A stretch of DNA of 64,000 nt from IMG/VR virus record IMGVR_UViG_3300030693_000012. The stretch is one strand, 5' to 3'. The notes beneath the pieces are model-generated. The model saw only the letters and a program-made list of their open reading frames with translations, ran no database searches and was not told the origin of the DNA. Source of the stretch: a virus. Both the position numbers and the translations under genes were made by a program. Of this stretch, positions 1 to 64,000 are shown piece by piece. Each line of letters begins with the position of its first letter. The first letter of the stretch is position 1.

Positions 1-799
1 AAAGAGCTCGAAGACCATCCTGAAGTCCTAAAAGCGTGCTCCCCACGACACATCTGCAATTTGGCCCTTGGCCGGCATGATAAAACTGCGGCGCTCCTCC
101 TTTGCCCACGCCCGCTGCAGGTGGTTCGTTCCATCGAATAAACTTTCCCTCAAGGGCGCGGTGCTGCGATCGAACATCACTGTCTTGAACCGTGCGCCAA
201 AAATAGCCATCTGAGCCGATATGCCGGGCGCGCGTCTCCGTGAGCAGCGAGGCCGTGCGGGCTACCTCAGTCCGGGCAATCAGGCGCGCGCGGTTGACGC
301 TGACCTTCCCGGAGTCAAGGATATCGCGCATGACGTCCTCGGCTCGCCGGCCTGAAACGATGGCTTCGCGGGTGAGCTGGTGGACGCGGGCGCCAGCCTC
401 AGCCGGGAGTGAGGTGATGAGCGTGACCTGCTCGGCCTGAAGCATCTTGAGGGTGCCGCCGATGGGGGCGGATTCGATGAGGCGGTGGAGGTTGGATCCG
501 ATCGACCGGCTCATGACCGTCCAGGCGTTCTTGTCCAGCACAGCGACTCGCGCTTGCATCTTCGCGGCCACCGCCGCAGCCCAAGGGCCCAGGAGGATGG
601 AGTAGGAGTCCATGGCCTCAGTGAGCGCGGGAAGGTCGGTCACACGCCCAGCGTCGATGAAGCCCTTGATGATGACGCCAATCTGGCGACCGACGGCGGA
701 GAGCTGGGTCTGGAACTCACGCTCGACGATGCGCGACCTCGAGAACTGGAGGCGGGCATTGCGCCGCGCGAGGGCGGCTTGCTGGCGTGCGGTCGGCAT
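1..799 (-). CDS. Phage head morphogenesis protein (MuF/SPP1 gp7 family), runs off the window edge, probable intein start
   Basis: Manual translation (absent from ORF track because there is no stop in the window): ATG at 799, ...RARLIARTEVAR...YFWRTVQDSDVRSQHRALEGKFIRWNEPP...HAGQGPNCRC; directly downstream of the portal gene. Confidence 0.9.
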   Translation of the reverse strand, partial: MPTARQQAALARRNARLQFSRSRIVEREFQTQLSAVGRQIGVIIKGFIDAGRVTDLPALTEAMDSYSILLGPWAAAVAAKMQARVAVLDKNAWTVMSRSIGSNLHRLIESAPIGGTLKMLQAEQVTLITSLPAEAGARVHQLTREAIVSGRRAEDVMRDILDSGKVSVNRARLIARTEVARTASLLTETRARHIGSDGYFWRTVQDSDVRSQHRALEGKFIRWNEPPAAGVGKGGAPQFYHAGQGPNCRCVVGSTLLGLQDGLRAL

Positions 800-913
800 C
801 TAGGCCTTCGGCTTGCGGTGGATTACGATGGTGCGCTTACCCACCTTGATCGTCTCGGCTTCTCGCCGAGTACTCGCATCGGCAACTGGTTTCTTCTTGC
901 TGCATTCGCACAT
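800..913 (-). CDS. Small basic hypothetical protein (37 aa)
   Basis: Manual translation MCECSKKKPVADASTRREAETIKVGKRTIVIHRKPKA; fills the gap before MuF. Confidence 0.35.
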   Translation of the reverse strand: MCECSKKKPVADASTRREAETIKVGKRTIVIHRKPKA

Positions 914-918
914 GGCGG

Positions 919-1179
919 TCACCCCTTGAACTTGACTCCGATAACTCGATAGCTCCTGTATACCACGCCCGCGTTCTCATCCTCGACGGGCGGGTTGGCT
1001 ATGCACTCATCGCAGTCACGTTGGGGCCGCGGATTGCTCTGGCTTTTGGGGATGCGGACGAATAGCCGACCGCACCCTTCGCAGGTCTTGATCTCCCGCG
1101 ACTGGCTGGGAGCTTCCGGCGGTGGGGCGGGTGGCGCGTTGTGGAAGATGAGACGACTGCTAATGCAAGCCTTCCTCAC
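919..1179 (-). CDS. Small zinc-finger-like hypothetical protein
   Basis: CEGC...CDEC motifs; overlaps the portal stop codon. Confidence 0.5.
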   Translation of the reverse strand: MRKACISSRLIFHNAPPAPPPEAPSQSREIKTCEGCGRLFVRIPKSQSNPRPQRDCDECIANPPVEDENAGVVYRSYRVIGVKFKG

Positions 1180-2717
1180 TTCTTCGCGCCTCCTGCTACG
1201 GCCGGATTGGCCGCTGGATCGGGTTCAATCGGGTCGCCATGGTTCACCTCGGCAACCGCGACCTTCTCCGGCGTCGGCGCCAGCATCAACGCCTCTGCCT
1301 CGGCGATGTCCTCGTCGCGGATGTTCGTTCCACGCCCAGTGACCTGGGAGGACTGCTTCATCTCGCGCAGGGCGATGGGCGGCGTGTAGACTCCCGCCTC
1401 CATAAGGCTGACGACGGTCTGAGCATCTTTCGCGGCAACCTCGGACTTCTCGATCTCGTCGAGCTGCCAGAGTGGCCGGAACTTGATGCCCCAACCCTTC
1501 GGGAGCGTGATCCCCTCAGAGAGCGCGATCGCACGATACACGTTCGTCATGGGCTGCAGAAGGTGAAGCATCTGCTGCTGGAAGATCGTGTCGTAGTAGA
1601 GGCGCATGTCGGAGTCGCCAGTGGAGTTGAGGCCGGCGGGTGACTGGCCGAAGAGGCGCACCAGCGGAATCCCGAGCGCGCCGCTGATCTGCTGCCCGAA
1701 ATGGATGAGGGCTTCAGCCAGGCCAGAGAACGCGGTCGCTCCATGCTCTGTGTACTCATCCTCGCCGTCCAGGAGAGTGATGCCCTCGGAGACTTGGAAC
1801 ATCCGCATCCACTCGACGAACTTGGCGACGCCGTTCATCGACGAGCCACCTTCAGCGATGATGCCGCGGAGGCCCGGAATCTTGATCACCCGGAGATAGG
1901 CCTTATAGACGAGCTGGGCAGCGCCTAGCGTTGCCGAGTCGAAGGCAACCATCCGGTCGTAGATGCGCTCATAAACAGAAGTCGTCCACAGGTTCTCCAT
2001 GAGGCGTTGCTGGTACGGGATGTCGGTCCCTTCCATCCGGATCACTCGCGAATAGTGAACCTTTTGGAGCCTCAGAGCAGGAGCGTTCGATCCGATGGTG
2101 TAGAACTTTGGCTGGCCTAGATGCGGCCCTTCCTCGGTGACGAGATCGTTGAGGGAGGGCTCCACCATCCACCGATCCACCACCAGCAGTCCCTTGTACT
2201 GATCCTTCCCGATTGCTGTCGGATCCCACGGTGTCGAATAGTTCTGGCCCTTCACCAGATTGATCCCCAGGCCGCCGCCGTATAGCCGGCCCCACTTGAC
2301 CGCGCTGTTCACCTTGCCCCAGACGTTCAGGCGGGTTGCTGCCTCTTCCAGCTTCTCAGCCTCGGCTGGCTTCAGCTCGCCCTTGAACTCCACCCCGGCG
2401 CGCGTCATGTCGTCCGCGATAATATCCACAGCCAGGCCAGCAATAAAGTTGCCACGGTGCATCCACTCCAGCATCGTCCGGTCGCGCGTGATGGGGTTGA
2501 ACCCATAGTTCGCCGCGCTGCTGACGTTGTTGGTGCCGATCCCCGTCTGGGTCGCGAAGTTCTGAAAGCTGTCCTTTGCACCGGTTTTCGCGGTTTTCGC
2601 CCGGTCCTTGACAACTTTCTTCTCCGCCGCCTTCGCCGAGCGCGCTGCGCCAGCCACACTTACTTTACCCACAGGGTCCGCCTCACTATTGGAGCAACAA
2701 TGTGAGGACGTTACCAC
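1176..2717 (-). CDS. Portal protein (DUF1073-like); true start may be about 45 nt downstream
   Basis: 513 aa; motifs LAVDIIADDM, WGRLYGG, GALGIPLVRLFGQSPAGLNSTGDSD, FRPLWQ; lies between terminase and MuF. Confidence 0.9.
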   Translation of the reverse strand: MVTSSHCCSNSEADPVGKVSVAGAARSAKAAEKKVVKDRAKTAKTGAKDSFQNFATQTGIGTNNVSSAANYGFNPITRDRTMLEWMHRGNFIAGLAVDIIADDMTRAGVEFKGELKPAEAEKLEEAATRLNVWGKVNSAVKWGRLYGGGLGINLVKGQNYSTPWDPTAIGKDQYKGLLVVDRWMVEPSLNDLVTEEGPHLGQPKFYTIGSNAPALRLQKVHYSRVIRMEGTDIPYQQRLMENLWTTSVYERIYDRMVAFDSATLGAAQLVYKAYLRVIKIPGLRGIIAEGGSSMNGVAKFVEWMRMFQVSEGITLLDGEDEYTEHGATAFSGLAEALIHFGQQISGALGIPLVRLFGQSPAGLNSTGDSDMRLYYDTIFQQQMLHLLQPMTNVYRAIALSEGITLPKGWGIKFRPLWQLDEIEKSEVAAKDAQTVVSLMEAGVYTPPIALREMKQSSQVTGRGTNIRDEDIAEAEALMLAPTPEKVAVAEVNHGDPIEPDPAANPAVAGGAKK

Positions 2718-2815
2718 GCGAATCCAGAGAGTACACCCTACCTTTGCCCATAGGAATAGAAAAGGTCACCCGTAGGTGACCTCTCCCAGCTCTGGCAATT
2801 TCCGCCGTCCCCCTT

Positions 2816-3142
2816 TCAATGCGACCGGATTGACTCCACGTAAAACCCTGAGCGCCCATCGAGTTGCCCGTACTGGACGCGCGCGCCGCTCTCCACCTCG
2901 GCAATCTGGTAGTACCCATCCTTCACCGCCGGGCACACGAACACGAGGTCTTTGGCCTTGCGAGCTCCCTCGATCTCCCCAGGCGTGAACAGCTCCATGC
3001 CGCGCTCATTCGAGAGGACGATCTTCACCGCTCCAATGGGCAGCTTGCCACGGTAGGCATAGGTGATGGTCTGGCCGGGGTGGAAGGTGTCACCGATCCA
3101 CGGGTGCGGGATGAACAAGGCGAAGAGCAGGGCAAGGATCAT
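2816..3142 (-). CDS. Hypothetical protein with hydrophobic N-terminus (possibly exported)
   Basis: MILALLFALFIPHPW start; 108 aa. Confidence 0.55.
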   Translation of the reverse strand: MILALLFALFIPHPWIGDTFHPGQTITYAYRGKLPIGAVKIVLSNERGMELFTPGEIEGARKAKDLVFVCPAVKDGYYQIAEVESGARVQYGQLDGRSGFYVESIRSH

Positions 3143-3301
3143 TCGGTCCTCCGATCGTGATGATGTGGCGCTGATGGTCGCGGGGATAGCCAGGCGCGGG
3201 ACGGAGCGGGCGGACTGGGCTGTAGTGCAGGACTATCTGCCGGATGGCAATGTGGTCCTCGACGGTGAGCTGGCGCGGGAGCTGGATGGAGGGTCGGTCG
3301 G

Positions 3302-3787
3302 TCATTGACCCCAGCCTATCAGAACCCCGAGGATCGGCTGGTAGCCCGAGCCGCCAGAGACGGAGGACTTCAGCATGCGGATAGTGGGCATGCAGTACCA
3401 GTTCGTCTTGCGGATTTGAATGGGAGCGCCCAGGCCGGTCGTCCATGCCCAGCCGGTGTTCGTCCCGGTGAGGGAGATGCCGGCGGCTGAGGGAACGAAG
3501 ATGGGCACGCCAGCGATGGTCACGATCTTCTGGGCTACGCCGATGCCGATGTTGGTCGAGACGAGGAAGGGAGCAACGGTCTCAGGGACAGCGTCGACCA
3601 TGGTGAAGGCGTAAGTACCGGTCGCGGCCACGCGATGGGCGTACAGAGCGGAGCCAGCAAACGCGGGAGAGGCAGCAGGGCTCCAGGAGCCACCGGCCAG
3701 ATACAGGCTCGTCACCTGCGCGCGGAGCAGAACCGTGAACAGGATGCAAAAGATGAACGGAATCAATCTGGTGAGAAATTTAGCCAT
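3302..3787 (-). CDS. Exported beta-strand-rich protein (possible small outer-membrane barrel)
   Basis: Signal peptide MAKFLTRLIPFIFCILFTVLLRA|Q; alternating hydrophobic strands; ends LIGWGQ. Confidence 0.65.
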   Translation of the reverse strand: MAKFLTRLIPFIFCILFTVLLRAQVTSLYLAGGSWSPAASPAFAGSALYAHRVAATGTYAFTMVDAVPETVAPFLVSTNIGIGVAQKIVTIAGVPIFVPSAAGISLTGTNTGWAWTTGLGAPIQIRKTNWYCMPTIRMLKSSVSGGSGYQPILGVLIGWGQ

Positions 3788-3800
3788 GGATGTCGCCCAG

Positions 3801-3838
3801 AAAAATCGCTCCCCGCACCTCGCCAGAAGCAGGGGAGC
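3801..3838 (-). terminator. Putative intrinsic terminator downstream of terL
   Basis: GCTCCCC/GGGGAGC stem followed by GATTTTT on the minus strand. Confidence 0.5.
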
Positions 3839-3890
3839 AGTTGCATGTCGAATGCTGGAAACACCATACCATGGGGTCAAAATCAGGGAG

Positions 3891-5324
3891 TCACAAACCG
3901 GTTTGTCCAAGCTTCGCCCACACCGCGCTCGATCCCCGGCGCTTGATGAGGCCGTCGAGCATGTAGCGCACCGCATCCGGGACGTGGTTGTTCTTGTCGA
4001 TGATGTCTGGCAGGATCTCGCTGGTCACCCGGTCCTCCGCATACCGATACAGGCCGAACTCCTCCGCCGCGTGAGGGCAGTTCGTCTTGTGAATGTGGAT
4101 CATAATGAAGCCGCGCAGGTGAGCGATGCCGTCCTCGACCGAGCCAGACCACTTCTCGGCCGCCGTGATGTTGATGCCCTTGTTCTTGACGTAGCTGATG
4201 AGCTCTGGCCGGGCAGAGTCAGCCTTCACCGGCCACTGGCGGTAGGTCGGAACCTTCTCGAAGGCGAACTTGTGGCCGCCAGGCAGCGTGTCGCCCGGCT
4301 TCGGCGCCACCATCTCGTTGATCTCGACGCCCACTCCCCAGCTCTCCGCATCCAGCCAGAGGTGTTCGCCAGCCATGCACTCTTTCCCGCCATAGATTCC
4401 GGCGCTCTCGGTCGTCACATAGCCGCGGATCATCACCAGGGGATCGTTGCTGAAGCCCCAGTCGACGCCATGGTAGAAGCGGGGCTTGTCGGGACTGGCG
4501 AAGTTCTCCAGCACATACTTGTGGCGGAAGATGACGGCGTGAGCGTGCTGCTTGATCTTGCCGTCCCACACATGCTCGGCGCTCTCTGGGTCAGTCGCGA
4601 AGAGATGGTCCTTGGCCGCCAGCAGCTCCTTGCTGATCCAGTGGTTCTCCCGCCAGTTCAGCTCCACCCTGACGCAATCGTCGGGCGGCGCGACGTGGAA
4701 CTTCTGGTATGTGGCGTCGTCCTCATTGCAGAGGTTGTACGTGATCCAGATTTCGGAGCCAGCCTTGCGAATGGTGGGGATGAGGACTTCCCAGGTGTCC
4801 TTGCCGATCGACTCCGCCTCTTCCACCCAGCAGATATCGACGCCCTCGAAGCTCTTGATCTTGGTGCGATTGCTTTTCTGCCCCAGGTCGCCCAGCCCCA
4901 TGAATAGGAACTCGGAGCCATTCGAGGAGTAGATGTGGCCCTTGGTGACTTTGAACCACGGCTCGAGACCGAGCGACTTGATCTGGTCGTGCAGGAGCTT
5001 GTGCACCGAGTCGGCGATGGAGGTCTGGTACTCGCGGGCGCAGAGAATCCGAACCTTCTTCTGCAGGCTTAGGACGATGAGCGCGCGGGCGACGGCCCAC
5101 GACTTCATCCCACCGCGGCCGCCCTCCATCACCTTGAAGCGGTGGGGGACGAACAGGAATTCGAACTTCTCATGGAAGTGGAGCGTCCACTGGCCTTCGT
5201 TCGGGATGGCGAAGCCGCCGTAGTGGAGCAGAACGTCGGTCCGCTTCACATATCCGCCGGCACGCTGGAAGGCCCCACTGACGTCAAGCGGCTTCGGCTG
5301 CTCCTCTGGGCTATCTGGGATCAC
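3891..5324 (-). CDS. terL: Terminase large subunit (PBSX-type)
   Basis: Walker A GGRGGMKS, Walker B WVEEAE, nuclease motifs GVDWGFSND and NNHVPDAVRY. Confidence 0.95.
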   Translation of the reverse strand: MIPDSPEEQPKPLDVSGAFQRAGGYVKRTDVLLHYGGFAIPNEGQWTLHFHEKFEFLFVPHRFKVMEGGRGGMKSWAVARALIVLSLQKKVRILCAREYQTSIADSVHKLLHDQIKSLGLEPWFKVTKGHIYSSNGSEFLFMGLGDLGQKSNRTKIKSFEGVDICWVEEAESIGKDTWEVLIPTIRKAGSEIWITYNLCNEDDATYQKFHVAPPDDCVRVELNWRENHWISKELLAAKDHLFATDPESAEHVWDGKIKQHAHAVIFRHKYVLENFASPDKPRFYHGVDWGFSNDPLVMIRGYVTTESAGIYGGKECMAGEHLWLDAESWGVGVEINEMVAPKPGDTLPGGHKFAFEKVPTYRQWPVKADSARPELISYVKNKGINITAAEKWSGSVEDGIAHLRGFIMIHIHKTNCPHAAEEFGLYRYAEDRVTSEILPDIIDKNNHVPDAVRYMLDGLIKRRGSSAVWAKLGQTGL

Positions 5325-5764
5325 TTAGCCCTCACCGCTTCGAAGTGGAAGACAATCACCGTCTTCGTCTGGGTGATGAGGCCGAACCGCTCGGCAATGC
5401 GGACGGACGGATGATCCCGGCGCAGACCGTCAACCATGCGCTCAAGGCAGTCGCGCCAGACTTCCAGCGGGGTGCAGCCCTTGTTGATGTTGCAGGACCG
5501 GCACGCCGGCACGAGGTTGGCGAAGTTCTCGCGCTCAGGATGGTCGCAGCGCCCAGTCTGGATATAGCCGTAGGTGGTGCGCCCGTCTTCCAGCTCCTTC
5601 TTCTTACCCTCGCGGATGATCGGCTCGACGTGATCGGCGTGCCAGCCAGGCAGCAGTTCGCACCCGCAGTAGGCGCAGCAGCCATCGAACATCGAGAACA
5701 GGATGGCCCGCTGGCCCTTCGTCAGCTTCACTTGGTCCTCAGCAGCGCCAGGCGCGCCTTCCAC
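5321..5764 (-). CDS. HNH endonuclease adjacent to terminase
   Basis: CAYCG...HADHVEP...NLVPACRSCNINKG. Confidence 0.9.
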   Translation of the reverse strand: MEGAPGAAEDQVKLTKGQRAILFSMFDGCCAYCGCELLPGWHADHVEPIIREGKKKELEDGRTTYGYIQTGRCDHPERENFANLVPACRSCNINKGCTPLEVWRDCLERMVDGLRRDHPSVRIAERFGLITQTKTVIVFHFEAVRAK

Positions 5765-6000
5765 GTTTCCTGCCCATATCCGTGGACGCGGCCGCCGCCG
5801 ATCTCATCGAGGCAGCAGGTGTCGATATCCCAATACCGGCCGATCCCCTCATCCAGCTTCTCGATCGCTTCGAGGGCGGCCAGCTCGTCATGAAAAACGC
5901 CGATCACTGAGGTCTCAGTCACGGGCAGCGGTGGCATGTCCGTCGTCACCAGCCCGCGGCTCACTACCCAGAGCGTGATGACCGGCCAGGGGTCAGGCAT
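5728..6000 (-). CDS. Hypothetical protein
   Basis: ORF overlapping both neighbours in a contiguous operon. Confidence 0.4.
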   Translation of the reverse strand: MPDPWPVITLWVVSRGLVTTDMPPLPVTETSVIGVFHDELAALEAIEKLDEGIGRYWDIDTCCLDEIGGGRVHGYGQETWKARLALLRTK

Positions 6001-6658
6001 TATGCACCGTTGCTCCTCGCGCCCGCCGCTCCTCTACCATCTCGCGGATCATGATAGTCGGGAAATTACCGGCACAGACTTCGCAGACCGGAATCCGCTT
6101 GTCCCCGTGGGTTTCCGGCGCGAGCGTCCAGGCCTTCAAATCCAGAGCGCGATAGCAGACCTCGCAGATCGGGACGCGGTACTCGTAGGGGTCCATCGCA
6201 CGCTCGAAGCCGGCGGGAGGATGAACCACCGCCCCCAGCGCCGCCGCATGCGCCAGGGTTAGCGCCTCTAGCGTCTCCACCCTCTTCCGCAGGTCGAGGT
6301 CGAGGTCAGCCAGGCGAGAGGCGCGCATGGCTTCAGGTCCGCCCAGCGGTTTCGCCGGCTCCAACCACTCGCAGTGATGGATGAAGAGATTAGCCACCAT
6401 CACCATAGGGTTGAGGTCGCGCGGCGGCTGAGAGGCAGCGCCAAAGACAGCGCCACAGACGCACTCGATGGTTGGGCCATGGATCGAACCCCAATCCCTC
6501 ACGCGATGGTCGCCACTGAAACCAGCGGGAAACCATTCTTTACTGAACGCGCCTTTGCCGTATCCCAGCATGCTCATCGCAACCCCCACTGCCGCGCCAG
6601 CCACAGGATGTCCCATACCAGCGCGGCCATCGTCGCGAGCGACCAGAGGGCCGCCCAC
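5993..6658 (-). CDS. Hypothetical protein with Cys pairs (start uncertain)
   Basis: CVCG, CEVC and CEVC motifs. Confidence 0.45.
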   Translation of the reverse strand: MGGPLVARDDGRAGMGHPVAGAAVGVAMSMLGYGKGAFSKEWFPAGFSGDHRVRDWGSIHGPTIECVCGAVFGAASQPPRDLNPMVMVANLFIHHCEWLEPAKPLGGPEAMRASRLADLDLDLRKRVETLEALTLAHAAALGAVVHPPAGFERAMDPYEYRVPICEVCYRALDLKAWTLAPETHGDKRIPVCEVCAGNFPTIMIREMVEERRARGATVHNA

Positions 6659-6680
6659 ACGTCTTTGAATGAATACTGCT

Positions 6681-7289
6681 TCATATCACTACCGTCGCTT
6701 CCGGCCAGTCGGCCTTGAACTCGTCCACCCGGTCCTTCGGGATGTAGCCGATCGTCTCACCCAGGCGCACGCAGACCATATCGTCCGGCGCTCCTCCGAT
6801 GAATTTGATCGTGAACCTTGGCACGTCCTCGCGCTCCTGAAGCGCCAGCTCCTCCGCCGAGACGGCCCGCGCCCGCTGCTCCATCTCCATCCCCATCCGG
6901 GCCACCGCCACAGCCTGCCCCACTGGAAGCTTCTTGATCTCCTCCGCGCTCATAGACATGAACCGAGCAGCCGCGCGCGCCGTCATGTTCATCCCCTGCC
7001 GCGCCTGCCGCTCCCGCATTTCAGCCGTTCCCACCACCACGCGGTTCGTGATCTCACGAGCCATCATCCGGTCATACGCCAGGATCCGGTACTGCCAGCG
7101 GTCGCGCGCGCTGAACTTCTCCATTAGTTGCCGTGACTTGCCGCCCGGGTATTCAGGGCTAACCAACAGCTCCCCCACCTTAGCAAGCGAGCGGGTGGCC
7201 CCCATTTCGAGGTAAGCGGTGAAAGCCTCGTAGGCTTCTTGGCTCTCTCCGTCTTGGCGTTCCCACGGCTTTGCTTCCTCTGAGGACAT
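6681..7289 (-). CDS. terS: Probable terminase small subunit
   Basis: N-terminal KPWERQDGESQEAYEAFTAYLEMGATRSLAKV HTH-like motif typical of small terminases; upstream of terL. Confidence 0.65.
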   Translation of the reverse strand: MSSEEAKPWERQDGESQEAYEAFTAYLEMGATRSLAKVGELLVSPEYPGGKSRQLMEKFSARDRWQYRILAYDRMMAREITNRVVVGTAEMRERQARQGMNMTARAAARFMSMSAEEIKKLPVGQAVAVARMGMEMEQRARAVSAEELALQEREDVPRFTIKFIGGAPDDMVCVRLGETIGYIPKDRVDEFKADWPEATVVI

Positions 7290-7334
7290 GAGAGCGAGGA
7301 TGCCACAGGTGGGGGGTAGGGTGCAAGAGTTATT

Positions 7335-7348
7335 CCCTACCGGTAGGG
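7335..7348. promoter_or_regulatory. 14-bp palindrome CCCTACCGGTAGGG upstream of terS
   Basis: Perfect palindrome in the intergenic region; GTAGGGTG is also repeated at 7316 and 7343. Confidence 0.4.
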
Positions 7349-7433
7349 TGGGCGGTATCTTCTGGTGAATTTGCGGCAGGTGATGAGGCCGATTCCATAG
7401 GCGCCGGAGCTACGCGCATGTGAGGCTTGAGCT

Positions 7434-7736
7434 TCAACGGCCACCCCTCATCAACTCCTCGAAGGTGCGGGACTTCTTCTTGCGGGGATTCCAGGTGCAG
7501 GGCCAGATGATTTGCCCACCGTTACGGTCGGCATAGCGAGTGAAGACGTCGATGGTGCGCTGCTCCAGCTCTCCCAGGCGAACGGCCAAAACGGTGAAGC
7601 GCAGCCCTGCGTTCGGGTCGCGCCGCTTCACGGGCTTCACTCCCACCACAAGGTACTGGCTCTTGGGGAACTCCAGCAGGTCTCCTCGCTTTGGTGCGGT
7701 GTCTGGGCTGTGCCAGTCCATCGTGAGCCTAGCCAT
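7434..7736 (-). CDS. Hypothetical protein
   Basis: 100-aa ORF overlapping the upstream ORF end. Confidence 0.55.
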   Translation of the reverse strand: MARLTMDWHSPDTAPKRGDLLEFPKSQYLVVGVKPVKRRDPNAGLRFTVLAVRLGELEQRTIDVFTRYADRNGGQIIWPCTWNPRKKKSRTFEELMRGGR

Positions 7737-8216
7737 TGATCTCCGGATTCAGCCGCGGAACGAGCCGGGCGATGGATGGAGCTGGACGCTGGAACTCCCG
7801 CTTGGCGAGGATGCGCTCCTGCTCTTTGCGGCGGCGGAGCCGTTCAGCCAAAGCGGTGTAGACGCCATAAGCGTTCGCAGCCCGTCGATCGAGGGTGAGA
7901 TAGGTCTTCTGCGCCTTGGCGACCATCTCCTCTAGCTGAGTAGTAGTCCTCTTAGCCACGGGTGTAAGCCCTGCCCAGCTTGCGGTGACGGCGGCGAAGG
8001 CGCCAGGCGAGCACCTTCCGAGCGAGGACTTGCTTGAGTCCGACCGGCGGCGCGAGGTCAGCGACCATGGCCTCATCGCACCAGATCGATGCGGTGTCCG
8101 ATACCACCTCGAAGACGCCATCCTCGTTCGGCGGGAGCGCGATGCCCACCATACCGAAGAAGCCGGCGGCGTTCTTGTTGGGGATCGAGACGATTTGGAC
8201 GAAGCGGTCCTTCGGG

Positions 8217-8666
8217 TTAGGAGCGAGAAAGGTGTTCAAGGTGAATCCTCCGTCTTCGATTTGAGATGGGTCGCGGCCAGGCTGGGGACAGAAGATCCCG
8301 CAGTGGTGTCCGAGAGGCTGCTTGCATCGCTGGCACTTCGTTCGATAGTCGATCGCGGTCTCCGATCCGTATTGAGAGGCTTGCATCTGATTCTCCGGGC
8401 ATGCGGCATAGGGCGTAGATTGCGGCGAATTTGTCGAGCTGACTGCTCGGAATCCAGATCTGATCGGGAATTGCTTCATAGTTCGCCCACGTCCCGGTCA
8501 GCGCGGCGCTCACGTCGTACATGATCTCGGCGGGGGTCTTACTCCTCCAGAGACCGCCGGGCGTGCTCTGCGTCCAGCCGCCAGCGGGCGCGAGGAAGTG
8601 AACCGGGTTGGTGGTGGCCGCGACAGCGCCGGCTGCGAACATCTTGAGGAAACCACGACGATTCAT
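8217..8666 (-). CDS. Tat-signal protein containing a major-capsid-like segment
   Basis: MNRRGFLKMFAAGAVAA twin-arginine motif; residues 40-76 align with this phage's capsid protein. Confidence 0.65.
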   Translation of the reverse strand: MNRRGFLKMFAAGAVAATTNPVHFLAPAGGWTQSTPGGLWRSKTPAEIMYDVSAALTGTWANYEAIPDQIWIPSSQLDKFAAIYALCRMPGESDASLSIRIGDRDRLSNEVPAMQAASRTPLRDLLSPAWPRPISNRRRRIHLEHLSRS

Positions 8667-8757
8667 GGACGCCAGCCTCTCGGAGTGCGCTTCAGCGCCA
8701 GGAAGCGCGTCGTGAAGAAGCCACGATGAAACCGGCCACGAAATCGGAACTTGTCTC

Positions 8758-9180
8758 TCATGCCGCCAACCTCATCGCTATCTTGGACCTCTGCTCAGGA
8801 GTGAAACGCTGAAGGATGATTCTTACACGAAAGTCGTCGTCGCACTCCCACGGCCCACGATTTACCCCTTGGCGAGCGCCCTGCTTATCCAGCAGCTCCC
8901 CGCAAACGAGTCCCGACTGGTAGGGGCTTCCGAGGATGATGGTGAGCTGGAGCCGCGCGCGAAGCGACTGGTCGGACTCGAGGCCAACATCGCCCACCGG
9001 CTCTCTCCGGCGAATCCCATGAGCCGCCGCCAACTCGTCTAGCTGGCGGCCAGCGGCTCCCTGCCACCGCGGCTCCGCCTTGACGGCGACGCAGTGACAC
9101 GACCCTCCGCAGGTGCCGCAGAGCTCGATCAATTCCGGCTCGCTTTCTCGGCGGCCTGCACGCGACGGCACGCGGGGCAC
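8758..9180 (-). CDS. Hypothetical protein with two LDxxAxxxGxxRxxxExD repeats
   Basis: LDELAAAHGIRRRE...ESDQSLRARL and LLDKQGARQGVNRGPWECDDDFRVRI. Confidence 0.55.
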   Translation of the reverse strand: MPRVPSRAGRRESEPELIELCGTCGGSCHCVAVKAEPRWQGAAGRQLDELAAAHGIRRREPVGDVGLESDQSLRARLQLTIILGSPYQSGLVCGELLDKQGARQGVNRGPWECDDDFRVRIILQRFTPEQRSKIAMRLAA

Positions 9181-9404
9181 GGGTCAGAAGAGGTGCAGGG
9201 ACGGGGAGCGTCCAGCCTAATATCCGAGGAAGTGTCCTCCACGGTCATCTCGTCGCCGCCAGTCACCTGCACCTTGCGGCCACTCAGCTCCCCGCTTCTG
9301 GCCTTCTCCCAGACCAAAGTGATAGCCTTGGTCACTTCCTCAAGGATGTCTTCGAGGGCTTTTTCTCGATGTCGTAAATCTCCAGCGCCAACCGGCTCAT
9401 ACAC
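9129..9404 (-). CDS. Hypothetical protein
   Basis: 91-aa ORF coupled to the upstream gene. Confidence 0.45.
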   Translation of the reverse strand: MYEPVGAGDLRHREKALEDILEEVTKAITLVWEKARSGELSGRKVQVTGGDEMTVEDTSSDIRLDAPRPCTSSDPCPACRRVQAAEKASRN

Positions 9405-10107
9405 TCTCCACTCTCGGCATCTCGCCGTCCATCAAACCCTTCAGCCGAATCGCCTCTGCGCGCTTGGCCTTCAGCGCCTCCAGGTCGAGGAGATGCTGGT
9501 ACTCCCGCCCAGCCTTCGATCCCTTCAGCGGTGTGGTCGTGCTGCCGATGATCCCGCAGACGCCGCAGCGGTGCAGCTTTGACTGGTGCCGGAAGATGCC
9601 GTCGCAGATATGGGGTCTATCCGTCGCAGAAGGCGGCCCGAAGCGTCCGGCGTCACCCAGGGAATCCTTACCAATCCCACAGCGCCCGAAGAGGCAGCGG
9701 CACATAGGAGCGCCTTTGACGCGGCCCTCCTGAACTTCCTTGCGTAGCTCCAAATACTCATCGACCACCTGCACTGTCTCTTCCATTTCACTCTCCCTCC
9801 GGCGAATCCCATGCGCCAACGCCAACTCGTCCATTTCGCTAGGATTCCGGATTCCGGAATCTGCCTTGATGAACTTTCCCACCCAGTCGCCTATTCGAAC
9901 AGTGGCAATGAGGCAACCTTCGCGGGTCTCTTTCGTAACTTGAGCGTCTGGATATGCCGCTTGCAGAGCGGCAAGGATCCGTTCCTGCCTCCCTGACTTG
10001 CCATAACCACGACAGCCCCAGTGCATGCGCAAAACTCGCGGCGAGTCGAGGGGCCAAATAAGCCTCTCTGCATCGTCGCGAGTCGGTGTGTTATCAGCCA
10101 TTTGCAA
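9397..10107 (-). CDS. Hypothetical Cys-rich protein
   Basis: 236 aa; contains MDELALAHGIRRRE and several Cys pairs. Confidence 0.55.
   Translation of the reverse strand: MQMADNTPTRDDAERLIWPLDSPRVLRMHWGCRGYGKSGRQERILAALQAAYPDAQVTKETREGCLIATVRIGDWVGKFIKADSGIRNPSEMDELALAHGIRRRESEMEETVQVVDEYLELRKEVQEGRVKGAPMCRCLFGRCGIGKDSLGDAGRFGPPSATDRPHICDGIFRHQSKLHRCGVCGIIGSTTTPLKGSKAGREYQHLLDLEALKAKRAEAIRLKGLMDGEMPRVESV
9843..9861. repeat. 19-bp palindrome GATTCCGGAWTCCGGAATC, copy 1
   Basis: Exact match, inside a CDS. Confidence 0.9.
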
Positions 10108-10122
10108 AGCACCTTCAAACCT

Positions 10123-10500
10123 CTACTTGCTGCACGCCTGATTGACGACGGCAACCGCAGCGTCATAGGTGGAGAAGGGAACCGCGCGGAGGTCGCGCTT
10201 CGCTCCGAAATGCTCGTAGGCGAAAGCGTAGAAGGTGCCAACTTGGCCCTCGTCCACATAGCCGCAGCGGCCAGCCACGAAGACGATGGTCAGCTCGTTG
10301 GCCGCAAGGCGCCGGCCAGGTGCTTCGCTGAACGAAGCGCCCAGTGGAACCGGGGCCGGAGCCAACAGAGGGTCAGCAACCGGTCCGGCGAACGAGACGT
10401 TGACGGCCGTCGGGACGCCAACCTTGGATTGGGCGAATATGCCCGGTGCTACGAGGATGAAAACGATGAGGTAAAAACCGATCTTCCTGATGCTCTGCAT
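10123..10500 (-). CDS. Exported hypothetical protein
   Basis: Signal peptide MQSIRKIGFYLIVFILVAPGIFA|Q. Confidence 0.6.
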   Translation of the reverse strand: MQSIRKIGFYLIVFILVAPGIFAQSKVGVPTAVNVSFAGPVADPLLAPAPVPLGASFSEAPGRRLAANELTIVFVAGRCGYVDEGQVGTFYAFAYEHFGAKRDLRAVPFSTYDAAVAVVNQACSK

Positions 10501-10558
10501 GACGTCCTCCTGCGGACGATTTCAGTTGAGAAGAGTTAGAGGCCCGAGGGGCGGCTGG

Positions 10559-11083
10559 TTAGGCCGCCGCCTGATGCTTTGCGTTGTGACGCTTGCGGGC
10601 GTCGCGAAGGGCCTCGGCTGCGCTGGTGCCGGTCCCGATGATGAGCTTGCCGTCCTCGACGAAGCGACCCGTCTCGCTGGTCGTGACGCCAACCCGGAAG
10701 CGGCCATTCGTCGCCCAGACCACAGCCTTGTCGCCAAGGAAGCTCTGAGCCTCGGCCAGCGCCTGATCCTCGGTGACCTTGTTAGCGCGGGGGGTGACGG
10801 TCGCCTCGAAGGTCTTGCTGTCGACGGTCGCCTCATAGGCCGCGTCATCGTCCTGATCGAGCATGACCGTCTCGATCTCCAGGTTCTCGACCTGCTCATC
10901 CAGCTCCTCAGCCGTGCGGATCACTACGGCCAACTTCGCGCGGTTCGTCTTGCCCTCGGGCATTTCGAAGCGATAGCCCTTGGGGCTGGTGAACTTCTGG
11001 CCGTCAAACACGATGCCGTAACGGCGGGTAGCTGCGCCGAGCTGGAAGCTGCTGATGTCCTTGATTTTCTTGGTGATTGCCAT
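10559..11083 (-). CDS. Early hypothetical protein
   Basis: 174 aa; first gene after a promoter cassette, with RBS GAGGA. Confidence 0.75.
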   Translation of the reverse strand: MAITKKIKDISSFQLGAATRRYGIVFDGQKFTSPKGYRFEMPEGKTNRAKLAVVIRTAEELDEQVENLEIETVMLDQDDDAAYEATVDSKTFEATVTPRANKVTEDQALAEAQSFLGDKAVVWATNGRFRVGVTTSETGRFVEDGKLIIGTGTSAAEALRDARKRHNAKHQAAA

Positions 11084-11135
11084 TGTCTTGTCCTCGGTTC
11101 TCAGTTTGGATTTTTACTACTCTCTCACTGTCTAA

Positions 11136-11176
11136 ATACTACTAAACTAGACCCGAAGAGTCAACAAAAATCGACA
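11136..11176 (-). promoter_or_regulatory. Early promoter cassette (TTGACT-N17-TAGTAT)
   Basis: Shared upstream block CGATTTTTG and leader CCAAACTGAGAACCGAGGA. Confidence 0.8.
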
Positions 11177-11275
11177 CGACGTTGCTATAGGGGCTGCTCT
11201 GCGATGCGCAACGGAAGGGGACATGCTCCGGCAGTTGAGGGGCGGCGAGGGCGAGGGCGAGTAGGGCGAGGTGGA

Positions 11276-11470
11276 TCATTCTGGCTCCTTCATTTGAGAT
11301 TCTGCAGCTTGGCCGATGGCGTCGACGAAGACCCGCGCCTCGTCGGTCTTGGGGAGGACGAGGATCGTCCACGACATGAGCTGGAACGCCACGACCATCC
11401 GCAAACCATTCCAGATCCTCCGCAGGGATTCGCGGATCGGGGTCGGCGGCCGCTGATTGAGGAGGATCAC
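11276..11470 (-). CDS. Small hypothetical protein
   Basis: Overlaps the stop of the J-domain gene. Confidence 0.45.
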   Translation of the reverse strand: MILLNQRPPTPIRESLRRIWNGLRMVVAFQLMSWTILVLPKTDEARVFVDAIGQAAESQMKEPE

Positions 11471-12057
11471 AACCGCTCCCCGCGAATGGCGAGACCACGG
11501 CGTCGAGCCTCAGTTAGCTCTTGAAATTGCGCCACCGCGTCCGCCGCTTTATTCACATCTGGATGGAGGGTGCGGGCAAGTTTACGGAATGCGCCCTCGA
11601 TCTCCTCGATGCTGGCAGAAGCTGGTATATCCAGCACCTTCCACCATGCCCGCCGAGCACCAGTCTCCAACTGCATGAATCCTTTGAACGCTCGCTCCAG
11701 CATCTCCGACGCTCCCCAGCGCTCGATCCCGCGCAGAGCTTCGATCGTCTTGCCGATGGCCTGAAGGTTCTCCGCGATGGTATCGAAGCGGTCGCTGGCG
11801 AACACCACCTGCTTCTCGTTTCGCGTGAAGTAGACTGCGACGCCAGCGTCGACCGGGTCGCGATCCATCCGCATCGTGCCGTCCTGCTTCAGTGGCACAT
11901 TGCTGGATATCACCATGGCCTTGCCGCCCATACGACGAACCTCGGCTTCTACGAACTTATGAGCCTTGGAAGTGGTCGTAGAGAAGTTCGACTCTCCGGG
12001 GTTTGCAGTACGCGGCCAACCTTCCGGCCATTCCAGGGGATAGGCGCTTACGCTCAT
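11467..12057 (-). CDS. Phage J-domain (DnaJ-like) protein
   Basis: N-terminal AYPLEWPEGWPRT; C-terminal WWKVLDI...AFRKLARTLHPDV J-domain with HPD. Confidence 0.9.
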   Translation of the reverse strand: MSVSAYPLEWPEGWPRTANPGESNFSTTTSKAHKFVEAEVRRMGGKAMVISSNVPLKQDGTMRMDRDPVDAGVAVYFTRNEKQVVFASDRFDTIAENLQAIGKTIEALRGIERWGASEMLERAFKGFMQLETGARRAWWKVLDIPASASIEEIEGAFRKLARTLHPDVNKAADAVAQFQELTEARRRGLAIRGERL

Positions 12058-12438
12058 CGCGCCCCCAGCAGCATTCCGCCCTTGCGAGGCAAGAGCGAGC
12101 GCTTCACAGGGATACGAAGGCGGCATCCAGCGATGACGACATCCGCCCAGCTTCCGCGGTAGAGCGCGATGCTTTCGGCTTCGACTTCGGTGGTGGTGCG
12201 TTCGTCGATCACGACGGCGCGAGCGCGGCGGCCGCTGGCTGTCGGGCTGACGAGGGCGTGATACCGGGGAAGTGTTTCTACGATCTTGAGACGTGCCATA
12301 AAACCTCCAGCGCGGGCTGCTTCTCTTTCCTCACAAGGCCCGAAGGCTGCGGAGAACGTTGACATTTGACGCCGTTCCAGACGGTCGCACCCGCTGAAGT
12401 GGCGGGAGCGAGCGAGGCAAATCACCCGCTCCCGTGGA

Positions 12439-12999
12439 TTACTCGTCGCTGCCAGCAGCAGCTTCCTTGCCGGACTTCTTCGCAGCCTTCGCCGTCTTCT
12501 CCGCAGGAGCGTCCTGCAAATCGAGCGTGCCCTGAACCTCGTGAGCGCGAAGGAAGATCGAGCCCTTGAGGTTCTGCAGCGCCCAGCCTACGATCGCCTG
12601 CCCGACCGGCCCTTCAGCGCGGACGGTCGTCGAGAAGGTGAGGTACAGCTCCTTGACGGAGCCCTCCTGCTCGGTGGGGCGGAAGACCTGCAGCCCGGTG
12701 AGGCCACACGAGGGGAAGGTCTGATCGGGAACCGTGTGCCCGGGCGTCATGTACGCTTCGAGCGTGGCAAAGAACTCCGAGCTGACCTTGGCCTGAGTGA
12801 TGCCGTTATTGTGGTCGCCGATGACCTTAGCTGCGGACTTCACGCACTTCGGGCAGAGCTCGAGGGTTTCGGGAGTGAGCGGAACTTCAAAGTCCAGGCG
12901 AAGGCGGGTCTCACCCTCGCTGTTCTTCTTCGGGCCCCAGTTGGCGAGGGTCACTGGGATCGGTTCGGGGGAGTTTTGCAAGAAGCGTTCTTGTGCCAT
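12439..12999 (-). CDS. Hypothetical protein
   Basis: 186 aa with good RBS and plausible composition. Confidence 0.7.
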   Translation of the reverse strand: MAQERFLQNSPEPIPVTLANWGPKKNSEGETRLRLDFEVPLTPETLELCPKCVKSAAKVIGDHNNGITQAKVSSEFFATLEAYMTPGHTVPDQTFPSCGLTGLQVFRPTEQEGSVKELYLTFSTTVRAEGPVGQAIVGWALQNLKGSIFLRAHEVQGTLDLQDAPAEKTAKAAKKSGKEAAAGSDE

Positions 13000-13165
13000 C
13001 GGTGTTCCTTTTTGCCATGGGCTGCACGGCGTTTATAGCCCCGCACTCTCCACAGTCGATCACGGCGGAGCCGGTCTCCAGAAGGGCGGTTTCATTTTTC
13101 AGTGAATCGGCGCGGACGCCACAGGCTGGGCAAAACACTTACTGAAACCTCCGCGAGTACGTTTG

Positions 13166-13194
13166 ACGCTAGCAGCTAGTTAGTAGTAAGTCAA
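13166..13194 (-). promoter_or_regulatory. Putative promoter TTGACT-N17-TAGCGT
   Basis: AT-rich intergenic island containing TACTACTAA. Confidence 0.55.
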
Positions 13195-13198
13195 TCCG

Positions 13199-13573
13199 TC
13201 AGGCGCGGAAATCTTCCAGTCCGGGGAGGAAAAGTCCGGCACAACTCAAGAAGCCAGGCGGGCACTTCGGGTGGAGGCAGCAGCGATGACAAACCCAGCG
13301 CCTCGGGTCCGCCCCCCGGTCGATCTCCCAGATGGTCTCGCCCTCGAAAATGGCATCGCCGCACCTCGGGCAGTCACCCCAGAAGACCGGCTCCGGCCTG
13401 GGCGGCGGAACCCACTCCGGCTGAGGCTTGAGCGGGCACTCGTCCATGTGCTTCTGCACGCCCTTGAGGGTTTTCCACTTCGGCTCCGGCCAGAGGTTGT
13501 CGTCCGAGAGCGGCGGGTGGCAGCGGTAGCCGCAGCGATAGCGGCCCTTGGCGTCAGGACCGAGGGGTTGCAC
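13199..13573 (-). CDS. Cys/His-rich hypothetical protein
   Basis: GTG start with GGAG; CPRC and CHRC motifs. Confidence 0.55.
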   Translation of the reverse strand: MQPLGPDAKGRYRCGYRCHPPLSDDNLWPEPKWKTLKGVQKHMDECPLKPQPEWVPPPRPEPVFWGDCPRCGDAIFEGETIWEIDRGADPRRWVCHRCCLHPKCPPGFLSCAGLFLPGLEDFRA

Positions 13574-13751
13574 GCGGCCACGCTCCGACCATCCAGTACA
13601 TCTTTGACGGCTCCCACCACCACTCGCCACTGTGAACCCAGATGCCCAGCGTGAGGACAAGGGCGATGAGGTGGAAGGGCGCGGCGATGAGTGAGATGCC
13701 CACGCCGAAGATAATCCAAAGAACACGGCGGAAGAAAAGACTAGCTGTCAA
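13554..13751 (-). CDS. Small membrane protein
   Basis: Long hydrophobic segment. Confidence 0.5.
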   Translation of the reverse strand: MTASLFFRRVLWIIFGVGISLIAAPFHLIALVLTLGIWVHSGEWWWEPSKMYWMVGAWPRATPRS

Positions 13752-14266
13752 AATAGGCCTCCCTTGACCTTCGGTTTTCCGCCTTTACTCTGGCGCTTCC
13801 ACATCAACTTGGCCCCTTCCCCGCCCGTCGCCAGGCGGGAGAAGACGTCATTCTGATCCCACGGCTCTAGATTCTCCACCATGAACGCGACCAGCTTCCG
13901 GAAGCCCTTCGCGCTCATCTTCCCCTTCCTCAAATTACAAGAGGCGCACGCCGGCACGAGGTTGGTGAGCGCGGCGAGGATCTGAACGTGTAAGCCGGTC
14001 TTGCCCCAGGCGAGGGGTTCTTCATGGTCCGGCACGAGGGTCGCGACGGTGAGCAGGGCGTTGCAGTAGGAGCATTTCACCAGCCCCTCCTTCGTGCCCA
14101 GCACCCACAGCAGCCAGCCACGGAACTCGGCCAGGCTGAACGGTAGACCACCCGACTCCTTGATGCGCTTGCGGTTCGCCATGCTGCCATAGAGAACCCG
14201 TGAGCGAGCATCGAAGATCGCGTCGATCTGGGGCTTGAGGGCTGCGCTCTTGCGTCCGCGCGTCAC
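13748..14266 (-). CDS. HNH endonuclease
   Basis: CSYC...DHEEP...NLVPACASCNLRKG. Confidence 0.85.
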   Translation of the reverse strand: MTRGRKSAALKPQIDAIFDARSRVLYGSMANRKRIKESGGLPFSLAEFRGWLLWVLGTKEGLVKCSYCNALLTVATLVPDHEEPLAWGKTGLHVQILAALTNLVPACASCNLRKGKMSAKGFRKLVAFMVENLEPWDQNDVFSRLATGGEGAKLMWKRQSKGGKPKVKGGLF

Positions 14267-14409
14267 TTCTTGAACCCTCTGGCGATGGCGAACGCCTTCT
14301 GCTTCGCCAAAACGCTAGCCTGATCCTTCACGGCCTCAGCATAGTGATCCCGACAATAGCCGGTCTTGCACACTTGATGGAGGGCGACCTTGCCGCAATG
14401 ACACTTCAT
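14263..14409 (-). CDS. Small zinc-finger protein (48 aa)
   Basis: Manual translation MKCHCGKVALHQVCKTGYCRDHYAEAV...; overlaps both neighbours. Confidence 0.55.
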   Translation of the reverse strand: MKCHCGKVALHQVCKTGYCRDHYAEAVKDQASVLAKQKAFAIARGFKK

Positions 14410-15332
14410 TCTGCCCTCGCTGGCTGCTGGATCCGAAGGTCCTCGGGGAAGTTCTCGATGTCTGCGAAGCCGGTCGTCATATCGAGCTGGGAGAGCTGCT
14501 TCTGAAAGAACGGGACGTCTGCATAGGCCGCCTGATCGCGGATAAACCGGAAGAAGTGGTGCGGTGTCGGACGAATCTTACTCAAGGGGCCACTCTCTCC
14601 GCCCACCACGATCCACGAGATCGGCCCTTCGATGGGCTGGTCGTCGATCGTCAGATGAAGGAAATCGTGAATCCCGCCGCCGCAATCCTCGCACCGACCA
14701 GACTTCGCGTCGAAGCTGAATTTGTGTGGCATCCACGGCCCCAGATTCACCGCCTCAAGTAGAGGCTCCATCGACAGCCAGCGCATGTGAACCGGCCAGA
14801 GGATGATGATGGGCATGCGGAGGTCAGCGTGGCGCTGGGTTCCAATGCTCGCGCCCCAATGAACGTGCTTCATCCGCCCCACAAGCTCCCTCCGCGCCGG
14901 GGAGCTGGTCATGTACTCCAGCGCCCGCCCGACGCGCTTGGTGAGAACCTGATAGATGTGCCAATCGGCCTTCGCCATCACATACATAATCTGGTCGACC
15001 ATGTCGAAGTCCAGCTTCTCGTGGAACAAGTCGCTCATTGAATTTACAAAGATCCGCCGCGGCTTCTTCCATTTGATCGGATCGGCCAGGTGCTTCTCGA
15101 TGAAGCTAACTCGCCCAGTCCAAAGCGGCTCCCCGCCCTGAATCACCGTCAACCCTTCGTACGCCTTTCCGGGTCCGGAGAGACGCGGGTGGGACGCTAC
15201 CCTCGCTGCGTAGCAGAATTGACATAGCGGGTCCGATTCCTTTTTCCCGCCGATGGTGTCGATCATTCGACTGCAACCCCGGATCGGTCCCCATGTCGAG
15301 TCCGCCCACGTGATACCCGTTTTCGTTCCCAT
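14406..15332 (-). CDS. Phage Gp37/Gp68 (DUF5131) family protein
   Basis: MGTKTGITWADSTWGPIRGC...CYA...PRRIFVNSMSDLFHE...WIVVGGESG. Confidence 0.9.
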   Translation of the reverse strand: MGTKTGITWADSTWGPIRGCSRMIDTIGGKKESDPLCQFCYAARVASHPRLSGPGKAYEGLTVIQGGEPLWTGRVSFIEKHLADPIKWKKPRRIFVNSMSDLFHEKLDFDMVDQIMYVMAKADWHIYQVLTKRVGRALEYMTSSPARRELVGRMKHVHWGASIGTQRHADLRMPIIILWPVHMRWLSMEPLLEAVNLGPWMPHKFSFDAKSGRCEDCGGGIHDFLHLTIDDQPIEGPISWIVVGGESGPLSKIRPTPHHFFRFIRDQAAYADVPFFQKQLSQLDMTTGFADIENFPEDLRIQQPARAE

Positions 15333-15696
15333 AGAAAGCACCCTTCTTGAGCCTGAGATTGCGTGCGACGGTGTTTCGGTGGATGCCCAGCACGTCAGCC
15401 GCGGCGCTCTGGTTTCCCTTGCACGCGCGAACGGTCGCCAGGATGACCTCGCGGAGCAGAGCGTCCTTGAGAGAGCCGAAGCTGTCGGCCTTGCGGACGA
15501 GCGACATGAGGTAGGCGTCGCGCATCGACCGGCTGGGGAGGCGGAGCGCTGCATCGCGCCACGCCCTCGCCGCCGTTCCAGCCCTGCCGAGTATCACCTT
15601 GCCGTCGCGGATGACGAAGCAGCCAGCGTCCAGCTCGACGCATTGCGCCAAGTGGCGGGACTCGAGGACGAGCGCCATTGCTGCGATCGGCGTCAT
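15106..15696 (-). CDS. Fis-like helix-turn-helix protein (C-terminus overlaps the next gene)
   Basis: GNQSAAADVLGIHRNTVARNLR resembles the Fis/HTH_8 motif. Confidence 0.7.
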   Translation of the reverse strand: MTPIAAMALVLESRHLAQCVELDAGCFVIRDGKVILGRAGTAARAWRDAALRLPSRSMRDAYLMSLVRKADSFGSLKDALLREVILATVRACKGNQSAAADVLGIHRNTVARNLRLKKGAFYGNENGYHVGGLDMGTDPGLQSNDRHHRREKGIGPAMSILLRSEGSVPPASLRTRKGVRRVDGDSGRGAALDWAS

Positions 15697-15974
15697 ACGA
15701 GCTGAATCGGCTTGGTCTTGACCACCGACTCGTCATCCACCCGGCCACGCCGGAGCTCGACGATGCGGTCAGCCATCTTGGCACTCAGCTCGGCCACGAC
15801 CGCGAGAATCTGGAGCGCCTCGGAGGGGGAAACCCTGCTTCCGTCAGCGTGAACGCTGCGTGAGGCGTCGACCACGACGCCGCCACACTGCTGGAGGACG
15901 ATGGTTTCCCATAGCTTTTTTTCTGCTTCATTACGGAGGACCGGGCGAGTGAGGGATAAATCAGGGGCTTCCAT
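15693..15974 (-). CDS. Hypothetical protein
   Basis: ATG MEAPD coupled to the upstream stop. Confidence 0.5.
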   Translation of the reverse strand: MEAPDLSLTRPVLRNEAEKKLWETIVLQQCGGVVVDASRSVHADGSRVSPSEALQILAVVAELSAKMADRIVELRRGRVDDESVVKTKPIQLV

Positions 15975-15975
15975 G

Positions 15976-16302
15976 TCAGCTCTTTCTCGGAACAGCTTTC
16001 GGTTGGTGGGCATACCGGTGGCAGTCGCGGCAGCCGTAGAGTAGGTTGTCCAGAGCGTCATCGCCGCCCGCTCCGGTGGACAGAATGTGCATACCGTCGC
16101 CTTGGACCGGCGGTATCCATCGTTTGCAGATGCCCTCGCAGCGGTTGTTCGCTCTCTGGGCCAACTCCTCGCGCCGCCGATCCCAAGCCTTCTGAGTGAC
16201 GCAATACTCGCGAAACCCCCGAGGGTGGGCGGCGTCCGGAATCCTCTGAACGCCGTCCACCACGGGGTACTTCCCTACAGCCTTGCGCCGAACGACGCCC
16301 AT
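15976..16302 (-). CDS. HNH-like endonuclease
   Basis: RCEGIC...H...DDALDNLLYGCRDCH. Confidence 0.7.
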   Translation of the reverse strand: MGVVRRKAVGKYPVVDGVQRIPDAAHPRGFREYCVTQKAWDRRREELAQRANNRCEGICKRWIPPVQGDGMHILSTGAGGDDALDNLLYGCRDCHRYAHQPKAVPRKS

Positions 16303-17282
16303 TACAGGACGAGATAAGCGGCGGTGACCGTTCCCTCGCCCTCACAGGTGAGACAGGGAAGATCGACGTTATCGCTCCGCTCTCCCGACCCATGGCAAGT
16401 TGGGCATTCGATGGAGTCGGCGGGCGTCAAGATCTCCTCGTCATGGCGGGTGGCATACCCTCCGTCTTCCTCGCCGTCGATCGAACCTTCGTCATCCGGG
16501 ACCGTCCGCATGCGCTCCTTCTCTTTCGCCGCCCCGCTCCGCCCCTCGGCCTCCGAAGCTGCCAGGCTCTCCTCGTACTCCGCGCCGTAGGTGGCCTCGT
16601 ACTCTTGACACATCGACTGGAACCAACGGTCGGTGAATGGAAGCGGGTTGGGGTTCTTGCCCTCTTCCAGCGTCACATCCTCGCGGGTGACGTGAACGGC
16701 GATGGCAGCGCACCGCTGCATCATGGCGTCGGTGTCCGCATTGAACTCGTACTGGCGCCGGACGAGGACGACCGCGCCGCCGGGAACGTGCCGGCCAGCT
16801 TCCGACTCCGCCTTCGCGTGCAGCGCCGGGGCTTCCTTGAAGACTTCCTTCTTGAACTCGGCCGCCGAGAGGGTCTTGGCTTGCACGATGTGGGTCGCCG
16901 TGATGGGGATATTGGCTTTCTTCATCTGGGCCAGAGCGGTCGCGTTGCCCTGCGTCATGCCCCGGACATCCTCGCGGCTCACAGTCTCGTCCTTGACCAG
17001 CAGCTTGAAGACACGCATGGCCTCGAAGACCTGCGTCTTGCCATTGCGGTCCGGCAGCCGGGCCTTGATGTAATCCTCGAACACCGGGATACCGAGGGCG
17101 GTGTGATAGCCCTTGGTGCGGGCTTCGTCGAACATCTCACCGAGGGCTGTCCAGTCTCGGTACACGCGCTCGACGGTGGTAGTGATCCGCGCGTCGAGCT
17201 TCTGGGCCGCTTTCAGAAAGCGGACATCAATGGGGTCAGGGGTGGTTTCGACGAACTGGGCGGGCTTGGGAACGAGTTGCAT
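16302..17282 (-). CDS. Hypothetical protein with acidic region and C-terminal DnaJ-type zinc-finger repeats
   Basis: RBS GGAGG before MQLVPK; CPTCHGSG and CLTCEGEG. Confidence 0.75.
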   Translation of the reverse strand: MQLVPKPAQFVETTPDPIDVRFLKAAQKLDARITTTVERVYRDWTALGEMFDEARTKGYHTALGIPVFEDYIKARLPDRNGKTQVFEAMRVFKLLVKDETVSREDVRGMTQGNATALAQMKKANIPITATHIVQAKTLSAAEFKKEVFKEAPALHAKAESEAGRHVPGGAVVLVRRQYEFNADTDAMMQRCAAIAVHVTREDVTLEEGKNPNPLPFTDRWFQSMCQEYEATYGAEYEESLAASEAEGRSGAAKEKERMRTVPDDEGSIDGEEDGGYATRHDEEILTPADSIECPTCHGSGERSDNVDLPCLTCEGEGTVTAAYLVL

Positions 17283-17330
17283 GTGGTCCTCCGGGGTTGC
17301 GCTCCGCGAGAGCGTCTGGGTGAGACTCAA

Positions 17331-17358
17331 ATACTATCAAACTGAGTGGGGAAGTCAA
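17331..17358 (-). promoter_or_regulatory. Promoter TTGACT-N16-TAGTAT
   Basis: Same hexamers as the early promoter family. Confidence 0.65.
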
Positions 17359-17497
17359 GGCATGAGAGCGACACGCATCGCCACCAACCAATCGAGGTTC
17401 GCCACCGATCCGCCCTCCGGGAACCATGTGATCCAGTAATAACCGGACAACGGACCGCCAGGCGAACCTATCCACATTCGAGTAACCCTGCGCTTCG

Positions 17498-18271
17498 TCA
17501 CAGCTTGACCTCGATTCCGGATTCCGGAATAATCCCCTGCAGAAGCTTCTGTGCCGACGTGAGGTGACCCTTCGGCTCGCCCGCTCCCAGGCGGCGGAAG
17601 GTCTTCGCAGACTCCGAGACCTTGGCCCAACGCGCGTACTCAGCCAGGAAGTCTCGGCGGCGGAACGGGAACGCTTCGGGCGGGATGGCTTTCAGCTTTA
17701 CCCAGCCCCCCAGACGCGCTACAGAGTCCTTCAGGCGCTCCGGCACGTCCGGAACCTCCTCGACCACCTTGCAGGAGCAGACAGAGGCCACGTTGGAGCT
17801 GCCATGCGCTTTCACGACCATCCCAGACCCGGTGCAGAGCGGGCAATCAGCCAGGGGAGGATTCACGAACCGGCGAAGCTCGATGCCATCCCCGACCGGG
17901 CGACCGAACTTCTCCGCCAGTTTGACCGCCTCATCCCACGCGGCCACACCCTCGACGGACTCAGCTTCGTCGCCCATCACAAGCCCGGCTTTCTTCAGGA
18001 TGTCTCCCAACACCAGCTTCGGAGGGTACCCGTTCGAGCTGATCGACTCGCGGCGGCAGCGCGCCAGCGCCACATCGATCTGCCGGTCCTCCAGGTGGCA
18101 AAGGTCGAGCGCCATGACCTTCAGCGACTCCGGGGACAGCTCAGTCCCCATCGCCCCAGCGGTAGCCCCCAGCCGATCCACTATGGCCTTGAGTCTTTGC
18201 GGCGATTTCATCGAGCTCGTTGAGGACTTGGGCGACGGCGTTGCGGGTACGATCTCCGGGGGTCTTTCCAT
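17498..18271 (-). CDS. Probable helicase loader / replication partner protein
   Basis: Follows the initiator; helical N-terminus, CPLCTGSG...CSC zinc motif; start uncertain. Confidence 0.5.
   Translation of the reverse strand: MERPPEIVPATPSPKSSTSSMKSPQRLKAIVDRLGATAGAMGTELSPESLKVMALDLCHLEDRQIDVALARCRRESISSNGYPPKLVLGDILKKAGLVMGDEAESVEGVAAWDEAVKLAEKFGRPVGDGIELRRFVNPPLADCPLCTGSGMVVKAHGSSNVASVCSCKVVEEVPDVPERLKDSVARLGGWVKLKAIPPEAFPFRRRDFLAEYARWAKVSESAKTFRRLGAGEPKGHLTSAQKLLQGIIPESGIEVKL
17513..17531. repeat. 19-bp palindrome, copy 2 (18/19 match)
   Basis: GATTCCGGATTCCGGAATA at the 3' end of a CDS. Confidence 0.85.
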
Positions 18272-19112
18272 GTGATCCTCCTTCGGGTTCAATCTTGCTG
18301 AACTGGTTGAGCGGGGCTTTGATGTAATTCGGTAGCTTCGGAATGAAGAACTCCGGCGCCTCTCCTGCGTTGATGTTATCCGACTTGAAGCGGTTGCGGA
18401 CGCAGGTGAGCCACTGGTCCGCCGTCCACTTCGGCCGCTTCTTCAGCTCTGCCTTGAGCCGAACAAAGGCGAGGCCAACCCAGGCACAGTCGACTCCCGG
18501 ATTCGCCAACTCCCAGAGTCGGTCGATCTCGTCGATCACACTTTTCCTCAGATCATCCGGAGAGATCATCACCTCCGCCTCGAAGAGGGGAGGTGTAGTT
18601 GCTTCTGGTTTACTGTTTATTGTTTTCTTCTTCCTATTATGGGATGCGTCCTCTGGCGTACCCGGTAGTGCAGCGCTGGCATACCCCCCCCCTTCTACAA
18701 CGGGGTTAGACACTACTATTTGCTGTTTCTGGCGTACCCCCTCTTCGGAGATAGGTTCCGGCTTTTCCGCAACATCAACAACCTTCCCAGATTGTGGAAA
18801 GCGCAGCTCGCAAAGCTTATAGAGGTTCACGCCGCCGCTCAATTTTCCCGACTCAATGACGATCATTTTCGCGTCGACCAGGACCTGAATTTCACGCTGA
18901 GTCGTCCGGAGGCTGATGCCGGCGAGCTTGGACAGCTTCGCGGCGCTGATGAAGGTTGTGGGCGCGTTGTAGCAATGCCTCGCCATGACCGAGTAGACGG
19001 CGTAAGCGAACACACCGATCTTCGCGAGATGGTCGTCGATCACGACGTTGTCGATTTGGAAGAAGTCTCGGGAGCGCATATCCCGGAGAACGAGCCGGTC
19101 AGAGTGAAGCAT
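18141..19112 (-). CDS. Phage replication initiator (N-terminal winged HTH)
   Basis: FFQIDN...AFAVYSVMARH...ISAAKLSKLAGISLRTTQREIQVLVDAKMI; low-complexity linker; C-terminal domain. Confidence 0.75.
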   Translation of the reverse strand: MLHSDRLVLRDMRSRDFFQIDNVVIDDHLAKIGVFAYAVYSVMARHCYNAPTTFISAAKLSKLAGISLRTTQREIQVLVDAKMIVIESGKLSGGVNLYKLCELRFPQSGKVVDVAEKPEPISEEGVRQKQQIVVSNPVVEGGGYASAALPGTPEDASHNRKKKTINSKPEATTPPLFEAEVMISPDDLRKSVIDEIDRLWELANPGVDCAWVGLAFVRLKAELKKRPKWTADQWLTCVRNRFKSDNINAGEAPEFFIPKLPNYIKAPLNQFSKIEPEGGSHGKTPGDRTRNAVAQVLNELDEIAAKTQGHSGSAGGYRWGDGD

Positions 19113-19196
19113 GGGCGGCCCTCAATGTCTCGATATCGCTGGCGTCCAGAGCAAACCACATCTGATGGACAAACAAACCTGCCAAGGCATCGTATT

Positions 19197-19832
19197 TCAT
19201 TGCTCGATCAACTCCGGCGTGGACTGCGCTGCTTCCATATAGCGAACGGCCAGCGTAGCACAGTCCGACGCGAGGTCGGGGTAGCGGTGCTGGCGGATGG
19301 TTTGGGTGGCGACGAGCATGTAGGACCACGGGGCCATGGGGGACGCCCACGCCTCGATGAAGATGTACTCGAAGGTATCGCTGCCGGTCGCGTCGAGGGC
19401 CACGCGCCACTCGTAGCTGTCGAAGCACCGCTCGGCCAGCTCATCGCCCAGCTCGTCCCCTATGAGGCGGTAGACGCGCACGGTCTTGTCCTGCACGTTG
19501 TCGATCTCCCCGAACACAGCGAGGTCGCCATAGATCTTCCAGAACTCGCCCTTTCCCTCTAGCCGGGGCAAGGCGGCGTCGAAGTCGAGGCCGCAATAGA
19601 AATCAAACTTCCCGGAAACGATCTCGTCCACAGAGTCACCTACGCGAAGGTTGAGCAGGGCATCCTTGAACGCGACGCCGGCCTCCTCCTCCAGTGTGGG
19701 GTTCTCGCGCTTCGCCACCCGGCCGCGGATGTACTCCTCCCAGGTCTCTTCCTCGTCACCATCGCGGGTCTTGAGAACCCCGTTCCACGCTTGGAATGCC
19801 GCTAGCTCGCTGATTTTGGCCTTCACCATCAC
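19197..19832 (-). CDS. PD-(D/E)xK-like recombination protein, catalytic motif apparently degenerate
   Basis: Follows the AAA ATPase; GEID followed by VYRL where DxK is expected. Confidence 0.5.
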   Translation of the reverse strand: MMVKAKISELAAFQAWNGVLKTRDGDEEETWEEYIRGRVAKRENPTLEEEAGVAFKDALLNLRVGDSVDEIVSGKFDFYCGLDFDAALPRLEGKGEFWKIYGDLAVFGEIDNVQDKTVRVYRLIGDELGDELAERCFDSYEWRVALDATGSDTFEYIFIEAWASPMAPWSYMLVATQTIRQHRYPDLASDCATLAVRYMEAAQSTPELIEQ

Positions 19833-20719
19833 TCTCCCTCCTCGACGAACGCGCCGAGCGCGGTGTCGTACTTCAGCCCGTAGTTGCCAGCAGCCTGATT
19901 GAGAGCGTAGCGCACCTCCGTCGATTCCTTTTTCACTTCCTTGATCATCTCGTTGAACGCGTCCGTGCTGTCGAGCGCGGCGAACTTCACCTTCCAGGCG
20001 TCGGTCGCGATTCGGTTCTTGGTCATCTCCTCCGAGCTGCTGTTGATGCTGGCCTTGATGTCGCGGATGACGTCAGCGAGGAAGTTGGGTGCCTTGAGCG
20101 GCGACGGCACAGTCAGGATCTCGAAGGCGGCCGGGTTCTTGCCGAGCGAACCCTCGCGCGGGGAGAAGTCCAGCTTCCGCTCCGCGCCGTCGATGTAGAG
20201 CTTCCCCATGGCGTCGCAGACCTTGTAGATTTCAGCCTTGGATCCGCCCTGAATGTCGAGCCGTTCCTTGAGGATGTCGCCCTCCTGCTTCTCATCCATG
20301 TGGGAGATCAGCACGACGTCCTTGCCGAAGCCGCGCATCTGATCCAGCCAGGCGGTGAACCTGCTCTTGGCGATCCCCCAGCCCTTGAGGTCGAGCGAGC
20401 CGCCGTTGCCCCGCTTGGCGTTGCCCGCGATGATGTCCCGGCTGAGGGCGTCGATCGCACGACCGGCGGTGTCGACGACGAGGGTGTTGAAGTCCTCCAG
20501 GTCGTCGCGTGTCATCCTCGCGATGTCGCTCCAGTCCGCCACCTGCACGCTGGCCTTGCGATTCTTCGCGCGGTGCGCGCCCTTGTCGAAGTCGAGGAGG
20601 AGAGGCTTGTCAGCGGTGAAGCCGAGCGTGGTCTTGCCCAACCCAGGAAGGGCATAGATTCCCATGACGATCTCGTTGATGACGATGACGTCGCTGGCGG
20701 CGGTAATTCGTAATGCCAT
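19829..20719 (-). CDS. Phage AAA ATPase (AAA_24/Sak4-like annealase)
   Basis: Walker A YALPGLGKTT, LLLDFDKG, Walker B LVVDT. Confidence 0.85.
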   Translation of the reverse strand: MALRITAASDVIVINEIVMGIYALPGLGKTTLGFTADKPLLLDFDKGAHRAKNRKASVQVADWSDIARMTRDDLEDFNTLVVDTAGRAIDALSRDIIAGNAKRGNGGSLDLKGWGIAKSRFTAWLDQMRGFGKDVVLISHMDEKQEGDILKERLDIQGGSKAEIYKVCDAMGKLYIDGAERKLDFSPREGSLGKNPAAFEILTVPSPLKAPNFLADVIRDIKASINSSSEEMTKNRIATDAWKVKFAALDSTDAFNEMIKEVKKESTEVRYALNQAAGNYGLKYDTALGAFVEEGE

Positions 20720-20825
20720 GGCGTAGCTCCGTGGAAGGGTTCGCGCGGAGACGACGGGGCTTTCTAGGCTCTCTGGCGCGCCCGCGAGGCGCAAAACAAA
20801 CGGCCAACCGCGAACGGCTGACCGG

Positions 20826-21026
20826 TTACTTCTTCAGTACGAGGTTGCCCGAAATGAACTGCTCCGCCAGCCAGAGAAAGAAGGGGCTGTTTTTCATCCC
20901 TTGCTTCTTGGCGGCCTTCGCGATGCGATCGCGCTGGTCGTCATCCTTCGGATACACGTTGAAGATGGTTGGCTTGCCCTGACGTTTATCGGGGGCTTGG
21001 GCCGTCTGCGTGCTGGTGGTTTCCAT
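20826..21026 (-). CDS. Ribbon-helix-helix-like transcription regulator, probably leaderless
   Basis: IFNVYP strand followed by two helices (RDRIAKAAKK; NSPFFLWLAEQFI); ATG 6 nt after a -10 hexamer. Confidence 0.6.
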   Translation of the reverse strand: METTSTQTAQAPDKRQGKPTIFNVYPKDDDQRDRIAKAAKKQGMKNSPFFLWLAEQFISGNLVLKK

Positions 21027-21032
21027 GAGCCG

Positions 21033-21061
21033 ATACTACCTAATCAGTAGTATCCAGTCAA
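21033..21061 (-). promoter_or_regulatory. Promoter TTGACT-N17-TAGTAT overlapped by operator ATACTAC-N7-GTAGTAT
   Basis: Inverted repeat at 21033-21053. Confidence 0.75.
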
Positions 21062-21545
21062 GGCTCGGGCTGTGCAAGTTGCGGAATACGCGGTGATTAA
21101 ACTTCCGCTGAAGACCGCGCAACATCGCCACGCGCGCCTTGCCCCACTTCGACGCCGGGCGCATACGCTTCAGCATGTCCAGCTCGGCGGCCACTTCGGT
21201 TTGACTTTCTTCACCGGCTTCACTGTTGCGCTCATTTGGTCCTTTCGGTTATTCTGGTCTTGCCTCACTCGAGGCGCTCTCTGCTCTGCCGGGTGCTTTA
21301 CCGCGAGTCTTGCACCTGACCTTCGACCTCAGCTTCGGCTGGGGTCGAAGTGTTTCTGGACACGCTTCGCCCGCTCCCGACCGCTTCGTCATCAACGAGC
21401 ATATCGACGTGGGCGCTCGGGACGGGCATTCCCTCTTCCACGCTGATCCACTGCGCGTCTAGCTGCTGGATTTGGACCGGGGAGATGAGGCCCATACTGG
21501 TCGGTTCGGCCCACTCGGGCTGCCGCGCCTTGAGTCCCCGGCTGT

Positions 21546-21767
21546 CTAGCAAATGTGGTGTTCCCGCTTGATGGCGTTGATCTGGCTCCACATGCCCTCA
21601 TGGCCGCCGATCCGCTTCATCGTCGCCCAGATGTCTTCGATCATGTGCTTGGCGCAGACCGGCTCGCCGTAGATCGCGAGATCGCAGCAATCTTCAACTT
21701 CACATTCGAGGTCGGGGTCGGGGAGGCGGTGACGGGGGTAATCTGTCGGATCGAAGTTGTAGGGCAT
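21546..21767 (-). CDS. Small Cys-containing early protein
   Basis: First gene after a promoter cassette; CEVEDCC...CAKH. Confidence 0.65.
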   Translation of the reverse strand: MPYNFDPTDYPRHRLPDPDLECEVEDCCDLAIYGEPVCAKHMIEDIWATMKRIGGHEGMWSQINAIKREHHIC

Positions 21768-21807
21768 TGTGTTTCCTCGTTTCTCAGTTTGGATAACCAC
21801 TATCTAA

Positions 21808-21848
21808 ATACTACTAAACCGGTCCGCAGAGTCAACAAAAATCGACAC
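21808..21848 (-). promoter_or_regulatory. Early promoter cassette (TTGACT-N16-TAGTAT)
   Basis: Shared GTGTCGATTTTTG block and leader TAGTGGTTATCCAAACTGAGAAACGAGGA. Confidence 0.8.
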
Positions 21849-22017
21849 GCGAACCGGTTTATTTTCCGTCACTTAGGCAAACACGCCCAGATGAGAGCGA
21901 GGCAGACCAGGACGAACAACGAGGTCAACGTCACCAGCCAGAACCACTCGTGACGCTCACGCTGCGGGGAGTTGAGGTTATCGAGAAGCTTCTCCCGTTC
22001 CGACTCGTAGGTCTTTT

Positions 22018-22500
22018 TCATCGGACGGCCTCTTCCTCGACCGTAGCAGCCTCCAGGTGAAGCTGGATCCGATTCAGCTCAGTGGTTCTACGTGAGTGAA
22101 GGTTGAGGGCGTCCCAGAGGTTCCTCGGGCGCGAGTCCTCGCCTTGGCCGCGATGGGCGGTCTCCGCCGGGTAGGGCACGAAGTCACGCTCGCACTCCAG
22201 GTAGTACACCGCGTCAGCGTCGAAGGGCTCGTGAGGCCCACGGGCGCATGCGCCGATCTCGAAGACGATAGAGCCATGGCGCGGGCCGTAGCCGTACTGG
22301 CAGTCGTGCCGCTGGTCGCCAAAGCTGGCGTAGTTTTTGAACCCGATGAACCCCTTCGAGAGAGCGTCACGCGGGTCGGTCATGATCTTGATGATGGCCT
22401 CTTCAATGAGCCGCTTCCGCCGGTCAGTGTTGGGGAGGCCGCGCATGTAAAGCTGCTTGGCCCCACGCTTGGCGCGTTGGATGTCGATTGGCTTATTCAC
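22018..22500 (-). CDS. Hypothetical phage protein
   Basis: KNYASFGDQRHDCQYGYGPRHGSIVFEIG motif; GTG start. Confidence 0.65.
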   Translation of the reverse strand: MNKPIDIQRAKRGAKQLYMRGLPNTDRRKRLIEEAIIKIMTDPRDALSKGFIGFKNYASFGDQRHDCQYGYGPRHGSIVFEIGACARGPHEPFDADAVYYLECERDFVPYPAETAHRGQGEDSRPRNLWDALNLHSRRTTELNRIQLHLEAATVEEEAVR

Positions 22501-22786
22501 CGGCGCTCCCTTCGTGGTTGTCATATTCCGGGGAGTCGAAGTCGATCCCGCAGTCAGATCCGATGAGGAGCATCGAAGTGTCCGCTCCGATCGCGTCGAG
22601 CATCTTGGCGGCGAGCTCTGGATCGAAGTCGAGGGGGAACTCCAGCATCTCCCGCGCCTTGCCAGCAATCGCCGCCGGCCAGACCTCGCAACCTCTCTTG
22701 CCACGCGCCTCGTAGAGCGAGCTGCCCCAGGCGAACATCTCGCCCTTGGCAAACCGCTTGCCCTTCAGCTTCGATTTCTTTGCCAT
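22493..22786 (-). CDS. Hypothetical protein
   Basis: MAKKSKLK start with RBS GGAG. Confidence 0.55.
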   Translation of the reverse strand: MAKKSKLKGKRFAKGEMFAWGSSLYEARGKRGCEVWPAAIAGKAREMLEFPLDFDPELAAKMLDAIGADTSMLLIGSDCGIDFDSPEYDNHEGSAGE

Positions 22787-22910
22787 GATGGTTCTCCAAT
22801 GAACTTGCCGGGGATCGGCCCCGGCTCCGGTTAGAGACACGCCAGAATGAGAGCGGCGACGGCCAGGATGAGGCCGAACGCCTTCAGGGAATCGGAGAGG
22901 TGAACCCGGC

Positions 22911-23249
22911 TCATACGGTCTTCCAGAACTCCTCGAGTTGCATCGAGGCTGGTTGAACGCTGGTCGGCTTCGGGTAGAGGATTTCGCCGCGATCCGCGTG
23001 GAACACGAGCCAGTCCAGACCGTTGCAGATGCGGACCTCCGTGCCCCGGCGCAGCGCGGCCTGAACGAGCAGGAGCGCGTGACCGGCGGTGATTTCCTCG
23101 TCGGGATACTTGATGGGACGGTCAGTGCTGAACCACTTATAACCTTCGTGCATCGAGTCGAAGTCGTAGAGGTAGAGCTTGAGCATCTCGCCCTTGACCA
23201 CTGGCTCGACGCCCATGCTGTCCCCCTTGTAGCTATACGGTGTTGCCAT
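22911..23249 (-). CDS. Hypothetical protein
   Basis: MATPYSY start with RBS GGGAG. Confidence 0.55.
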   Translation of the reverse strand: MATPYSYKGDSMGVEPVVKGEMLKLYLYDFDSMHEGYKWFSTDRPIKYPDEEITAGHALLLVQAALRRGTEVRICNGLDWLVFHADRGEILYPKPTSVQPASMQLEEFWKTV

Positions 23250-23574
23250 CGCTGGCTCCCTTCGGTGTGAGATCGAACAGTTCCGTCGGCATCCATCCAG
23301 CGCCGCCGGTCGGTGAGGGTAGAACGAAGATCGACTCGCGCGGAACTCGCAAATCCGGCCTGTCGACGTGGCCCCAGATGAGGACTTTTCTTTGGTCGAG
23401 ATCGACCTCGTAAACGTCCTCAATCTGGACATGCGTGCCCATGTCGGTGATTCCGTCAGCAGTGACGATGGCTTTCAGTTTGACGCTGATGATTCGCACT
23501 ACGCGGCCTCCTCGAAAGGAACTCCGAAAGCCAGGTGCTCTGCGAACGCGGAGGTGGTAAACTCCGCGGCCCAA
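23233..23574 (-). CDS. Hypothetical protein (start uncertain)
   Basis: ORF in a contiguous minus-strand run. Confidence 0.45.
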   Translation of the reverse strand: MGRGVYHLRVRRAPGFRSSFRGGRVVRIISVKLKAIVTADGITDMGTHVQIEDVYEVDLDQRKVLIWGHVDRPDLRVPRESIFVLPSPTGGAGWMPTELFDLTPKGASDGNTV

Positions 23575-23757
23575 GAGGCCAGCCTGAAGTGGAAGAAATG
23601 CTCGATCACGCGGAAGGTGATCACGGAGACGCCGATGAAGATGACCTTGCGGGTCACGAATCGACGCCAGTGGATGCGCTTGCGGCAGGAGAACATGGGG
23701 GCGTCCCTCCGCGAGTCTCGGGCTTTCGCCCGAGTACTCGCCAGTTGGAGTTGCGTT

Positions 23758-24726
23758 CTAGTTGACGCCCGCCATTTCTAGCGCGACGTTGACGGCGCTG
23801 CGTTTCAACCGTTCGCCATCCCCGAACCAAGAGGTTGCCAGGCGAGAGTCGTCCGTGCGTCCGCGCTCATAATCGGAGAAGTAGGTCACGGCGTTGACCG
23901 CGCCCCAGAGCGTTCCGTTGGCTGTCACGAGGTCAGAGCCGGGGCTGGTGAGGCGCGCTTTGCTGAGGCTCGTCACGGTGCGCGATGGGTTCCCGCGCGA
24001 ATCCTTGACGTTATCCTCGCCCAGCAGCCCGAGCATGAACTTCTCCCAACCCGCGTCGTCGATGGCGACCTTCGAAAGAATCTCGGCCGTCTCGTTCAGC
24101 TTCTGGGTGTCCTCGATCGCGAGGCCCATGACTTCGCGGGCTTCCTGTGCGACCTCGGGCGTCCATTCGCGGGTGTGGCGGATGCCAACCTGCGACCGGC
24201 CAGAGCTGAGGGCTTGCGTCAGCGTGTTGTGGCAGACCACCCGAACTTGGGTGGGCCGTCCAACCGTCTGCATCGTCGAGTCGTGCGAGGTAGCCAGGAG
24301 CATGTAGCCCTTCAGCTCATCCACGCCGCCCAACTTCACAGACGCGCCCTTCAGCTTCGCCAGCGCCCAGACCACAGCGCCCCCGCGAAGACCGCCAACC
24401 GTTTCCAGATCCGCGTGTCCGGCTTCGCAGTATTCCCGGAAGAAGTCGATGATCTGCTCGTTCTGCACGGGATGGTAGCGGTCGGTTGCGACCTGAAAGA
24501 CCCGCTCATTGTCCGAGCGCGTCACAGCCTTGAAGACCTTCAGGGAGTTGATGTTCATGCTGCCATCGTTCCCCTGCATCGACAGGTCGCGCATCTCTAC
24601 GCGCCAGTCCAGCCCGGCCAGCTTCCGCATTTCCTCGCCCGTCGATCCAGCGGGAACGTTGACGCCCAGCCCGTGCCAGGGTTTCGCTCCGACGTAGGCG
24701 ATCATGTTGTCAGTAATTTCATGCAT
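23758..24726 (-). CDS. DUF932 / TIGR03299-like phage protein
   Basis: AYVGAKPWHGLG...AGLDWRVE...YHPVQNEQ...TQVRVVCHNTL...TLWGAVNAVT. Confidence 0.9.
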   Translation of the reverse strand: MHEITDNMIAYVGAKPWHGLGVNVPAGSTGEEMRKLAGLDWRVEMRDLSMQGNDGSMNINSLKVFKAVTRSDNERVFQVATDRYHPVQNEQIIDFFREYCEAGHADLETVGGLRGGAVVWALAKLKGASVKLGGVDELKGYMLLATSHDSTMQTVGRPTQVRVVCHNTLTQALSSGRSQVGIRHTREWTPEVAQEAREVMGLAIEDTQKLNETAEILSKVAIDDAGWEKFMLGLLGEDNVKDSRGNPSRTVTSLSKARLTSPGSDLVTANGTLWGAVNAVTYFSDYERGRTDDSRLATSWFGDGERLKRSAVNVALEMAGVN

Positions 24727-24760
24727 TTGATTTGCTCTCCATTCTTGCCCCGCGAGGGCC

Positions 24761-25291
24761 TTATGCTTCTCTAGCGAATACTCCGTGGAGACGCCTAGCT
24801 GCTTGAATATAGGCGCCATGCGCCGCCTCCGGAGTGCTGAAATATCCGAGGTGGTGAACTTTACCGGACTTCGTAATCCGTGCTACCCAAAGCTGATGCT
24901 TTCCTCCCTTCCAAGTGACTCCCTTGAACCCAGAAGAGTTCGCAGAAGTCAGACCTCGATTGCTGCAATTCTGAGACCGAGTCGCAACTCTAAGATTTTG
25001 CTTGCGGTTATCAAGCGTATCCCCGTTTCGATGATCCCGATCCATTCCCTGCGGAGCTGGAACCAGCTCGCAATGCATGTATACGACTTTCCTCTTAGGC
25101 CCAGAGGTATCAGTGCGAACCGCATAGAATTTTCCCGATTTAGCCTTGGCTGCACACCAGGCATGGAGAGAAAGGTGCTCATAATCTTCGGCGTCGACCA
25201 TCGCGACCTTGCCCTGAGTCAACCCTATCAAACAAATAGAAGCATCTTTGGGCTGCTCAACACGGGCGCGAATTGTCTTCGGTCTAGCCAA
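24761..25291 (-). CDS. HNH-AP2 homing endonuclease
   Basis: LTQGKVAMVD...MH...DHRNGDTLDNRKQNLR...SSGFKGV...HLGYF. Confidence 0.9.
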   Translation of the reverse strand: MARPKTIRARVEQPKDASICLIGLTQGKVAMVDAEDYEHLSLHAWCAAKAKSGKFYAVRTDTSGPKRKVVYMHCELVPAPQGMDRDHRNGDTLDNRKQNLRVATRSQNCSNRGLTSANSSGFKGVTWKGGKHQLWVARITKSGKVHHLGYFSTPEAAHGAYIQAARRLHGVFAREA

Positions 25292-25317
25292 TGACTCACT
25301 CCAAACTTGATAACCTA

Positions 25318-25354
25318 ATACTACTATTCCAGCCAGCGGAGTCAACAAAAATCG
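25318..25354 (-). promoter_or_regulatory. Early promoter cassette (TTGACT-N16-TAGTAT)
   Basis: Shared CGATTTTTG block upstream of -35. Confidence 0.75.
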
Positions 25355-25368
25355 CCAAGAATTGCGAT

Positions 25369-25614
25369 TTATTTTCCGGCCCGCTTCATGCGCTGCTCGA
25401 TGATGATGGCGATGGTCTGCTCCCTGCTATTCGGGTAGCTCACACCATTCCGACATGCAACGTCGAAGGTCTGGCAAATCTCCCTCGCCGCCTCTGCAGC
25501 TATTTTCGCAGTGTCAAGGATTCCGGATTCCGGAATCGCAAGCGACCGGAGAGGCGACATGCAGGTGCCATGGAGGCCGCAGCAGTTTGGGGTGAAGCAG
25601 CTCTCACACTTCAT
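25369..25614 (-). CDS. Small Cys-rich hypothetical protein
   Basis: MKCESC...CCGLHGTC; contains the 19-bp palindrome in frame (IPESGI). Confidence 0.5.
   Translation of the reverse strand: MKCESCFTPNCCGLHGTCMSPLRSLAIPESGILDTAKIAAEAAREICQTFDVACRNGVSYPNSREQTIAIIIEQRMKRAGK
25519..25537. repeat. 19-bp palindrome, copy 3
   Basis: Exact match. Confidence 0.9.
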
Positions 25615-25895
25615 CCGGTCCCCTCGTCGAAGTCGAAGCAGTCCACGAAGATGGACGACGCCATCGGCGTCTCAGGGTCATCATTGGTCTTCGTCGGGTG
25701 CGCGAGCCTCATGGTCTTCACGCCGACCACTTCCGCCCCGCAGAACGCGCATCTTATATCGTCCACGTGGGTCTCGGAGACATCGACATCCAGAATCCGA
25801 TCGGCGTTGATGGGGAAGCTGGCTCTCTGGCGCTCGCAACATATAGCCCACCCGGGAAGGGCTTCGATTGGTTTCAGCTTGGCGCGGACGATCAT
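25611..25895 (-). CDS. Hypothetical zinc-binding protein
   Basis: CCER, CAFC and C-terminal DC motifs. Confidence 0.5.
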   Translation of the reverse strand: MIVRAKLKPIEALPGWAICCERQRASFPINADRILDVDVSETHVDDIRCAFCGAEVVGVKTMRLAHPTKTNDDPETPMASSIFVDCFDFDEGTG

Positions 25896-26434
25896 AGAAC
25901 CCCCGGAGGTAGATCGGCTGGGATGATGGCTTGGGCGTTTGGGTCAATCAGCTTCGAAGCGCACATGCGCCGAACCCGCTTCGCCTCCGCGTCGCACCAT
26001 TCGTTCACTTTGGACCTCGGCGCGTCGATGCCGCTGTGCCCGCGAACGTGCTTCACGAAGACGGTGAAGCTGCGCTTGTGGGCCTCGTACATCGCCTTCC
26101 GAGCGAAGACGATGCCGACCGCGTCCTTTCGGCCCCCGTTGTTCCACGGCTCGACTTTCAGATCCGACGTCTTCGCAGAGCGGGCGCCGTGCGCCACCAG
26201 AAGCCCCAGGGCGTGCAAGCTGTCCGATTGGGCGACGATCATGCCCCGGGCGCTGGGGAGGCCGTCTATGGCCGCCAGGATGCCCGAGCAGATGCCGACA
26301 GTCTCCGCCTCGTTGATCCCAGTGCAGGGCCACTCGACGGCCGCCTGAACCTTCTCAGGCCCGTCGCAGCGCGCCCAGTACGCGAAGCCGCCGGCTCCGT
26401 CCCAGTACGATGCGTCAGCGATTACGGTGATCAT
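25892..26434 (-). CDS. Ribonuclease HI-like protein
   Basis: IADAS, NEAE, QSDS, KHVRGHSG, NEWCD: full D-E-D-D catalytic set. Confidence 0.85.
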   Translation of the reverse strand: MITVIADASYWDGAGGFAYWARCDGPEKVQAAVEWPCTGINEAETVGICSGILAAIDGLPSARGMIVAQSDSLHALGLLVAHGARSAKTSDLKVEPWNNGGRKDAVGIVFARKAMYEAHKRSFTVFVKHVRGHSGIDAPRSKVNEWCDAEAKRVRRMCASKLIDPNAQAIIPADLPPGVL

Positions 26435-26435
26435 G

Positions 26436-26765
26436 TCAGCTCCAGACGTAGAAGAGTAACGCAACCATGGCGATGGCCGCCGCAGTCCACTTTGCGATGA
26501 GGGGCCGATGGTCCGGATCGCCGGTGCAAGCGTGACGAAGGTCGTCCATCTCGGATCCGAAGAAGAGGGTTTTGCACTCGCGGCACTGCCACCCGCGCTC
26601 GACATAGACCTTGCCCTTGGGAGTCTCGATCTCGAGGGTTCCAGTCCCGGGCGCCGGCTGCACCCACCAGTACCCGTCGAAGTGACAGGATGGCTTACTG
26701 ATCGGGTCGCGGCCATTCCGGTGGTACATGCTGCATGAGTCGTATATCCCCAGGTCCTCGATCAT
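26436..26765 (-). CDS. Hypothetical protein with C-terminal TM helix
   Basis: CRECK...HAC and a hydrophobic tail. Confidence 0.5.
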   Translation of the reverse strand: MIEDLGIYDSCSMYHRNGRDPISKPSCHFDGYWWVQPAPGTGTLEIETPKGKVYVERGWQCRECKTLFFGSEMDDLRHACTGDPDHRPLIAKWTAAAIAMVALLFYVWS

Positions 26766-27052
26766 TGCGCCTCCGGGGTTGGCGTTTGCACGACGTCGAA
26801 GGTGAGGCGCACCTTGTTCTGCGCGCTGGCCGCTTGGAGGATGATGCGGATTGCCCGCGCCATGCGCCCCTCGCGCCCAATCACCCGGCCAAGCTGCGGC
26901 TGCGGAAGCCCGACCAGGAACTTGATGCCGGTCTCGGACTTCTCCACCGTGAACGTGATGTGGCTGCCCTCGTCCACCAGGAGCCCAACCGTTGCCGTCA
27001 CGAAGTCGATCGCGGTCTTCGCCGCTGCATCGGTGTACGTTTGCCCTTGCAT
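26762..27052 (-). CDS. khpA: KH-domain RNA-binding protein, KhpA/YlqC-like
   Basis: 96 aa; LGRVIGREGRMARAIRIILQAASAQNKVRLTFDV with an intact GxxG loop. Confidence 0.85.
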   Translation of the reverse strand: MQGQTYTDAAAKTAIDFVTATVGLLVDEGSHITFTVEKSETGIKFLVGLPQPQLGRVIGREGRMARAIRIILQAASAQNKVRLTFDVVQTPTPEAQ

Positions 27053-27053
27053 A

Positions 27054-27374
27054 TCAACCCTTTCTGTTGGTGTCCGGATGTAGCCAGCTCCGGACTTTCG
27101 CTGGTGTTCCCCATGCCGCTGGGGGAACGTGGTACAGGAGGAAGAGGCCCAGCCCCTTGAGGCCGAACGTTGTGAGGCCCATGCCGGATCGATTGGCCGC
27201 CTCCGCGAAGTCGTTCTCGAACGCGGCGGTGAGGAAGCTGCCCATCGGAATCCGCTGGTCGAGGTAACGAACGATGCCTTCGTGGAGGTGCCAGGGGACG
27301 AGTTGCCAGCTCTCCAGCACAGCCTCGCGGTTGCCGAGGACATTCTCAGGAGGGTCGGCTAGCAGGTTCGCCAT
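27054..27374 (-). CDS. Hypothetical phage protein
   Basis: GIVRYLDQRIPMGSFLTAAFENDFAEA...AAWG motif. Confidence 0.65.
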   Translation of the reverse strand: MANLLADPPENVLGNREAVLESWQLVPWHLHEGIVRYLDQRIPMGSFLTAAFENDFAEAANRSGMGLTTFGLKGLGLFLLYHVPPAAWGTPAKVRSWLHPDTNRKG

Positions 27375-27780
27375 TGGGTTCCTCCAATCCCATACAGGTC
27401 GCGCAGTACAGGCTCCCAGTAAACGCGACCGACTGCGAGAAACACCGCTGGCAGTTGAATTGCTCCGAGACCTTCGGCTTCGCCGTCCGGCCGTAGAGGA
27501 AGTCCACATCCACGACGTCGCCGTTCTTGAGCTCGTCGAAGTGCTTCTCGATCCAAACGTGGGCCTCGGGCATCGTGCGCGCGCCCCGGTTCCAGTCGTA
27601 CGGGTCAGAGTGAGCCTCCTGATTGTTCAGCATCATCAGGATGACTTGGCTGTCGCTGCCGCCCATGAAGCCGACGCGCATAAGCTGGTAGTTATGGGTG
27701 GGGTCGTCGTGGGACATCTTGATGGCGAGGGCTGGGATGTGCGTGCCCGCGTCGCGGATTTCAAGTGTTTTGAGGATCAT
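27346..27780 (-). CDS. Hypothetical phage protein
   Basis: LEIRDAGTHIPALAIKM...DPYDW...RTMPEAH...DGDVVDVDF. Confidence 0.7.
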   Translation of the reverse strand: MILKTLEIRDAGTHIPALAIKMSHDDPTHNYQLMRVGFMGGSDSQVILMMLNNQEAHSDPYDWNRGARTMPEAHVWIEKHFDELKNGDVVDVDFLYGRTAKPKVSEQFNCQRCFSQSVAFTGSLYCATCMGLEEPNGEPASRPS

Positions 27781-28120
27781 CGGTTCCCTTCTCCATCTCG
27801 TGCATCGCGGCGTCCTGTTGCTTCTGGAGGAGACGCCCGATCTCGATCCCCCAGAATAGGTAGGTCATTGGCAACTGCGAGACCACCGATTCCTTTGCCA
27901 GCCTCTTGAAGTCGCCGGGCTTGACCTCGTCCAGCGCCTCGCCCAACGAGAGGAGCGCGGCAATCTGGCGGGTCACCTCCATCACCAGCTTCATCGCCAG
28001 CTCGGGGTCGTCCGTGACCTCGCGCACCATCTCGAAGTAGCCATCGCCAACGTTCATCCCAAAGTCTCGGGTGAACGACTTCGACTTCTTCATCTGCTCA
28101 ATTAGAAGCTTCGCTATCAT
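27761..28120 (-). CDS. Hypothetical protein
   Basis: 119-aa ORF coupled to its neighbour. Confidence 0.55.
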   Translation of the reverse strand: MIAKLLIEQMKKSKSFTRDFGMNVGDGYFEMVREVTDDPELAMKLVMEVTRQIAALLSLGEALDEVKPGDFKRLAKESVVSQLPMTYLFWGIEIGRLLQKQQDAAMHEMEKGTDDPQNT

Positions 28121-28292
28121 GCTGCCTCTTTCGGTTTGTCGATCTCTTTGTTGAATAACCTGATGGCCGCATCGCTGGTCTCCAGGTGCCCATCGAGCTG
28201 ACCGGCGCTATAGACAATCTCCAAGTGACGCCGCAGCTCCCCGCTCTCGTCGGCGATTCCGACGAGGTATCTGTCCACAAATTCGGAGGCTT

Positions 28293-28841
28293 TCACGCTA
28301 CCCCCTTATGAGTTCGGCCAAATTTGACCGCGTGGATCGTTCCGTAGCCAACCCCGAAGAGATCGGCGATCGCTTGCAATCTTTCGCCGGCCTGAATCAT
28401 GCGGCGAATCTTAGGGATGTGATCGGCTTTCAGCTTCGTTTTTGGATGAGCCGCGCCAGTCGCATAGCGCGAGGGGCGATGACGGCGCTGGTCGGCGTTG
28501 TTGGCTCCAGAGCTGAGATACTCGAGATTCGTCGACCAGCAGCGGGCACGGTTCCCGTCTTTATGTCTGTGATTGACCTGCATATTTGGCGCCGGACGCG
28601 GTCCAAGGAAAGCTTCCGCGACAATCTGGTGAAGGAGCACCTGACGGCGGAGAACTCGCCAAGCTAGAGCGACGTTGATATAGCCGTCGGAGCGAAGAGA
28701 GCCGCGCACAAAGTCTCCTGCATGGTGACCTCGCACCGTGACCGGCCGCCTCAATCTCCCCCAGTTGCTAATCTCATATACGCCCTCAAACCTTCGGACG
28801 GGACGCCACTCCTCAACCTTTGGCTTCAGTATTCGCGACAT
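28293..28841 (-). CDS. NUMOD4-HNH homing endonuclease with C-terminal HTH
   Basis: EEWRPVRRFEGVYEISNWGR...LHQIVAEAFLG...VNH...NLEY. Confidence 0.9.
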   Translation of the reverse strand: MSRILKPKVEEWRPVRRFEGVYEISNWGRLRRPVTVRGHHAGDFVRGSLRSDGYINVALAWRVLRRQVLLHQIVAEAFLGPRPAPNMQVNHRHKDGNRARCWSTNLEYLSSGANNADQRRHRPSRYATGAAHPKTKLKADHIPKIRRMIQAGERLQAIADLFGVGYGTIHAVKFGRTHKGVA

Positions 28842-29076
28842 TGCTCCTCGCTTTCTCAAACGCCTCATCGAAGGCGGCCTTGGCTCCGGCATAACCAGCT
28901 TCTAGCCCGGTGCCTCGCCCGTCCAACCACATCCACTGGAAGTGCAGCTTCATCAACTTCCGCTGCTCTCCGTCGAGCAAAGGGAACCACTGCGCGACGT
29001 ATCGCTCAGATACCTCCGCCGCCTCTAATGCCACTGGGTCAACTACGACCGGCTTGCCCAACTCGCTTATGCTCAC
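28813..29076 (-). CDS. Hypothetical protein
   Basis: 87-aa ORF coupled to its neighbours. Confidence 0.5.
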   Translation of the reverse strand: MSISELGKPVVVDPVALEAAEVSERYVAQWFPLLDGEQRKLMKLHFQWMWLDGRGTGLEAGYAGAKAAFDEAFEKARSNVANTEAKG

Positions 29077-29426
29077 GCTGCTCCTCTCATCTGCAAGGCC
29101 TTCCGAAGAAGCGCCTCGAAATCGCTATCGTCTACATGGTGGTGGTTCACCGCGACCTGCACGGCACGCTTTGAATCTGCCTTCGAGTAGCCCAGCCCGA
29201 TCATCGCCAGGATCACATCCGCCCGCTGCGACCGGCGGGGATAGTCCGGCGGGCGCGGTGGCGGTTCCAACTCATGCCTCGGCTCGATCTTGAGCCCCAT
29301 CACCAGGTACCGCATCCGGCGCTTGAGGCTCTTGTTCTGCTGCATCGCAATGATGAGCAGGAAGAAGAAGACGAGGTTGCTTGCGATTAGCCAGGGGATC
29401 ATTTCGCACGCTCGCATTTCCGGCAC
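29073..29426 (-). CDS. Membrane-anchored protein with a RuvA C-terminal-like domain
   Basis: N-terminal TM helix; DVILAMIGLGYSKADSKRAV...FEALLRKALQ. Confidence 0.75.
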   Translation of the reverse strand: MPEMRACEMIPWLIASNLVFFFLLIIAMQQNKSLKRRMRYLVMGLKIEPRHELEPPPRPPDYPRRSQRADVILAMIGLGYSKADSKRAVQVAVNHHHVDDSDFEALLRKALQMRGAA

Positions 29427-30424
29427 TTCCGCCAGCCGCGCGAATTCACCCGACCATACTCAGCGAACGAGTGTCCTTTGCTGCAATGGGTTTTCCGAGC
29501 GTTGTGATGCTCCGACCCCTTGCGGTAGTTAGTCAGACGGCCCTTAGTCACTGCGTCAACGACGTTATCTCGCTGGCTCCCCCTGAAGAGATGATCTGGG
29601 CGGCAGCACGGCGGGTTATCGCAAGAATGGCAAACCTTCACACCTTCGGGAGCTCCGGCTTTCTTGAAGACGACCCCTTCCGCGTGCGCCTCGGTGAACC
29701 GCTGGAGGGCTGCCTCTTTGTTGGCGGTGCCAGTAAAGGTCCTGACCATGTGGAGGCCGACCGGCGTTGTGTCGCGGACGATGAATCGGGAGAGCGCCAG
29801 GCGGCGCTGGTAGCGCGGGAGGTTCTGAATCTCTATGCCGTCCATCATCAGGATGTCGAAGGCAACGTAGCTCCCTTTGACGAACTCGCCGTCGAGATGA
29901 ACCTGCTGCCCAGCCAACTCGGCCAACTCGCGGGTGGGAACCGGAATTATCTCGCCCTTGCGATTGAAGGCGTAGACCAATGTTCCATCCGCGAGGATAG
30001 AGATGCGGTGGCCGTCCAGCTTCTCCTCCAGCTCCCAGCCGTCATTGACGACATACTCGCCGGCTTGATCCGGTCCGATCGGAGCCAGCAGCTCAGGGAA
30101 GAAGGTGGGGGCGAAGCCAGGAACTGTCGGGTCGGGGATGAATGCCGCGCCGACCGGATGGCCTTGAACGCCTTCCAGCTCGTAGACGCCGCCGCAGCAG
30201 TCGCACTTTTTGCCGGTCTTCTCATCGACGAGCTTGTCGAAGATTTTCCGGGCAACTTCGTAGGTCGTAGTGGTGGGGGTTTTAGTTCCAGCCCTAAGCG
30301 GTGCGCCGATGGCCCCATATTGAAAGTCAACCGACCACAGCCCGTCATGCTCCTGAAGCTGAACGTTGTAGGATTTCTGGTGGCGATCATTCCGAAGTAC
30401 GAGCGAACAACTCAAAGGCTCCAT
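29399..30424 (-). CDS. WGR domain + ATP-dependent ligase adenylation domain fused to an HNH endonuclease C-terminal fragment
   Basis: DFQYGAIG (WGR); EEKLDGHR, LDGE, AFDIL, EGVVFKK (ligase); then VCHSCDNPPCCRPDHL...KTHCSKGH. Confidence 0.8.
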   Translation of the reverse strand: MEPLSCSLVLRNDRHQKSYNVQLQEHDGLWSVDFQYGAIGAPLRAGTKTPTTTTYEVARKIFDKLVDEKTGKKCDCCGGVYELEGVQGHPVGAAFIPDPTVPGFAPTFFPELLAPIGPDQAGEYVVNDGWELEEKLDGHRISILADGTLVYAFNRKGEIIPVPTRELAELAGQQVHLDGEFVKGSYVAFDILMMDGIEIQNLPRYQRRLALSRFIVRDTTPVGLHMVRTFTGTANKEAALQRFTEAHAEGVVFKKAGAPEGVKVCHSCDNPPCCRPDHLFRGSQRDNVVDAVTKGRLTNYRKGSEHHNARKTHCSKGHSFAEYGRVNSRGWRKCRKCERAK

Positions 30425-30469
30425 CTGTCTCTCTCCATGCTGCTCAATTTGGTTTTTCTCTACTTCCCA

Positions 30470-30510
30470 ATACTACTAAATCCACCAGCAGAGTCAACAA
30501 AAATCGACGC
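30470..30510 (-). promoter_or_regulatory. Early promoter cassette (TTGACT-N16-TAGTAT)
   Basis: Shared GTCGATTTTTG block; leader variant CCAAATTGAG. Confidence 0.8.
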
Positions 30511-30634
30511 GTTTGCAGGGTTATTTGCACGCCTCTCGAACTCCGCGCTGAGGCGGTCGAACTCAGCTTGCTCCTCTGGAACCCAGTAGGGAATCCGGCT
30601 GAGAAGATAGCCCAAGTGATCCCACAGCTCGTCG

Positions 30635-30889
30635 TCACTCATGGCCCACGACCTCGCGCTGGCCGACGATCTGGGCTTTCAGCCTCTCGTATTCACGCTT
30701 GCGCTCGGGCGTCAGGCGACCATGGAAGCGGGCGCGCGGCCCGCGCATCCAGTGGTAGCCCTTCGTCCAGACCTTTCTGTTGCGCGCGGTCGGCTTGCAG
30801 TACTCCCCTCGCTCCGCCCCGCATTGCGGGCACGCGCTGAAGCAGCAGTACAGGCGGGTGCGCTCCTCCTGAGTTAGAGGGGCTGGCAT
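30635..30889 (-). CDS. Small zinc-finger protein
   Basis: CPQCGAERGEYC...H. Confidence 0.55.
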   Translation of the reverse strand: MPAPLTQEERTRLYCCFSACPQCGAERGEYCKPTARNRKVWTKGYHWMRGPRARFHGRLTPERKREYERLKAQIVGQREVVGHE

Positions 30890-31176
30890 GGCTCGACCTC
30901 CAACCACCGCTCCCAGAGACACCACACGTCGCCGCAGGTTTCGCATTGCGGCCCGTTGCAAGGTGTGTCGCCCCACTCCGGCCAGCGCATCGAGTCTTCG
31001 CTGATGGTGTGCCCGGCGGCACGGATGAGTTTGACTGCCTCCTCCTCGGAGGGCATGAGGATTTTAGCCAAGGTAAGAGTCCTTCGTCGGGTCGAACTCC
31101 CGCGCGTAACGCCGCATACTCTCGCACCAGTATGCCTCGCCCTCAAGGAAGATCCGCGGTGGCCCGACCAGCACAT
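30874..31176 (-). CDS. Hypothetical protein (start uncertain)
   Basis: CETCG motif. Confidence 0.4.
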   Translation of the reverse strand: MCWSGHRGSSLRARHTGARVCGVTRGSSTRRRTLTLAKILMPSEEEAVKLIRAAGHTISEDSMRWPEWGDTPCNGPQCETCGDVWCLWERWLEVEPCQPL

Positions 31177-31549
31177 AGCGCCCGCGCATGCAGGAGAGTC
31201 CGTGGTAAACCCCGTTGGGGTCTTCGGTGACGCTCCTCTTCATGCCCATCCGCACCCACTTCTCCGAGAGGCTGGTTGCGGCGCCAGGCCAACGCGACTC
31301 GACCAGAAGATACGCCTCCGCTGAATCCGCATAGACCGGGTTGGGATAGAGCGCCTCACTCGACCAGCTCGTGCAAACGTAGCTGAGGCTGCGATATGTC
31401 CAGGGCTTGAACATCACATACTCGCCGCCGTACCAGCCAGCGTTTTTCAGGAACCGGAACTGCTGCGCTGTGAGGAGCGTCGGCGCGTGCGGCTGGACTG
31501 GAGGGACGATGAACAGGGATTGCGAGGCTCTAAGCGGTTTCCGTGGCAT
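31064..31549 (-). CDS. Hypothetical protein
   Basis: 161 aa, aromatic-rich, coupled to the upstream gene. Confidence 0.6.
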   Translation of the reverse strand: MPRKPLRASQSLFIVPPVQPHAPTLLTAQQFRFLKNAGWYGGEYVMFKPWTYRSLSYVCTSWSSEALYPNPVYADSAEAYLLVESRWPGAATSLSEKWVRMGMKRSVTEDPNGVYHGLSCMRGRYVLVGPPRIFLEGEAYWCESMRRYAREFDPTKDSYLG

Positions 31550-32366
31550 TCTGCTCCTCCCGCCATCTCAGCATCCCGGCGGGCGTCCAGTTTAGGAACA
31601 CGCCCCGGTTGAACTTGAAGACTCCATCCTCGATGCCGTGGATTATCGCCCACGCCTCCGCCCCTTTATCGTCGAGGTTGGCGTTGATGGGGACGGATTT
31701 CTGGCCCTCGTAGTTGTTCTCGTGCGGCTGCGAGAAGGCAGCCCAACCCGTCCTCAACGGCGGCTCCAGCACGCCCATTTCTGCGAGCAGCCGGCGGCCG
31801 TCCGAAACGCTCATCTCCGGAACCTTATTGTCGGAGTAGGTGAGCTTGAGGGCCAGCGCGCTAAGGATGGCCTTGCCTGTGGTGAATTGCCGGGTGTTTA
31901 GCAGCGAGCGCCAATGCCCGGCGGTCATGAGATCGATAGCGTGATGCCACTGGCCGTTCGTCGTCTCGAAGCTGAAATCGCCCTCCTCGTCATAGACCGG
32001 CTCCGTCCCGGCTGCCTCACACACGCGCTTCACCAGAGGATGGTCAACCAATAGAGGGTGGCTGATGTAGACGTTGCCCGGGCCTCCCTCCCTGCGCCGG
32101 TAGTGCATCGGGAATTGGAAGAGACGCGAGGGCAACCGCCAGGGGAGGGCGAAGTCCTTGTTCGACCCCCAGCCGTCTCCCAGATCCCCGTAGTAATCGT
32201 CCTCGTCGCGGAGGTAGCCCAGCTCCACCAGCTTCTTGCCGAGGGGATCGCGCCGAGCTTCCCGCTCGATCGCTTTCTGCTCCTCCTCCGCCTTGTCCTC
32301 GGCGGCGGTCTGCTGGTCGAATAGGCCGCCAAGAAAGACGGCTCGGGATGCTGCACTAGGTTTCAC
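31530..32366 (-). CDS. Hypothetical protein
   Basis: 278 aa; LPSRLFQFP...WHHAIDL motifs. Confidence 0.7.
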   Translation of the reverse strand: MKPSAASRAVFLGGLFDQQTAAEDKAEEEQKAIEREARRDPLGKKLVELGYLRDEDDYYGDLGDGWGSNKDFALPWRLPSRLFQFPMHYRRREGGPGNVYISHPLLVDHPLVKRVCEAAGTEPVYDEEGDFSFETTNGQWHHAIDLMTAGHWRSLLNTRQFTTGKAILSALALKLTYSDNKVPEMSVSDGRRLLAEMGVLEPPLRTGWAAFSQPHENNYEGQKSVPINANLDDKGAEAWAIIHGIEDGVFKFNRGVFLNWTPAGMLRWREEQNATETA

Positions 32367-32670
32367 TGGACACCTCCGCTTCTGCTCTGGCCGCGATGGA
32401 CTTGGCCGTTTGATACCAGTCGAAACTCAGGTCTCGAAGCTGCTCGTTCGCCGTGCGAATCTCCTCCATCACCGACTCGATACCGTACATCTCGGATTCG
32501 ATCCGGCTCCGCAACTCCGCGATGTCGTCGATCGCGTATCGCCCGGTGGAACTACACAGCTTCTCGATCGTCTTGACGCGGCCCAGCACATTGTCGATGA
32601 GGGGACAAGTGATCGGCGGGGGCTTGCGCTCCTGCTTCATGAGGTTTACTTCGTCGAGGAGGTCGCCCAT
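32356..32670 (-). CDS. Coiled-coil hypothetical protein
   Basis: TCPLID...MEEIRTANEQLR. Confidence 0.65.
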   Translation of the reverse strand: MGDLLDEVNLMKQERKPPPITCPLIDNVLGRVKTIEKLCSSTGRYAIDDIAELRSRIESEMYGIESVMEEIRTANEQLRDLSFDWYQTAKSIAARAEAEVSSET

Positions 32671-32807
32671 CACTCCGCTGGCTCAAGGGGGCCGGGGCAA
32701 TCGACGGCGCAAAGTTGAAATTCCAAGCAAGCTCCGCAATGAGGGCATACTTCGCCGCCGCAGCTTTTGCACGTCTGGATGTCGGGGGATTCCAATAATT
32801 CGGCCAT
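32670..32807 (-). CDS. Cys-rich miniprotein (45 aa)
   Basis: Manual translation MAELLESPDIQTCKSCGGEVCPHCGACLEFQLCAVDCPGPLEPAE; conserved leader RBS; TGATG coupling to the next gene. Confidence 0.65.
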   Translation of the reverse strand: MAELLESPDIQTCKSCGGEVCPHCGACLEFQLCAVDCPGPLEPAE

Positions 32808-32831
32808 TTGATCCTCGTTTCTCAGTTGGAT

Positions 32832-32934
32832 ACGCTGCCAGTGGAGGGGATCGAACCCTCACGCCGAACCCTGAAAGGCCCGACCGACGCTCTCTGTCAC
32901 TGGCGGCGGTTGATCGGGTTTCAGCCCGTCAACC
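32832..32934 (-). ncRNA. tRNA-like structured RNA with kissing-loop complement
   Basis: 7-bp acceptor-like stem GCCAGTG/CACTGGC, T-arm GAGGG-TTCGATC-CCCTC, no D stem; upstream hairpin loop CTGAAA is complementary to the TTTCAG loop. Confidence 0.6.
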
Positions 32935-32943
32935 ACTAAACCA

Positions 32944-32984
32944 ATACTACTATTTCAGGCAGCAGTGTCAACAAAAATCGACAC
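32944..32984 (-). promoter_or_regulatory. Early promoter cassette (TTGACA-N16-TAGTAT)
   Basis: Shared GTGTCGATTTTTG block. Confidence 0.8.
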
Positions 32985-33008
32985 GAATCGCCAGCTATTA
33001 CGCGGTGT

Positions 33009-33464
33009 TTAGAACATCGCTTTCTGAAGCGGCTCGGTGTCGTAGCCGTACTCCTGCACCCCGAATTGGAAGTTACGGCAAGCGGTGAAGGATCGATCCA
33101 GGCCCTTCCATCCCAGCGGGAGCGGGTCAATCATGATCCGCTTGGCGTCGTGGATCGTGAACCGAACGCCGTTGAAAGCGTCGACCCGGGCGACCGAGCC
33201 AGGATCATACTTGACGACCAGGTGGAGGTTGTTCTTCCACTCCCGCGCCACCCCGCAGATATAAAAGAACTCCCCGCGCATCCGGATCGGGTACTGGCCG
33301 TCGACGATGGTTCGGCAGATCGTCCGCTCCCAGGCTCCCCGCAAACAGTTCGCGCAGTGATTCGCGCAGTTGAACCCCGTAACGTGCTTCGCCCACAAAT
33401 ATGAAAACTCCGCAGCCTTCCCGCTGCTAATTGGAGCGCCTTCGATTTCAACACAAATTTCCAT
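33009..33464 (-). CDS. Hypothetical protein, probably leaderless
   Basis: ATG 6 nt after TAGTAT; HCANCL motif. Confidence 0.65.
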   Translation of the reverse strand: MEICVEIEGAPISSGKAAEFSYLWAKHVTGFNCANHCANCLRGAWERTICRTIVDGQYPIRMRGEFFYICGVAREWKNNLHLVVKYDPGSVARVDAFNGVRFTIHDAKRIMIDPLPLGWKGLDRSFTACRNFQFGVQEYGYDTEPLQKAMF

Positions 33465-33470
33465 ATCCAA

Positions 33471-33499
33471 ATACTACTATTTCAGTAGTGTCGGGTCAA
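33471..33499 (-). promoter_or_regulatory. Promoter TTGACC-N17-TAGTAT with operator ATACTAC-N7-GTAGTGT
   Basis: Inverted repeat matching that of the RHH gene promoter. Confidence 0.7.
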
Positions 33500-34035
33500 A
33501 CTTTATTTCCGCTATGCGCGAACTCCCCATACTCCTCAATGGCCGCTTTCATGTAGACTTCGTGGGCTATCTCGGCGGTCGCATGACCACCAAGATAGAC
33601 CCTCCTTCCGCCGCGCGTCATCGATGTAACGTATTGCTGACCAGGGGTGCGATAGGGGCAGAATTGCACGCCTTTGAAACCCGTTCTATTTGAGCTCCGA
33701 CGATTCGCCTGATTCAGGCGAAAGGTAGCAGGCCGGAGATTCGCCTTACGATTATCTAAGGTACTGCGGTTGTGATGATCGCGGCACTCTCCTTCGATTT
33801 CGCCCATGATCTCCTCGTGAAGCGAGACGTGAATTTGGCGGCCGTTCACGCGACGCATCCGCATCGCATAATAAGACCGGGTGTGAGGATGCCACCGCGC
33901 ACTCCATGAGCAATACTCAACCCGCGGCGCGTCCTCGGCGTCGATGCATGAAAATTGTCCCTTACTCAATTTGATGTAGGCGATGGATGGTCCGACTACA
34001 CGAATCGCGTCCCGCCTGATAGGCTTAGCTGGCAC
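33496..34035 (-). CDS. HNH-AP2 homing endonuclease
   Basis: IKLSKGQFSCID...LHEEIMG...DHHNRSTLDNRKANLR...TGFKGV...YLGGH. Confidence 0.9.
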   Translation of the reverse strand: MPAKPIRRDAIRVVGPSIAYIKLSKGQFSCIDAEDAPRVEYCSWSARWHPHTRSYYAMRMRRVNGRQIHVSLHEEIMGEIEGECRDHHNRSTLDNRKANLRPATFRLNQANRRSSNRTGFKGVQFCPYRTPGQQYVTSMTRGGRRVYLGGHATAEIAHEVYMKAAIEEYGEFAHSGNKV

Positions 34036-34097
34036 GGTGATCCCTCACGATCTCTATGCGGGTAGAGCCTGTCCGGGCTCCCCGCAACGTGCCCCAA

Positions 34098-34250
34098 TTA
34101 TAACGCGATTGCTTTTCTCCAGGCTTCGACCATCATCGGCCCCTTACCCACTGATTCACCGTCGGGCCACGGCAGAGAAAATTCACGCGTTCCTTCGGGA
34201 TTCCGCGCGTAGGGGATGACCGACGCGATATCTGCTTGGATGACCTTCAT
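34098..34250 (-). pseudogene. Possible truncated ParB-like/methylase N-terminal remnant (50 aa)
   Basis: Manual translation MKVIQADIASVIPYARNP... resembles the start of ParB-N domains, then diverges. Confidence 0.35.
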
Positions 34251-34286
34251 AGTGCGTTCAGCATACACGCGAAGAAGGTGGAGGGC

Positions 34287-34317
34287 AAAGAGAAACCCAC
34301 CCCGAAAGGTGGGCTTC
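34287..34317 (-). terminator. Intrinsic terminator ending the late/lysis operon
   Basis: AAGCCCACC-TTTCGG-GGTGGGTTT followed by CTCTTT. Confidence 0.75.
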
Positions 34318-34402
34318 GCTTATGCGACGTCGAACGGATGCCGTAAGTAAGGTGCGTGGCGGGGACGCCTCCCCGTGCGTTCCACGACTCCGCCGCAATC
34401 CT

Positions 34403-34909
34403 TTAGGCCGTCGGAGCTGGTGCTGGGTCCGGCGCGGGTTCGCCTACCGCCGGCTGGTTCGCCGCATCGACGGAAGCCTGAATCGCAGTCGCCGCGGTCG
34501 AGACGGCCGCTCCAAGTGTCCCGACCTCATTGATCGCCTTGGTGACGCTGGCGATGGTCGTCGGATCCTTGACGTTCGCATCCGTGAGGATCGTGCCGAG
34601 GTTGGTCTGGATAGCCGCGAAGGCGCTGGCAGCCGTCGGAGTTGCTCCGAAGTCCGCTACGGTGGCACTCACGGCCGTCAGGTCGCGCTGCGCTTGCGCT
34701 GCTACCGTTCCGACCACGCTAGCCGCAGCGGTATTGCCAGCCGCGCCAAGCCCGATCTGGAGGCACAGGCCGATGTACTTGATGGAGGTGTCCACAACGC
34801 TTGTGATTTCCGGGGCTTTACCTTCGACCTCCAGAAGTGTCTTCTGAATCCAGGCGGCGGTGCTGTGTTCTGCGAGTTCAAGCTTCAATTCGATGGTTGC
34901 TAGTGACAT
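34403..34909 (-). CDS. Ala/Thr-rich helical protein at the end of the lysis cassette (spanin-like?)
   Basis: RBS GAGGAG; Pro-rich tail; position after the lysis genes. Confidence 0.55.
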   Translation of the reverse strand: MSLATIELKLELAEHSTAAWIQKTLLEVEGKAPEITSVVDTSIKYIGLCLQIGLGAAGNTAAASVVGTVAAQAQRDLTAVSATVADFGATPTAASAFAAIQTNLGTILTDANVKDPTTIASVTKAINEVGTLGAAVSTAATAIQASVDAANQPAVGEPAPDPAPAPTA

Positions 34910-34940
34910 GGTGTTCTCCTCTACCGCGAGCGGTGGCTCG

Positions 34941-34969
34941 ACTATACCGATTCCGGATTCCGGAATCAA
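34941..34969 (-). promoter_or_regulatory. Promoter TTGATT-N17-TATAGT overlapped by the 19-bp palindrome
   Basis: Hexamer spacing read directly. Confidence 0.55.
34949..34967. repeat. 19-bp palindrome, copy 4
   Basis: Exact match, intergenic. Confidence 0.9.
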
Positions 34970-34976
34970 GACCCAA

Positions 34977-35705
34977 CTAGAACGGGCAGCTATGCGTCGC
35001 CAGGCACGCGATATTCACAGCGAGATTCCCATAATTCATAGCCTTGCGCCACCACGGTTGAGGCGCGGTCGCTCGGTCCATGTCCTTGCGGAGATCGGTG
35101 GCGATGCCCGTGACCTGCACTCCAGTCAGCGCCAACTGCTCAGAGGAGTCCGCGCTCCCCTTTAGGAACCGGGCCACGTCCTTGGACGTCACGAGGTCGT
35201 CGAAGTCCTTCACAGACTTCGCCAGGGCGACGCTATTGGCGTTGACGCTGGTATCCACGTCGAGGAAGGTTTTATTCGCGCTCGCGAGGAGAGGGCCTTC
35301 CCCGGCAGTGAAAGTATTGATCGCCATGGTCGCCGCGTCGCCAGTCCCGGCGATGGAGGCCGTCACCCGGTTGAAGCCAGAGAGCGAAGTGTGAACGTCT
35401 GAGAAGAGGTCGGGGAGGGTCTTCTTGAGCATGAACTGCTCTTGCTTCACCAGGTCGCCAGCATCGGCCAAATCCTGCCCCGCGAGCGATAGCGTGCCGC
35501 AGTGGTTGGCCTTGTCCGCAGAGGTCTTCCCGCTGCCCGCGCAAGGCGCGATGAGCTTCGCCGCCACCGCATTGAATCCGGCGGCCGTCGGCTTGAGGTC
35601 GGGGATCTTGTGGCCGGTCGTGACGAGGAACCACACGACGGCTACGCCAACGACGGGGACGGTGCCAAGCGCGATGATCTGGAAGATGAACTTGAGCCGA
35701 TTCAC
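34977..35705 (-). CDS. Membrane-anchored helical protein (i-spanin-like)
   Basis: N-terminal TM helix, long helical periplasmic region, C-terminal Cys; follows the endolysin. Confidence 0.55.
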   Translation of the reverse strand: MNRLKFIFQIIALGTVPVVGVAVVWFLVTTGHKIPDLKPTAAGFNAVAAKLIAPCAGSGKTSADKANHCGTLSLAGQDLADAGDLVKQEQFMLKKTLPDLFSDVHTSLSGFNRVTASIAGTGDAATMAINTFTAGEGPLLASANKTFLDVDTSVNANSVALAKSVKDFDDLVTSKDVARFLKGSADSSEQLALTGVQVTGIATDLRKDMDRATAPQPWWRKAMNYGNLAVNIACLATHSCPF

Positions 35706-36151
35706 TACAGCTCCATCAGAAAGATGTGGTGCCCAATCTGCACCGTCTCATGCACGACGGCCGGATTCCAGGTCTCGGGGAACTTCACTACTTGACCGGT
35801 CATAAGCGTGAACGTCGCGTTGCTCACGATGCCAGCGGGGTTCCAGTAGAGCGTTGCGCCCTCGGTCACATCCACCGTCTCGCCGTCGATGACCTGCCGC
35901 GCGATGGTCTGGGCCAGCGCGAAGCTCGGGTCAGTCGGGCTGGGCTGGAGGTGATACTCCGGATCTGAAGGGACGCTCATCGACGTGAACTGCCAGGCCC
36001 GGTAAACCTCATGCGAGAAGGTCGTGTCGTGCTTCACGGTCCGGTTTCGGATGACGCAAGCCACCGCCGTCATGCCCGCCGCACCCTCGCCGCGCGCTTC
36101 TTTCCAGAGGCAGAGGGCGGTGTCGGAGTAGTCGCTCGGGGTCGGGATCAA
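35705..36151 (-). CDS. Endolysin, SleB/CwlJ-like cell wall hydrolase (Hydrolase_2)
   Basis: CLWKEARGE...AVACVIRNR...QFTS...GATLYWNP...IGHHIF. Confidence 0.9.
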   Translation of the reverse strand: MIPTPSDYSDTALCLWKEARGEGAAGMTAVACVIRNRTVKHDTTFSHEVYRAWQFTSMSVPSDPEYHLQPSPTDPSFALAQTIARQVIDGETVDVTEGATLYWNPAGIVSNATFTLMTGQVVKFPETWNPAVVHETVQIGHHIFLMEL

Positions 36152-36540
36152 TTACCGCCTCGCTTCTTCTGGACGAAATATCCAGCCACCGAGGTCGCCA
36201 CCTGCAGGATCGTGAGAAGTATCGCCAGCCCGCGGATGTCGCCGTTGAACTCTGCGATAGCCAGGGCGTTCGCCCGGCTCGTCGACTCCAGCGCGTCCAT
36301 CCTTTTGATGTCCTCGGTGTGGATGGTCTCGATGTCCTTCACGAGATTGTCGATGCGGGTATCTTCGACAGCGGACTTGATTTCGAGGCCATAGACCGCA
36401 GCCGAATTGGCCGAGCTTTGGGGACTCTGCGCGGCGGCAGGGGGATGGCGCCCATCGAAGATGACGAACAGGCAGACCACGATGAAGGCCATCTTGCACA
36501 GCAGCACCACGCGACCCGTCCGATTCACGAAATCCCCCAT
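36148..36540 (-). CDS. Membrane protein with coiled coil (lysis-associated)
   Basis: Hydrophobic N- and C-terminal segments; adjacent to the endolysin. Confidence 0.55.
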   Translation of the reverse strand: MGDFVNRTGRVVLLCKMAFIVVCLFVIFDGRHPPAAAQSPQSSANSAAVYGLEIKSAVEDTRIDNLVKDIETIHTEDIKRMDALESTSRANALAIAEFNGDIRGLAILLTILQVATSVAGYFVQKKRGGN

Positions 36541-36558
36541 AGTTGCCTCACGCTGAAG

Positions 36559-36924
36559 TTACCCATCGCTCTTTGCAGAAGTCTCCGCTGAGGCCGGAGT
36601 CGACGACGCGTCGATGGGAGTCTTACTTTGCAGCTGGGCCGAAAGCTGATGCATTACATTCTGAGAGTTGGCGGAGACGCCAGTCAGCGTCCCGAGCATG
36701 AGGGTAAGGACCGCCAGGATGCCAGCGCCGGCCGGGTGGGTTTTGTCGGTGATGTAGACGTACGTCATCGCCGCAGTAACCGACAGGAACCCCAAAGAGC
36801 AGACGGCGAAGGTCGCAAGGAATACGAACCGGGTCGTCGACGGGCCACCCTCGAAGGGCAGCTCCTTCAGTATCCCCCATACCGATAATGTCTTGACACG
36901 CGCGTCGAGCTCTTCGTCTGCCAT
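36559..36924 (-). CDS. Putative holin (2 TM)
   Basis: Two TM helices; upstream of the endolysin. Confidence 0.6.
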   Translation of the reverse strand: MADEELDARVKTLSVWGILKELPFEGGPSTTRFVFLATFAVCSLGFLSVTAAMTYVYITDKTHPAGAGILAVLTLMLGTLTGVSANSQNVMHQLSAQLQSKTPIDASSTPASAETSAKSDG

Positions 36925-36954
36925 ACGTTCATTCTAGAGGCGGGCGCAAGAGGG

Positions 36955-39864
36955 TCAGAAGCTGACGTGCCCACCGGCATTCGCGCCGAAGTGAACGCCC
37001 TGCGGAGCGGGAGTGCCGAGGGTGATATTCCCTGTCCCGGTCGCCGCGAAGGTCAGCACCCCGGCGGTGTCCGAGGTGGCGCTAGAGGGCGCGCCAGTCC
37101 CCGCGACTGTGTAGACGGTGTTGGGCGTGAGATCGGAGACATACTGCGTCGTCGCCCCCGAGGCTGGGTAGGTCACCCCGGTAAAGGTAGCTGGCCACGC
37201 ACGCATGAAGCAAACCATCGACGCGCCAACCTTGCCGCAATCGAAGTTCTGGCCTCCGGTAGACTGCACCAGCGTCGTCGAGCTCTGCGTCAGGCTTGAT
37301 GTTCCCCATTCCATCACAGATAGAAACTTGGAGTTGGTAGCTACCGACGACGGGTTCACTTCGAGCGACGTATACGGCTCCCAATCAGCAGCCTGATCTG
37401 AGCTTCCAGACGTCAATCCAGCATTGGTAATGGTCGCCCCGGACGGCAGTAGGCTGGTGAAATATGCCTTCTGCGAACTGGACCGAGTGAGCCAGCTTGC
37501 CACGCTTCCAGAGATGGTCGGGTTTCCCGTCGTCATCAGATAAAGCTGCTTCGTCCAAGTGTTCGTGGTCGAGTCGCCACGGTCGTAATAGACAACCTGA
37601 TTCGATCCGCGCAGATAGATCAGCGACCGGGACGCGGTGATGCCAGAAGATAAATAGCCGAAGCCTCCATAAGTCGATCCATTGTAGGCATTGGATTGAT
37701 CGATGATTGCAGCCACATAGGTTGGCAGCTCGCTGTGCAGCAGTGTGATAAGTCCTTGCTGATAGGAGTGCCAGAACTGGCCTCCGTACTGCGCGGCATA
37801 CCCTTGCTCGCAACTATTCGCAACTGTGCAACTGGTTTGCGTTGGATTGTTCTGGAGGGCCACCAGGTTCTGCTGCGGAGCTGTCGTCATCTGATCGTTG
37901 TAGTCATTGAATTCAGCGCGGCCCTTGGTGATGTACTCGCCGTCAGAGTAAATATCGAACCGCCCATCGAACTCATGCTCATGGTCGATGGCCGTATTGG
38001 GCGCGTAGTAAGAAAACAGCGTTCCGCCCGATGTCCAGTTATTGCGCACCACGATGTGCTGGTTTCCAGCGTCGTACAGGTCGGTGGGCAGGGAAGGCCG
38101 TGGATCGGCTGGCAGACTGGCAAGCGGATCGGTAGCGGGTTGGGTGATAAACAAATCAGGAAGTACATCTTGTGCGTAGGTATTCGTTGTTTCGTTATTC
38201 CAGCCTGCGTAAAAGCAAGCCGAAGGGCATCCGTAGGATGTTCCAAGTGGGCCGCCAAAAGCGGTATTCAGTATTGTCCACAGCATTGCCGAATCGCCCT
38301 CAGTCCTCCCTATATAAGAGTTTCCCAACATTGTGGCCGATTGCGTGACAAAGTTGGATGGATATTTGTAGTAAGTAAGCTCGTCCCCCGTATTCAAGAA
38401 GTTAGTCGATCCCTGTATAACGGCTCCGCCTGCCGTGGTGAGGATGGGGCCAGTCAAAGATGCAAGATCGGTGATGTAGCGCAAGTCCCAGTAACTCGAC
38501 GAGGCAAGGCTCATCTGCGGCCCATAGGCAATCGGATCGAGATAGCCAGCCGTGTATGCGGCGTCGAGCGCCCACTTCAGCTTAGAAATTGATCCTCCAT
38601 AGCTGTTGCCCTCACTTGGCTCTCCGCCACGTCCAAGACCAAAGCAAGGAGTTTTCGTTCCCAGCGGTGCCCATGTGCTGTCGCAACTTGGCACGGTCGA
38701 AAGGTTCGCGTAAGCGGTCTGGTATGCCTGCCACGTCACGTTCGGGTCTTCCATGTCGGCCCAGTCTTTGTACATCATGCCTCCCGTGAAATACGTCCAG
38801 TAGGCATGTAGGGAACCAGCCGTCCCATCGGGACAGACCTGATAACGCGTGGCTGAACAGGTGTTCGTCAGCGGGGGATCGTCTGTCGTGTTGTCATTGA
38901 ATGTCAGGGCGTCGGCCACCAGATAAAGCATCTTGCTCTGGGTGTAGTTGTTTCCCATCGCCCGCTGATTTGTATAGTCAAACTCGTTCCCCGTATCGAA
39001 CTGCGAGGAACTGTTGTAGTTACCGATCACCGCAAGCGTTCCATTGCCGCTGTTGGTGACAGTAAACTTTGCAAAGGCCGCCAGAAATTCCCGCGCCTGG
39101 ATCAAGTCTGTTGAGTTTAGATATCCCCCCGCCATCAGCCAATCTGGAGTGAGCGTAAATGCTTTCGCACTGTCCGACCAGTGGTTTCCTCCATAGGCGC
39201 TCGGGTTCGCGATGAACTGATCCATCATGTAAGTAAAAATGTCGCGTCCCGCGCAACCCCATTGGTAACTAGGATCAGAAGGATCAATCATCGACATAAA
39301 GGCAAAGAGATTGGCGTCCCCTTCTTTGTAGCTTTGCGACTGGTCCGAGGAGGGGCCGCTTCCACCCACGCAGGCCGATCCATTCCATGTGCTGAAAGTC
39401 CAAATGCCAGAGTCTGTCGTGTACAAGTTGACGGCCGCGGTACGCAGCGCCTGGTAAAGCGTGTTGCCACTCGTCGCCTTAGCTCGCAAACCGGGCAACA
39501 TCGCCGCCGTTACCAGCAGCCGCGGGTGGCTCGTCGCCGGAGTTGGAGACCCCGTGAACGTTACGGTCGAGGTTGCCGTAACCGAGCCGACGTTGGTGGT
39601 AGCAGTCAGGGTGTCGGTCTCAGCAGTTGTGTCGTAGAGCGCGATGGTACAAGGCTCGTTCACTACGCAAGGATTGGTGCCAACCAGCGTCCCGGTCCCG
39701 CTCGTGATCGACCAGGTGACGGTCTTGTTGTTCACACCCTGCACGACGGCTGTGACGGTCTGATAAGTGCCGATGGGGGCGATGGCGACGGTGGGATACA
39801 CCGAAAGCGTCTGCGCCCATACATGGGCCGAGCACAGCAGTGCGAAGGTAAGTAGGCGTCTCAT
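36955..39864 (-). CDS. Exported Ig-like + heparinase II/III-type polysaccharide lyase-like protein
   Basis: Signal MRRLLTFALLCSAHVWA|Q; Ig-like VNNKTVTWS; HPRLL; DHEHEFDGRFDIY motif. Confidence 0.7.
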   Translation of the reverse strand: MRRLLTFALLCSAHVWAQTLSVYPTVAIAPIGTYQTVTAVVQGVNNKTVTWSITSGTGTLVGTNPCVVNEPCTIALYDTTAETDTLTATTNVGSVTATSTVTFTGSPTPATSHPRLLVTAAMLPGLRAKATSGNTLYQALRTAAVNLYTTDSGIWTFSTWNGSACVGGSGPSSDQSQSYKEGDANLFAFMSMIDPSDPSYQWGCAGRDIFTYMMDQFIANPSAYGGNHWSDSAKAFTLTPDWLMAGGYLNSTDLIQAREFLAAFAKFTVTNSGNGTLAVIGNYNSSSQFDTGNEFDYTNQRAMGNNYTQSKMLYLVADALTFNDNTTDDPPLTNTCSATRYQVCPDGTAGSLHAYWTYFTGGMMYKDWADMEDPNVTWQAYQTAYANLSTVPSCDSTWAPLGTKTPCFGLGRGGEPSEGNSYGGSISKLKWALDAAYTAGYLDPIAYGPQMSLASSSYWDLRYITDLASLTGPILTTAGGAVIQGSTNFLNTGDELTYYKYPSNFVTQSATMLGNSYIGRTEGDSAMLWTILNTAFGGPLGTSYGCPSACFYAGWNNETTNTYAQDVLPDLFITQPATDPLASLPADPRPSLPTDLYDAGNQHIVVRNNWTSGGTLFSYYAPNTAIDHEHEFDGRFDIYSDGEYITKGRAEFNDYNDQMTTAPQQNLVALQNNPTQTSCTVANSCEQGYAAQYGGQFWHSYQQGLITLLHSELPTYVAAIIDQSNAYNGSTYGGFGYLSSGITASRSLIYLRGSNQVVYYDRGDSTTNTWTKQLYLMTTGNPTISGSVASWLTRSSSQKAYFTSLLPSGATITNAGLTSGSSDQAADWEPYTSLEVNPSSVATNSKFLSVMEWGTSSLTQSSTTLVQSTGGQNFDCGKVGASMVCFMRAWPATFTGVTYPASGATTQYVSDLTPNTVYTVAGTGAPSSATSDTAGVLTFAATGTGNITLGTPAPQGVHFGANAGGHVSF

Positions 39865-42167
39865 TAGAATGACCAGTGACAACCGGATGTAGAACCGAGT
39901 GCGTTAGGCACGTCTGTTATTGCAAAATCTCCAGCGGTCGCCGTTGCTGGAATCACCAAGCCGGTGGTCGAGTGGTCCGTACCGTTGATCGGCTGCGTCG
40001 AGTTGAAATTCTTCAACGTGATCACTTGGCTGGTTTGATTGTTGATCGTGTAGACGGCCCCCGACTGACCGACGCATGAGGGAAGAGTCAAAGTTTCCCC
40101 GGCGGAAGCCTGCGTAAGTTCAATGTAGCCATCCGACGCGAGCATTTGATATGCGGTGGTGGTCACCGGAGCATTGGTGACAGTCATAGTTAGCCCAACG
40201 TTTTCACCGGAAAAAGCGGTGTATGTTTGTGCTCCCGAAGGCAAGGTGCTTTGACCGGTGAGATAATACAGCGGCGTGCCGCCCCCAAGTCCCGGACCCG
40301 TTGCAGTCACCCATACCACAGGAAACTCACCGGCAACCGCATTCAGTGGTGCCGTGAATCCAACACCCGCAACAAAGGTCTGATTGCCGGATGTCGCAGT
40401 AGGTGTCACGGTGAATGAAGAACCCGGAACGATTGTAAATGTTGGTGCTGTTCCGGTCGCATACGCGAGAGTGATTGGAGTGGTTGTTGGCGCTGCATTG
40501 AATCCCAAGGTGATTGAACTTAGTGGCCCTGAGATAAGTGGAGAGGGAACCACAATCGCCCAGTTCGCTGGCATATTATTGTTGTACGAACCTGGTATTG
40601 ACCCGGCGGTGCCAACAGCACCCGCCACCGTTTGGACAATGGCGTTCGGATTGCTCTTGTTATACCCGAAGTAATATTCCATCGAGTTCCACGCATCGGC
40701 CTGCATGAGCAAATAGCCAGCATTTTGCAGATGGACGAAATCAGACTGATAATAAGTCCCGTTGGTGTTACACGATGAACATCCGAGATAGGGGTCGGCT
40801 GCGAAGTCGAGGATTCCTGCTGCTCCCCACGCCTTCCAGTTTTGCCGAATAAGGTTGTCCAGAGCGATTTGATTTGCGTTCCATGTCAAACCGTTGGGCG
40901 GAGCCGGTGAGCTGCCTCGACTTATCATCGTACCCACGAAAACCTTGCACCCGGCTTGCGTGAGTAGCTGAATTTGATTTGCTAAATACCCCGCTACATT
41001 CGCCGCGGTGGCTGTCGAATAATTAGAAAAATTATTTGTTCCATCGAAGACTGTTGCTATCTGTGGGCCTTGATTGGAGGAACAGTTAGGGGCGGCGCTA
41101 CCGGCGTTTGTGGACATGATGTAGTCAGCCGTTTTCCCCGCATTGCCGAGGTTTGTTACAAGCCCAAATGTAGGAACAGGCGCAGGTGGTTGATTCACCC
41201 AACAATCACCCGGAACAGTACCGTAAAGGCAGTAAGTGAGCGAGTCCCCATAGGCATACCAATTAGGCCCTATGGAGTTCCATTGGACGCCTATACTCCC
41301 TGCTCCTCTCGCCTGAATATCAGAACTTGAGGCTGCATATTCCTGAGCAACTTGAGCCGCCGTCAGTTCTGTAGACCATCCAATAAATTCGTACTCAGTG
41401 ACAATTGACGCTGAATTTAGGCCGCACGATTGGCATGCTCCTAATATCCAGTTCCCCGACAGTTGAGTTCCCGCGCTATACCCGCGATTGGTGTACGGCG
41501 TCACTTCCACTCCGTCAAAATAAAAGTGATCGTAGTCACTGCCGCTGGTTCCAAAAGTAACGATGACAACGTGGTTGCCCGAAGACAGGTTCACGGGGGA
41601 AGTGGTCGTATCAGCACCGTACTTCCACAGTGCCAGGCCGGGCGTAGTAGACCAATTGTTGCCTCCAACCGAGCTGATCCACGCACTCAAGAATATCCAG
41701 GGGCCGTTGTTTGTGGCTCCGCTAGTGCTGGGTGTCAAAACTGCCGCTTCGGCTCCACTACCGGACGAACCCGTTATAGGGATGTTGATTACAAACTCGA
41801 AAGTCCGCAGATTGTTGACGGAGGTTGGAAGAGGCGCACATCTAGCGTTGTCGGGAAAGAACAACCCAACTAGGGTGGACTGTGGGGCATTCGCACCTGT
41901 GCATAGAGTGGCGTTATTTCCGTTACCGCTAGAATCCGTTATGGTCGTGCCACTGATGAATTGAGGAAGCATGTTCAGAAAAATCTCGGCGCCTGAGATA
42001 TGCTGCGATGTGTTCGCGATCAAGCACGTTGATTCTGACAGGCAAGGGTTGCTGTTGATCGTCGTAGTGGTAGATACGTGCGCCGTCTGCCCATTGATCG
42101 TTGATTGACCGAGTGCGGGTAACGCGAATACCAGAGGCAGCGCGAGAATAAAATTACGGAGTGACAT
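39864..42167 (-). CDS. Exported LamG/lectin-like + SGNH esterase protein
   Basis: Signal MSLRNFILALPLVFALPALG|Q; DSSGNGNNAT LamG-type start; SGNH blocks GDSLT, GNAG, DGTNN, DFVH. Confidence 0.75.
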   Translation of the reverse strand: MSLRNFILALPLVFALPALGQSTINGQTAHVSTTTTINSNPCLSESTCLIANTSQHISGAEIFLNMLPQFISGTTITDSSGNGNNATLCTGANAPQSTLVGLFFPDNARCAPLPTSVNNLRTFEFVINIPITGSSGSGAEAAVLTPSTSGATNNGPWIFLSAWISSVGGNNWSTTPGLALWKYGADTTTSPVNLSSGNHVVIVTFGTSGSDYDHFYFDGVEVTPYTNRGYSAGTQLSGNWILGACQSCGLNSASIVTEYEFIGWSTELTAAQVAQEYAASSSDIQARGAGSIGVQWNSIGPNWYAYGDSLTYCLYGTVPGDCWVNQPPAPVPTFGLVTNLGNAGKTADYIMSTNAGSAAPNCSSNQGPQIATVFDGTNNFSNYSTATAANVAGYLANQIQLLTQAGCKVFVGTMISRGSSPAPPNGLTWNANQIALDNLIRQNWKAWGAAGILDFAADPYLGCSSCNTNGTYYQSDFVHLQNAGYLLMQADAWNSMEYYFGYNKSNPNAIVQTVAGAVGTAGSIPGSYNNNMPANWAIVVPSPLISGPLSSITLGFNAAPTTTPITLAYATGTAPTFTIVPGSSFTVTPTATSGNQTFVAGVGFTAPLNAVAGEFPVVWVTATGPGLGGGTPLYYLTGQSTLPSGAQTYTAFSGENVGLTMTVTNAPVTTTAYQMLASDGYIELTQASAGETLTLPSCVGQSGAVYTINNQTSQVITLKNFNSTQPINGTDHSTTGLVIPATATAGDFAITDVPNALGSTSGCHWSF

Positions 42168-44265
42168 TGATAGCTCCTAGACTTTCTGATTCGAGAGTGG
42201 TTCCGTTGAATGAATCAAATGCCTGCAGTGCACATGTATTAGCGGGCATCGTGCCGATCCCGGTCATTCCCCCATTCACACCTGAGGGCCACGTCCAAGA
42301 GTATGGACCCCCACTGGTAGGCTGACATACACGGAAGACTATGTGTTGACTTAAGGCAATGCCTGTGATCGTGGGTGTGGTGTTGCCGCTCAAGGTGATG
42401 GTCTGAAGACAATTGGTGGCTGTGATGACGGGAGTTGTCCCGCTTAGAGTTGTGACGGTTGGGCATCCTCCGCCGCCAGTCCCGTTCGCGGCGAGCGTGA
42501 TGGTGCCGTCGGCAGCGATCGTGATGTTCGCATTCGTATAAGACCCCGGCGTCACCGCCGTCGAGGCGATGTTCGCATGGGGCAAGAGGCCGGTCACGTC
42601 GGCGCTCGCGAGATTGACAGCCGAGAACGTCATCTGCGCAACCGCACTCGAGAGCGCGCTGACATGAGCGATTCCGGCAGCGGAGACGGTGAGGGGGAAC
42701 TGGATGCCGTAGGCCGTCATAGACGAGCCGCTGGGTCCGAGGAGGTTGACGTTCCCGGCGAAGAGGGTTGGGAGCGAGGTTCCAGGCGCAAGGCCGATCG
42801 GAGCGGCGACGCCCGCGGTTCCGGTAGTTGCTACCGAACTCGGCGCGATGGCCTGCCCTGCGATGGCCGCAACGACGTTCGTCGCATTGACTGGGGTCGT
42901 GACCGAGATCGCGCCCGTGGAGTTGGTGATCGTGGTTCCGTCTGGCTTCACACCGCCCAGCGTGCTGGAGGTCGCGGCAGGAAGGGTATAGGTAGAGGCG
43001 TTGGCAAGGACGAAAGCGTCCGTGGCGAGCTTGGTCGAGTTGTCGCCGGTGGTCTGCGTGACGGCGGAGATGCCGTTCGGGAGCGCCGGGGTGCCGCTCA
43101 AATTGGCCGCTGTGCCGCTGGTGTTCGCTGCGATCGACGCCGGAATATCCCCAGAAACGAGAGCGCGGACGCCAACCGCACCAGAAGATCCGTTGGGAGT
43201 GGCAACCACCTCGTTCGCCGGACCCGAATAGCTGGATCCAGCCCCTCCGCCTTTGGGCCAGCACCAGACATTGGTGTATGCGGTTGCGCCATCTAGGTAG
43301 CAGGTGATCAGCAGCTCGGCCCCCGAAGTTGTGGGCATGGCGGGAGGCGAGCCGACAGGAAGGCCGTTCGACAGCCAATAGACGCCAGGAGCTGTGAAAG
43401 ACCCGCTAAAGGGCGTGGTACTCGACTGGATGAGCTTGAACGTGATCTCGGCGGTGCCGGTGCCAACGGGCGGCTCAATGATGGTCAGAGCGCACGAGTC
43501 GCCATCCGTCAACGTGAGGCTCTGATTATTCCCGTTCAAAGGGTCGATCGTCGCGGAGGTAGTGCAGGTCCCCTCGCTGACCTCGCCGGCCGCGAAGAGA
43601 GGGCCAGTGAACTGGTCAAAGGTCGGATGGAATATGAGGCCAGGCCCCGTGAAGTCGCCGACGCTGCACTTCGGGTCGGTGTTATAGCCAATCTCAGCCG
43701 CAAACTGGGCATATCCCAACGACGCGAAACAGATCGGTATCCCACCCCCTACTTGGTACTGGTAGAGAGACAGATAGGGCACACCACCGGAGCTGTTGCC
43801 GAGTTCAATCCCGAGCGTTCCCGGAAGGACGCCGAAGCCGGAGGTCTGGACGTAATATCCTCCGAGGTCTTGGGCTGACACATAGCCAGTAGGATCGACT
43901 TCGATGCCGCCCGGCTGAATATAGCCAATCTGACCCGTCGAGTTCACGACGGTGGCTTCCCGCCCCGGAGAGTCGACAAGATTGATATTGAACGGCCCAG
44001 TCAAGAGATTGTGGGTGTCCGTGATGGCGAACGTGCCGACGTAGGGCCCATCGATGCCAGCGACGGTGACGCCATCCGGAAGGTAAATCTGGCAGTTCGT
44101 CAGAGGACTGAGGGTGCAGTCACCCGCCGCAGAGAAATCGACGACCGCCATGCCATTTGTGGAATCGGTGGTCGATGGCACATAGAGATGGCCGCCCACC
44201 TTGGACTGCGCCGAGGCGATGATCGAGGACAGAAGGATAACGGCCAGGGAGAGGTTTTTTAGCAT
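42154..44265 (-). CDS. Tail-fibre-like protein with a signal peptide
   Basis: Signal MLKNLSLAVILLSSIIASA|Q; fibre motifs YTLPAATSSTLGGVK and GDNSTKLATDAFV; C-terminal TITLSGN...YSWTWPSG module. Confidence 0.7.
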   Translation of the reverse strand: MLKNLSLAVILLSSIIASAQSKVGGHLYVPSTTDSTNGMAVVDFSAAGDCTLSPLTNCQIYLPDGVTVAGIDGPYVGTFAITDTHNLLTGPFNINLVDSPGREATVVNSTGQIGYIQPGGIEVDPTGYVSAQDLGGYYVQTSGFGVLPGTLGIELGNSSGGVPYLSLYQYQVGGGIPICFASLGYAQFAAEIGYNTDPKCSVGDFTGPGLIFHPTFDQFTGPLFAAGEVSEGTCTTSATIDPLNGNNQSLTLTDGDSCALTIIEPPVGTGTAEITFKLIQSSTTPFSGSFTAPGVYWLSNGLPVGSPPAMPTTSGAELLITCYLDGATAYTNVWCWPKGGGAGSSYSGPANEVVATPNGSSGAVGVRALVSGDIPASIAANTSGTAANLSGTPALPNGISAVTQTTGDNSTKLATDAFVLANASTYTLPAATSSTLGGVKPDGTTITNSTGAISVTTPVNATNVVAAIAGQAIAPSSVATTGTAGVAAPIGLAPGTSLPTLFAGNVNLLGPSGSSMTAYGIQFPLTVSAAGIAHVSALSSAVAQMTFSAVNLASADVTGLLPHANIASTAVTPGSYTNANITIAADGTITLAANGTGGGGCPTVTTLSGTTPVITATNCLQTITLSGNTTPTITGIALSQHIVFRVCQPTSGGPYSWTWPSGVNGGMTGIGTMPANTCALQAFDSFNGTTLESESLGAINVTP

Positions 44266-45299
44266 GAGGAGGCTCCGAGCGTGAACGGGACACTAAGGCT
44301 GTTGATGCTCATGTACATCCAGACGGTCACGTTCGAACCGTACGCGTTGGTCATCGTCACCGAGACCGGCGCATGCATCGGGAAGCCGAAGCCGCCCGAG
44401 CTGAAGGAGCAGGAATTACTCAGCGCGACCACGTAGATGTACTGGTCTGAAGGGTTGAGAGGTCCCCAGCTCGTTTGAGCCCCGAGACCCGCGCTTGGAA
44501 GTGTGCCGGTGGCTCCGACCAGAACGGCGCTGGTTCCAGAAGCGGTCAGCCCGGTCGCTCCGGCCGTTCCGACTCCAGCAAACTCGCGGACGGCGAAGGA
44601 TCGTCCCTGTGTGGCGCCGGCGGTCTGGGCTGGGGCCGTCGATGTCGTGGTGGCGCTCCAGGTGGTGTTTGCCGAGTAGACGTAAGGGAAGACCGCCGAA
44701 GTGAAAGGCGTCGTCAGCGTCACATTGTGCGTGCCGTCGGAGACGGTACCGCTGGCCGGTGTGCCGTTGCTGTAGCTCAGGGTGCAGGTGTTCGGATTGG
44801 TCGAGTTGTTGCCAGCCTCGAAGGGGCCGCCCGCCGCGGTGCAGGACATGCTCACCGCGAAGGGCGATCCGATAGCCGAAATGCATCCGTCGGTGATGGT
44901 GGCAACCTGACCAGAGAGGCTGAGGGTGACCGTTGGCCCCGTGCAACCGGACCCGCTGCCCGCAGACCCGAGAGCCAGCCAACTCGACGAGCTTCCGGGG
45001 GTGATGCCGGTGTTGTTCGCGATCGTGCTGAGGTAGGTGCCCCCAGAGTAGGTGACGATGTTGTCGAGCTGGTAGTTGATCCCGGACGACCACGCGCCCT
45101 GATAGGGATTCAGCAGCGCCCATAGGGTGTTGTCGATCTTGGTCATCGAGCCGTTGTAGCAGACGCCCCAGGCCGTGACGCCATTCGGCGGAAGACAGAA
45201 GCTGAAGTGCGGGGTCTGGGGGAACCCACCTTGGGCGCGGGCAGACGCCGCTCCGAAGAAGAAGGCGGCCATCGCCAAGACCAGTTTGAGCTTGCGCAT
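44259..45299 (-). CDS. Exported protein with a CBM5/12-like carbohydrate-binding repeat
   Basis: Signal MRKLKLVLAMAAFFFGAASARA|Q; YQGAWSSGINYQLDNIVTYSGGTY...PGSSSSW. Confidence 0.7.
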   Translation of the reverse strand: MRKLKLVLAMAAFFFGAASARAQGGFPQTPHFSFCLPPNGVTAWGVCYNGSMTKIDNTLWALLNPYQGAWSSGINYQLDNIVTYSGGTYLSTIANNTGITPGSSSSWLALGSAGSGSGCTGPTVTLSLSGQVATITDGCISAIGSPFAVSMSCTAAGGPFEAGNNSTNPNTCTLSYSNGTPASGTVSDGTHNVTLTTPFTSAVFPYVYSANTTWSATTTSTAPAQTAGATQGRSFAVREFAGVGTAGATGLTASGTSAVLVGATGTLPSAGLGAQTSWGPLNPSDQYIYVVALSNSCSFSSGGFGFPMHAPVSVTMTNAYGSNVTVWMYMSINSLSVPFTLGASSC

Positions 45300-45412
45300 T
45301 ACTTCCTCCCGAATAACCTCATGATGTGCTTCCGCAGGAAGAACCCGGCGGTTGCGAGAGCAGCGCCCAGAGACTGCAAAGCCAGAAAGCCAGAACCCGG
45401 ATCGACATACAT
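45299..45412 (-). CDS. 37-aa single-TM YxDPG miniprotein
   Basis: Manual translation MYVDPGSGFLALQSLGAALATAGFFLRKHIMRLFGRK; TAATG overlaps on both sides. Confidence 0.75.
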   Translation of the reverse strand: MYVDPGSGFLALQSLGAALATAGFFLRKHIMRLFGRK

Positions 45413-46041
45413 TAGTAGGTGGCCCTCCAGTGAATGGGGATCGCGTTCAAGCTGCCCGCGCCGCTGCCTCCGATATTGGTGGCAGCACGAATCACCGCCG
45501 TGGCGCCGGTCGTGCTAGTGCCGAGGTGGTAAACCGTCACCGCATCCTCGTTCGTCCCATCCGGATAGGTGCCCAGGCTGAGCGTGAGGACAGGGTTTCC
45601 GGGGAAAGTAGCAGGGAACGTGATGGCCTGCGTCGCCAGCGTTCCGCCGCCCACCGCGCCGGAGGTCACGGTGCCGTAGGCCTCATACAGAAAGCCGCCG
45701 GCTCCATCCGGGCTCTTGATGAAGGTTCCGTTCCCGTTTCGCGTGGTGACTATCGGCACGGCGGCCTTCGCAGCAGCAGCAACCGCAGCAGCGAATAGGG
45801 CGGTGAGGGCCGAGACATTGCCGTCATCGAGGACATCGACGTTCCCGTTTTCGACCGAAATCCAAGGAGCCAGCATCGCCATAGCCATCGTCGCTTGGCG
45901 CCAGCACTTATTCGCGCTGGAGGAAGCCGCAACGCCAGCCACGAACCCGGTCGGGAGGTAGCTTGAGGCCAAAAAGGTCGCTTGGCTGTCTACGTTCGCT
46001 CCGCCACCGCCCGCCACTTGCTGATAATCAATCGTTGCCAC
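45412..46041 (-). CDS. Short baseplate-proximal tail fibre protein
   Basis: SAANKCWRQATM motif of baseplate-attached fibres; C-terminal ITFPATF domain; only 209 aa. Confidence 0.75.
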   Translation of the reverse strand: MATIDYQQVAGGGGANVDSQATFLASSYLPTGFVAGVAASSSANKCWRQATMAMAMLAPWISVENGNVDVLDDGNVSALTALFAAAVAAAAKAAVPIVTTRNGNGTFIKSPDGAGGFLYEAYGTVTSGAVGGGTLATQAITFPATFPGNPVLTLSLGTYPDGTNEDAVTVYHLGTSTTGATAVIRAATNIGGSGAGSLNAIPIHWRATY

Positions 46042-46057
46042 TCAAGCCTCCTTGAAC

Positions 46058-46720
46058 CTATACCGCTGGTGGTGCCCACTTGCCAGAATCCCAACCGGCT
46101 ACGACCGGTGTCTCCAGATCAAAGCCGAAGATCGGGGGGCCGGTGATGAAGTAATAGCCCGTGATGCCGACGCCCGCGGACTTCAGCGAGAGCTGCCCGC
46201 CGAGCAAGAGCGCCGTTTGAACTGCCGTCAGGGGAGGACCAATGACGTAAATCGTAATCGTCATGTTCTGGTTGTCCTGAATAAGCAGAGTGTACCCGAG
46301 GGGTGCAAATGCGAACTCCAGCACAGCCGCCGTGCTGCCCGCCTTCCCGGTCCAGTAATTGACTGCGATTCGCGCCCTCAGCACCAGGCGATAGTCGTCG
46401 TCATCGAGCAGGTACATGACGTCGCCGGTTTCATCGGGGCCCAGCCAGTTGCCTTGATCCCAGCCGAGGCCGACGGTGTCGAACGAGAAGAAGACGCCCG
46501 TCAGAGGTATCGCCAACTCGCGGGAAATCCCAATCCAGAGCCCCACCGCATCGAGCTGCGAGCCGACCGCCAGGTCGAGGTCGTACTTGAGGAACATCTC
46601 GGCGTAGAGGTTCTGCAGGTCCACATACGGCTGGCAAGCCTCCGCTACCATCTGCCGGAATAGCGGCTGGTTTGCATGCTCAGAGGTGATGCGCGCGAGG
46701 TATTGGTCGACCGTCACCAT
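46058..46720 (-). CDS. Baseplate wedge protein (DUF2612-like)
   Basis: DLDLAVGSQLDAVGLWIGISR...LDDDDYRLVLRARI. Confidence 0.85.
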   Translation of the reverse strand: MVTVDQYLARITSEHANQPLFRQMVAEACQPYVDLQNLYAEMFLKYDLDLAVGSQLDAVGLWIGISRELAIPLTGVFFSFDTVGLGWDQGNWLGPDETGDVMYLLDDDDYRLVLRARIAVNYWTGKAGSTAAVLEFAFAPLGYTLLIQDNQNMTITIYVIGPPLTAVQTALLLGGQLSLKSAGVGITGYYFITGPPIFGFDLETPVVAGWDSGKWAPPAV

Positions 46721-47907
46721 TAGGTCACGACCGAAACGTTCGCGAGAAGCCCGACGGCGGCCGCGTTGAATGCGATCGAGATGTCCGCCGAGGAACCGGG
46801 CGACGGGGCAGTCCCGATATACAGGGAGGTGATGACGAAGGTCTGCTGCTGAGGCGTGCCGGGGAGACCGGCCTCCGCGACGAGCCAGGCGTCATAGACG
46901 TCCTCGCCGATCGCAAGCTCGTTGATGAAGTTGACGATGGCAGCCTGAATAAGCGGCTCCGTCGAACCCACCCAGCCGGGCAGGACAGTAACGTTGACGA
47001 TGGCATAAATCTCGACCTGCGCCAGCTCGAAGAAGTTGATGGTGATGGGCAGCCCAGACGGGTCAGCAATCGTCTCTGAAGTCGTGCCGTAGGTTCCACA
47101 CCCTTGGTCCTTCTCGAGAAGAATAGCGGTGGCGATGGCCGTGGCGTCGCCACCCTGCACGACGGCGCAGATCGAATGGCTGGGGATGCCGTTGCTGTCC
47201 GTGGTGGCGCTGTCGTTCTCGTACACCAAGGAGCGAACCACGCCGGGGATGTCAGCCACCGCGCCCATGATCGCGCCGATGGAGGTCTGCGATGGGATGG
47301 CCGTCGAGATAGTCTGGCGCTGGCGGACGGCCCCATCGGTTTCGGTGGAGGATCCGATATCGGAAGCAGCCGGATTCGTGATCGTGTCCCACCCGAGCTG
47401 CGGGGTGTAGATGGTAGTGATCGTGTTCGGCGGGGCGACAATGGCTCCGACGGCGGCGCATGTCACGGTCACGGGTATGGTTCCGGACGACGGAATCAGC
47501 ACGGACGCGGGCAGGTTCCAAAGATTCGGCGGGGTCGCAGTGTCCTGCGCTTGGCCGTTGACGATGGTGAAGCCAGGCGCGCCCACAACATTGCAGATGG
47601 CGGTGCTGTTGGTTCCAGCTTCGCGGGCCATGCCGTTTATCTTGATGGCGGTGTCGAGCTGGACGCCCACGGCCGTCTGAGGGCTGTAGGCATTGAAGGC
47701 GGCGACGGCGGCGACGTTCGAATCGTAGATCGCTTGAGCTTCGATCGCCAGGAGCTGATAGTCCTGCGTGCCGGTGGCGAGATACACGTCATCACCCCAA
47801 ATGCTCTGATAGGTCGCGATCTTCGAGTTGATGATGTCCTGAAGAGCGGGGATCGTGATGCCGGTGGGTGTGATGGTGGGACCGAGGGTCGCCAGTGGGT
47901 AGGTCAT
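46720..47907 (-). CDS. Baseplate J-like protein
   Basis: ETDGAVRQR...IPGVVRSLVYEND...PSHSICAVVQGG. Confidence 0.9.
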   Translation of the reverse strand: MTYPLATLGPTITPTGITIPALQDIINSKIATYQSIWGDDVYLATGTQDYQLLAIEAQAIYDSNVAAVAAFNAYSPQTAVGVQLDTAIKINGMAREAGTNSTAICNVVGAPGFTIVNGQAQDTATPPNLWNLPASVLIPSSGTIPVTVTCAAVGAIVAPPNTITTIYTPQLGWDTITNPAASDIGSSTETDGAVRQRQTISTAIPSQTSIGAIMGAVADIPGVVRSLVYENDSATTDSNGIPSHSICAVVQGGDATAIATAILLEKDQGCGTYGTTSETIADPSGLPITINFFELAQVEIYAIVNVTVLPGWVGSTEPLIQAAIVNFINELAIGEDVYDAWLVAEAGLPGTPQQQTFVITSLYIGTAPSPGSSADISIAFNAAAVGLLANVSVVT

Positions 47908-48287
47908 TGGGCCCCCGTTGGGAGTGAGGTGACGATGCTGGTGACGCCGTAGATCGTATTGACCTCCGCGGCGATGACGAGGGTGCGGGTGGTCTTATTC
48001 AGGCTGCTCGTGTAGGCGACGATCCCGTTGACGGGAGTCACGCCTTCCACGCTGAGGATGACGCCCTGAATAAGCTGATCGTATAGGCCTTGGGTTCCAT
48101 AGCCCAGCACCTCGGAGAACCATGGGACGCCCTGCGTGGTGTCGAGGAACCACTCCCCCAAAAGCAGCTTTAGCGTGGTCATGATCGCCTGCCCGACCGC
48201 CGCCGGGCTGTCGACCAGGTAATTCTGACCATTGACCCCGAAGGTAAAATCTCCGGTCGCTGATTGGGCACGGTAGCGCATAGTCAC
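47904..48287 (-). CDS. Baseplate wedge/sheath initiator (gp25/W-like)
   Basis: LKLLLGEWFLDTTQGVPW. Confidence 0.8.
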   Translation of the reverse strand: MTMRYRAQSATGDFTFGVNGQNYLVDSPAAVGQAIMTTLKLLLGEWFLDTTQGVPWFSEVLGYGTQGLYDQLIQGVILSVEGVTPVNGIVAYTSSLNKTTRTLVIAAEVNTIYGVTSIVTSLPTGAQ

Positions 48288-48310
48288 ATCCTAGCTTGCC
48301 CTGCAAGCCG

Positions 48311-48889
48311 CTATGGGGTATGGCCGTTGAGGGTGCCGGTGATGAGCACGTTTCCGGTGATGGTGAGTAGGCCCGAGCTGGGGAGAACGATGTCAACCAC
48401 CCCGACAGGTCCGATCCCGATATATGTTGTGCCATCGTCGCTCCTCATCTGGACTTGGGTGGTGCTGACCGCCGTGAGCAGGTTTACTTGGCTGCGCGGT
48501 CCGACGAAGAGGAAGCCGTCATCCCAGGAGAAAATCCGGAACTCGATCGGGTCTTGGAGACCGCCGGCGCGCCACCAAAGATCGATCGCGCGCGAGGAGA
48601 AGACGCAAATGCCCTCATCGCCGGGCGCGATGGGGTAGGTCGTAGTGAAGCCACCGCCAGACTGGAAGAGGACCGGCACGTTCACCAGGAGCCGAGGCTG
48701 CACCATCATGTACGTCCCGTCCGGCAGGGGGACGCGAACGCGGATGTTGGGCTGGCAGGTAGCCGTCATCTTGATGGGGTCGAACGTCACCACGTCCACC
48801 GGGCAGCAGGTTTGGAGGGCGAGCAGTTCCGCCCGGATCATGGCTTTGATGCTGGCTTCGAGGTCGTTTGCGCGTTCTAGCTGGCTCAT
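48311..48889 (-). CDS. Baseplate spike (Gp138-N/gpV-like)
   Basis: VNVPVLF...GDEGICVFSSRAID...DDGF. Confidence 0.85.
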   Translation of the reverse strand: MSQLERANDLEASIKAMIRAELLALQTCCPVDVVTFDPIKMTATCQPNIRVRVPLPDGTYMMVQPRLLVNVPVLFQSGGGFTTTYPIAPGDEGICVFSSRAIDLWWRAGGLQDPIEFRIFSWDDGFLFVGPRSQVNLLTAVSTTQVQMRSDDGTTYIGIGPVGVVDIVLPSSGLLTITGNVLITGTLNGHTP

Positions 48890-49860
48890 TGCGGACTCAC
48901 CTGCTGTCCCGCCGGGGCGGAAGGGTTGATCGAGAGGGCGGTGATGTCGGTGTACCACTCCTGCCCGCGGCTATCGCCCGAATGCTCTGCGACGGCCACG
49001 CGGTAGAGATTGGATCCGGATTGGACCTGCGCGACATTCGTGAAGGAGTTTTGGGTGTTGGGGAGCAGAATGATCCCGGAGCCGGCCGGACTCGTCCCCT
49101 TCGCCGCGAGAGTCTGGGTGATGAGGTCGGGAGCGAGCTGGATGGCCGTTCCGATCTTGACAGCGCCGTTCATCAGGCAGCGGCACTCCACTCCGTCGAT
49201 CGTGAACTCGGGGATTCCGATGAGGCCAGTCGAAGGGCTGAGGACGACTGCGGTGCCAGGCAGATACCCGGTGGTGCTGACGAACTTCAGAACGCCGTTC
49301 TCGACGTACCAGTGGCTGCCAGCGGCGTTCGCTGTAGCCGCCACCTGATCGAGATACACCCGCGCCAGGCCGAACAGCACCTTGCCCCTCGGAAACGCGC
49401 CGCCGAAGCTCTGCAGATCGAGAGCGGACTTGTCTACGGTCACGCCCATCGCATCCGCGCATGCCGAGACGACCTGCTGCGGCGTGGCGCCGGCCTCGAG
49501 CGTCTGGTTGACGTTGCCGTAGTTGAAGCCGAAGTCGTTGTCCCCGGCAGTGATCTCCAAAAAGCGGTCGGTGCCGCTCTCCTTCCCCTTCTTGAAGTAC
49601 TTGATGTCTCCGCTGAAAATCTGATTGAGGCCCGTTCCGACGTAGCCCACCTGCAGCTTGATCGAGGTGTACTGCTGAACCACCTTGTTCACGGTCTGGG
49701 GGCTGAGGTTGTAGATGCGGACGATGAGGGTGTTCGGCGTCGAAACCTCCGACTGCTTCACCTCGAAGCGGAAGCGCAGGGCGCTAAGGTCCGTCGTCTC
49801 CACTTGATTACCCACAAGCAGCGAGGCGATGCGGCCGAATTGGACTCCGGTCTGGCTCAT
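48886..49860 (-). CDS. Baseplate hub protein
   Basis: LRFRFEV...IYNLSP...QVGY...IFSGDI...LIGIPE. Confidence 0.85.
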   Translation of the reverse strand: MSQTGVQFGRIASLLVGNQVETTDLSALRFRFEVKQSEVSTPNTLIVRIYNLSPQTVNKVVQQYTSIKLQVGYVGTGLNQIFSGDIKYFKKGKESGTDRFLEITAGDNDFGFNYGNVNQTLEAGATPQQVVSACADAMGVTVDKSALDLQSFGGAFPRGKVLFGLARVYLDQVAATANAAGSHWYVENGVLKFVSTTGYLPGTAVVLSPSTGLIGIPEFTIDGVECRCLMNGAVKIGTAIQLAPDLITQTLAAKGTSPAGSGIILLPNTQNSFTNVAQVQSGSNLYRVAVAEHSGDSRGQEWYTDITALSINPSAPAGQQVSPQ

Positions 49861-50174
49861 TGGGTGAAGGGGATGAAGTAGAGGTTCACGGACTGGCCGA
49901 GATTCTCGAAGGTGGGAGCCACCAGGGGATCGGCGCCGCCCGATTGGAGGAAGAGCGATCCGCCAATGCCGAGGTAGCCGAGCTGGCCGAGAAGGTCGAC
50001 GCCTGTGACCATATTGAGCCCGCCGACAATGGTGTTCGCGCTCGTGTCGAGAATGTCCAGCACCCAGCACTGGGCAGCCTTGCTCCAGTAGATGTTGAGC
50101 TGGTAGGTGGTTGCGCCCAACTGCACAGAGAGCAGTTGCGGCAGGGCCAGGAGCGGGATCTCGTAGAAGTTCAT
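49857..50174 (-). CDS. Baseplate plug-like protein
   Basis: WVLDILD...GVDLLGQLGYLGIGG; position in the baseplate module. Confidence 0.75.
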   Translation of the reverse strand: MNFYEIPLLALPQLLSVQLGATTYQLNIYWSKAAQCWVLDILDTSANTIVGGLNMVTGVDLLGQLGYLGIGGSLFLQSGGADPLVAPTFENLGQSVNLYFIPFTQ

Positions 50175-50923
50175 GGGGTCACCTCGGACTCTGGGAAGGG
50201 GAACCGTTCGGCGGCTGACTTCGTGAGGTCGTTCTGGAATGACGGGACGCTGGGCGGGGACGCCGGGGACGCCTGCACGGTGCCCACCTGCGTCGTGCCG
50301 AGGCCGGATTGCGGGTCCGCCACGTTCGCGGGATTGACCGAGGTGAGCTGGATCGTGGTCGTCGACACCAGATTGACATTCAGGCAGACGATCCGGACGA
50401 TGAGCGAGTTCTCGGTGTTCGCGTCGGTCGTGGTGGCAATCGACTCGATGAGCATGTTCTGGTAGACCCGCTTGCCGGTGTAGATGGCGAAGGGGACGTG
50501 CGACGCTTTGAGGTCGAGGAGCTGCTGGTAGACCGCTTGGATGAAGTGCGGGTTCGCGAAGCTGCTTGGCGTCGTGTCGGTGACCTGCGCGCCCCCGCCG
50601 CTCGTGGTCGCATCCGCGTCCGGCTGGGAGAGATTTGCTGCCAAGAGGCTAATCGTCGCGGTGTTGAATTTCCCTACGTTCTGCGGGCTGCCAGAACTCC
50701 ACCCATAGGTGAGGGTGACCTCGTTCGGCTCGTCGATGATGTTATCCGAGATTGTGGATCCGGACTCCACTGGCATACGGGTAATGGAAGACCGGTCTAC
50801 GTGCGCCTCCTCGATGACACAATCGGCCGTCAGCGAGCCAAGAGCGCGCCGGGGGTCGAGAGACACCTTCTGGGCCGGAGGCGGGGTGCTGAAGATGCTT
50901 TGCGGTGTGGTCGTTAGGCTCAT
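50171..50923 (-). CDS. Dit-like tail tube initiator/baseplate protein
   Basis: ITRMPVESGSTISD...YTGKRVYQNMLIESI. Confidence 0.8.
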   Translation of the reverse strand: MSLTTTPQSIFSTPPPAQKVSLDPRRALGSLTADCVIEEAHVDRSSITRMPVESGSTISDNIIDEPNEVTLTYGWSSGSPQNVGKFNTATISLLAANLSQPDADATTSGGGAQVTDTTPSSFANPHFIQAVYQQLLDLKASHVPFAIYTGKRVYQNMLIESIATTTDANTENSLIVRIVCLNVNLVSTTTIQLTSVNPANVADPQSGLGTTQVGTVQASPASPPSVPSFQNDLTKSAAERFPFPESEVTP

Positions 50924-52578
50924 TATCCGGGTGCCCCTGCCGCGTTCCGCGCGAGGTCAGCGTTGACGTGCTTCTGAGTACGCATGACGGAGCGCCCAGT
51001 TGCTTCGGGGTCCGAGCCGCCGGTGACGTGGATGTCGGTCTTCTGGTTGATCGAGACGCCGCGCGCCATCTTTTCATCGCCCAGGCGACGGTTCAGGAGC
51101 GTGGTGCTGATGGCGTCCGAGCCGCCGGGGTGGAATCCCCCCTTGCCATCGTGGTATCCACCGTATAGCTCGAACGCTCGGGCAGCTCCGTCCAAGTCCC
51201 CAGCACGAAGCTTCCGTAGCAATATGTGGGCACCGGCCAGGTTGCCCGAGTTGAACTGGTAATCCGTGAGGGCATCGCGCCATCCCTGAGAGAGATTCAG
51301 ACCCTTCGTGAGCTTGGAAACTACACCACCCGCCGCAGCCAGGTCGCTCTGGAACAATGCGTTTGCCTGCTCCGTCGTCAGGCTGCCGAAATGCTCCCCC
51401 GGCTTGAGCTTGTGGCCGTAGCCAATCGAAGCAGCGCCGCCCTCTAGAGAGCCGTACAACCGATGACGAAGCCCTTCCTTACTCTTCAGCCAGGAGACGA
51501 AACCCATGGCGGCCGTTCCTTCAGCTTGCCAGCCAGCCTTGCTCGTAGCCGCATGGAACACGCTCGCGACGCTGTGGGCCTCCCCGAACTTCTGCATCTT
51601 GTCCAGCGCGCCCGACTTCTTCAGCACCCAGGCGATGCCAAGGGCCGCCAGTACGCCCACGACGATGGGGACGACGAAGGGAATGACCGCCGCGCCGCCA
51701 GCGCCGCCCTCCGCCAGCTCGCCAGCGGCCGCTCCGCCGCGCAGTCCGATCGAGGTGCCGATCTTTCGCAGTCCCCAGCCCGTGACCTTCTTCGCCGCCC
51801 ACCCGCCGCCCAACAGTCCAGCCAGGCCACCGAAGGCAGTGAGGTTCGGATGAGTCGTCATCACCCCCGCCACCACCGTCATCCCGCGCACCAGCTTGTC
51901 GACCAGAGGAAGGAACTTCGAGCCGATGATCTCCTTCAGAATGTCGACGTCATCTTCGAGGGTGTTGAGGTTGCGCTCGAACTCCACCGCCCGCTTGGCG
52001 TCGTCGTCCGGGTTCAGCCCGGCTTTCCGCATCCGGGCCTCGTGGGCCTTCTGCGCTTTGTCGTACTCGGGGAGGTTGTTGAGGACTTGGTTGGTGGTGT
52101 CCGAATCGAGGCCGAACTGCCCGGCTATCTGGAGGGCCATGTACCGCGGCATCTTGGCGATGCGGTGATAAAGGGCGCTCTGGGTGCGGGACGTATCCTG
52201 CCCCGGCTTGATGCCCAGACCGCCCAAGAGACCGTTCAGCCCGGGATTCGACCGGATTGCCCGCGCCATGTTCTGAAGGCCAGCCGCAGCCGCATCCCCG
52301 CTCACGCCGACCGCCCGCGCGGCGAACTCCACCGTCTGCAGGTTCCGGACGCTGGTGTTCATTTGCTGGCTGGCGTAGGCCATCTTAGAGAAGTTGTCAG
52401 CCATGCCGACGACGTACTTATCGACGGCGATGGAGACCAGCGCCACGCCCTCAGCGAAGCCGGCCAGCACCTTCTCGGTCTTCGCGATCGCCGTTTCCAC
52501 GCGACGGAGCTGATTGTCGTCGACGTTGAAGCCGAGCTTGATCAGGTACTCTCGCAGAACGTTGGAGTTACTTGCCAT
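50923..52578 (-). CDS. Tape measure protein with a C-terminal lysozyme-like domain
   Basis: LREYLIKLGF start; helical body; EGLR...SIGYGH...DALTDYQFNSG. Confidence 0.85.
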   Translation of the reverse strand: MASNSNVLREYLIKLGFNVDDNQLRRVETAIAKTEKVLAGFAEGVALVSIAVDKYVVGMADNFSKMAYASQQMNTSVRNLQTVEFAARAVGVSGDAAAAGLQNMARAIRSNPGLNGLLGGLGIKPGQDTSRTQSALYHRIAKMPRYMALQIAGQFGLDSDTTNQVLNNLPEYDKAQKAHEARMRKAGLNPDDDAKRAVEFERNLNTLEDDVDILKEIIGSKFLPLVDKLVRGMTVVAGVMTTHPNLTAFGGLAGLLGGGWAAKKVTGWGLRKIGTSIGLRGGAAAGELAEGGAGGAAVIPFVVPIVVGVLAALGIAWVLKKSGALDKMQKFGEAHSVASVFHAATSKAGWQAEGTAAMGFVSWLKSKEGLRHRLYGSLEGGAASIGYGHKLKPGEHFGSLTTEQANALFQSDLAAAGGVVSKLTKGLNLSQGWRDALTDYQFNSGNLAGAHILLRKLRAGDLDGAARAFELYGGYHDGKGGFHPGGSDAISTTLLNRRLGDEKMARGVSINQKTDIHVTGGSDPEATGRSVMRTQKHVNADLARNAAGAPG

Positions 52579-52804
52579 TTAGACTCCTCGGCATCAGCCG
52601 GTCTTGATTCTCAGAGCGCACGTCGAGCGCGTCGTTCATGCGAGCAATATCTTCAAGTGTAAGCGTGCCGTCTAGCAGGGACTCGTAGCGACACATCCCC
52701 TCCATCACGGGCCTCAGAAGGAAGTCGGTGCCGTCTCGAAGGTGAGCTAGTTTGACGCTGGAGCCGCCGCCCTTTAGACCTTCGGCAGCTCTGTAGGAAA
52801 AAAA
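52568..52804 (-). CDS. Tail assembly chaperone, -1 frameshift extension (G-T type)
   Basis: Slippery T TTT TTT at 52798-52804; the -1 frame is open to 52568 (DFLLRPVMEGMCRYESLLDGTLTLEDIARMNDAL). Confidence 0.75.
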   Translation of the reverse strand, partial: FFSYRAAEGLKGGGSSVKLAHLRDGTDFLLRPVMEGMCRYESLLDGTLTLEDIARMNDALDVRSENQDRLMPRSLNGK

Positions 52805-53217
52805 CCGCCAAGGTTCTCCGTGAGGACGTTGAAAGTGAGCTGCAGCGTCGTCGGGAGATCGAGGTCCTGAATCATGGTGACGCCGTTCGTCCGGATCCTC
52901 GCCGGCCCGGTAGGCTGCACCACCCAGGCGACCTCAAGGCAGCGGTTGATCACGTACTCCGCGTCCTCGTCCTTCATCTCGTAGAGGGCTTCCGCTAGCT
53001 GGGGGAGCGACCGGATGAGCTTCTTCGCGGTTTCCTCCTCTGCTGTGGCAATCTCCTCAGCGGGTGCGTCCGGCTCTGGCTCTTTGCCACCGGTGAACAG
53101 TGGCAGGAGCGAGAGGAGCGAAGGACCAAGGCGACGGAGGACGTGCAACTGGGTAAACGTGGAAAGGCGGCCAATCTTATAGGCCGCCTTCCCGATGGTG
53201 ATGTCTGTGAGTTCCAT
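52774..53217 (-). CDS. Tail assembly chaperone
   Basis: Between tube and tape measure; ends ENLGGFF. Confidence 0.8.
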   Translation of the reverse strand: MELTDITIGKAAYKIGRLSTFTQLHVLRRLGPSLLSLLPLFTGGKEPEPDAPAEEIATAEEETAKKLIRSLPQLAEALYEMKDEDAEYVINRCLEVAWVVQPTGPARIRTNGVTMIQDLDLPTTLQLTFNVLTENLGGFFPTELPKV

Positions 53218-53248
53218 GCCCCCAGTATCGAGGGGGTGTCAAGCTGGA

Positions 53249-53716
53249 TTACCCAACCGAAATGATTGCCCCACCCATGGTCAGGGTTGCGCGAATCGCA
53301 TAGAACTCCCATTCGATGATGTTGGCGTCCTTCGCCCACAGGTTTGAGGGCTGCTTACCGAACGCCACACCAGAGGCGGTCATTGCGTCGCCGGTGACTG
53401 GATTCGACAGGGCCAGGGTGTTCTGACCCCAGAGAAGCGAAGAGGACGATTGCACCGCGAGTGCCTGCTGGAGCGCGGCATTCGTGGGGCTGGCCTTGAG
53501 GAAGCGCGCCATGATGCGAGCCGCCCGGTTCTGGATGAGGGAGTGCATGCCAGAGCCGTCCGCGCCGATGGTCATGCGCGTCCGCTCGTCGAGAGCTTCG
53601 AAGCTGATGCCCTCTTCCGCAGAGCCGGATCCGGTGCCGAGGACGATCGAGCAGGACGGCCCAAGGAGAAGCCCCTGCACATCTGCGAAAGAATAAGCTG
53701 CGAAAATCGGTTCCAC
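53249..53716 (-). CDS. Tail tube protein (DUF3277-like)
   Basis: YSFADVQ...MTIGADGSGMHS; follows the sheath gene. Confidence 0.85.
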   Translation of the reverse strand: MEPIFAAYSFADVQGLLLGPSCSIVLGTGSGSAEEGISFEALDERTRMTIGADGSGMHSLIQNRAARIMARFLKASPTNAALQQALAVQSSSSLLWGQNTLALSNPVTGDAMTASGVAFGKQPSNLWAKDANIIEWEFYAIRATLTMGGAIISVG

Positions 53717-53728
53717 GGGACTCTCCTT

Positions 53729-55246
53729 TTACGGCTGCAGCGTTACCAGCACGCTGGTGGTGTTGACTGCGCCAGCGCAATTACCTGCGATCTGGATGGG
53801 GACTCCGACGCGGGCTGCACGCGGAACCTGAGACTGGCTGGCAATCGGCGGCCCATAGATGTAGTAGCCATCCTCCATGTAGGGCTCGCCACCCACGGTG
53901 TTCGGCTGAAGCGTGCCGAAGGGAGCGCCGTACCAGTAGCCAGGCGCGAGGAAGCCGTTGGCGACGAATTGCTGGCAGACCTGCGCGTAATTCGTGATGA
54001 ACTTGTGGGTGCCCGCGTCGTCCTGAGCAACCTTCGTCCCGGCGGTGGCGGCGGTGTAGAGGGTATTGAAGCCCGCAGCCTGAAGCGAGACGGCGAACAC
54101 GTCGGCGCCGATCACTGTGTCCACGAAGTTGTTCGTGACGCAGGTCGTACCGGGGAAGAAGATCGGAACGCCGTTGTCGATCTGCGCGTAGACGTTGCAG
54201 TTCTTCGACTGAAGGATCGCGAGCTGACCGGACGTGATGTTCTCGGCCACGAGGGTCGGCATCGTCTGGTAGGCCAGCGAGATCATCGTATTGGTGCCCG
54301 AATAGTTGAGGTACAGGATGCGCGCGAGGGCGGAGATCACCCCGCAAGAGTTGGTCGAGGAGTAGCTGACCATGCTCTTGTTGCAGGAGGTCTTCGACAT
54401 CGTGTACGCGAGGTCGGTGGTGGAGCTCGACAGAAGGCACGCCGGCTCCTGCGACGTCGCCCCATAGAAGTGCTTCCGAGTCGAACCGCTCTGGATGAAG
54501 CCTTGGACTGCGAGGTGGTCCGCATCTGCGGTGATGGCCGGGTTGGCGAACGCATACCACTGGCCGCCGAAGTTGGCGTCCATGCGGGTGGCGTTCTGGA
54601 GCGCCGTCTCGGCCGCAAGCCCAGCCGATGTGTACGCTCCGGGGAAGGAAGCCGCCAGGCCGAGCAGGGAGCTGATGTCCGTCTCGCCGCCGCCGGTCGG
54701 GGTTGTCGCGAAGCTGACCGCGCTGGCTGCGCCCGTCGTTTCGCTCGTCAGCTCGAAGCGGGAATACACCTGATTCCAGACCACCGTTGCAACTCCAGCG
54801 AGCGCCGTGGCGATGAGCGCCGCGATGCCCGGCAGCGTGACAGCGCCGGTGAAGTTGATACCCGTGTGCTGCGTGACCGCGCCGCCGTTGACGGCCAGCC
54901 CAAAGGCTCCGTTGGCGATGCCGGTGAAGTTCGAAAGAGCTTGCTGCGTGATGGAGAGGCCGCCGCCCAGGAGCTTCCCAGCCGTCGCGGATTCAGCCCA
55001 GCTCCCAATGAGGAGGCGGGGAGGAGTGGGAACCTGCGCGAAGTGGAGGAGGGCCGCCTGATACTCTAGGCCGCCGGTGCCCCAGTCACCAGCCACCGCC
55101 GCCGAGCTGGTATAGGTGCGGTAGCCCTGCGTCTGGTCGATCAGGGCGGTCGCGGTCACTACGAGGAGGTCGCTGGTGTCTTGACCCTGCCCGGCAGTCT
55201 GGGCCAGCGAGATCTGTACGTCGATTAGAGTGCTCTCGTCGATCAT
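53729..55246 (-). CDS. Tail sheath protein (DUF3383-like)
   Basis: 505 aa; KVAQDDAG...FVANGFLAPG...RAARVGVPI. Confidence 0.9.
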   Translation of the reverse strand: MIDESTLIDVQISLAQTAGQGQDTSDLLVVTATALIDQTQGYRTYTSSAAVAGDWGTGGLEYQAALLHFAQVPTPPRLLIGSWAESATAGKLLGGGLSITQQALSNFTGIANGAFGLAVNGGAVTQHTGINFTGAVTLPGIAALIATALAGVATVVWNQVYSRFELTSETTGAASAVSFATTPTGGGETDISSLLGLAASFPGAYTSAGLAAETALQNATRMDANFGGQWYAFANPAITADADHLAVQGFIQSGSTRKHFYGATSQEPACLLSSSTTDLAYTMSKTSCNKSMVSYSSTNSCGVISALARILYLNYSGTNTMISLAYQTMPTLVAENITSGQLAILQSKNCNVYAQIDNGVPIFFPGTTCVTNNFVDTVIGADVFAVSLQAAGFNTLYTAATAGTKVAQDDAGTHKFITNYAQVCQQFVANGFLAPGYWYGAPFGTLQPNTVGGEPYMEDGYYIYGPPIASQSQVPRAARVGVPIQIAGNCAGAVNTTSVLVTLQP

Positions 55247-55923
55247 GAATCCTCCTCGGTGCTACTCGTGATGGTCAGAACGTTGGTTACGGGCGGGGTG
55301 ATGACGGTGAGCTCCGCCGATGCCAGGTCGAGTACCCGATACCGTAAGCATATCGCGCGACGCAAGTGCATCCGGAAGTCCAACCTGCGAACCCATACCT
55401 GCTTGATCAGCTCCGACATCGGCTGAGGATCATCGACCGAAACGTAGCGGATGGAAGACTTTCCGAGCGCCTCCAGGTTCTGAGGAACCCGCACGTTGTT
55501 CCAGATCGAGGAGGCGGCCGTCTCGCAGAGCGGGCCGTAGATCGTGATGTCGACGCTGAACAGCTCGTTCGAATAGATGAAGTCGAACGCCGGTGCTGTG
55601 GTCTCGCCATTCCCGCCGAACTCGCTGGTGCCGAAGGGCTGGACTCCAAAGCCTCCGTCGCTGGCCTTGTCGCGAACGTGGTGCCTGAAGGCGTCCCAGT
55701 CCCGATTGCGGTTCTTCACCCAGAACGCCAGCCAGGTCGTGCTGGTGTCCGGCTGCTCCGGGATGGGGTTCTGGTACTTCGGGCGGACGAGCGTGTCGTC
55801 GAGGCCGGTCAGCCCCACGAAGAAGGGTTGGAGGACGTCTGCCAGGGCGTCATCGTCGAGGGGCGTCTCCTCCGAGAGAAGGTAGCCGCCGGTGCTGCTG
55901 TCGTTGATGGGGTTAGTAGCCAT
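55243..55923 (-). CDS. Neck/tail terminator protein
   Basis: NDSSTGGYL...LVRPKYQ...RRLDF; position in the neck module. Confidence 0.75.
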   Translation of the reverse strand: MATNPINDSSTGGYLLSEETPLDDDALADVLQPFFVGLTGLDDTLVRPKYQNPIPEQPDTSTTWLAFWVKNRNRDWDAFRHHVRDKASDGGFGVQPFGTSEFGGNGETTAPAFDFIYSNELFSVDITIYGPLCETAASSIWNNVRVPQNLEALGKSSIRYVSVDDPQPMSELIKQVWVRRLDFRMHLRRAICLRYRVLDLASAELTVITPPVTNVLTITSSTEEDS

Positions 55924-56317
55924 TCTTGCGCTCCAGCGGCAGATCCGCGACCTTCTGAGATGTGGCGGTGGCCTGAGTCCAGCCTTCGCCGAAGACGAGG
56001 TAATCCTCCACATCCGTCACCTGCAGCTCGAGTCCCCGCCACAGAACCACGTCCGCGATGATCCCGTTGGCTTGCTTGCGGAGAGCGCACTTGGCGATGA
56101 CGGTGTAGGTGCTGGTGGCGGTCACGGCGTCTTCCGTCTGGCTCTGCCCGTTCTTCCCCCCGGCGGCGCACACAACCCCGCGGACGCCCTTGAGGGTGAC
56201 GGAGGTGGACTTCGACCGGCCGCCAGGCGACATGACGAGCGTAGCGCGCACGACGTCGAAGGTGCTGGAGAGCATCGGGCTGTTGCCGACGACGGCGATG
56301 GGGTTCAATCCCGGCAC
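55913..56317 (-). CDS. Head-tail adaptor protein
   Basis: ADVVLWRG...DYLVFGEG; position in the neck module. Confidence 0.7.
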   Translation of the reverse strand: MPGLNPIAVVGNSPMLSSTFDVVRATLVMSPGGRSKSTSVTLKGVRGVVCAAGGKNGQSQTEDAVTATSTYTVIAKCALRKQANGIIADVVLWRGLELQVTDVEDYLVFGEGWTQATATSQKVADLPLERKNGY

Positions 56318-56829
56318 TAGCTACCTGCCCTTCGGTTGCGCTTGACGTAGTTGGTGGCGTTCAAAAGCTGGCCGGTGTCGATGTAGCGGTTGGTCCGGGT
56401 TACGCCCCGGCGCTGGCGGGCGGCGATGGTGGAATCAGCCAGGGGCTTCCATGGCCCAGCGATGATCTTGTCCTTGATGCCGATGACCCCGGCCATGCCG
56501 GCGGCATCAAGGGCGGCTTCGAACCGCTCCTTATTGCCATCGAGGACAGCGGTGGCTCCAGCCTTCAGCGCGGCGATAATCTCCACCTTCTTCTCCTCAA
56601 CACCGTCCTCCATGAAATTTCCGGGCGGAATGCCCTGTGCCGGAGACCCCTTATCTTGGATTGCTGCGAGCTGGGCGTTCGTGAGCCCATCCTCGTCGTC
56701 ACGGTCAGTCGTACTCTCCGGATAGCCAACCAACACCTCCCGATCTCCGAGCGCCTTCAGCGCGGCCATGAAGTTCGGCAGCGTGTTTGTGTGAAGGACG
56801 ACATGCGCGTGGATCGAGGGATTAGCCAT
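56317..56829 (-). CDS. Neck protein (HK97 gp10-like)
   Basis: VLVGYPE...PLADSTIAAR...IDTGQL. Confidence 0.8.
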   Translation of the reverse strand: MANPSIHAHVVLHTNTLPNFMAALKALGDREVLVGYPESTTDRDDEDGLTNAQLAAIQDKGSPAQGIPPGNFMEDGVEEKKVEIIAALKAGATAVLDGNKERFEAALDAAGMAGVIGIKDKIIAGPWKPLADSTIAARQRRGVTRTNRYIDTGQLLNATNYVKRNRRAGS

Positions 56830-57304
56830 TCCGCCAGCCCGGTCCGATCCCGACGATGCCGTTCAGAACGAACAGGCCACCACCGCCGTAGCCCTCGCCG
56901 TAGAAGCTGCCCGTGAACTGTATTGGGCCAGCGCCAAAGAAGGAGATCAAGCGCGCCAGGCGGATCCCATAGATGGTGAGGTTCCAGTGCGAGGCTCCAG
57001 CAACGGTCGCGGACGGGACGTCGTAGCTGACGGAGGTGGCCGCGCCAGATTCGCCGCTCACCACGCCGCGCGCCAGGCCGGGAAGGTCGCCGCCTCCCGC
57101 AGAGTAGGCCTCAAGAACGATGTTGTGGGCAACGTAGAGATCGATCGCGATCTTCCACTGATCTCCCCAGCGGCATTGATTGAGCATGCTGGTGGCGATA
57201 TTGATCCAGAACTGGATCTGATCGTCCGGCCATGTTGCGGTGCTTGCGAAGACAGGGAAGTCCTCGCGAAAAGACCCGATGGTCACTGGCGGCGTTGTGG
57301 ACAT
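56822..57304 (-). CDS. Head-tail connector (DUF4054-like)
   Basis: FREDFPVF...LYVAH...SVSYD...WNLTIYG. Confidence 0.85.
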   Translation of the reverse strand: MSTTPPVTIGSFREDFPVFASTATWPDDQIQFWINIATSMLNQCRWGDQWKIAIDLYVAHNIVLEAYSAGGGDLPGLARGVVSGESGAATSVSYDVPSATVAGASHWNLTIYGIRLARLISFFGAGPIQFTGSFYGEGYGGGGLFVLNGIVGIGPGWRNG

Positions 57305-57317
57305 CGGGCCTCCTCGG

Positions 57318-57989
57318 CTACTTGGCTACAGGTGCGGTCTTGGCAGCTTCGCCAGGCTGGGTTTCGGCTGCGGGGATGACGGGCGGGATTGCGGGAATCG
57401 GCGCGCCCGCGATCTTCACCCCATTCAGCGCGAGGTACGGGTGGGTCGAGAGGGCGACTGGAACCTGATGCTCACCCGCAGGGAAGTCGATCGACCGCGT
57501 GTAGTCAACCGTGAGCAGCACGCGCTTGGGGAAGATCATCTTCACTGTGTCGCCGGCGTCAAGCACCGGAGTATCGGGAACCTCAGCAGCCGTCGACTTT
57601 CCGACAGTCGCGGGGTCGATGGCATTCTCGGCGTTGAAGTCCGCGGCTACCAGGCGCAGAGCAGCCTGAAGGTTGCCGTAGGCGACGTTGAGGACTTCCT
57701 CCGGCTCTCCGGGCTTGTAATCGACGTAGGCCGCGTTGGCGAGGTCTACCGCACCCTGCAACCCTGCCTTGGACTTCTCGGGGATGTCGGTGCCCTTGAG
57801 CTGCTTCTCGACCGACGTGATGAGCAGTTCGAGCTGCGCTTTGGCTTGGCCGGGCTGAGGACCGGCGGAAGGTGACGGGATCAACGGCTGGTCGATCTGA
57901 CCATGATCCGTCACCACGGGCTTCGATCCAGTTGCGACCGGAGCAGGGGCATTGGGAAGTTGTGCGACGATTACAGGGGTATTGGACAT
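57318..57989 (-). CDS. Virion-associated hypothetical protein
   Basis: 223 aa; first gene of the neck module; Pro/Ala-rich. Confidence 0.65.
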   Translation of the reverse strand: MSNTPVIVAQLPNAPAPVATGSKPVVTDHGQIDQPLIPSPSAGPQPGQAKAQLELLITSVEKQLKGTDIPEKSKAGLQGAVDLANAAYVDYKPGEPEEVLNVAYGNLQAALRLVAADFNAENAIDPATVGKSTAAEVPDTPVLDAGDTVKMIFPKRVLLTVDYTRSIDFPAGEHQVPVALSTHPYLALNGVKIAGAPIPAIPPVIPAAETQPGEAAKTAPVAK

Positions 57990-58053
57990 GCGGACATCCT
58001 CTCACGAAAGGCAGCGCATAAAGCGTCATCTCTCGCAAGAATACCAGCCGAGG

Positions 58054-58821
58054 TCAAGCCTTAGCCTCCCTGACGCGCCGCGCAACCTGACCCGCCTTCA
58101 TCTTCAATCGTGTCTCTTCTGATACCGCATGCCCCTTTAGCGCGGCCGACACTTTCGCGCGCGACTCGGCGGATTTATTACGAAGAGTCAACGATGCCAC
58201 AATCTTCGCTTTCGTATCTGGGGATAGGACGTGACCCACCTTCACATGATGACGCCCTTCCGCGACCCGCCGTAAAGCTGCCTCCTTCATCTTCTGCCTC
58301 GTCTCGGGGCTCTTCGGTTTGCCCTTGTTTAGATTGCCATAAGTATTCCCTTTTAGCCGGTCGGACATCCCAGCAGGAACGCGGCCTCTGATCTTTGCAC
58401 CAATCTTCGCTTTCGTCTCTTCGGAGTGCGGGATTCCGGCGCGGCGCGCGTTGCCAACAAGCCCGGCGCTGATTTTAGCCGAAATTCTATCGCGCAACTC
58501 TTGGGTCATATCCCGCTGGCCGTCGCCGCCTGCCGTTTGATTTACGAGAGGGCCAAGAGGTTCTCGACCAATCTCCGCAATCGTTCTGATCTCTAGAGCC
58601 ACGGCCTCATCCCTCGTTAGGCCTTCAGCCAGCTTTACCTTGGGAATCGACACGCCGCTTTCCAGCATCCCGCGAATGATTCGGCTCCGGTGGCTATCGC
58701 GCTCCTTGCTTTTGCAAGACCGCTCGTGATCGAGCCAGCGATTGCCCTTGCCAAACCCGACATAGAAAGGCGTGCCGTCTTCACGACTCAAGATATAGAC
58801 ATAGTAGATGTTTGCGGACAT
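58054..58821 (-). CDS. GIY-YIG-type homing endonuclease with NUMOD3 repeats
   Basis: YYVYIL...PFYVGFG...R; repeats HSEETKAKIG, KSPETRQKM, VSEETRLKM. Confidence 0.85.
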   Translation of the reverse strand: MSANIYYVYILSREDGTPFYVGFGKGNRWLDHERSCKSKERDSHRSRIIRGMLESGVSIPKVKLAEGLTRDEAVALEIRTIAEIGREPLGPLVNQTAGGDGQRDMTQELRDRISAKISAGLVGNARRAGIPHSEETKAKIGAKIRGRVPAGMSDRLKGNTYGNLNKGKPKSPETRQKMKEAALRRVAEGRHHVKVGHVLSPDTKAKIVASLTLRNKSAESRAKVSAALKGHAVSEETRLKMKAGQVARRVREAKA

Positions 58822-58851
58822 AAAAATGGAGCCTCCTAAGGAGACTCCATT
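58822..58851 (-). terminator. Hairpin/terminator after the capsid gene that also sequesters the endonuclease RBS
   Basis: ATGGAGTCTCC-TTA-GGAGGCTCCAT-TTTT then ATG. Confidence 0.7.
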
Positions 58852-58878
58852 CTAACAGATTTCTATTATAACTAACCA

Positions 58879-59949
58879 CTACAACCCATCAAAGTAGCCG
58901 ACCGTTTCTGGGTAAGGCATCTCGACAACGCCGAGCTTGCAGTAGTAGGTCGTGAGGTGATAAAGCCCACGATACTCGACCGGGGTGCGCTGCAGCATGG
59001 TCTTGGGGAAGCGCACGAACCGCTTGTCCTTGGTGTAGACCGTTGCGCGGTCCACAGTTCCGGTCGTGCCGATCGTGCCGCCCACACCTGCGCCAACTGC
59101 CCACTTGGTGGAGCGGATGGAGAGCCGTCCCTTGCCGTCCGCGGTGAGGAGGTTGTTCTCCTCGATATACCGCTTGATCGACATAAGGCCAGAAGCCGTC
59201 GCCACCTTCGCCGTCGCGATGTAGCCGTACTGCGCGGGCGGGATGAGGATGTCGGTCGGGATGACTGCCCAGGCGGAAGCGGCCCAAACGGTCGTCAGCA
59301 TGAAATTGAAGTCGTTCAGGATCTCGTCGGGGGACTTGCTCGCCCAGGTGGTGCCACCCTGCGCGCCCTGCGGGAGATTCGTGACCGTGGAGACCTTGCT
59401 GTTGTTCAACAGGCCGGTATAGCCGAAGCCGGTGTCGCCGATGTAGACCTGCTCATCGGTGTCCATCTCGTGTTTGCGGCTCATCGCCTCGAACTTCTGC
59501 TGGTCGATCGGACGACCGATCTTGGCAGACGCTTCGATCTCGGGGATCGTATAGCCCAGCTCGTTGGCCCAGAGGGTCAGCGGGTTGGCGATCTTCGCGA
59601 TGTCCAGCGAGACGCCGGCAATCTGGTTGGCGTTCTTGCCAGCCCAGCTCTTGCCGTTGCCGATACCCTGTCCTGCACCGAGGCCGCCGTTCGAGAAGAA
59701 CGTCGAGAGGGTGTAGGAGCTGGCGTCGTCCGCAATCGACACGTCCTCACGGGTGTCGATGTCGCGCGACCACTTGATATCGATGAGGGGCATGTTCAGC
59801 GTCATGTCGAGACGCTCCAGCTCTCCGAGGAAGAACGCGCCGGTGGAGTCCACGTAACGGCCGTCATGCGTCTGGGTCTTCTGGCCCAGCGGCTTGCCGA
59901 GTGCGTTGCCGTTGCTGTCGATTGTGCGCTGGCTGTCGAAGGTGAGCAT
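58879..59949 (-). CDS. Major capsid protein (DUF2184-like)
   Basis: 356 aa; FFLGELERLD, QVYIGD...GLLN, WASKSPDEILND, YPETVGYFDG. Confidence 0.9.
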   Translation of the reverse strand: MLTFDSQRTIDSNGNALGKPLGQKTQTHDGRYVDSTGAFFLGELERLDMTLNMPLIDIKWSRDIDTREDVSIADDASSYTLSTFFSNGGLGAGQGIGNGKSWAGKNANQIAGVSLDIAKIANPLTLWANELGYTIPEIEASAKIGRPIDQQKFEAMSRKHEMDTDEQVYIGDTGFGYTGLLNNSKVSTVTNLPQGAQGGTTWASKSPDEILNDFNFMLTTVWAASAWAVIPTDILIPPAQYGYIATAKVATASGLMSIKRYIEENNLLTADGKGRLSIRSTKWAVGAGVGGTIGTTGTVDRATVYTKDKRFVRFPKTMLQRTPVEYRGLYHLTTYYCKLGVVEMPYPETVGYFDGL

Positions 59950-60037
59950 TGCTTATTCTCCCGGAATCAATCTGGTGATGCATACCGGGGTGCCGCCCCG
60001 GCTCGGGTTAGAACGAAAGGTTGGTCGAGACCGCGCC

Positions 60038-60619
60038 TTAGATGTTGTAGGCGATCTCACCTACGCCGGTGGAATCAACGCCACCCTGATAGGTCGTAGT
60101 TGCGGGAAGTGCGAAGCCAGAACCGCCAGGGTTCGCCACTTCGAATCCCCCCTGTACGTGCGGGGCGGAAGAGGCGGCGGTCCAGATATACACGGTGCCA
60201 CCCTTGACGGGCGTTCCGTTGATCTGGGCCATGATGTAGCCCGAGCGAAGGATGTTGGCAGCGCCGATGTCGATTCCGCCGGCTACGCCGAGGGCGACGT
60301 TCAGGCTTCCCGACCACTGCTGGAAGGGGTAGGTCCGGACGGTGATGCCGTAGATCGTGACGTCGCCTACAGTCAGGGGACGTACGCCCTGCGAGGTGGC
60401 GTCGATGATGACCGGCTGCCCGAAGACCGTCGGAGGATTCGCCGCGTCAATGAGCGTCGGCTCGATGGTGGGAGTGGGGTTGATCCGAGAGATCGTTCCC
60501 GGAACGCCAGCGCCCACGCGGTAGGTGATCGCGATGTCGCGAACCTTGTGACGCCCGAGGCGCTTGCCAGCAACGGGCTTTGTGCGGAAGGCTGCGAGAA
60601 TCGAATCGAGGAAGGTCAT
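60038..60619 (-). CDS. Head decoration/cement protein
   Basis: GVPGTISR...YGITVRTYP...LRSGYIMAQ; between protease and capsid. Confidence 0.8.
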   Translation of the reverse strand: MTFLDSILAAFRTKPVAGKRLGRHKVRDIAITYRVGAGVPGTISRINPTPTIEPTLIDAANPPTVFGQPVIIDATSQGVRPLTVGDVTIYGITVRTYPFQQWSGSLNVALGVAGGIDIGAANILRSGYIMAQINGTPVKGGTVYIWTAASSAPHVQGGFEVANPGGSGFALPATTTYQGGVDSTGVGEIAYNI

Positions 60620-60682
60620 TGGAGAGTCCCTTTCGGTGCAAAGTCAGTGCTACGGTGCTGCGGTGAACTTCAGAGGCCCGAG

Positions 60683-62098
60683 CTAATTGCTCTCTTTCGC
60701 CCAGAAAGCGGCGGCCTTGGCATTGAACTCGGCGGGCGTGGTGGCCGGAGCGTTCAAGTCGAGAACTTTGGTCTTGCCATCATTCGTGCCACGATTGGCT
60801 TCGGAATGCTTGGCGGCATCGTTCACCAGGCGCATCGTCGCGCCCACGCCGTTGAACAGGTTCCGAACCTCGCCACAGCTCAGGCCAGTGATCGAGTCCG
60901 CGGTGAAGACCTTGGAGCCAGCATGCTCGGCGACGATGACTGCACCCGCCGGGGTCATAGCTGCGATCCCCAGAGCCTTGCGGCGGAACTGGCAGATCTG
61001 ATCCAGAGTCTTCTTGGGAGAGAGAGCGGCGTCGAGGGTCGGCTTCTTGATGCCAGGCGCGATGATCTCGGCGGTCGCGATGACCTCTTGGAAGCTGTCG
61101 ACGAAGTGAGCGGAATCGCGGGCCTTGCGTGCGTCCTTGGTGCCGGTCTCCTTCTCCAGCTCCTCCTCCTCCGCATCCGTGACATCCTCGTCGCGGTGCT
61201 TCTTGTCGCGGGCCTCTTCCTTCTCTTCCAGATCCTTCACGCGCTTGTCGAAGGCTGCGAACTTGGCATCGTAGGCTTCGAATTTGGCGTCGAACGCGGC
61301 TGCATCTTCGGTGCCGCCCAGGTGGACATGAACGTCGCCACCCTCACCCTCGGCTGCATCCTCGACCTTCTCAAGCTCCGCATCGAGAGCCTTTTCCAAC
61401 TCCTTCTCGTTCTCGGCGTCCTTGACGGGATCGCCGGTGGAGACGCGGGAGTCGCGGTAGCGCCGGATGATGCCAGCCTTGAGCGACTTGCGGACGGAAT
61501 CGAATGTGAGAGTCTTCGTCTTTGCCACGGTGTTTCCTCCAAAGCCCTTTCGGGCGTGATCCCTAACCGCACACTGGGGGCCGCAGCGCCCAGCTTCTAC
61601 AACTGCTACGTGGTTTCCCACGATCTCGATCTGGTTACCTCGGCCGATGTCCGTCTCTTCATACTCGGCGTCGTAACCACAACTCACTTCGACCTTGCCA
61701 GCCAGAATCAGGTCGATCATCTCTTGGTCCGTGATGAGCAGGTCAGCGATGAGGAGGTGGTCCTCGATGCCTTCCCCGCGTCGCGGGTCCAACACAGTCC
61801 CCTTGGCAAGCAGCGCCCAGGTTTCCGGTGTTACATCCTCCATGGGGTGGTCGTTTACGACCGGTTTCCCGTGGAAGCTCGCTATCGTGTCCGGGTGGAA
61901 AACGTCTTTCGCATCCCGGCTAACCCAAGCGATCCCGTCTGGCCCAACTTCTACTGGCGACTCGCCGGGGCCATAGAGCTGAACCCCAGTCCGTGCAATC
62001 GGTACATTACGGCAGAGAAGGAACCCTTCGGGCGTCTTCTCCTGATTTGGCCCCAGCTTCTCGACTGTGTAGAAGCGAGACTTTGCATCGCGTGACAT
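60683..62098 (-). CDS. Prohead protease/scaffold (DUF2213-like)
   Basis: TPEGFLLCRNVPIARTG...HP...EVSCGY...GNHVAVVEAGRCG; acidic scaffold-like tail. Confidence 0.9.
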   Translation of the reverse strand: MSRDAKSRFYTVEKLGPNQEKTPEGFLLCRNVPIARTGVQLYGPGESPVEVGPDGIAWVSRDAKDVFHPDTIASFHGKPVVNDHPMEDVTPETWALLAKGTVLDPRRGEGIEDHLLIADLLITDQEMIDLILAGKVEVSCGYDAEYEETDIGRGNQIEIVGNHVAVVEAGRCGPQCAVRDHARKGFGGNTVAKTKTLTFDSVRKSLKAGIIRRYRDSRVSTGDPVKDAENEKELEKALDAELEKVEDAAEGEGGDVHVHLGGTEDAAAFDAKFEAYDAKFAAFDKRVKDLEEKEEARDKKHRDEDVTDAEEEELEKETGTKDARKARDSAHFVDSFQEVIATAEIIAPGIKKPTLDAALSPKKTLDQICQFRRKALGIAAMTPAGAVIVAEHAGSKVFTADSITGLSCGEVRNLFNGVGATMRLVNDAAKHSEANRGTNDGKTKVLDLNAPATTPAEFNAKAAAFWAKESN

Positions 62099-62107
62099 GG
62101 CAGCTCC

Positions 62108-62572
62108 TTACAGGAGCGCCTTGTTGGGCGAACCTACGATGCGAAACAGAACGTTTGTCGCGGTGAATGTACCGCTGGTCACGATTCGAATCTTCACAAG
62201 GTTCGCGACGTTCGCAATGTAGATCCCATTGACAGTCGCGGTCTCAGTGACGGCGGTGGTGCCGGGTACGGCGATGGCCGCCTGAAGGATCGGGAAGAAG
62301 TTCACTCCGTCGTTGGATCCCTGCACTGCCCAGGTGGCGGTCGTGAGGGCGGTGCCCACCACGCTGATCGAGATTCCGGACTGGCCGAAGGTCGTAAAGG
62401 CTCCGCTGGTCTGCGAGGTCGCAGTCGCGGTGAAGGTGCCAATCAGGACGTTCGGGCTTACGGTCTGCGTCGCGTTCGGCAGATAGGTCGTCTGGGCCAG
62501 AGCTGGGGAAGCGCCAGAGAGCGCGATGGCGATGGCTGCGATGGCGGAGAGAACGATGCTTTTGATCTTCAC
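62108..62572 (-). CDS. Exported beta-sandwich protein in the head module
   Basis: Signal MKIKSIVLSAIAAIAIALSGASPALA|Q; WAVQGSNDGVNF motif; RBS GGAG. Confidence 0.75.
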   Translation of the reverse strand: MKIKSIVLSAIAAIAIALSGASPALAQTTYLPNATQTVSPNVLIGTFTATATSQTSGAFTTFGQSGISISVVGTALTTATWAVQGSNDGVNFFPILQAAIAVPGTTAVTETATVNGIYIANVANLVKIRIVTSGTFTATNVLFRIVGSPNKALL

Positions 62573-62635
62573 TTGGTTGCTCCTGTGTACGGCTGATGTC
62601 CCTGAAAGGTTTATATCCCGGGTGTCAACCCCCAA

Positions 62636-62654
62636 GATTCCGGAATCCGGAATC
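62636..62654. repeat. 19-bp palindrome, copy 5
   Basis: Exact match (central A), intergenic. Confidence 0.9.
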
Positions 62655-62954
62655 CTAGGCGGCGTTGGCAAATTGAACGAGGAAGCTTAGGACGTAGACG
62701 ATGAGGACGCTGTTGACATTCAGCGGCGGCAAGATACTGGGCAATGTGACGGTAACGACGGTTCCTGCGACGGTCGCCTCGACGCCAGCGATGGGAGCGC
62801 CGCCCGATCCAGCCAGGGTCACGCTCTGCAGCCCAGCGATCTGGGAACCTTTACAGTCAACATTCGCCGGCTGGGTCGAGAGGTCGAAGACCAGCGCGGT
62901 CGAAGTGCCGTCGGATGTGAAGCTGAGGGAGACTGGCAGAACGAGAGTGTTCAT
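62655..62954 (-). CDS. Beta-rich hypothetical protein, probably leaderless
   Basis: ATG 6 nt after TACCAT. Confidence 0.6.
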   Translation of the reverse strand: MNTLVLPVSLSFTSDGTSTALVFDLSTQPANVDCKGSQIAGLQSVTLAGSGGAPIAGVEATVAGTVVTVTLPSILPPLNVNSVLIVYVLSFLVQFANAA

Positions 62955-62983
62955 GAGCCAATGGTAGGGCTGGCGTCAAGAGG

Positions 62984-63313
62984 CTAGAGCGAGGTGTCGG
63001 GGGTGTCCCTCTCGGCTCGCTGATAAGCGCAGCCCAGGAGGCGCATTTCTTTGGCGTCGGAGAGAAGTTCATCCACCGTGAAGTACTCCTGCCCGATCCG
63101 ATGATTCGCGCGCTCAACGCACATCCGCAGGGCTTCCATGGCGATGTCGATGTGTGGGATGCGGGCGGGGCGGGGAAAGCGAACGATACGTCGCGGGGTC
63201 AGACAGGCGGGGCAATAGGTCGCGCCGCCGGGGTATAGCTGACCGCACACTCTCGACCAGAAGCGGAGGAATGGAATCCGAGCTGGGCAGTAGGCGGCCG
63301 GTGTCCGAGGCAT
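62984..63313 (-). CDS. Small zinc-ribbon hypothetical protein
   Basis: YCPA, VCG, YCPAC motifs. Confidence 0.45.
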   Translation of the reverse strand: MPRTPAAYCPARIPFLRFWSRVCGQLYPGGATYCPACLTPRRIVRFPRPARIPHIDIAMEALRMCVERANHRIGQEYFTVDELLSDAKEMRLLGCAYQRAERDTPDTSL

Positions 63314-63322
63314 GATGGCATC

Positions 63323-63640
63323 CTACACCCGGGCCGAACCCGCGATGATGAGGAAGGTGGCAACCGCGTCAGCCTGCAGCGCATAGTCCACCTCCAGGTG
63401 CGCCTTCACCGAGTACATTCCCGGAGCCAGGCCGGTCGTGTCGATCGAGAACCGGCGCTTACTCCAGCGCGAAGCCATCACCGGACCGCTGCTACTGGCG
63501 AGGAACATGCGCGCCCTCGCATGCCATGGGACGTTGCGGGGAAAGAGCTTGATGCGGATGATCTCGCCAGCGCGGACGTAGCTGGGCGGGATCACACAGA
63601 TTCCAAGGGTAAGCGGTTTTCTCATTCTCCCTCCAACCAC
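63323..63640 (-). CDS. Hypothetical protein
   Basis: 105-aa ORF coupled to the upstream gene. Confidence 0.5.
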   Translation of the reverse strand: MVGGRMRKPLTLGICVIPPSYVRAGEIIRIKLFPRNVPWHARARMFLASSSGPVMASRWSKRRFSIDTTGLAPGMYSVKAHLEVDYALQADAVATFLIIAGSARV

Positions 63641-63993
63641 AGCCAGAGCACCTTACCGTCGGCACTGCGCTTCTCTTTCACCGTACGACCCTCCAGCCTC
63701 GCTCGCTTGCGGATGTGCACGAGAGTGATGGTGGCATGCGCGCGGTCGCGGTTCAACACTTCCTCGACCTCATCCTCACCAAGAGCGATGAGCGCCTTCC
63801 AGATCTCCCCGAGGCGGCCAGAGGACTTCTTGACAGCGGCGGCCTCCGGCGGGATGTCGCTGAACTTGATGGTGCGGGATTGCAGCTTGTCGAGGTTGCG
63901 GGGGTTCGGGACGATTCGAATCGAATCTACTTGGACGTCGCGAACTGTGTACCCAACGCTGACGCCCGAGCTTCCGTCGAGAACGGCCGCCAT
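63622..63993 (-). CDS. Hypothetical protein (start may lie outside the window)
   Basis: 123-aa ORF at the window edge. Confidence 0.55.
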   Translation of the reverse strand: MAAVLDGSSGVSVGYTVRDVQVDSIRIVPNPRNLDKLQSRTIKFSDIPPEAAAVKKSSGRLGEIWKALIALGEDEVEEVLNRDRAHATITLVHIRKRARLEGRTVKEKRSADGKVLWLWLEGE

Positions 63994-64000
63994 CTGCTCT

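Follow-up and report, generated by a model that had tools for sequence, protein, structure and literature searches.

Predicted Sec signals on a cassette of fibre-like, esterase and lyase proteins in the tail-end locus of a soil phage of Acidobacteria

The tail-end locus of a soil phage of Acidobacteria (IMG/VR record IMGVR_UViG_3300030693_000012, of which a stretch of 64,000 nucleotides, hereafter the window, was analysed) raises the question of why four consecutive genes for fibre-like proteins and polysaccharide-degrading enzymes begin with what look like export signals, and where their products would act. No paper on a signal-bearing fibre or depolymerase kit in tailed phages was found in the literature. 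The baseplate genes are followed by a gene for a 209-aa fibre, a 37-aa ORF and the genes for proteins of 346, 703, 767 and 969 aa, and every ORF of the locus (209, 346, 703, 767 and 969 aa) is on the minus strand. The four large ORFs and the shorter fibre ORF are located where a preliminary description had placed them:

46058..47907, minus strand: baseplate wedge genes DUF2612/Phage_Wedge1 and Baseplate_J-like, upstream of the fibre genes; E217/Pam3-type contractile tail
45412-46041, minus strand: 209-aa "stub" ORF (ORF list), a predicted tail fibre with no signal peptide; aa 1-100 baseplate anchor, aa 128-209 gp53-like tip
45299..45412, minus strand: 37-aa ORF (MYVDPGSG...), hydrophobic in the middle and basic at its end; TAATG overlaps with both neighbours
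44259-45299, minus strand: 346-aa ORF (ORF list)
42154-44265, minus strand: 703-aa ORF (ORF list)
39864-42167, minus strand: 767-aa ORF (ORF list)
36955-39882, minus strand: lyase ORF of 975 aa with TTG as start codon and of 969 aa with the ATG at 39864
34977..36924, minus strand: lysis cassette, directly downstream of the 969-aa gene

The four large genes are translationally coupled. GGAG-type ribosome-binding motifs are found ~6-13 nt 5' of the signal-including starts of the 346-, 703- and 767-aa genes (GGGAGG, 6 nt upstream of the 346-aa ATG), the ATG of the 969-aa gene at 39864 overlaps the stop of the 767-aa gene, and the start choices agree with those that independent gene callers made on other assemblies of this phage. 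Sites resembling promoters or terminators show no excess over chance in the locus. Encoded in the lysis cassette are a holin-like protein of 121 aa with two TM segments, a membrane protein of 130 aa, a Hydrolase_2 endolysin of 148 aa that lacks a signal, and a protein of 242 aa whose N-terminus has a TM segment. No integrase was detected in a non-exhaustive scan of the ORFs.

The N-termini of the four proteins are MRKLKLVLAMAAFFFGAASARA, MLKNLSLAVILLSSIIASA, MSLRNFILALPLVFALPALG and MRRLLTFALLCSAHVWA, each followed by Q. In all four, a basic n-region leads into a hydrophobic core of 12-15 residues that is free of charges, the residues at -3 and -1 are small, and +1 is Gln; they are predicted to be signals of the n/h/c type ending in A or G before Q:

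45234..45299, minus strand: predicted signal peptide of the 346-aa protein, 22 aa, ARA-Q
44259..45233, minus strand: predicted mature 346-aa protein, fibre-like, 8 Cys
44209..44265, minus strand: predicted signal peptide of the 703-aa protein, 19 aa, ASA-Q
42154..44208, minus strand: predicted mature 703-aa protein, fibre-like, 12 Cys
42108..42167, minus strand: predicted signal peptide of the 767-aa protein, 20 aa, ALG-Q
39867..42107, minus strand: predicted mature 767-aa protein, lectin and SGNH esterase, 14 Cys, low GC (0.52)
39814..39864, minus strand: predicted signal peptide of the 969-aa protein, 17 aa, VWA-Q
36955..39813, minus strand: predicted mature 969-aa protein, heparinase II/III-type polysaccharide-lyase fold, 14 Cys, paired

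Signals were called by a simple heuristic together with alignments. The heuristic was positive for all four genes; among the ~53 other ORFs of the window it yielded one clear signal peptide, and besides this it scored two lysis-cassette membrane proteins and, weakly, two further ORFs. In relatives with this tail type from other hosts, 1 of ~60 downstream ORFs was positive. In an alignment of 50 members of the lyase family, the pre-sequence is always basic and then hydrophobic, with a mean column identity of 0.41 versus 0.69 in the next 43 residues; the -1 residue is Ala in 88% of the sequences and otherwise Gly or Ser, and the +1 Gln is invariant. The same Gln and fixed cleavage site are found in the host's own copies. 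Since the sequence varies while its character is kept, the cleavage site is fixed, the +1 Gln is invariant and cysteines are paired (see below), the N-termini are read as functional signals; the sequence evidence supports their belonging to the true starts and acting like functional Sec/SPI signals, and the starts, the ribosome-binding motifs and overlaps, and the N-terminal features bear out the earlier claim of such signals with a +1 Gln on all four proteins. Sec export of the kit is, by the same kind of evidence, strongly indicated; cleavage and the final location of the four proteins (virion versus free) we infer.

Mature Cys counts are even throughout (8, 12, 14 and 14 in the 346-, 703-, 767- and 969-aa proteins), the other virion proteins of the window having 0-4. 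The median Cys content in the 346-aa family is 1.81% in signal-bearing versus 0.31% in signal-less members (p 1e-10), and 69 of 80 signal-bearing members have an even count; in the family of the 703-aa motif the contents are 1.41% and 0.42% (p 2e-10), with even counts in 38 of 47 signal-bearing members. The lyase family has six conserved Cys pairs. Paired cysteines are no proof of export, since Agrobacterium phage Milano has a disulfide network in a virion that is assembled in the cytoplasm (PMC10811340).

The signals are kept in homologues from other phages, including a cultured phage of Acidobacteria, as the preliminary description had proposed to check. A siphovirus-type contig has five consecutive signal-bearing genes after the J-like protein, a contig with a DNA polymerase A gene has three before the endolysin, including a lyase homologue, and gp339-gp342 of the cultured Tunturiibacter phage Tunturi_5 are also signal-bearing. 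In IMG/VR contigs, signals are carried by 30 of 59 motif-bearing ORFs, and in some contigs signal-bearing proteins are the only large candidates at the fibre position. The pattern of predicted signals spans unrelated tail types and Tunturi_5, and relatives of this tail family from other hosts are without it. The joint motif of the 703-aa protein, described below, occurs overwhelmingly in Acidobacteriaceae/Terriglobales genomes.

The bodies behind the signals form a kit of predicted fibre or adhesin, esterase and lyase proteins, as claimed before, and the Pfam and fold evidence agree on this. The 346-aa protein (phrog_5073 tail fibre match, E 1e-5; a family of 334 clusters) consists of a PNLGL-type fibre N-terminal motif (aa 29-60), which aligns in both signal-bearing and signal-less relatives, a single CBM5/12-like unit (aa 66-110) and the remaining C-terminal domain (aa 110-346). 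Of the CBM5/12-like repeat described earlier, this one unit was matched, weakly (CBM_5_12, E 0.0017, below the Pfam cut-off). In the 703-aa protein, an N-terminal domain without a match (aa 21-365) and a distal domain, likewise without a match, flank a fibre joint motif that matches Phage_head_fibr (E 2e-5, aa 372-464):

42898-43170, minus strand: conserved fibre joint motif, aa 366-456 of the 703-aa protein, from alignment

The previously noted motifs NSTKLATDAFV (aa 409-419) and YTLPAATSSTLGGVK (aa 426-440) were both located in this protein; the joint aligns at 70-80% identity across ~45 aa between proteins that are otherwise unrelated. These alignments show what appear to be ordinary phage fibre modules directly behind the predicted signals of both proteins.

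In the 767-aa protein, a lectin sandwich of the ConA/LamG-like type (aa 55-265) is predicted ahead of an SGNH esterase (aa 300-500), and the predicted C-terminal part is rich in beta structure. The LamG/ConA-like call is by fold only, and the model (pLDDT 67, moderate) matches carbohydrate esterases and lectin domains. Lipase_GDSL_2 was matched just under the Pfam curated cut-off (E 1.2e-6), and the GDS/N/DxxH blocks are intact (GDS307, N378, D476/H479); S309, N378 and H479 are invariant in 13 homologues, D476 not being among the reported invariants. Fold, near-cut-off Pfam match and catalytic blocks thus agree with the LamG-like and SGNH esterase assignment made earlier, and the modelled protein is shown as a lectin plus SGNH esterase with a complete predicted catalytic set. 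It is 35% identical to gp342 of Tunturi_5, a "tail fiber protein".

The 969-aa protein, for which no Pfam match was obtained, was modelled with high confidence (pLDDT 90, pTM 0.92) as an Ig-like domain (aa 19-104) followed by an alpha/alpha toroid (aa 120-575) and then by a beta-sandwich (aa 595-950). The suggested check by structure prediction and Foldseek retrieved heparinase II (2fut, E 1e-22) and also PL15, PL17 and PL12 lyases, so that the earlier Ig plus heparinase II/III-like reading holds and the model shows a predicted heparinase II-type lyase fold. Its homologues number 159 at E <= 1e-3, the 120 listed being 40-74% identical, and it belongs to a large Acidobacteriaceae family. The three chromosomal homologues examined (P0129, P0130 and P0131) are all encoded in EPS-synthesis clusters, next to Wzy, flippase, glycosyltransferase, exosortase and Poly_export genes. 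The GC3 of the lyase gene is 0.66, versus 0.64 in a host homologue and 0.78-0.80 in the baseplate genes, and its composition agrees with the host gene; the protein matches the host enzyme from the first mature residue, with no added adaptor. These comparisons show a probable phage copy of an exported Acidobacteriaceae EPS-cluster enzyme. The lyase is a captured host enzyme, not a fibre, and the signal came along with it.

The 209-aa protein had been called a fibre stub, which it need not be. Its residues 1-105 match a tail fibre family (phrog_11303, E 1e-20), it is 33% identical to the N-terminus of the tail fibre of Burkholderia phage Magia (E 1e-13), and a weak match to Gp53-like_C (E 0.003, under the cut-off) suggests a tip domain; fibres with the same anchor in relatives are 197-473 aa long. 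It may therefore be a complete short fibre, judging from these alignments, and the phage may have an ordinary cytoplasmic fibre with the four-gene set as an add-on. Of the earlier export interpretation, the signals, their conservation and the fibre/esterase/lyase kit stand; a reading of the lyase as a fibre does not, and the 209-aa protein is not necessarily a stub. Gene calls in other assemblies of the phage include the neighbouring 37-aa ORF; it is absent from ~210 other loci fetched, and an NCBIfam search gave no match.

With a probability of about 0.62, we favour a late-operon cassette whose products are exported by Sec, cleaved by signal peptidase I and folded with disulfides in the periplasm of an Acidobacteriaceae host, targeting the host's surface polysaccharide. 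Given the translational coupling and the lack of a promoter or terminator standing out, the four genes would be co-expressed with the tail genes. Given the export signals on its proteins, folding of the kit probably takes place outside the cytoplasm, the compartment in which particles of tailed phages are assembled: Sec would export the proteins, signal peptidase I would cleave them, and disulfide-bonded folding would follow in the periplasm. The esterase and the lyase would be soluble enzymes that strip and cut EPS, initially from the periplasm, the site of EPS polymerisation, and after lysis by holin and endolysin in the surrounding matrix, which would aid progeny escape and the reaching of new cells. 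The signal-less 209-aa fibre on the baseplate would be the basic adsorption device, and the 346- and 703-aa proteins would either be free adhesins or attach to particles when the compartments are mixed by lysis. The fibre-like bodies and the tail-operon position fit virion parts, which runs counter to a reading as free proteins.

Assembly could also proceed from two compartments, with exported, cleaved and disulfide-bonded fibre-like proteins, perhaps also the enzymes, joining cytoplasmic baseplates after holin opening; the mature virion would then carry receptor-binding proteins never folded in the cytoplasm. We consider this possible but doubtful. The 703-aa protein carries the joint (STKLATxAFV) that directly follows the baseplate anchor in the one-piece Magia fibre. 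The PNLGL-type motif starts 3-6 residues past the predicted cleavage site in 14 signal-bearing proteins and 6 residues after Met in one signal-less fibre, so that cleavage would restore an ordinary fibre N-terminus, and where family members lack the signal, they begin like standard fibres. Translational coupling to structural genes and the contigs with signal-bearing proteins as sole large fibre-position candidates point the same way, as does the canonical holin-type lysis cassette with its cytoplasmic endolysin, by which the compartments would mix at lysis. In T4, fibres join finished particles in vitro, a classical result that also counts for such assembly. However, none of the four proteins has a recognised docking module, the lyase is the host enzyme without adaptor, a signal-less fibre with anchor and tip is already present, and the Tunturi paper is silent on virion proteomics of the signal-bearing proteins.

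It is improbable that the N-termini stay uncleaved and tether the proteins to the outer side of the inner membrane up to the time of holin depolarisation, as in SAR endolysins, keeping the enzymes inactive or sequestered until lysis. Phages time exported endolysin activity by uncleaved N-terminal segments, which sets a precedent (PMC6116005), and the 703- and 767-aa N-termini are TM-like by a 19-residue hydrophobicity window; however, the cores of only 12-15 residues, followed by A-x-A or A-x-G before Q with a helix breaker, have the pattern of cleaved signals, and the lyase family, host copies included, has the fixed site and invariant Gln. SAR domains are longer, Gly/Ala-rich and without a cleavage motif, which likewise counts against this. 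Very improbable is a set of prophage-expressed morons that remodel the host surface or block superinfection, unrelated to virion production. Morons are classically found in the gap that separates tail fibre from lysis genes, where Magia encodes an SGNH esterase and an acyltransferase; in the present phage the GC of the esterase and lyase genes is foreign and lower, and Q-rule signal-bearing Porphyromonas phage genes have been read in this way (PMC10367356). Against it, the genes overlap or abut on the strand of the structural genes with no promoter or terminator standing out, the non-exhaustive scan yielded no integrase, and the pattern recurs in Tunturi_5, a cultured phage isolated on a host strain. 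That there is no export, the N-termini being inert leftovers or mis-chosen starts of ordinary cytoplasmic fibres, is the textbook expectation for tailed phages; here its probability is close to nil, since the starts are fixed by ribosome-binding motifs and stop/start overlaps, the signal is retained over hundreds of diverged relatives despite sequence drift and is strongly associated with paired cysteines, and downstream starts would leave ~60 nt of conserved, coding-like sequence without explanation.

Among known systems, virion depolymerases and deacetylating tailspikes include gp63.1 of coliphage G7C, an SGNH esterase, and the beta-helix gp9 of P22. As there, predicted esterase and polysaccharide-cleaving activities are encoded in a receptor-binding locus; unlike here, those proteins bind the particle by an N-terminal domain and lack a signal peptide. 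The alpha/alpha-toroid fold of the lyase is rare in catalogued viral proteins, and the best viral fold matches to its model, beside one unnamed top match, are mostly to baculovirus ODV-E66. This toroid-type chondroitin lyase with a hydrophobic N-terminus belongs to a eukaryotic enveloped virus, and the match is weak (TM ~0.2-0.3), with no relation of descent. An exported glycanase of alginate operons is AlgL. Another exported EPS-cluster glycanase, WceF of Pantoea stewartii, documents phage/host traffic of such enzymes (PMC7949094). The chromosomal relatives of the 969-aa protein are likewise signal-bearing and embedded in EPS-synthesis clusters, but WceF is a tailspike-like beta-helix hydrolase, whereas here a heparinase II-type lyase has kept its signal and the direction is apparently from host to phage.

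Routing of tailed-phage late proteins via host Sec before lysis is shared with the secreted Lys44 of Oenococcus phage fOg44 and the SAR endolysins (PMC6116005); these are peptidoglycan hydrolases of lysis cassettes, whereas here the fibre-like, esterase and lyase proteins carry the signal and the endolysin does not. The +1 Gln at the predicted SPI site of all four proteins and of 50 of 50 aligned lyase homologues resembles the Q-rule signal peptides described as Bacteroidetes-specific in a paper without mention of Acidobacteria (PMC5837995). Phages of Porphyromonas gingivalis have genes of unknown function with Q-rule signals (PMC10367356), which, unlike here, were not identified as fibre or depolymerase genes. 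The layout is closest to Magia, with its gene order of baseplate J, DUF2612 wedge, 642-aa fibre and lysis: the baseplate genes are ~45% and the fibre anchors 33% identical, the STKLATxAFV joint is shared and the locus is likewise flanked by wedge and lysis genes. A single cytoplasmic, signal-less protein of Magia unites anchor, joint and distal part, whereas here the anchor is on the 209-aa protein and the joint inside a separate, signal-bearing protein with 12 Cys.

The window covers almost the complete genome of a tailed phage that has not been cultured, with a GC content of about 0.61, almost every gene on the minus strand and no tRNA found. The structural genes include those for a portal, large terminase, major capsid protein, neck terminator, sheath-type tail and a tape measure with a lysozyme domain, as well as those for a Dit-like protein, a hub, a sheath initiator, Baseplate_J and a DUF2612 wedge. 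The genes located 3' of the wedge genes are, in order:

45412-46041, the 209-aa fibre
45299-45412 (-), a 37-aa ORF, MYVDPGSGFLALQSLGAALATAGFFLRKHIMRLFGRK, with TAATG overlaps with both neighbours and a GGAGGG motif upstream
44259-45299 (-), the 346-aa fibre-like protein with a predicted signal peptide
42154-44265 (-), the 703-aa fibre-like protein with a predicted signal peptide
39864-42167 (-), the 767-aa esterase (lectin and SGNH domains) with a predicted signal peptide
36955-39864 (-), the 969-aa lyase (Ig domain and heparinase II-like fold) with a predicted signal peptide

The lysis cassette that follows encodes a two-TM holin-like protein, a second membrane protein, a signal-less Hydrolase_2 endolysin and a protein with one N-terminal TM segment. 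An identical fibre protein is encoded in at least 22 contigs from the ENA, JGI and Logan assemblies, and the gene order is the same in all of them. The 37-aa ORF is annotated as a gene in other assemblies; as a general part of the system this YVDPGSG ORF was rejected, being missing from about 210 other fetched loci. A search of NCBIfam returned zero matches for the four large proteins, the 209-aa fibre, the 37-aa ORF and three lysis-cassette proteins, and sequence searches of the PDB gave nothing significant for any of the four.

In the preliminary description, each of the four large proteins was said to begin with a Sec/SPI signal, and this is upheld by a simple heuristic combined with inspection. 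All four N-termini have a positive n-region and an uncharged hydrophobic core of 12-15 residues (signals of this kind typically have about 7-15); positions -3 and -1 hold small residues, and position +1 holds Gln. Cleavage is predicted at ARA↓Q (346-aa), ASA↓Q (703-aa), ALG↓Q (767-aa) and VWA↓Q (969-aa). Mis-called starts have been considered and rejected: GGAG-type motifs lie about 6-13 nt 5' of the ATG of the 346-, 703- and 767-aa genes, as well as of the 209-aa fibre gene and the 37-aa ORF, and independent gene callers pick the same starts. For the 969-aa gene, the ATG is a better choice than a TTG six codons upstream because it overlaps the stop codon of the preceding gene. The heuristic is positive for four of four cassette genes, and in the rest of the window (about 53 ORFs) it finds one clear signal, two lysis-cassette membrane proteins and two weak positives. 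In 37 control contigs that share the fibre anchor but differ in GC, and thus presumably come from phages of other hosts, the genes after the fibre are ordinary and signal-less, with one positive in about 60. The one clear signal elsewhere in the window, MQSIRKIGFYLIVFILVAPGIFA↓QSKV, belongs to a 125-aa protein (10123-10500, minus strand) encoded outside the tail region, which has no Pfam match.

The evolutionary pattern expected of a cleaved signal is seen in an alignment of 50 members of the lyase family, in which the pre-sequence drifts (mean column identity 0.41, vs 0.69 just after it) while remaining basic and then hydrophobic throughout, with a mean core hydropathy of about +3. The residue at -1 is Ala in 88% of the sequences and Gly or Ser in the remainder, and the mature N-terminus, xLYxYP...APRGSYQTVTA, starts at a constant distance from the cleavage site. 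The signals could instead be anchors of the SAR type, which use a longer, weakly hydrophobic, Gly/Ala-rich segment that has no SPI cleavage motif. This reading, which would hold the proteins at the inner membrane, is unlikely given the short cores, A or G at -1, small or aliphatic residues at -3 and the conserved Gln at +1.

Cysteine content provides a second line of evidence. The mature 346-, 703-, 767- and 969-aa proteins contain 8, 12, 14 and 14 cysteines, all even numbers, and other structural proteins of the window contain 0-4; the lyase family has six conserved Cys pairs. A third line comes from comparisons within families. Relatives of the 346-aa protein that carry a signal have a median of 1.81% Cys, with an even count in 69 of 80, and those that lack one have 0.31% (Mann-Whitney p 1e-10). 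Proteins with the STKLATxAFV-type fibre segment of the 703-aa protein, termed here the joint motif, have 1.41% Cys with a signal vs 0.42% without (p 2e-10), and the count is even in 38 of 47 signal-bearing cases. Disulfides also form in the virion of phage Milano, which is made in the cytoplasm (PMC10811340), a caveat to the cysteine argument. The lyase family, the cysteine counts and the within-family comparison are independent and agree that the signals, as judged from sequence, are functional; that the four proteins are not exported at all is unlikely.

Gln occupies +1 in all four phage proteins (window positions 39814, 42108, 44209 and 45234) and in 50 of 50 lyase family members, mostly from Acidobacteriaceae; this alignment-based count is unbiased, whereas the +1 Gln counts in the families of the cysteine survey are biased by a site-picker that favours Gln-flanked sites. 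Such a Q-rule of signal-peptidase substrates has been described as specific to Bacteroidetes, in a paper that does not mention Acidobacteria (PMC5837995). The statement in print that comes closest to signal-bearing phage genes of the present kind concerns Porphyromonas phages, in which certain genes without known function obey the Bacteroidetes rule (PMC10367356). The invariant Gln suggests that the rule extends beyond Bacteroidetes and apparently applies to Acidobacteriaceae as well. In three Acidobacteriaceae genomes, type I glutaminyl cyclase (PF05096) gave a single weak match, in one of them.

The 969-aa protein had been described as an Ig domain joined to a heparinase II/III-like lyase, and both the domain and the fold have been confirmed by a structural model and Foldseek. 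The model, built from the 50-sequence alignment (pLDDT 90, pTM 0.92), starts with the signal helix, after which come an Ig-like domain at residues 19-104, an alpha/alpha toroid at 120-575 and a beta-sandwich at 595-950, so that the toroid and antiparallel beta-sandwich of heparinase II/III-type lyases (the PL12/15/17/21 fold) are both present in it. The best Foldseek match is heparinase II (2fut, E 1e-22, TM 0.50/0.63), followed by PL15 Atu3025, PL17 and PL12. Hepar_II_III_C and Hepar_II_III_N were not matched, and the family-level searches yielded a language-model lead only; because the protein has no Pfam, PHROG or NCBIfam match at E <= 0.1, it is classed, on the strength of the model, by its heparinase II/III fold and is not assigned to any named PL family. 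At E <= 1e-3 it has 159 homologues, of which the 120 listed are 40-74% identical, and the Tyr, His, Asn and Arg that are invariant in the family are all kept in the phage copy. Viral proteins with this fold are few in the catalogue, the best named matches being mostly baculovirus ODV-E66.

The chromosomal homologues of the lyase that were looked up (three of three) lie inside EPS-synthesis clusters, next to genes for a Wzy polymerase, a flippase, many glycosyltransferases, the exosortase EpsH/EpsI and Poly_export. The esterase and lyase genes (36955-42167) have a GC content of 0.52 and 0.57, respectively, against a backbone with GC 0.61-0.64 and GC3 0.71-0.80; GC3 is 0.54 in the esterase gene, 0.66 in the lyase gene, 0.64 in a host homologue and 0.78-0.80 in the baseplate genes. 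This low-GC block matches the composition of host EPS-cluster genes. Another signal-bearing homologue of the lyase is encoded by the last tail-side gene before the endolysin in a 62-kb contig that also has a DNA polymerase A gene. On the simplest reading, phages have acquired an exported EPS-processing enzyme of their host together with its signal. WceF of Pantoea, a glycanase of an EPS cluster that has a tailspike fold (PMC7949094), is a published parallel in the opposite direction.

The LamG-like domain and SGNH esterase attributed to the 767-aa protein find support as well, the former in a model of moderate confidence, the latter in its catalytic blocks and in that same model. Lipase_GDSL_2 scores 29.6 bits against a curated cut-off of 32.9, and G307-D308-S309, G376/N378 and H479 are invariant in 13 homologues; together with the DFVH block (D476-H479) of the window protein, these supply SGNH blocks I (GDS), III (GxN) and V (DxxH) and the Ser-Asp-His triad. 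The model (pLDDT 67) places a ConA/LamG-like sandwich at 55-265, resembling the lectin domains of trans-sialidases, and an SGNH domain at 300-500 that resembles the GDSL protein 4rw0 (TM 0.79 on target) and also the carbohydrate esterases 9kr1 and 7toh. Pfam and PHROG searches with the excised residues 535-767 and 50-300 found nothing. In a tblastn search of 50,697 deposited phages, the 767-aa protein matched solely gp342, a 'tail fiber protein' of Tunturiibacter phage Tunturi_5, and the 703- and 969-aa proteins were unmatched.

Established fibres share the joint motif, a PNLGL-type motif and phrog_5073 with the two fibre-like proteins. The reported motif NSTKLATDAFV is present in the 703-aa protein at aa 409-419, within a segment of about 45-90 residues (aa 366-456; Phage_head_fibr-like) that is 70-80% identical in otherwise unrelated proteins; the flanks, residues 21-365 and 457-703, have no Pfam or PHROG match when excised, and, as a lead only, every feature neighbour of the protein is a viral fibre cluster. 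In the 346-aa protein, the CBM5/12-like unit (PF02839) proposed earlier does have a match at aa 69-102, but a weak one (E 0.0017, 18.8 bits vs a cut-off of 26.2), in a single copy, giant relatives having 8-36 repeats. The same protein matches the tail-fibre family phrog_5073 at aa 66-122 and has a C-terminal domain common to 334 protein clusters, residues 110-346 having no Pfam or PHROG match when excised; the contigs that encode its close relatives proved too short to be informative on gene context. In 14 signal-bearing proteins, the 346-aa one among them, the PNLGL-type fibre N-terminal motif starts 3-6 residues past the predicted cleavage site, and in a signal-less fibre it starts 6 residues past the initiator Met; this similar spacing implies that the N-terminus left by cleavage would correspond to the one found on ordinary fibres.

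The first 100 residues of the 209-aa protein (match to phrog_11303) constitute the baseplate anchor of its tail family, 33% identical to the N-terminus of the one-piece 642-aa fibre of Burkholderia phage Magia, the Baseplate_J protein of which is 45% identical; over its last 80 residues, the protein shows a weak match to a gp53-like fibre tip. The label of 'stub' given to it in the preliminary description is unsafe because fibres with this anchor range from 197 to 473 aa in relatives, and what the gene encodes may be a short fibre that is complete. In the Magia fibre, SSTKLATTAFV comes immediately after the anchor, whereas here the same joint motif occurs in the signal-bearing 703-aa protein; compared with the one-piece fibre, anchor and joint are split over two proteins that would start in different compartments. 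The fibre-lysis slot of the cultured phage Magia (L086:11001-12965) holds, on the opposite strand, genes for a membrane acyltransferase and an 'outer membrane-associated' SGNH esterase, annotated as host-like, which represent a moron-type counterpart of the cassette.

The known kinds of system involved are phage depolymerase/fibre loci and Sec-exported phage proteins. The four proteins are probably exported by the Sec/SPI route, fold oxidatively in the periplasm and are expressed late together with the tail genes, the last in view of the coupling between genes and because promoter- and terminator-like sites in the locus do not rise above chance. That the cassette is a moron is unlikely in view of this coupling, despite the host-like composition of the esterase-lyase block. 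The most likely role of the esterase and lyase is that of soluble enzymes stripping EPS, at the site of Wzy-type EPS polymerisation in the periplasm and, after lysis, in the matrix. Neither carries an adaptor, and the lyase and the host enzyme are collinear. The fibre-like 346- and 703-aa proteins may be free adhesins or may dock on particles once the holin opens the membrane. Docking is favoured by the shared fibre modules, and the canonical holin and cytoplasmic endolysin make mixing of the compartments plausible; against it, no docking module (a baseplate- or fibre-attaching N-terminus) was found on the four signal-bearing proteins, in which a motif, lectin or Ig domain lies directly behind each signal, whereas the 209-aa protein has one. 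A complex prediction with three copies each of the 209-aa fibre and residues 24-135 of the 346-aa protein scored 0.00, which has no bearing either way. A more far-reaching possibility is a virion built in two compartments in phages of Acidobacteriota and apparently Bacteroidota, with capsid, tail and baseplate made in the cytoplasm and with fibres and depolymerases that are Sec-secreted, SPI-trimmed to Gln/pyroGlu, disulfide-bonded in the periplasm and docked just after the holin breach. We regard this as tentative, at somewhat more than one chance in four; docking on virions after export, if shown, would be categorically new.

Tailed-phage assembly is taught as purely cytoplasmic, and annotation pipelines take the presence of a signal peptide to argue against a protein being part of the virion. 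The present locus belongs to a recurring exception, in which export signals of the host type and paired cysteines are found in the variable genes for host recognition and polysaccharide degradation, and which is also seen in unrelated tail types, a cultured Acidobacteria phage and hundreds of metagenomic relatives. If free-acting, the proteins would form a dedicated secreted EPS-clearing kit, partly taken from the host EPS machinery, that helps to explain how phages deal with soil Acidobacteria and their heavy slime and offers a source of matched EPS-degrading enzymes; if virion-joined, they would reveal a new assembly route. Either case bears on how host range is predicted and how receptor-binding proteins are recognised in soil viromes, and recombinant expression would require periplasmic, oxidising conditions. 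A full-text literature search found no description of signal-bearing tail fibre or depolymerase genes.

Homologues in related phages do keep the signal, as had been proposed for checking, in several contigs and in the cultured 309-kb jumbo phage Tunturi_5 (PP885688.1, L085:1486-9797). In the latter, the consecutive gp339-gp342, two small proteins and two annotated as 'tail fiber proteins', of 1293 aa (14 Cys) and 1186 aa (12 Cys), have signal-like N-termini ending in AQ, GQ or FGQ; the Tunturi paper makes no mention of signal peptides or tail fibres, and virion proteomic data were not found. A siphovirus-type contig has five consecutive signal-bearing genes after a J-like protein, and another contig has two. 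The joint motif occurs overwhelmingly in genomes of Acidobacteriaceae/Terriglobales, with Bacteroidota next, and in IMG/VR 30 of 59 complete motif-bearing ORFs have signals, often in runs of two to four, on contigs with GC 0.37-0.61. Runs of signal-bearing, motif-carrying fibre-like ORFs are also found in low-GC IMG/VR contigs (GC 0.36-0.45; L166, L184, L197, L182, L189 and others), presumably from phages of Bacteroidota, so the phenomenon is not confined to Acidobacteria phages.

The joint motif is also found near the C-terminus of giant Acidobacteriaceae proteins, and in the case checked the giant adjoins a phage portal gene, so that this occurrence in host proteins is not counted against a phage origin of the motif. 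These giants of 1,500-3,700 aa (L013:5057-10684 and L033:95-11164 in contigs of Acidobacteriaceae MAGs, also L031 and L016) have N-terminal membrane or signal segments and carry the motif 150-400 aa from the C-terminus. The gene order after the giant is the same in L013 and L033, the L013 genes encoding a HipA_2-like kinase, a DUF3037 protein and the phage portal, and this synteny beside housekeeping genes looks like a resident phage-derived element.
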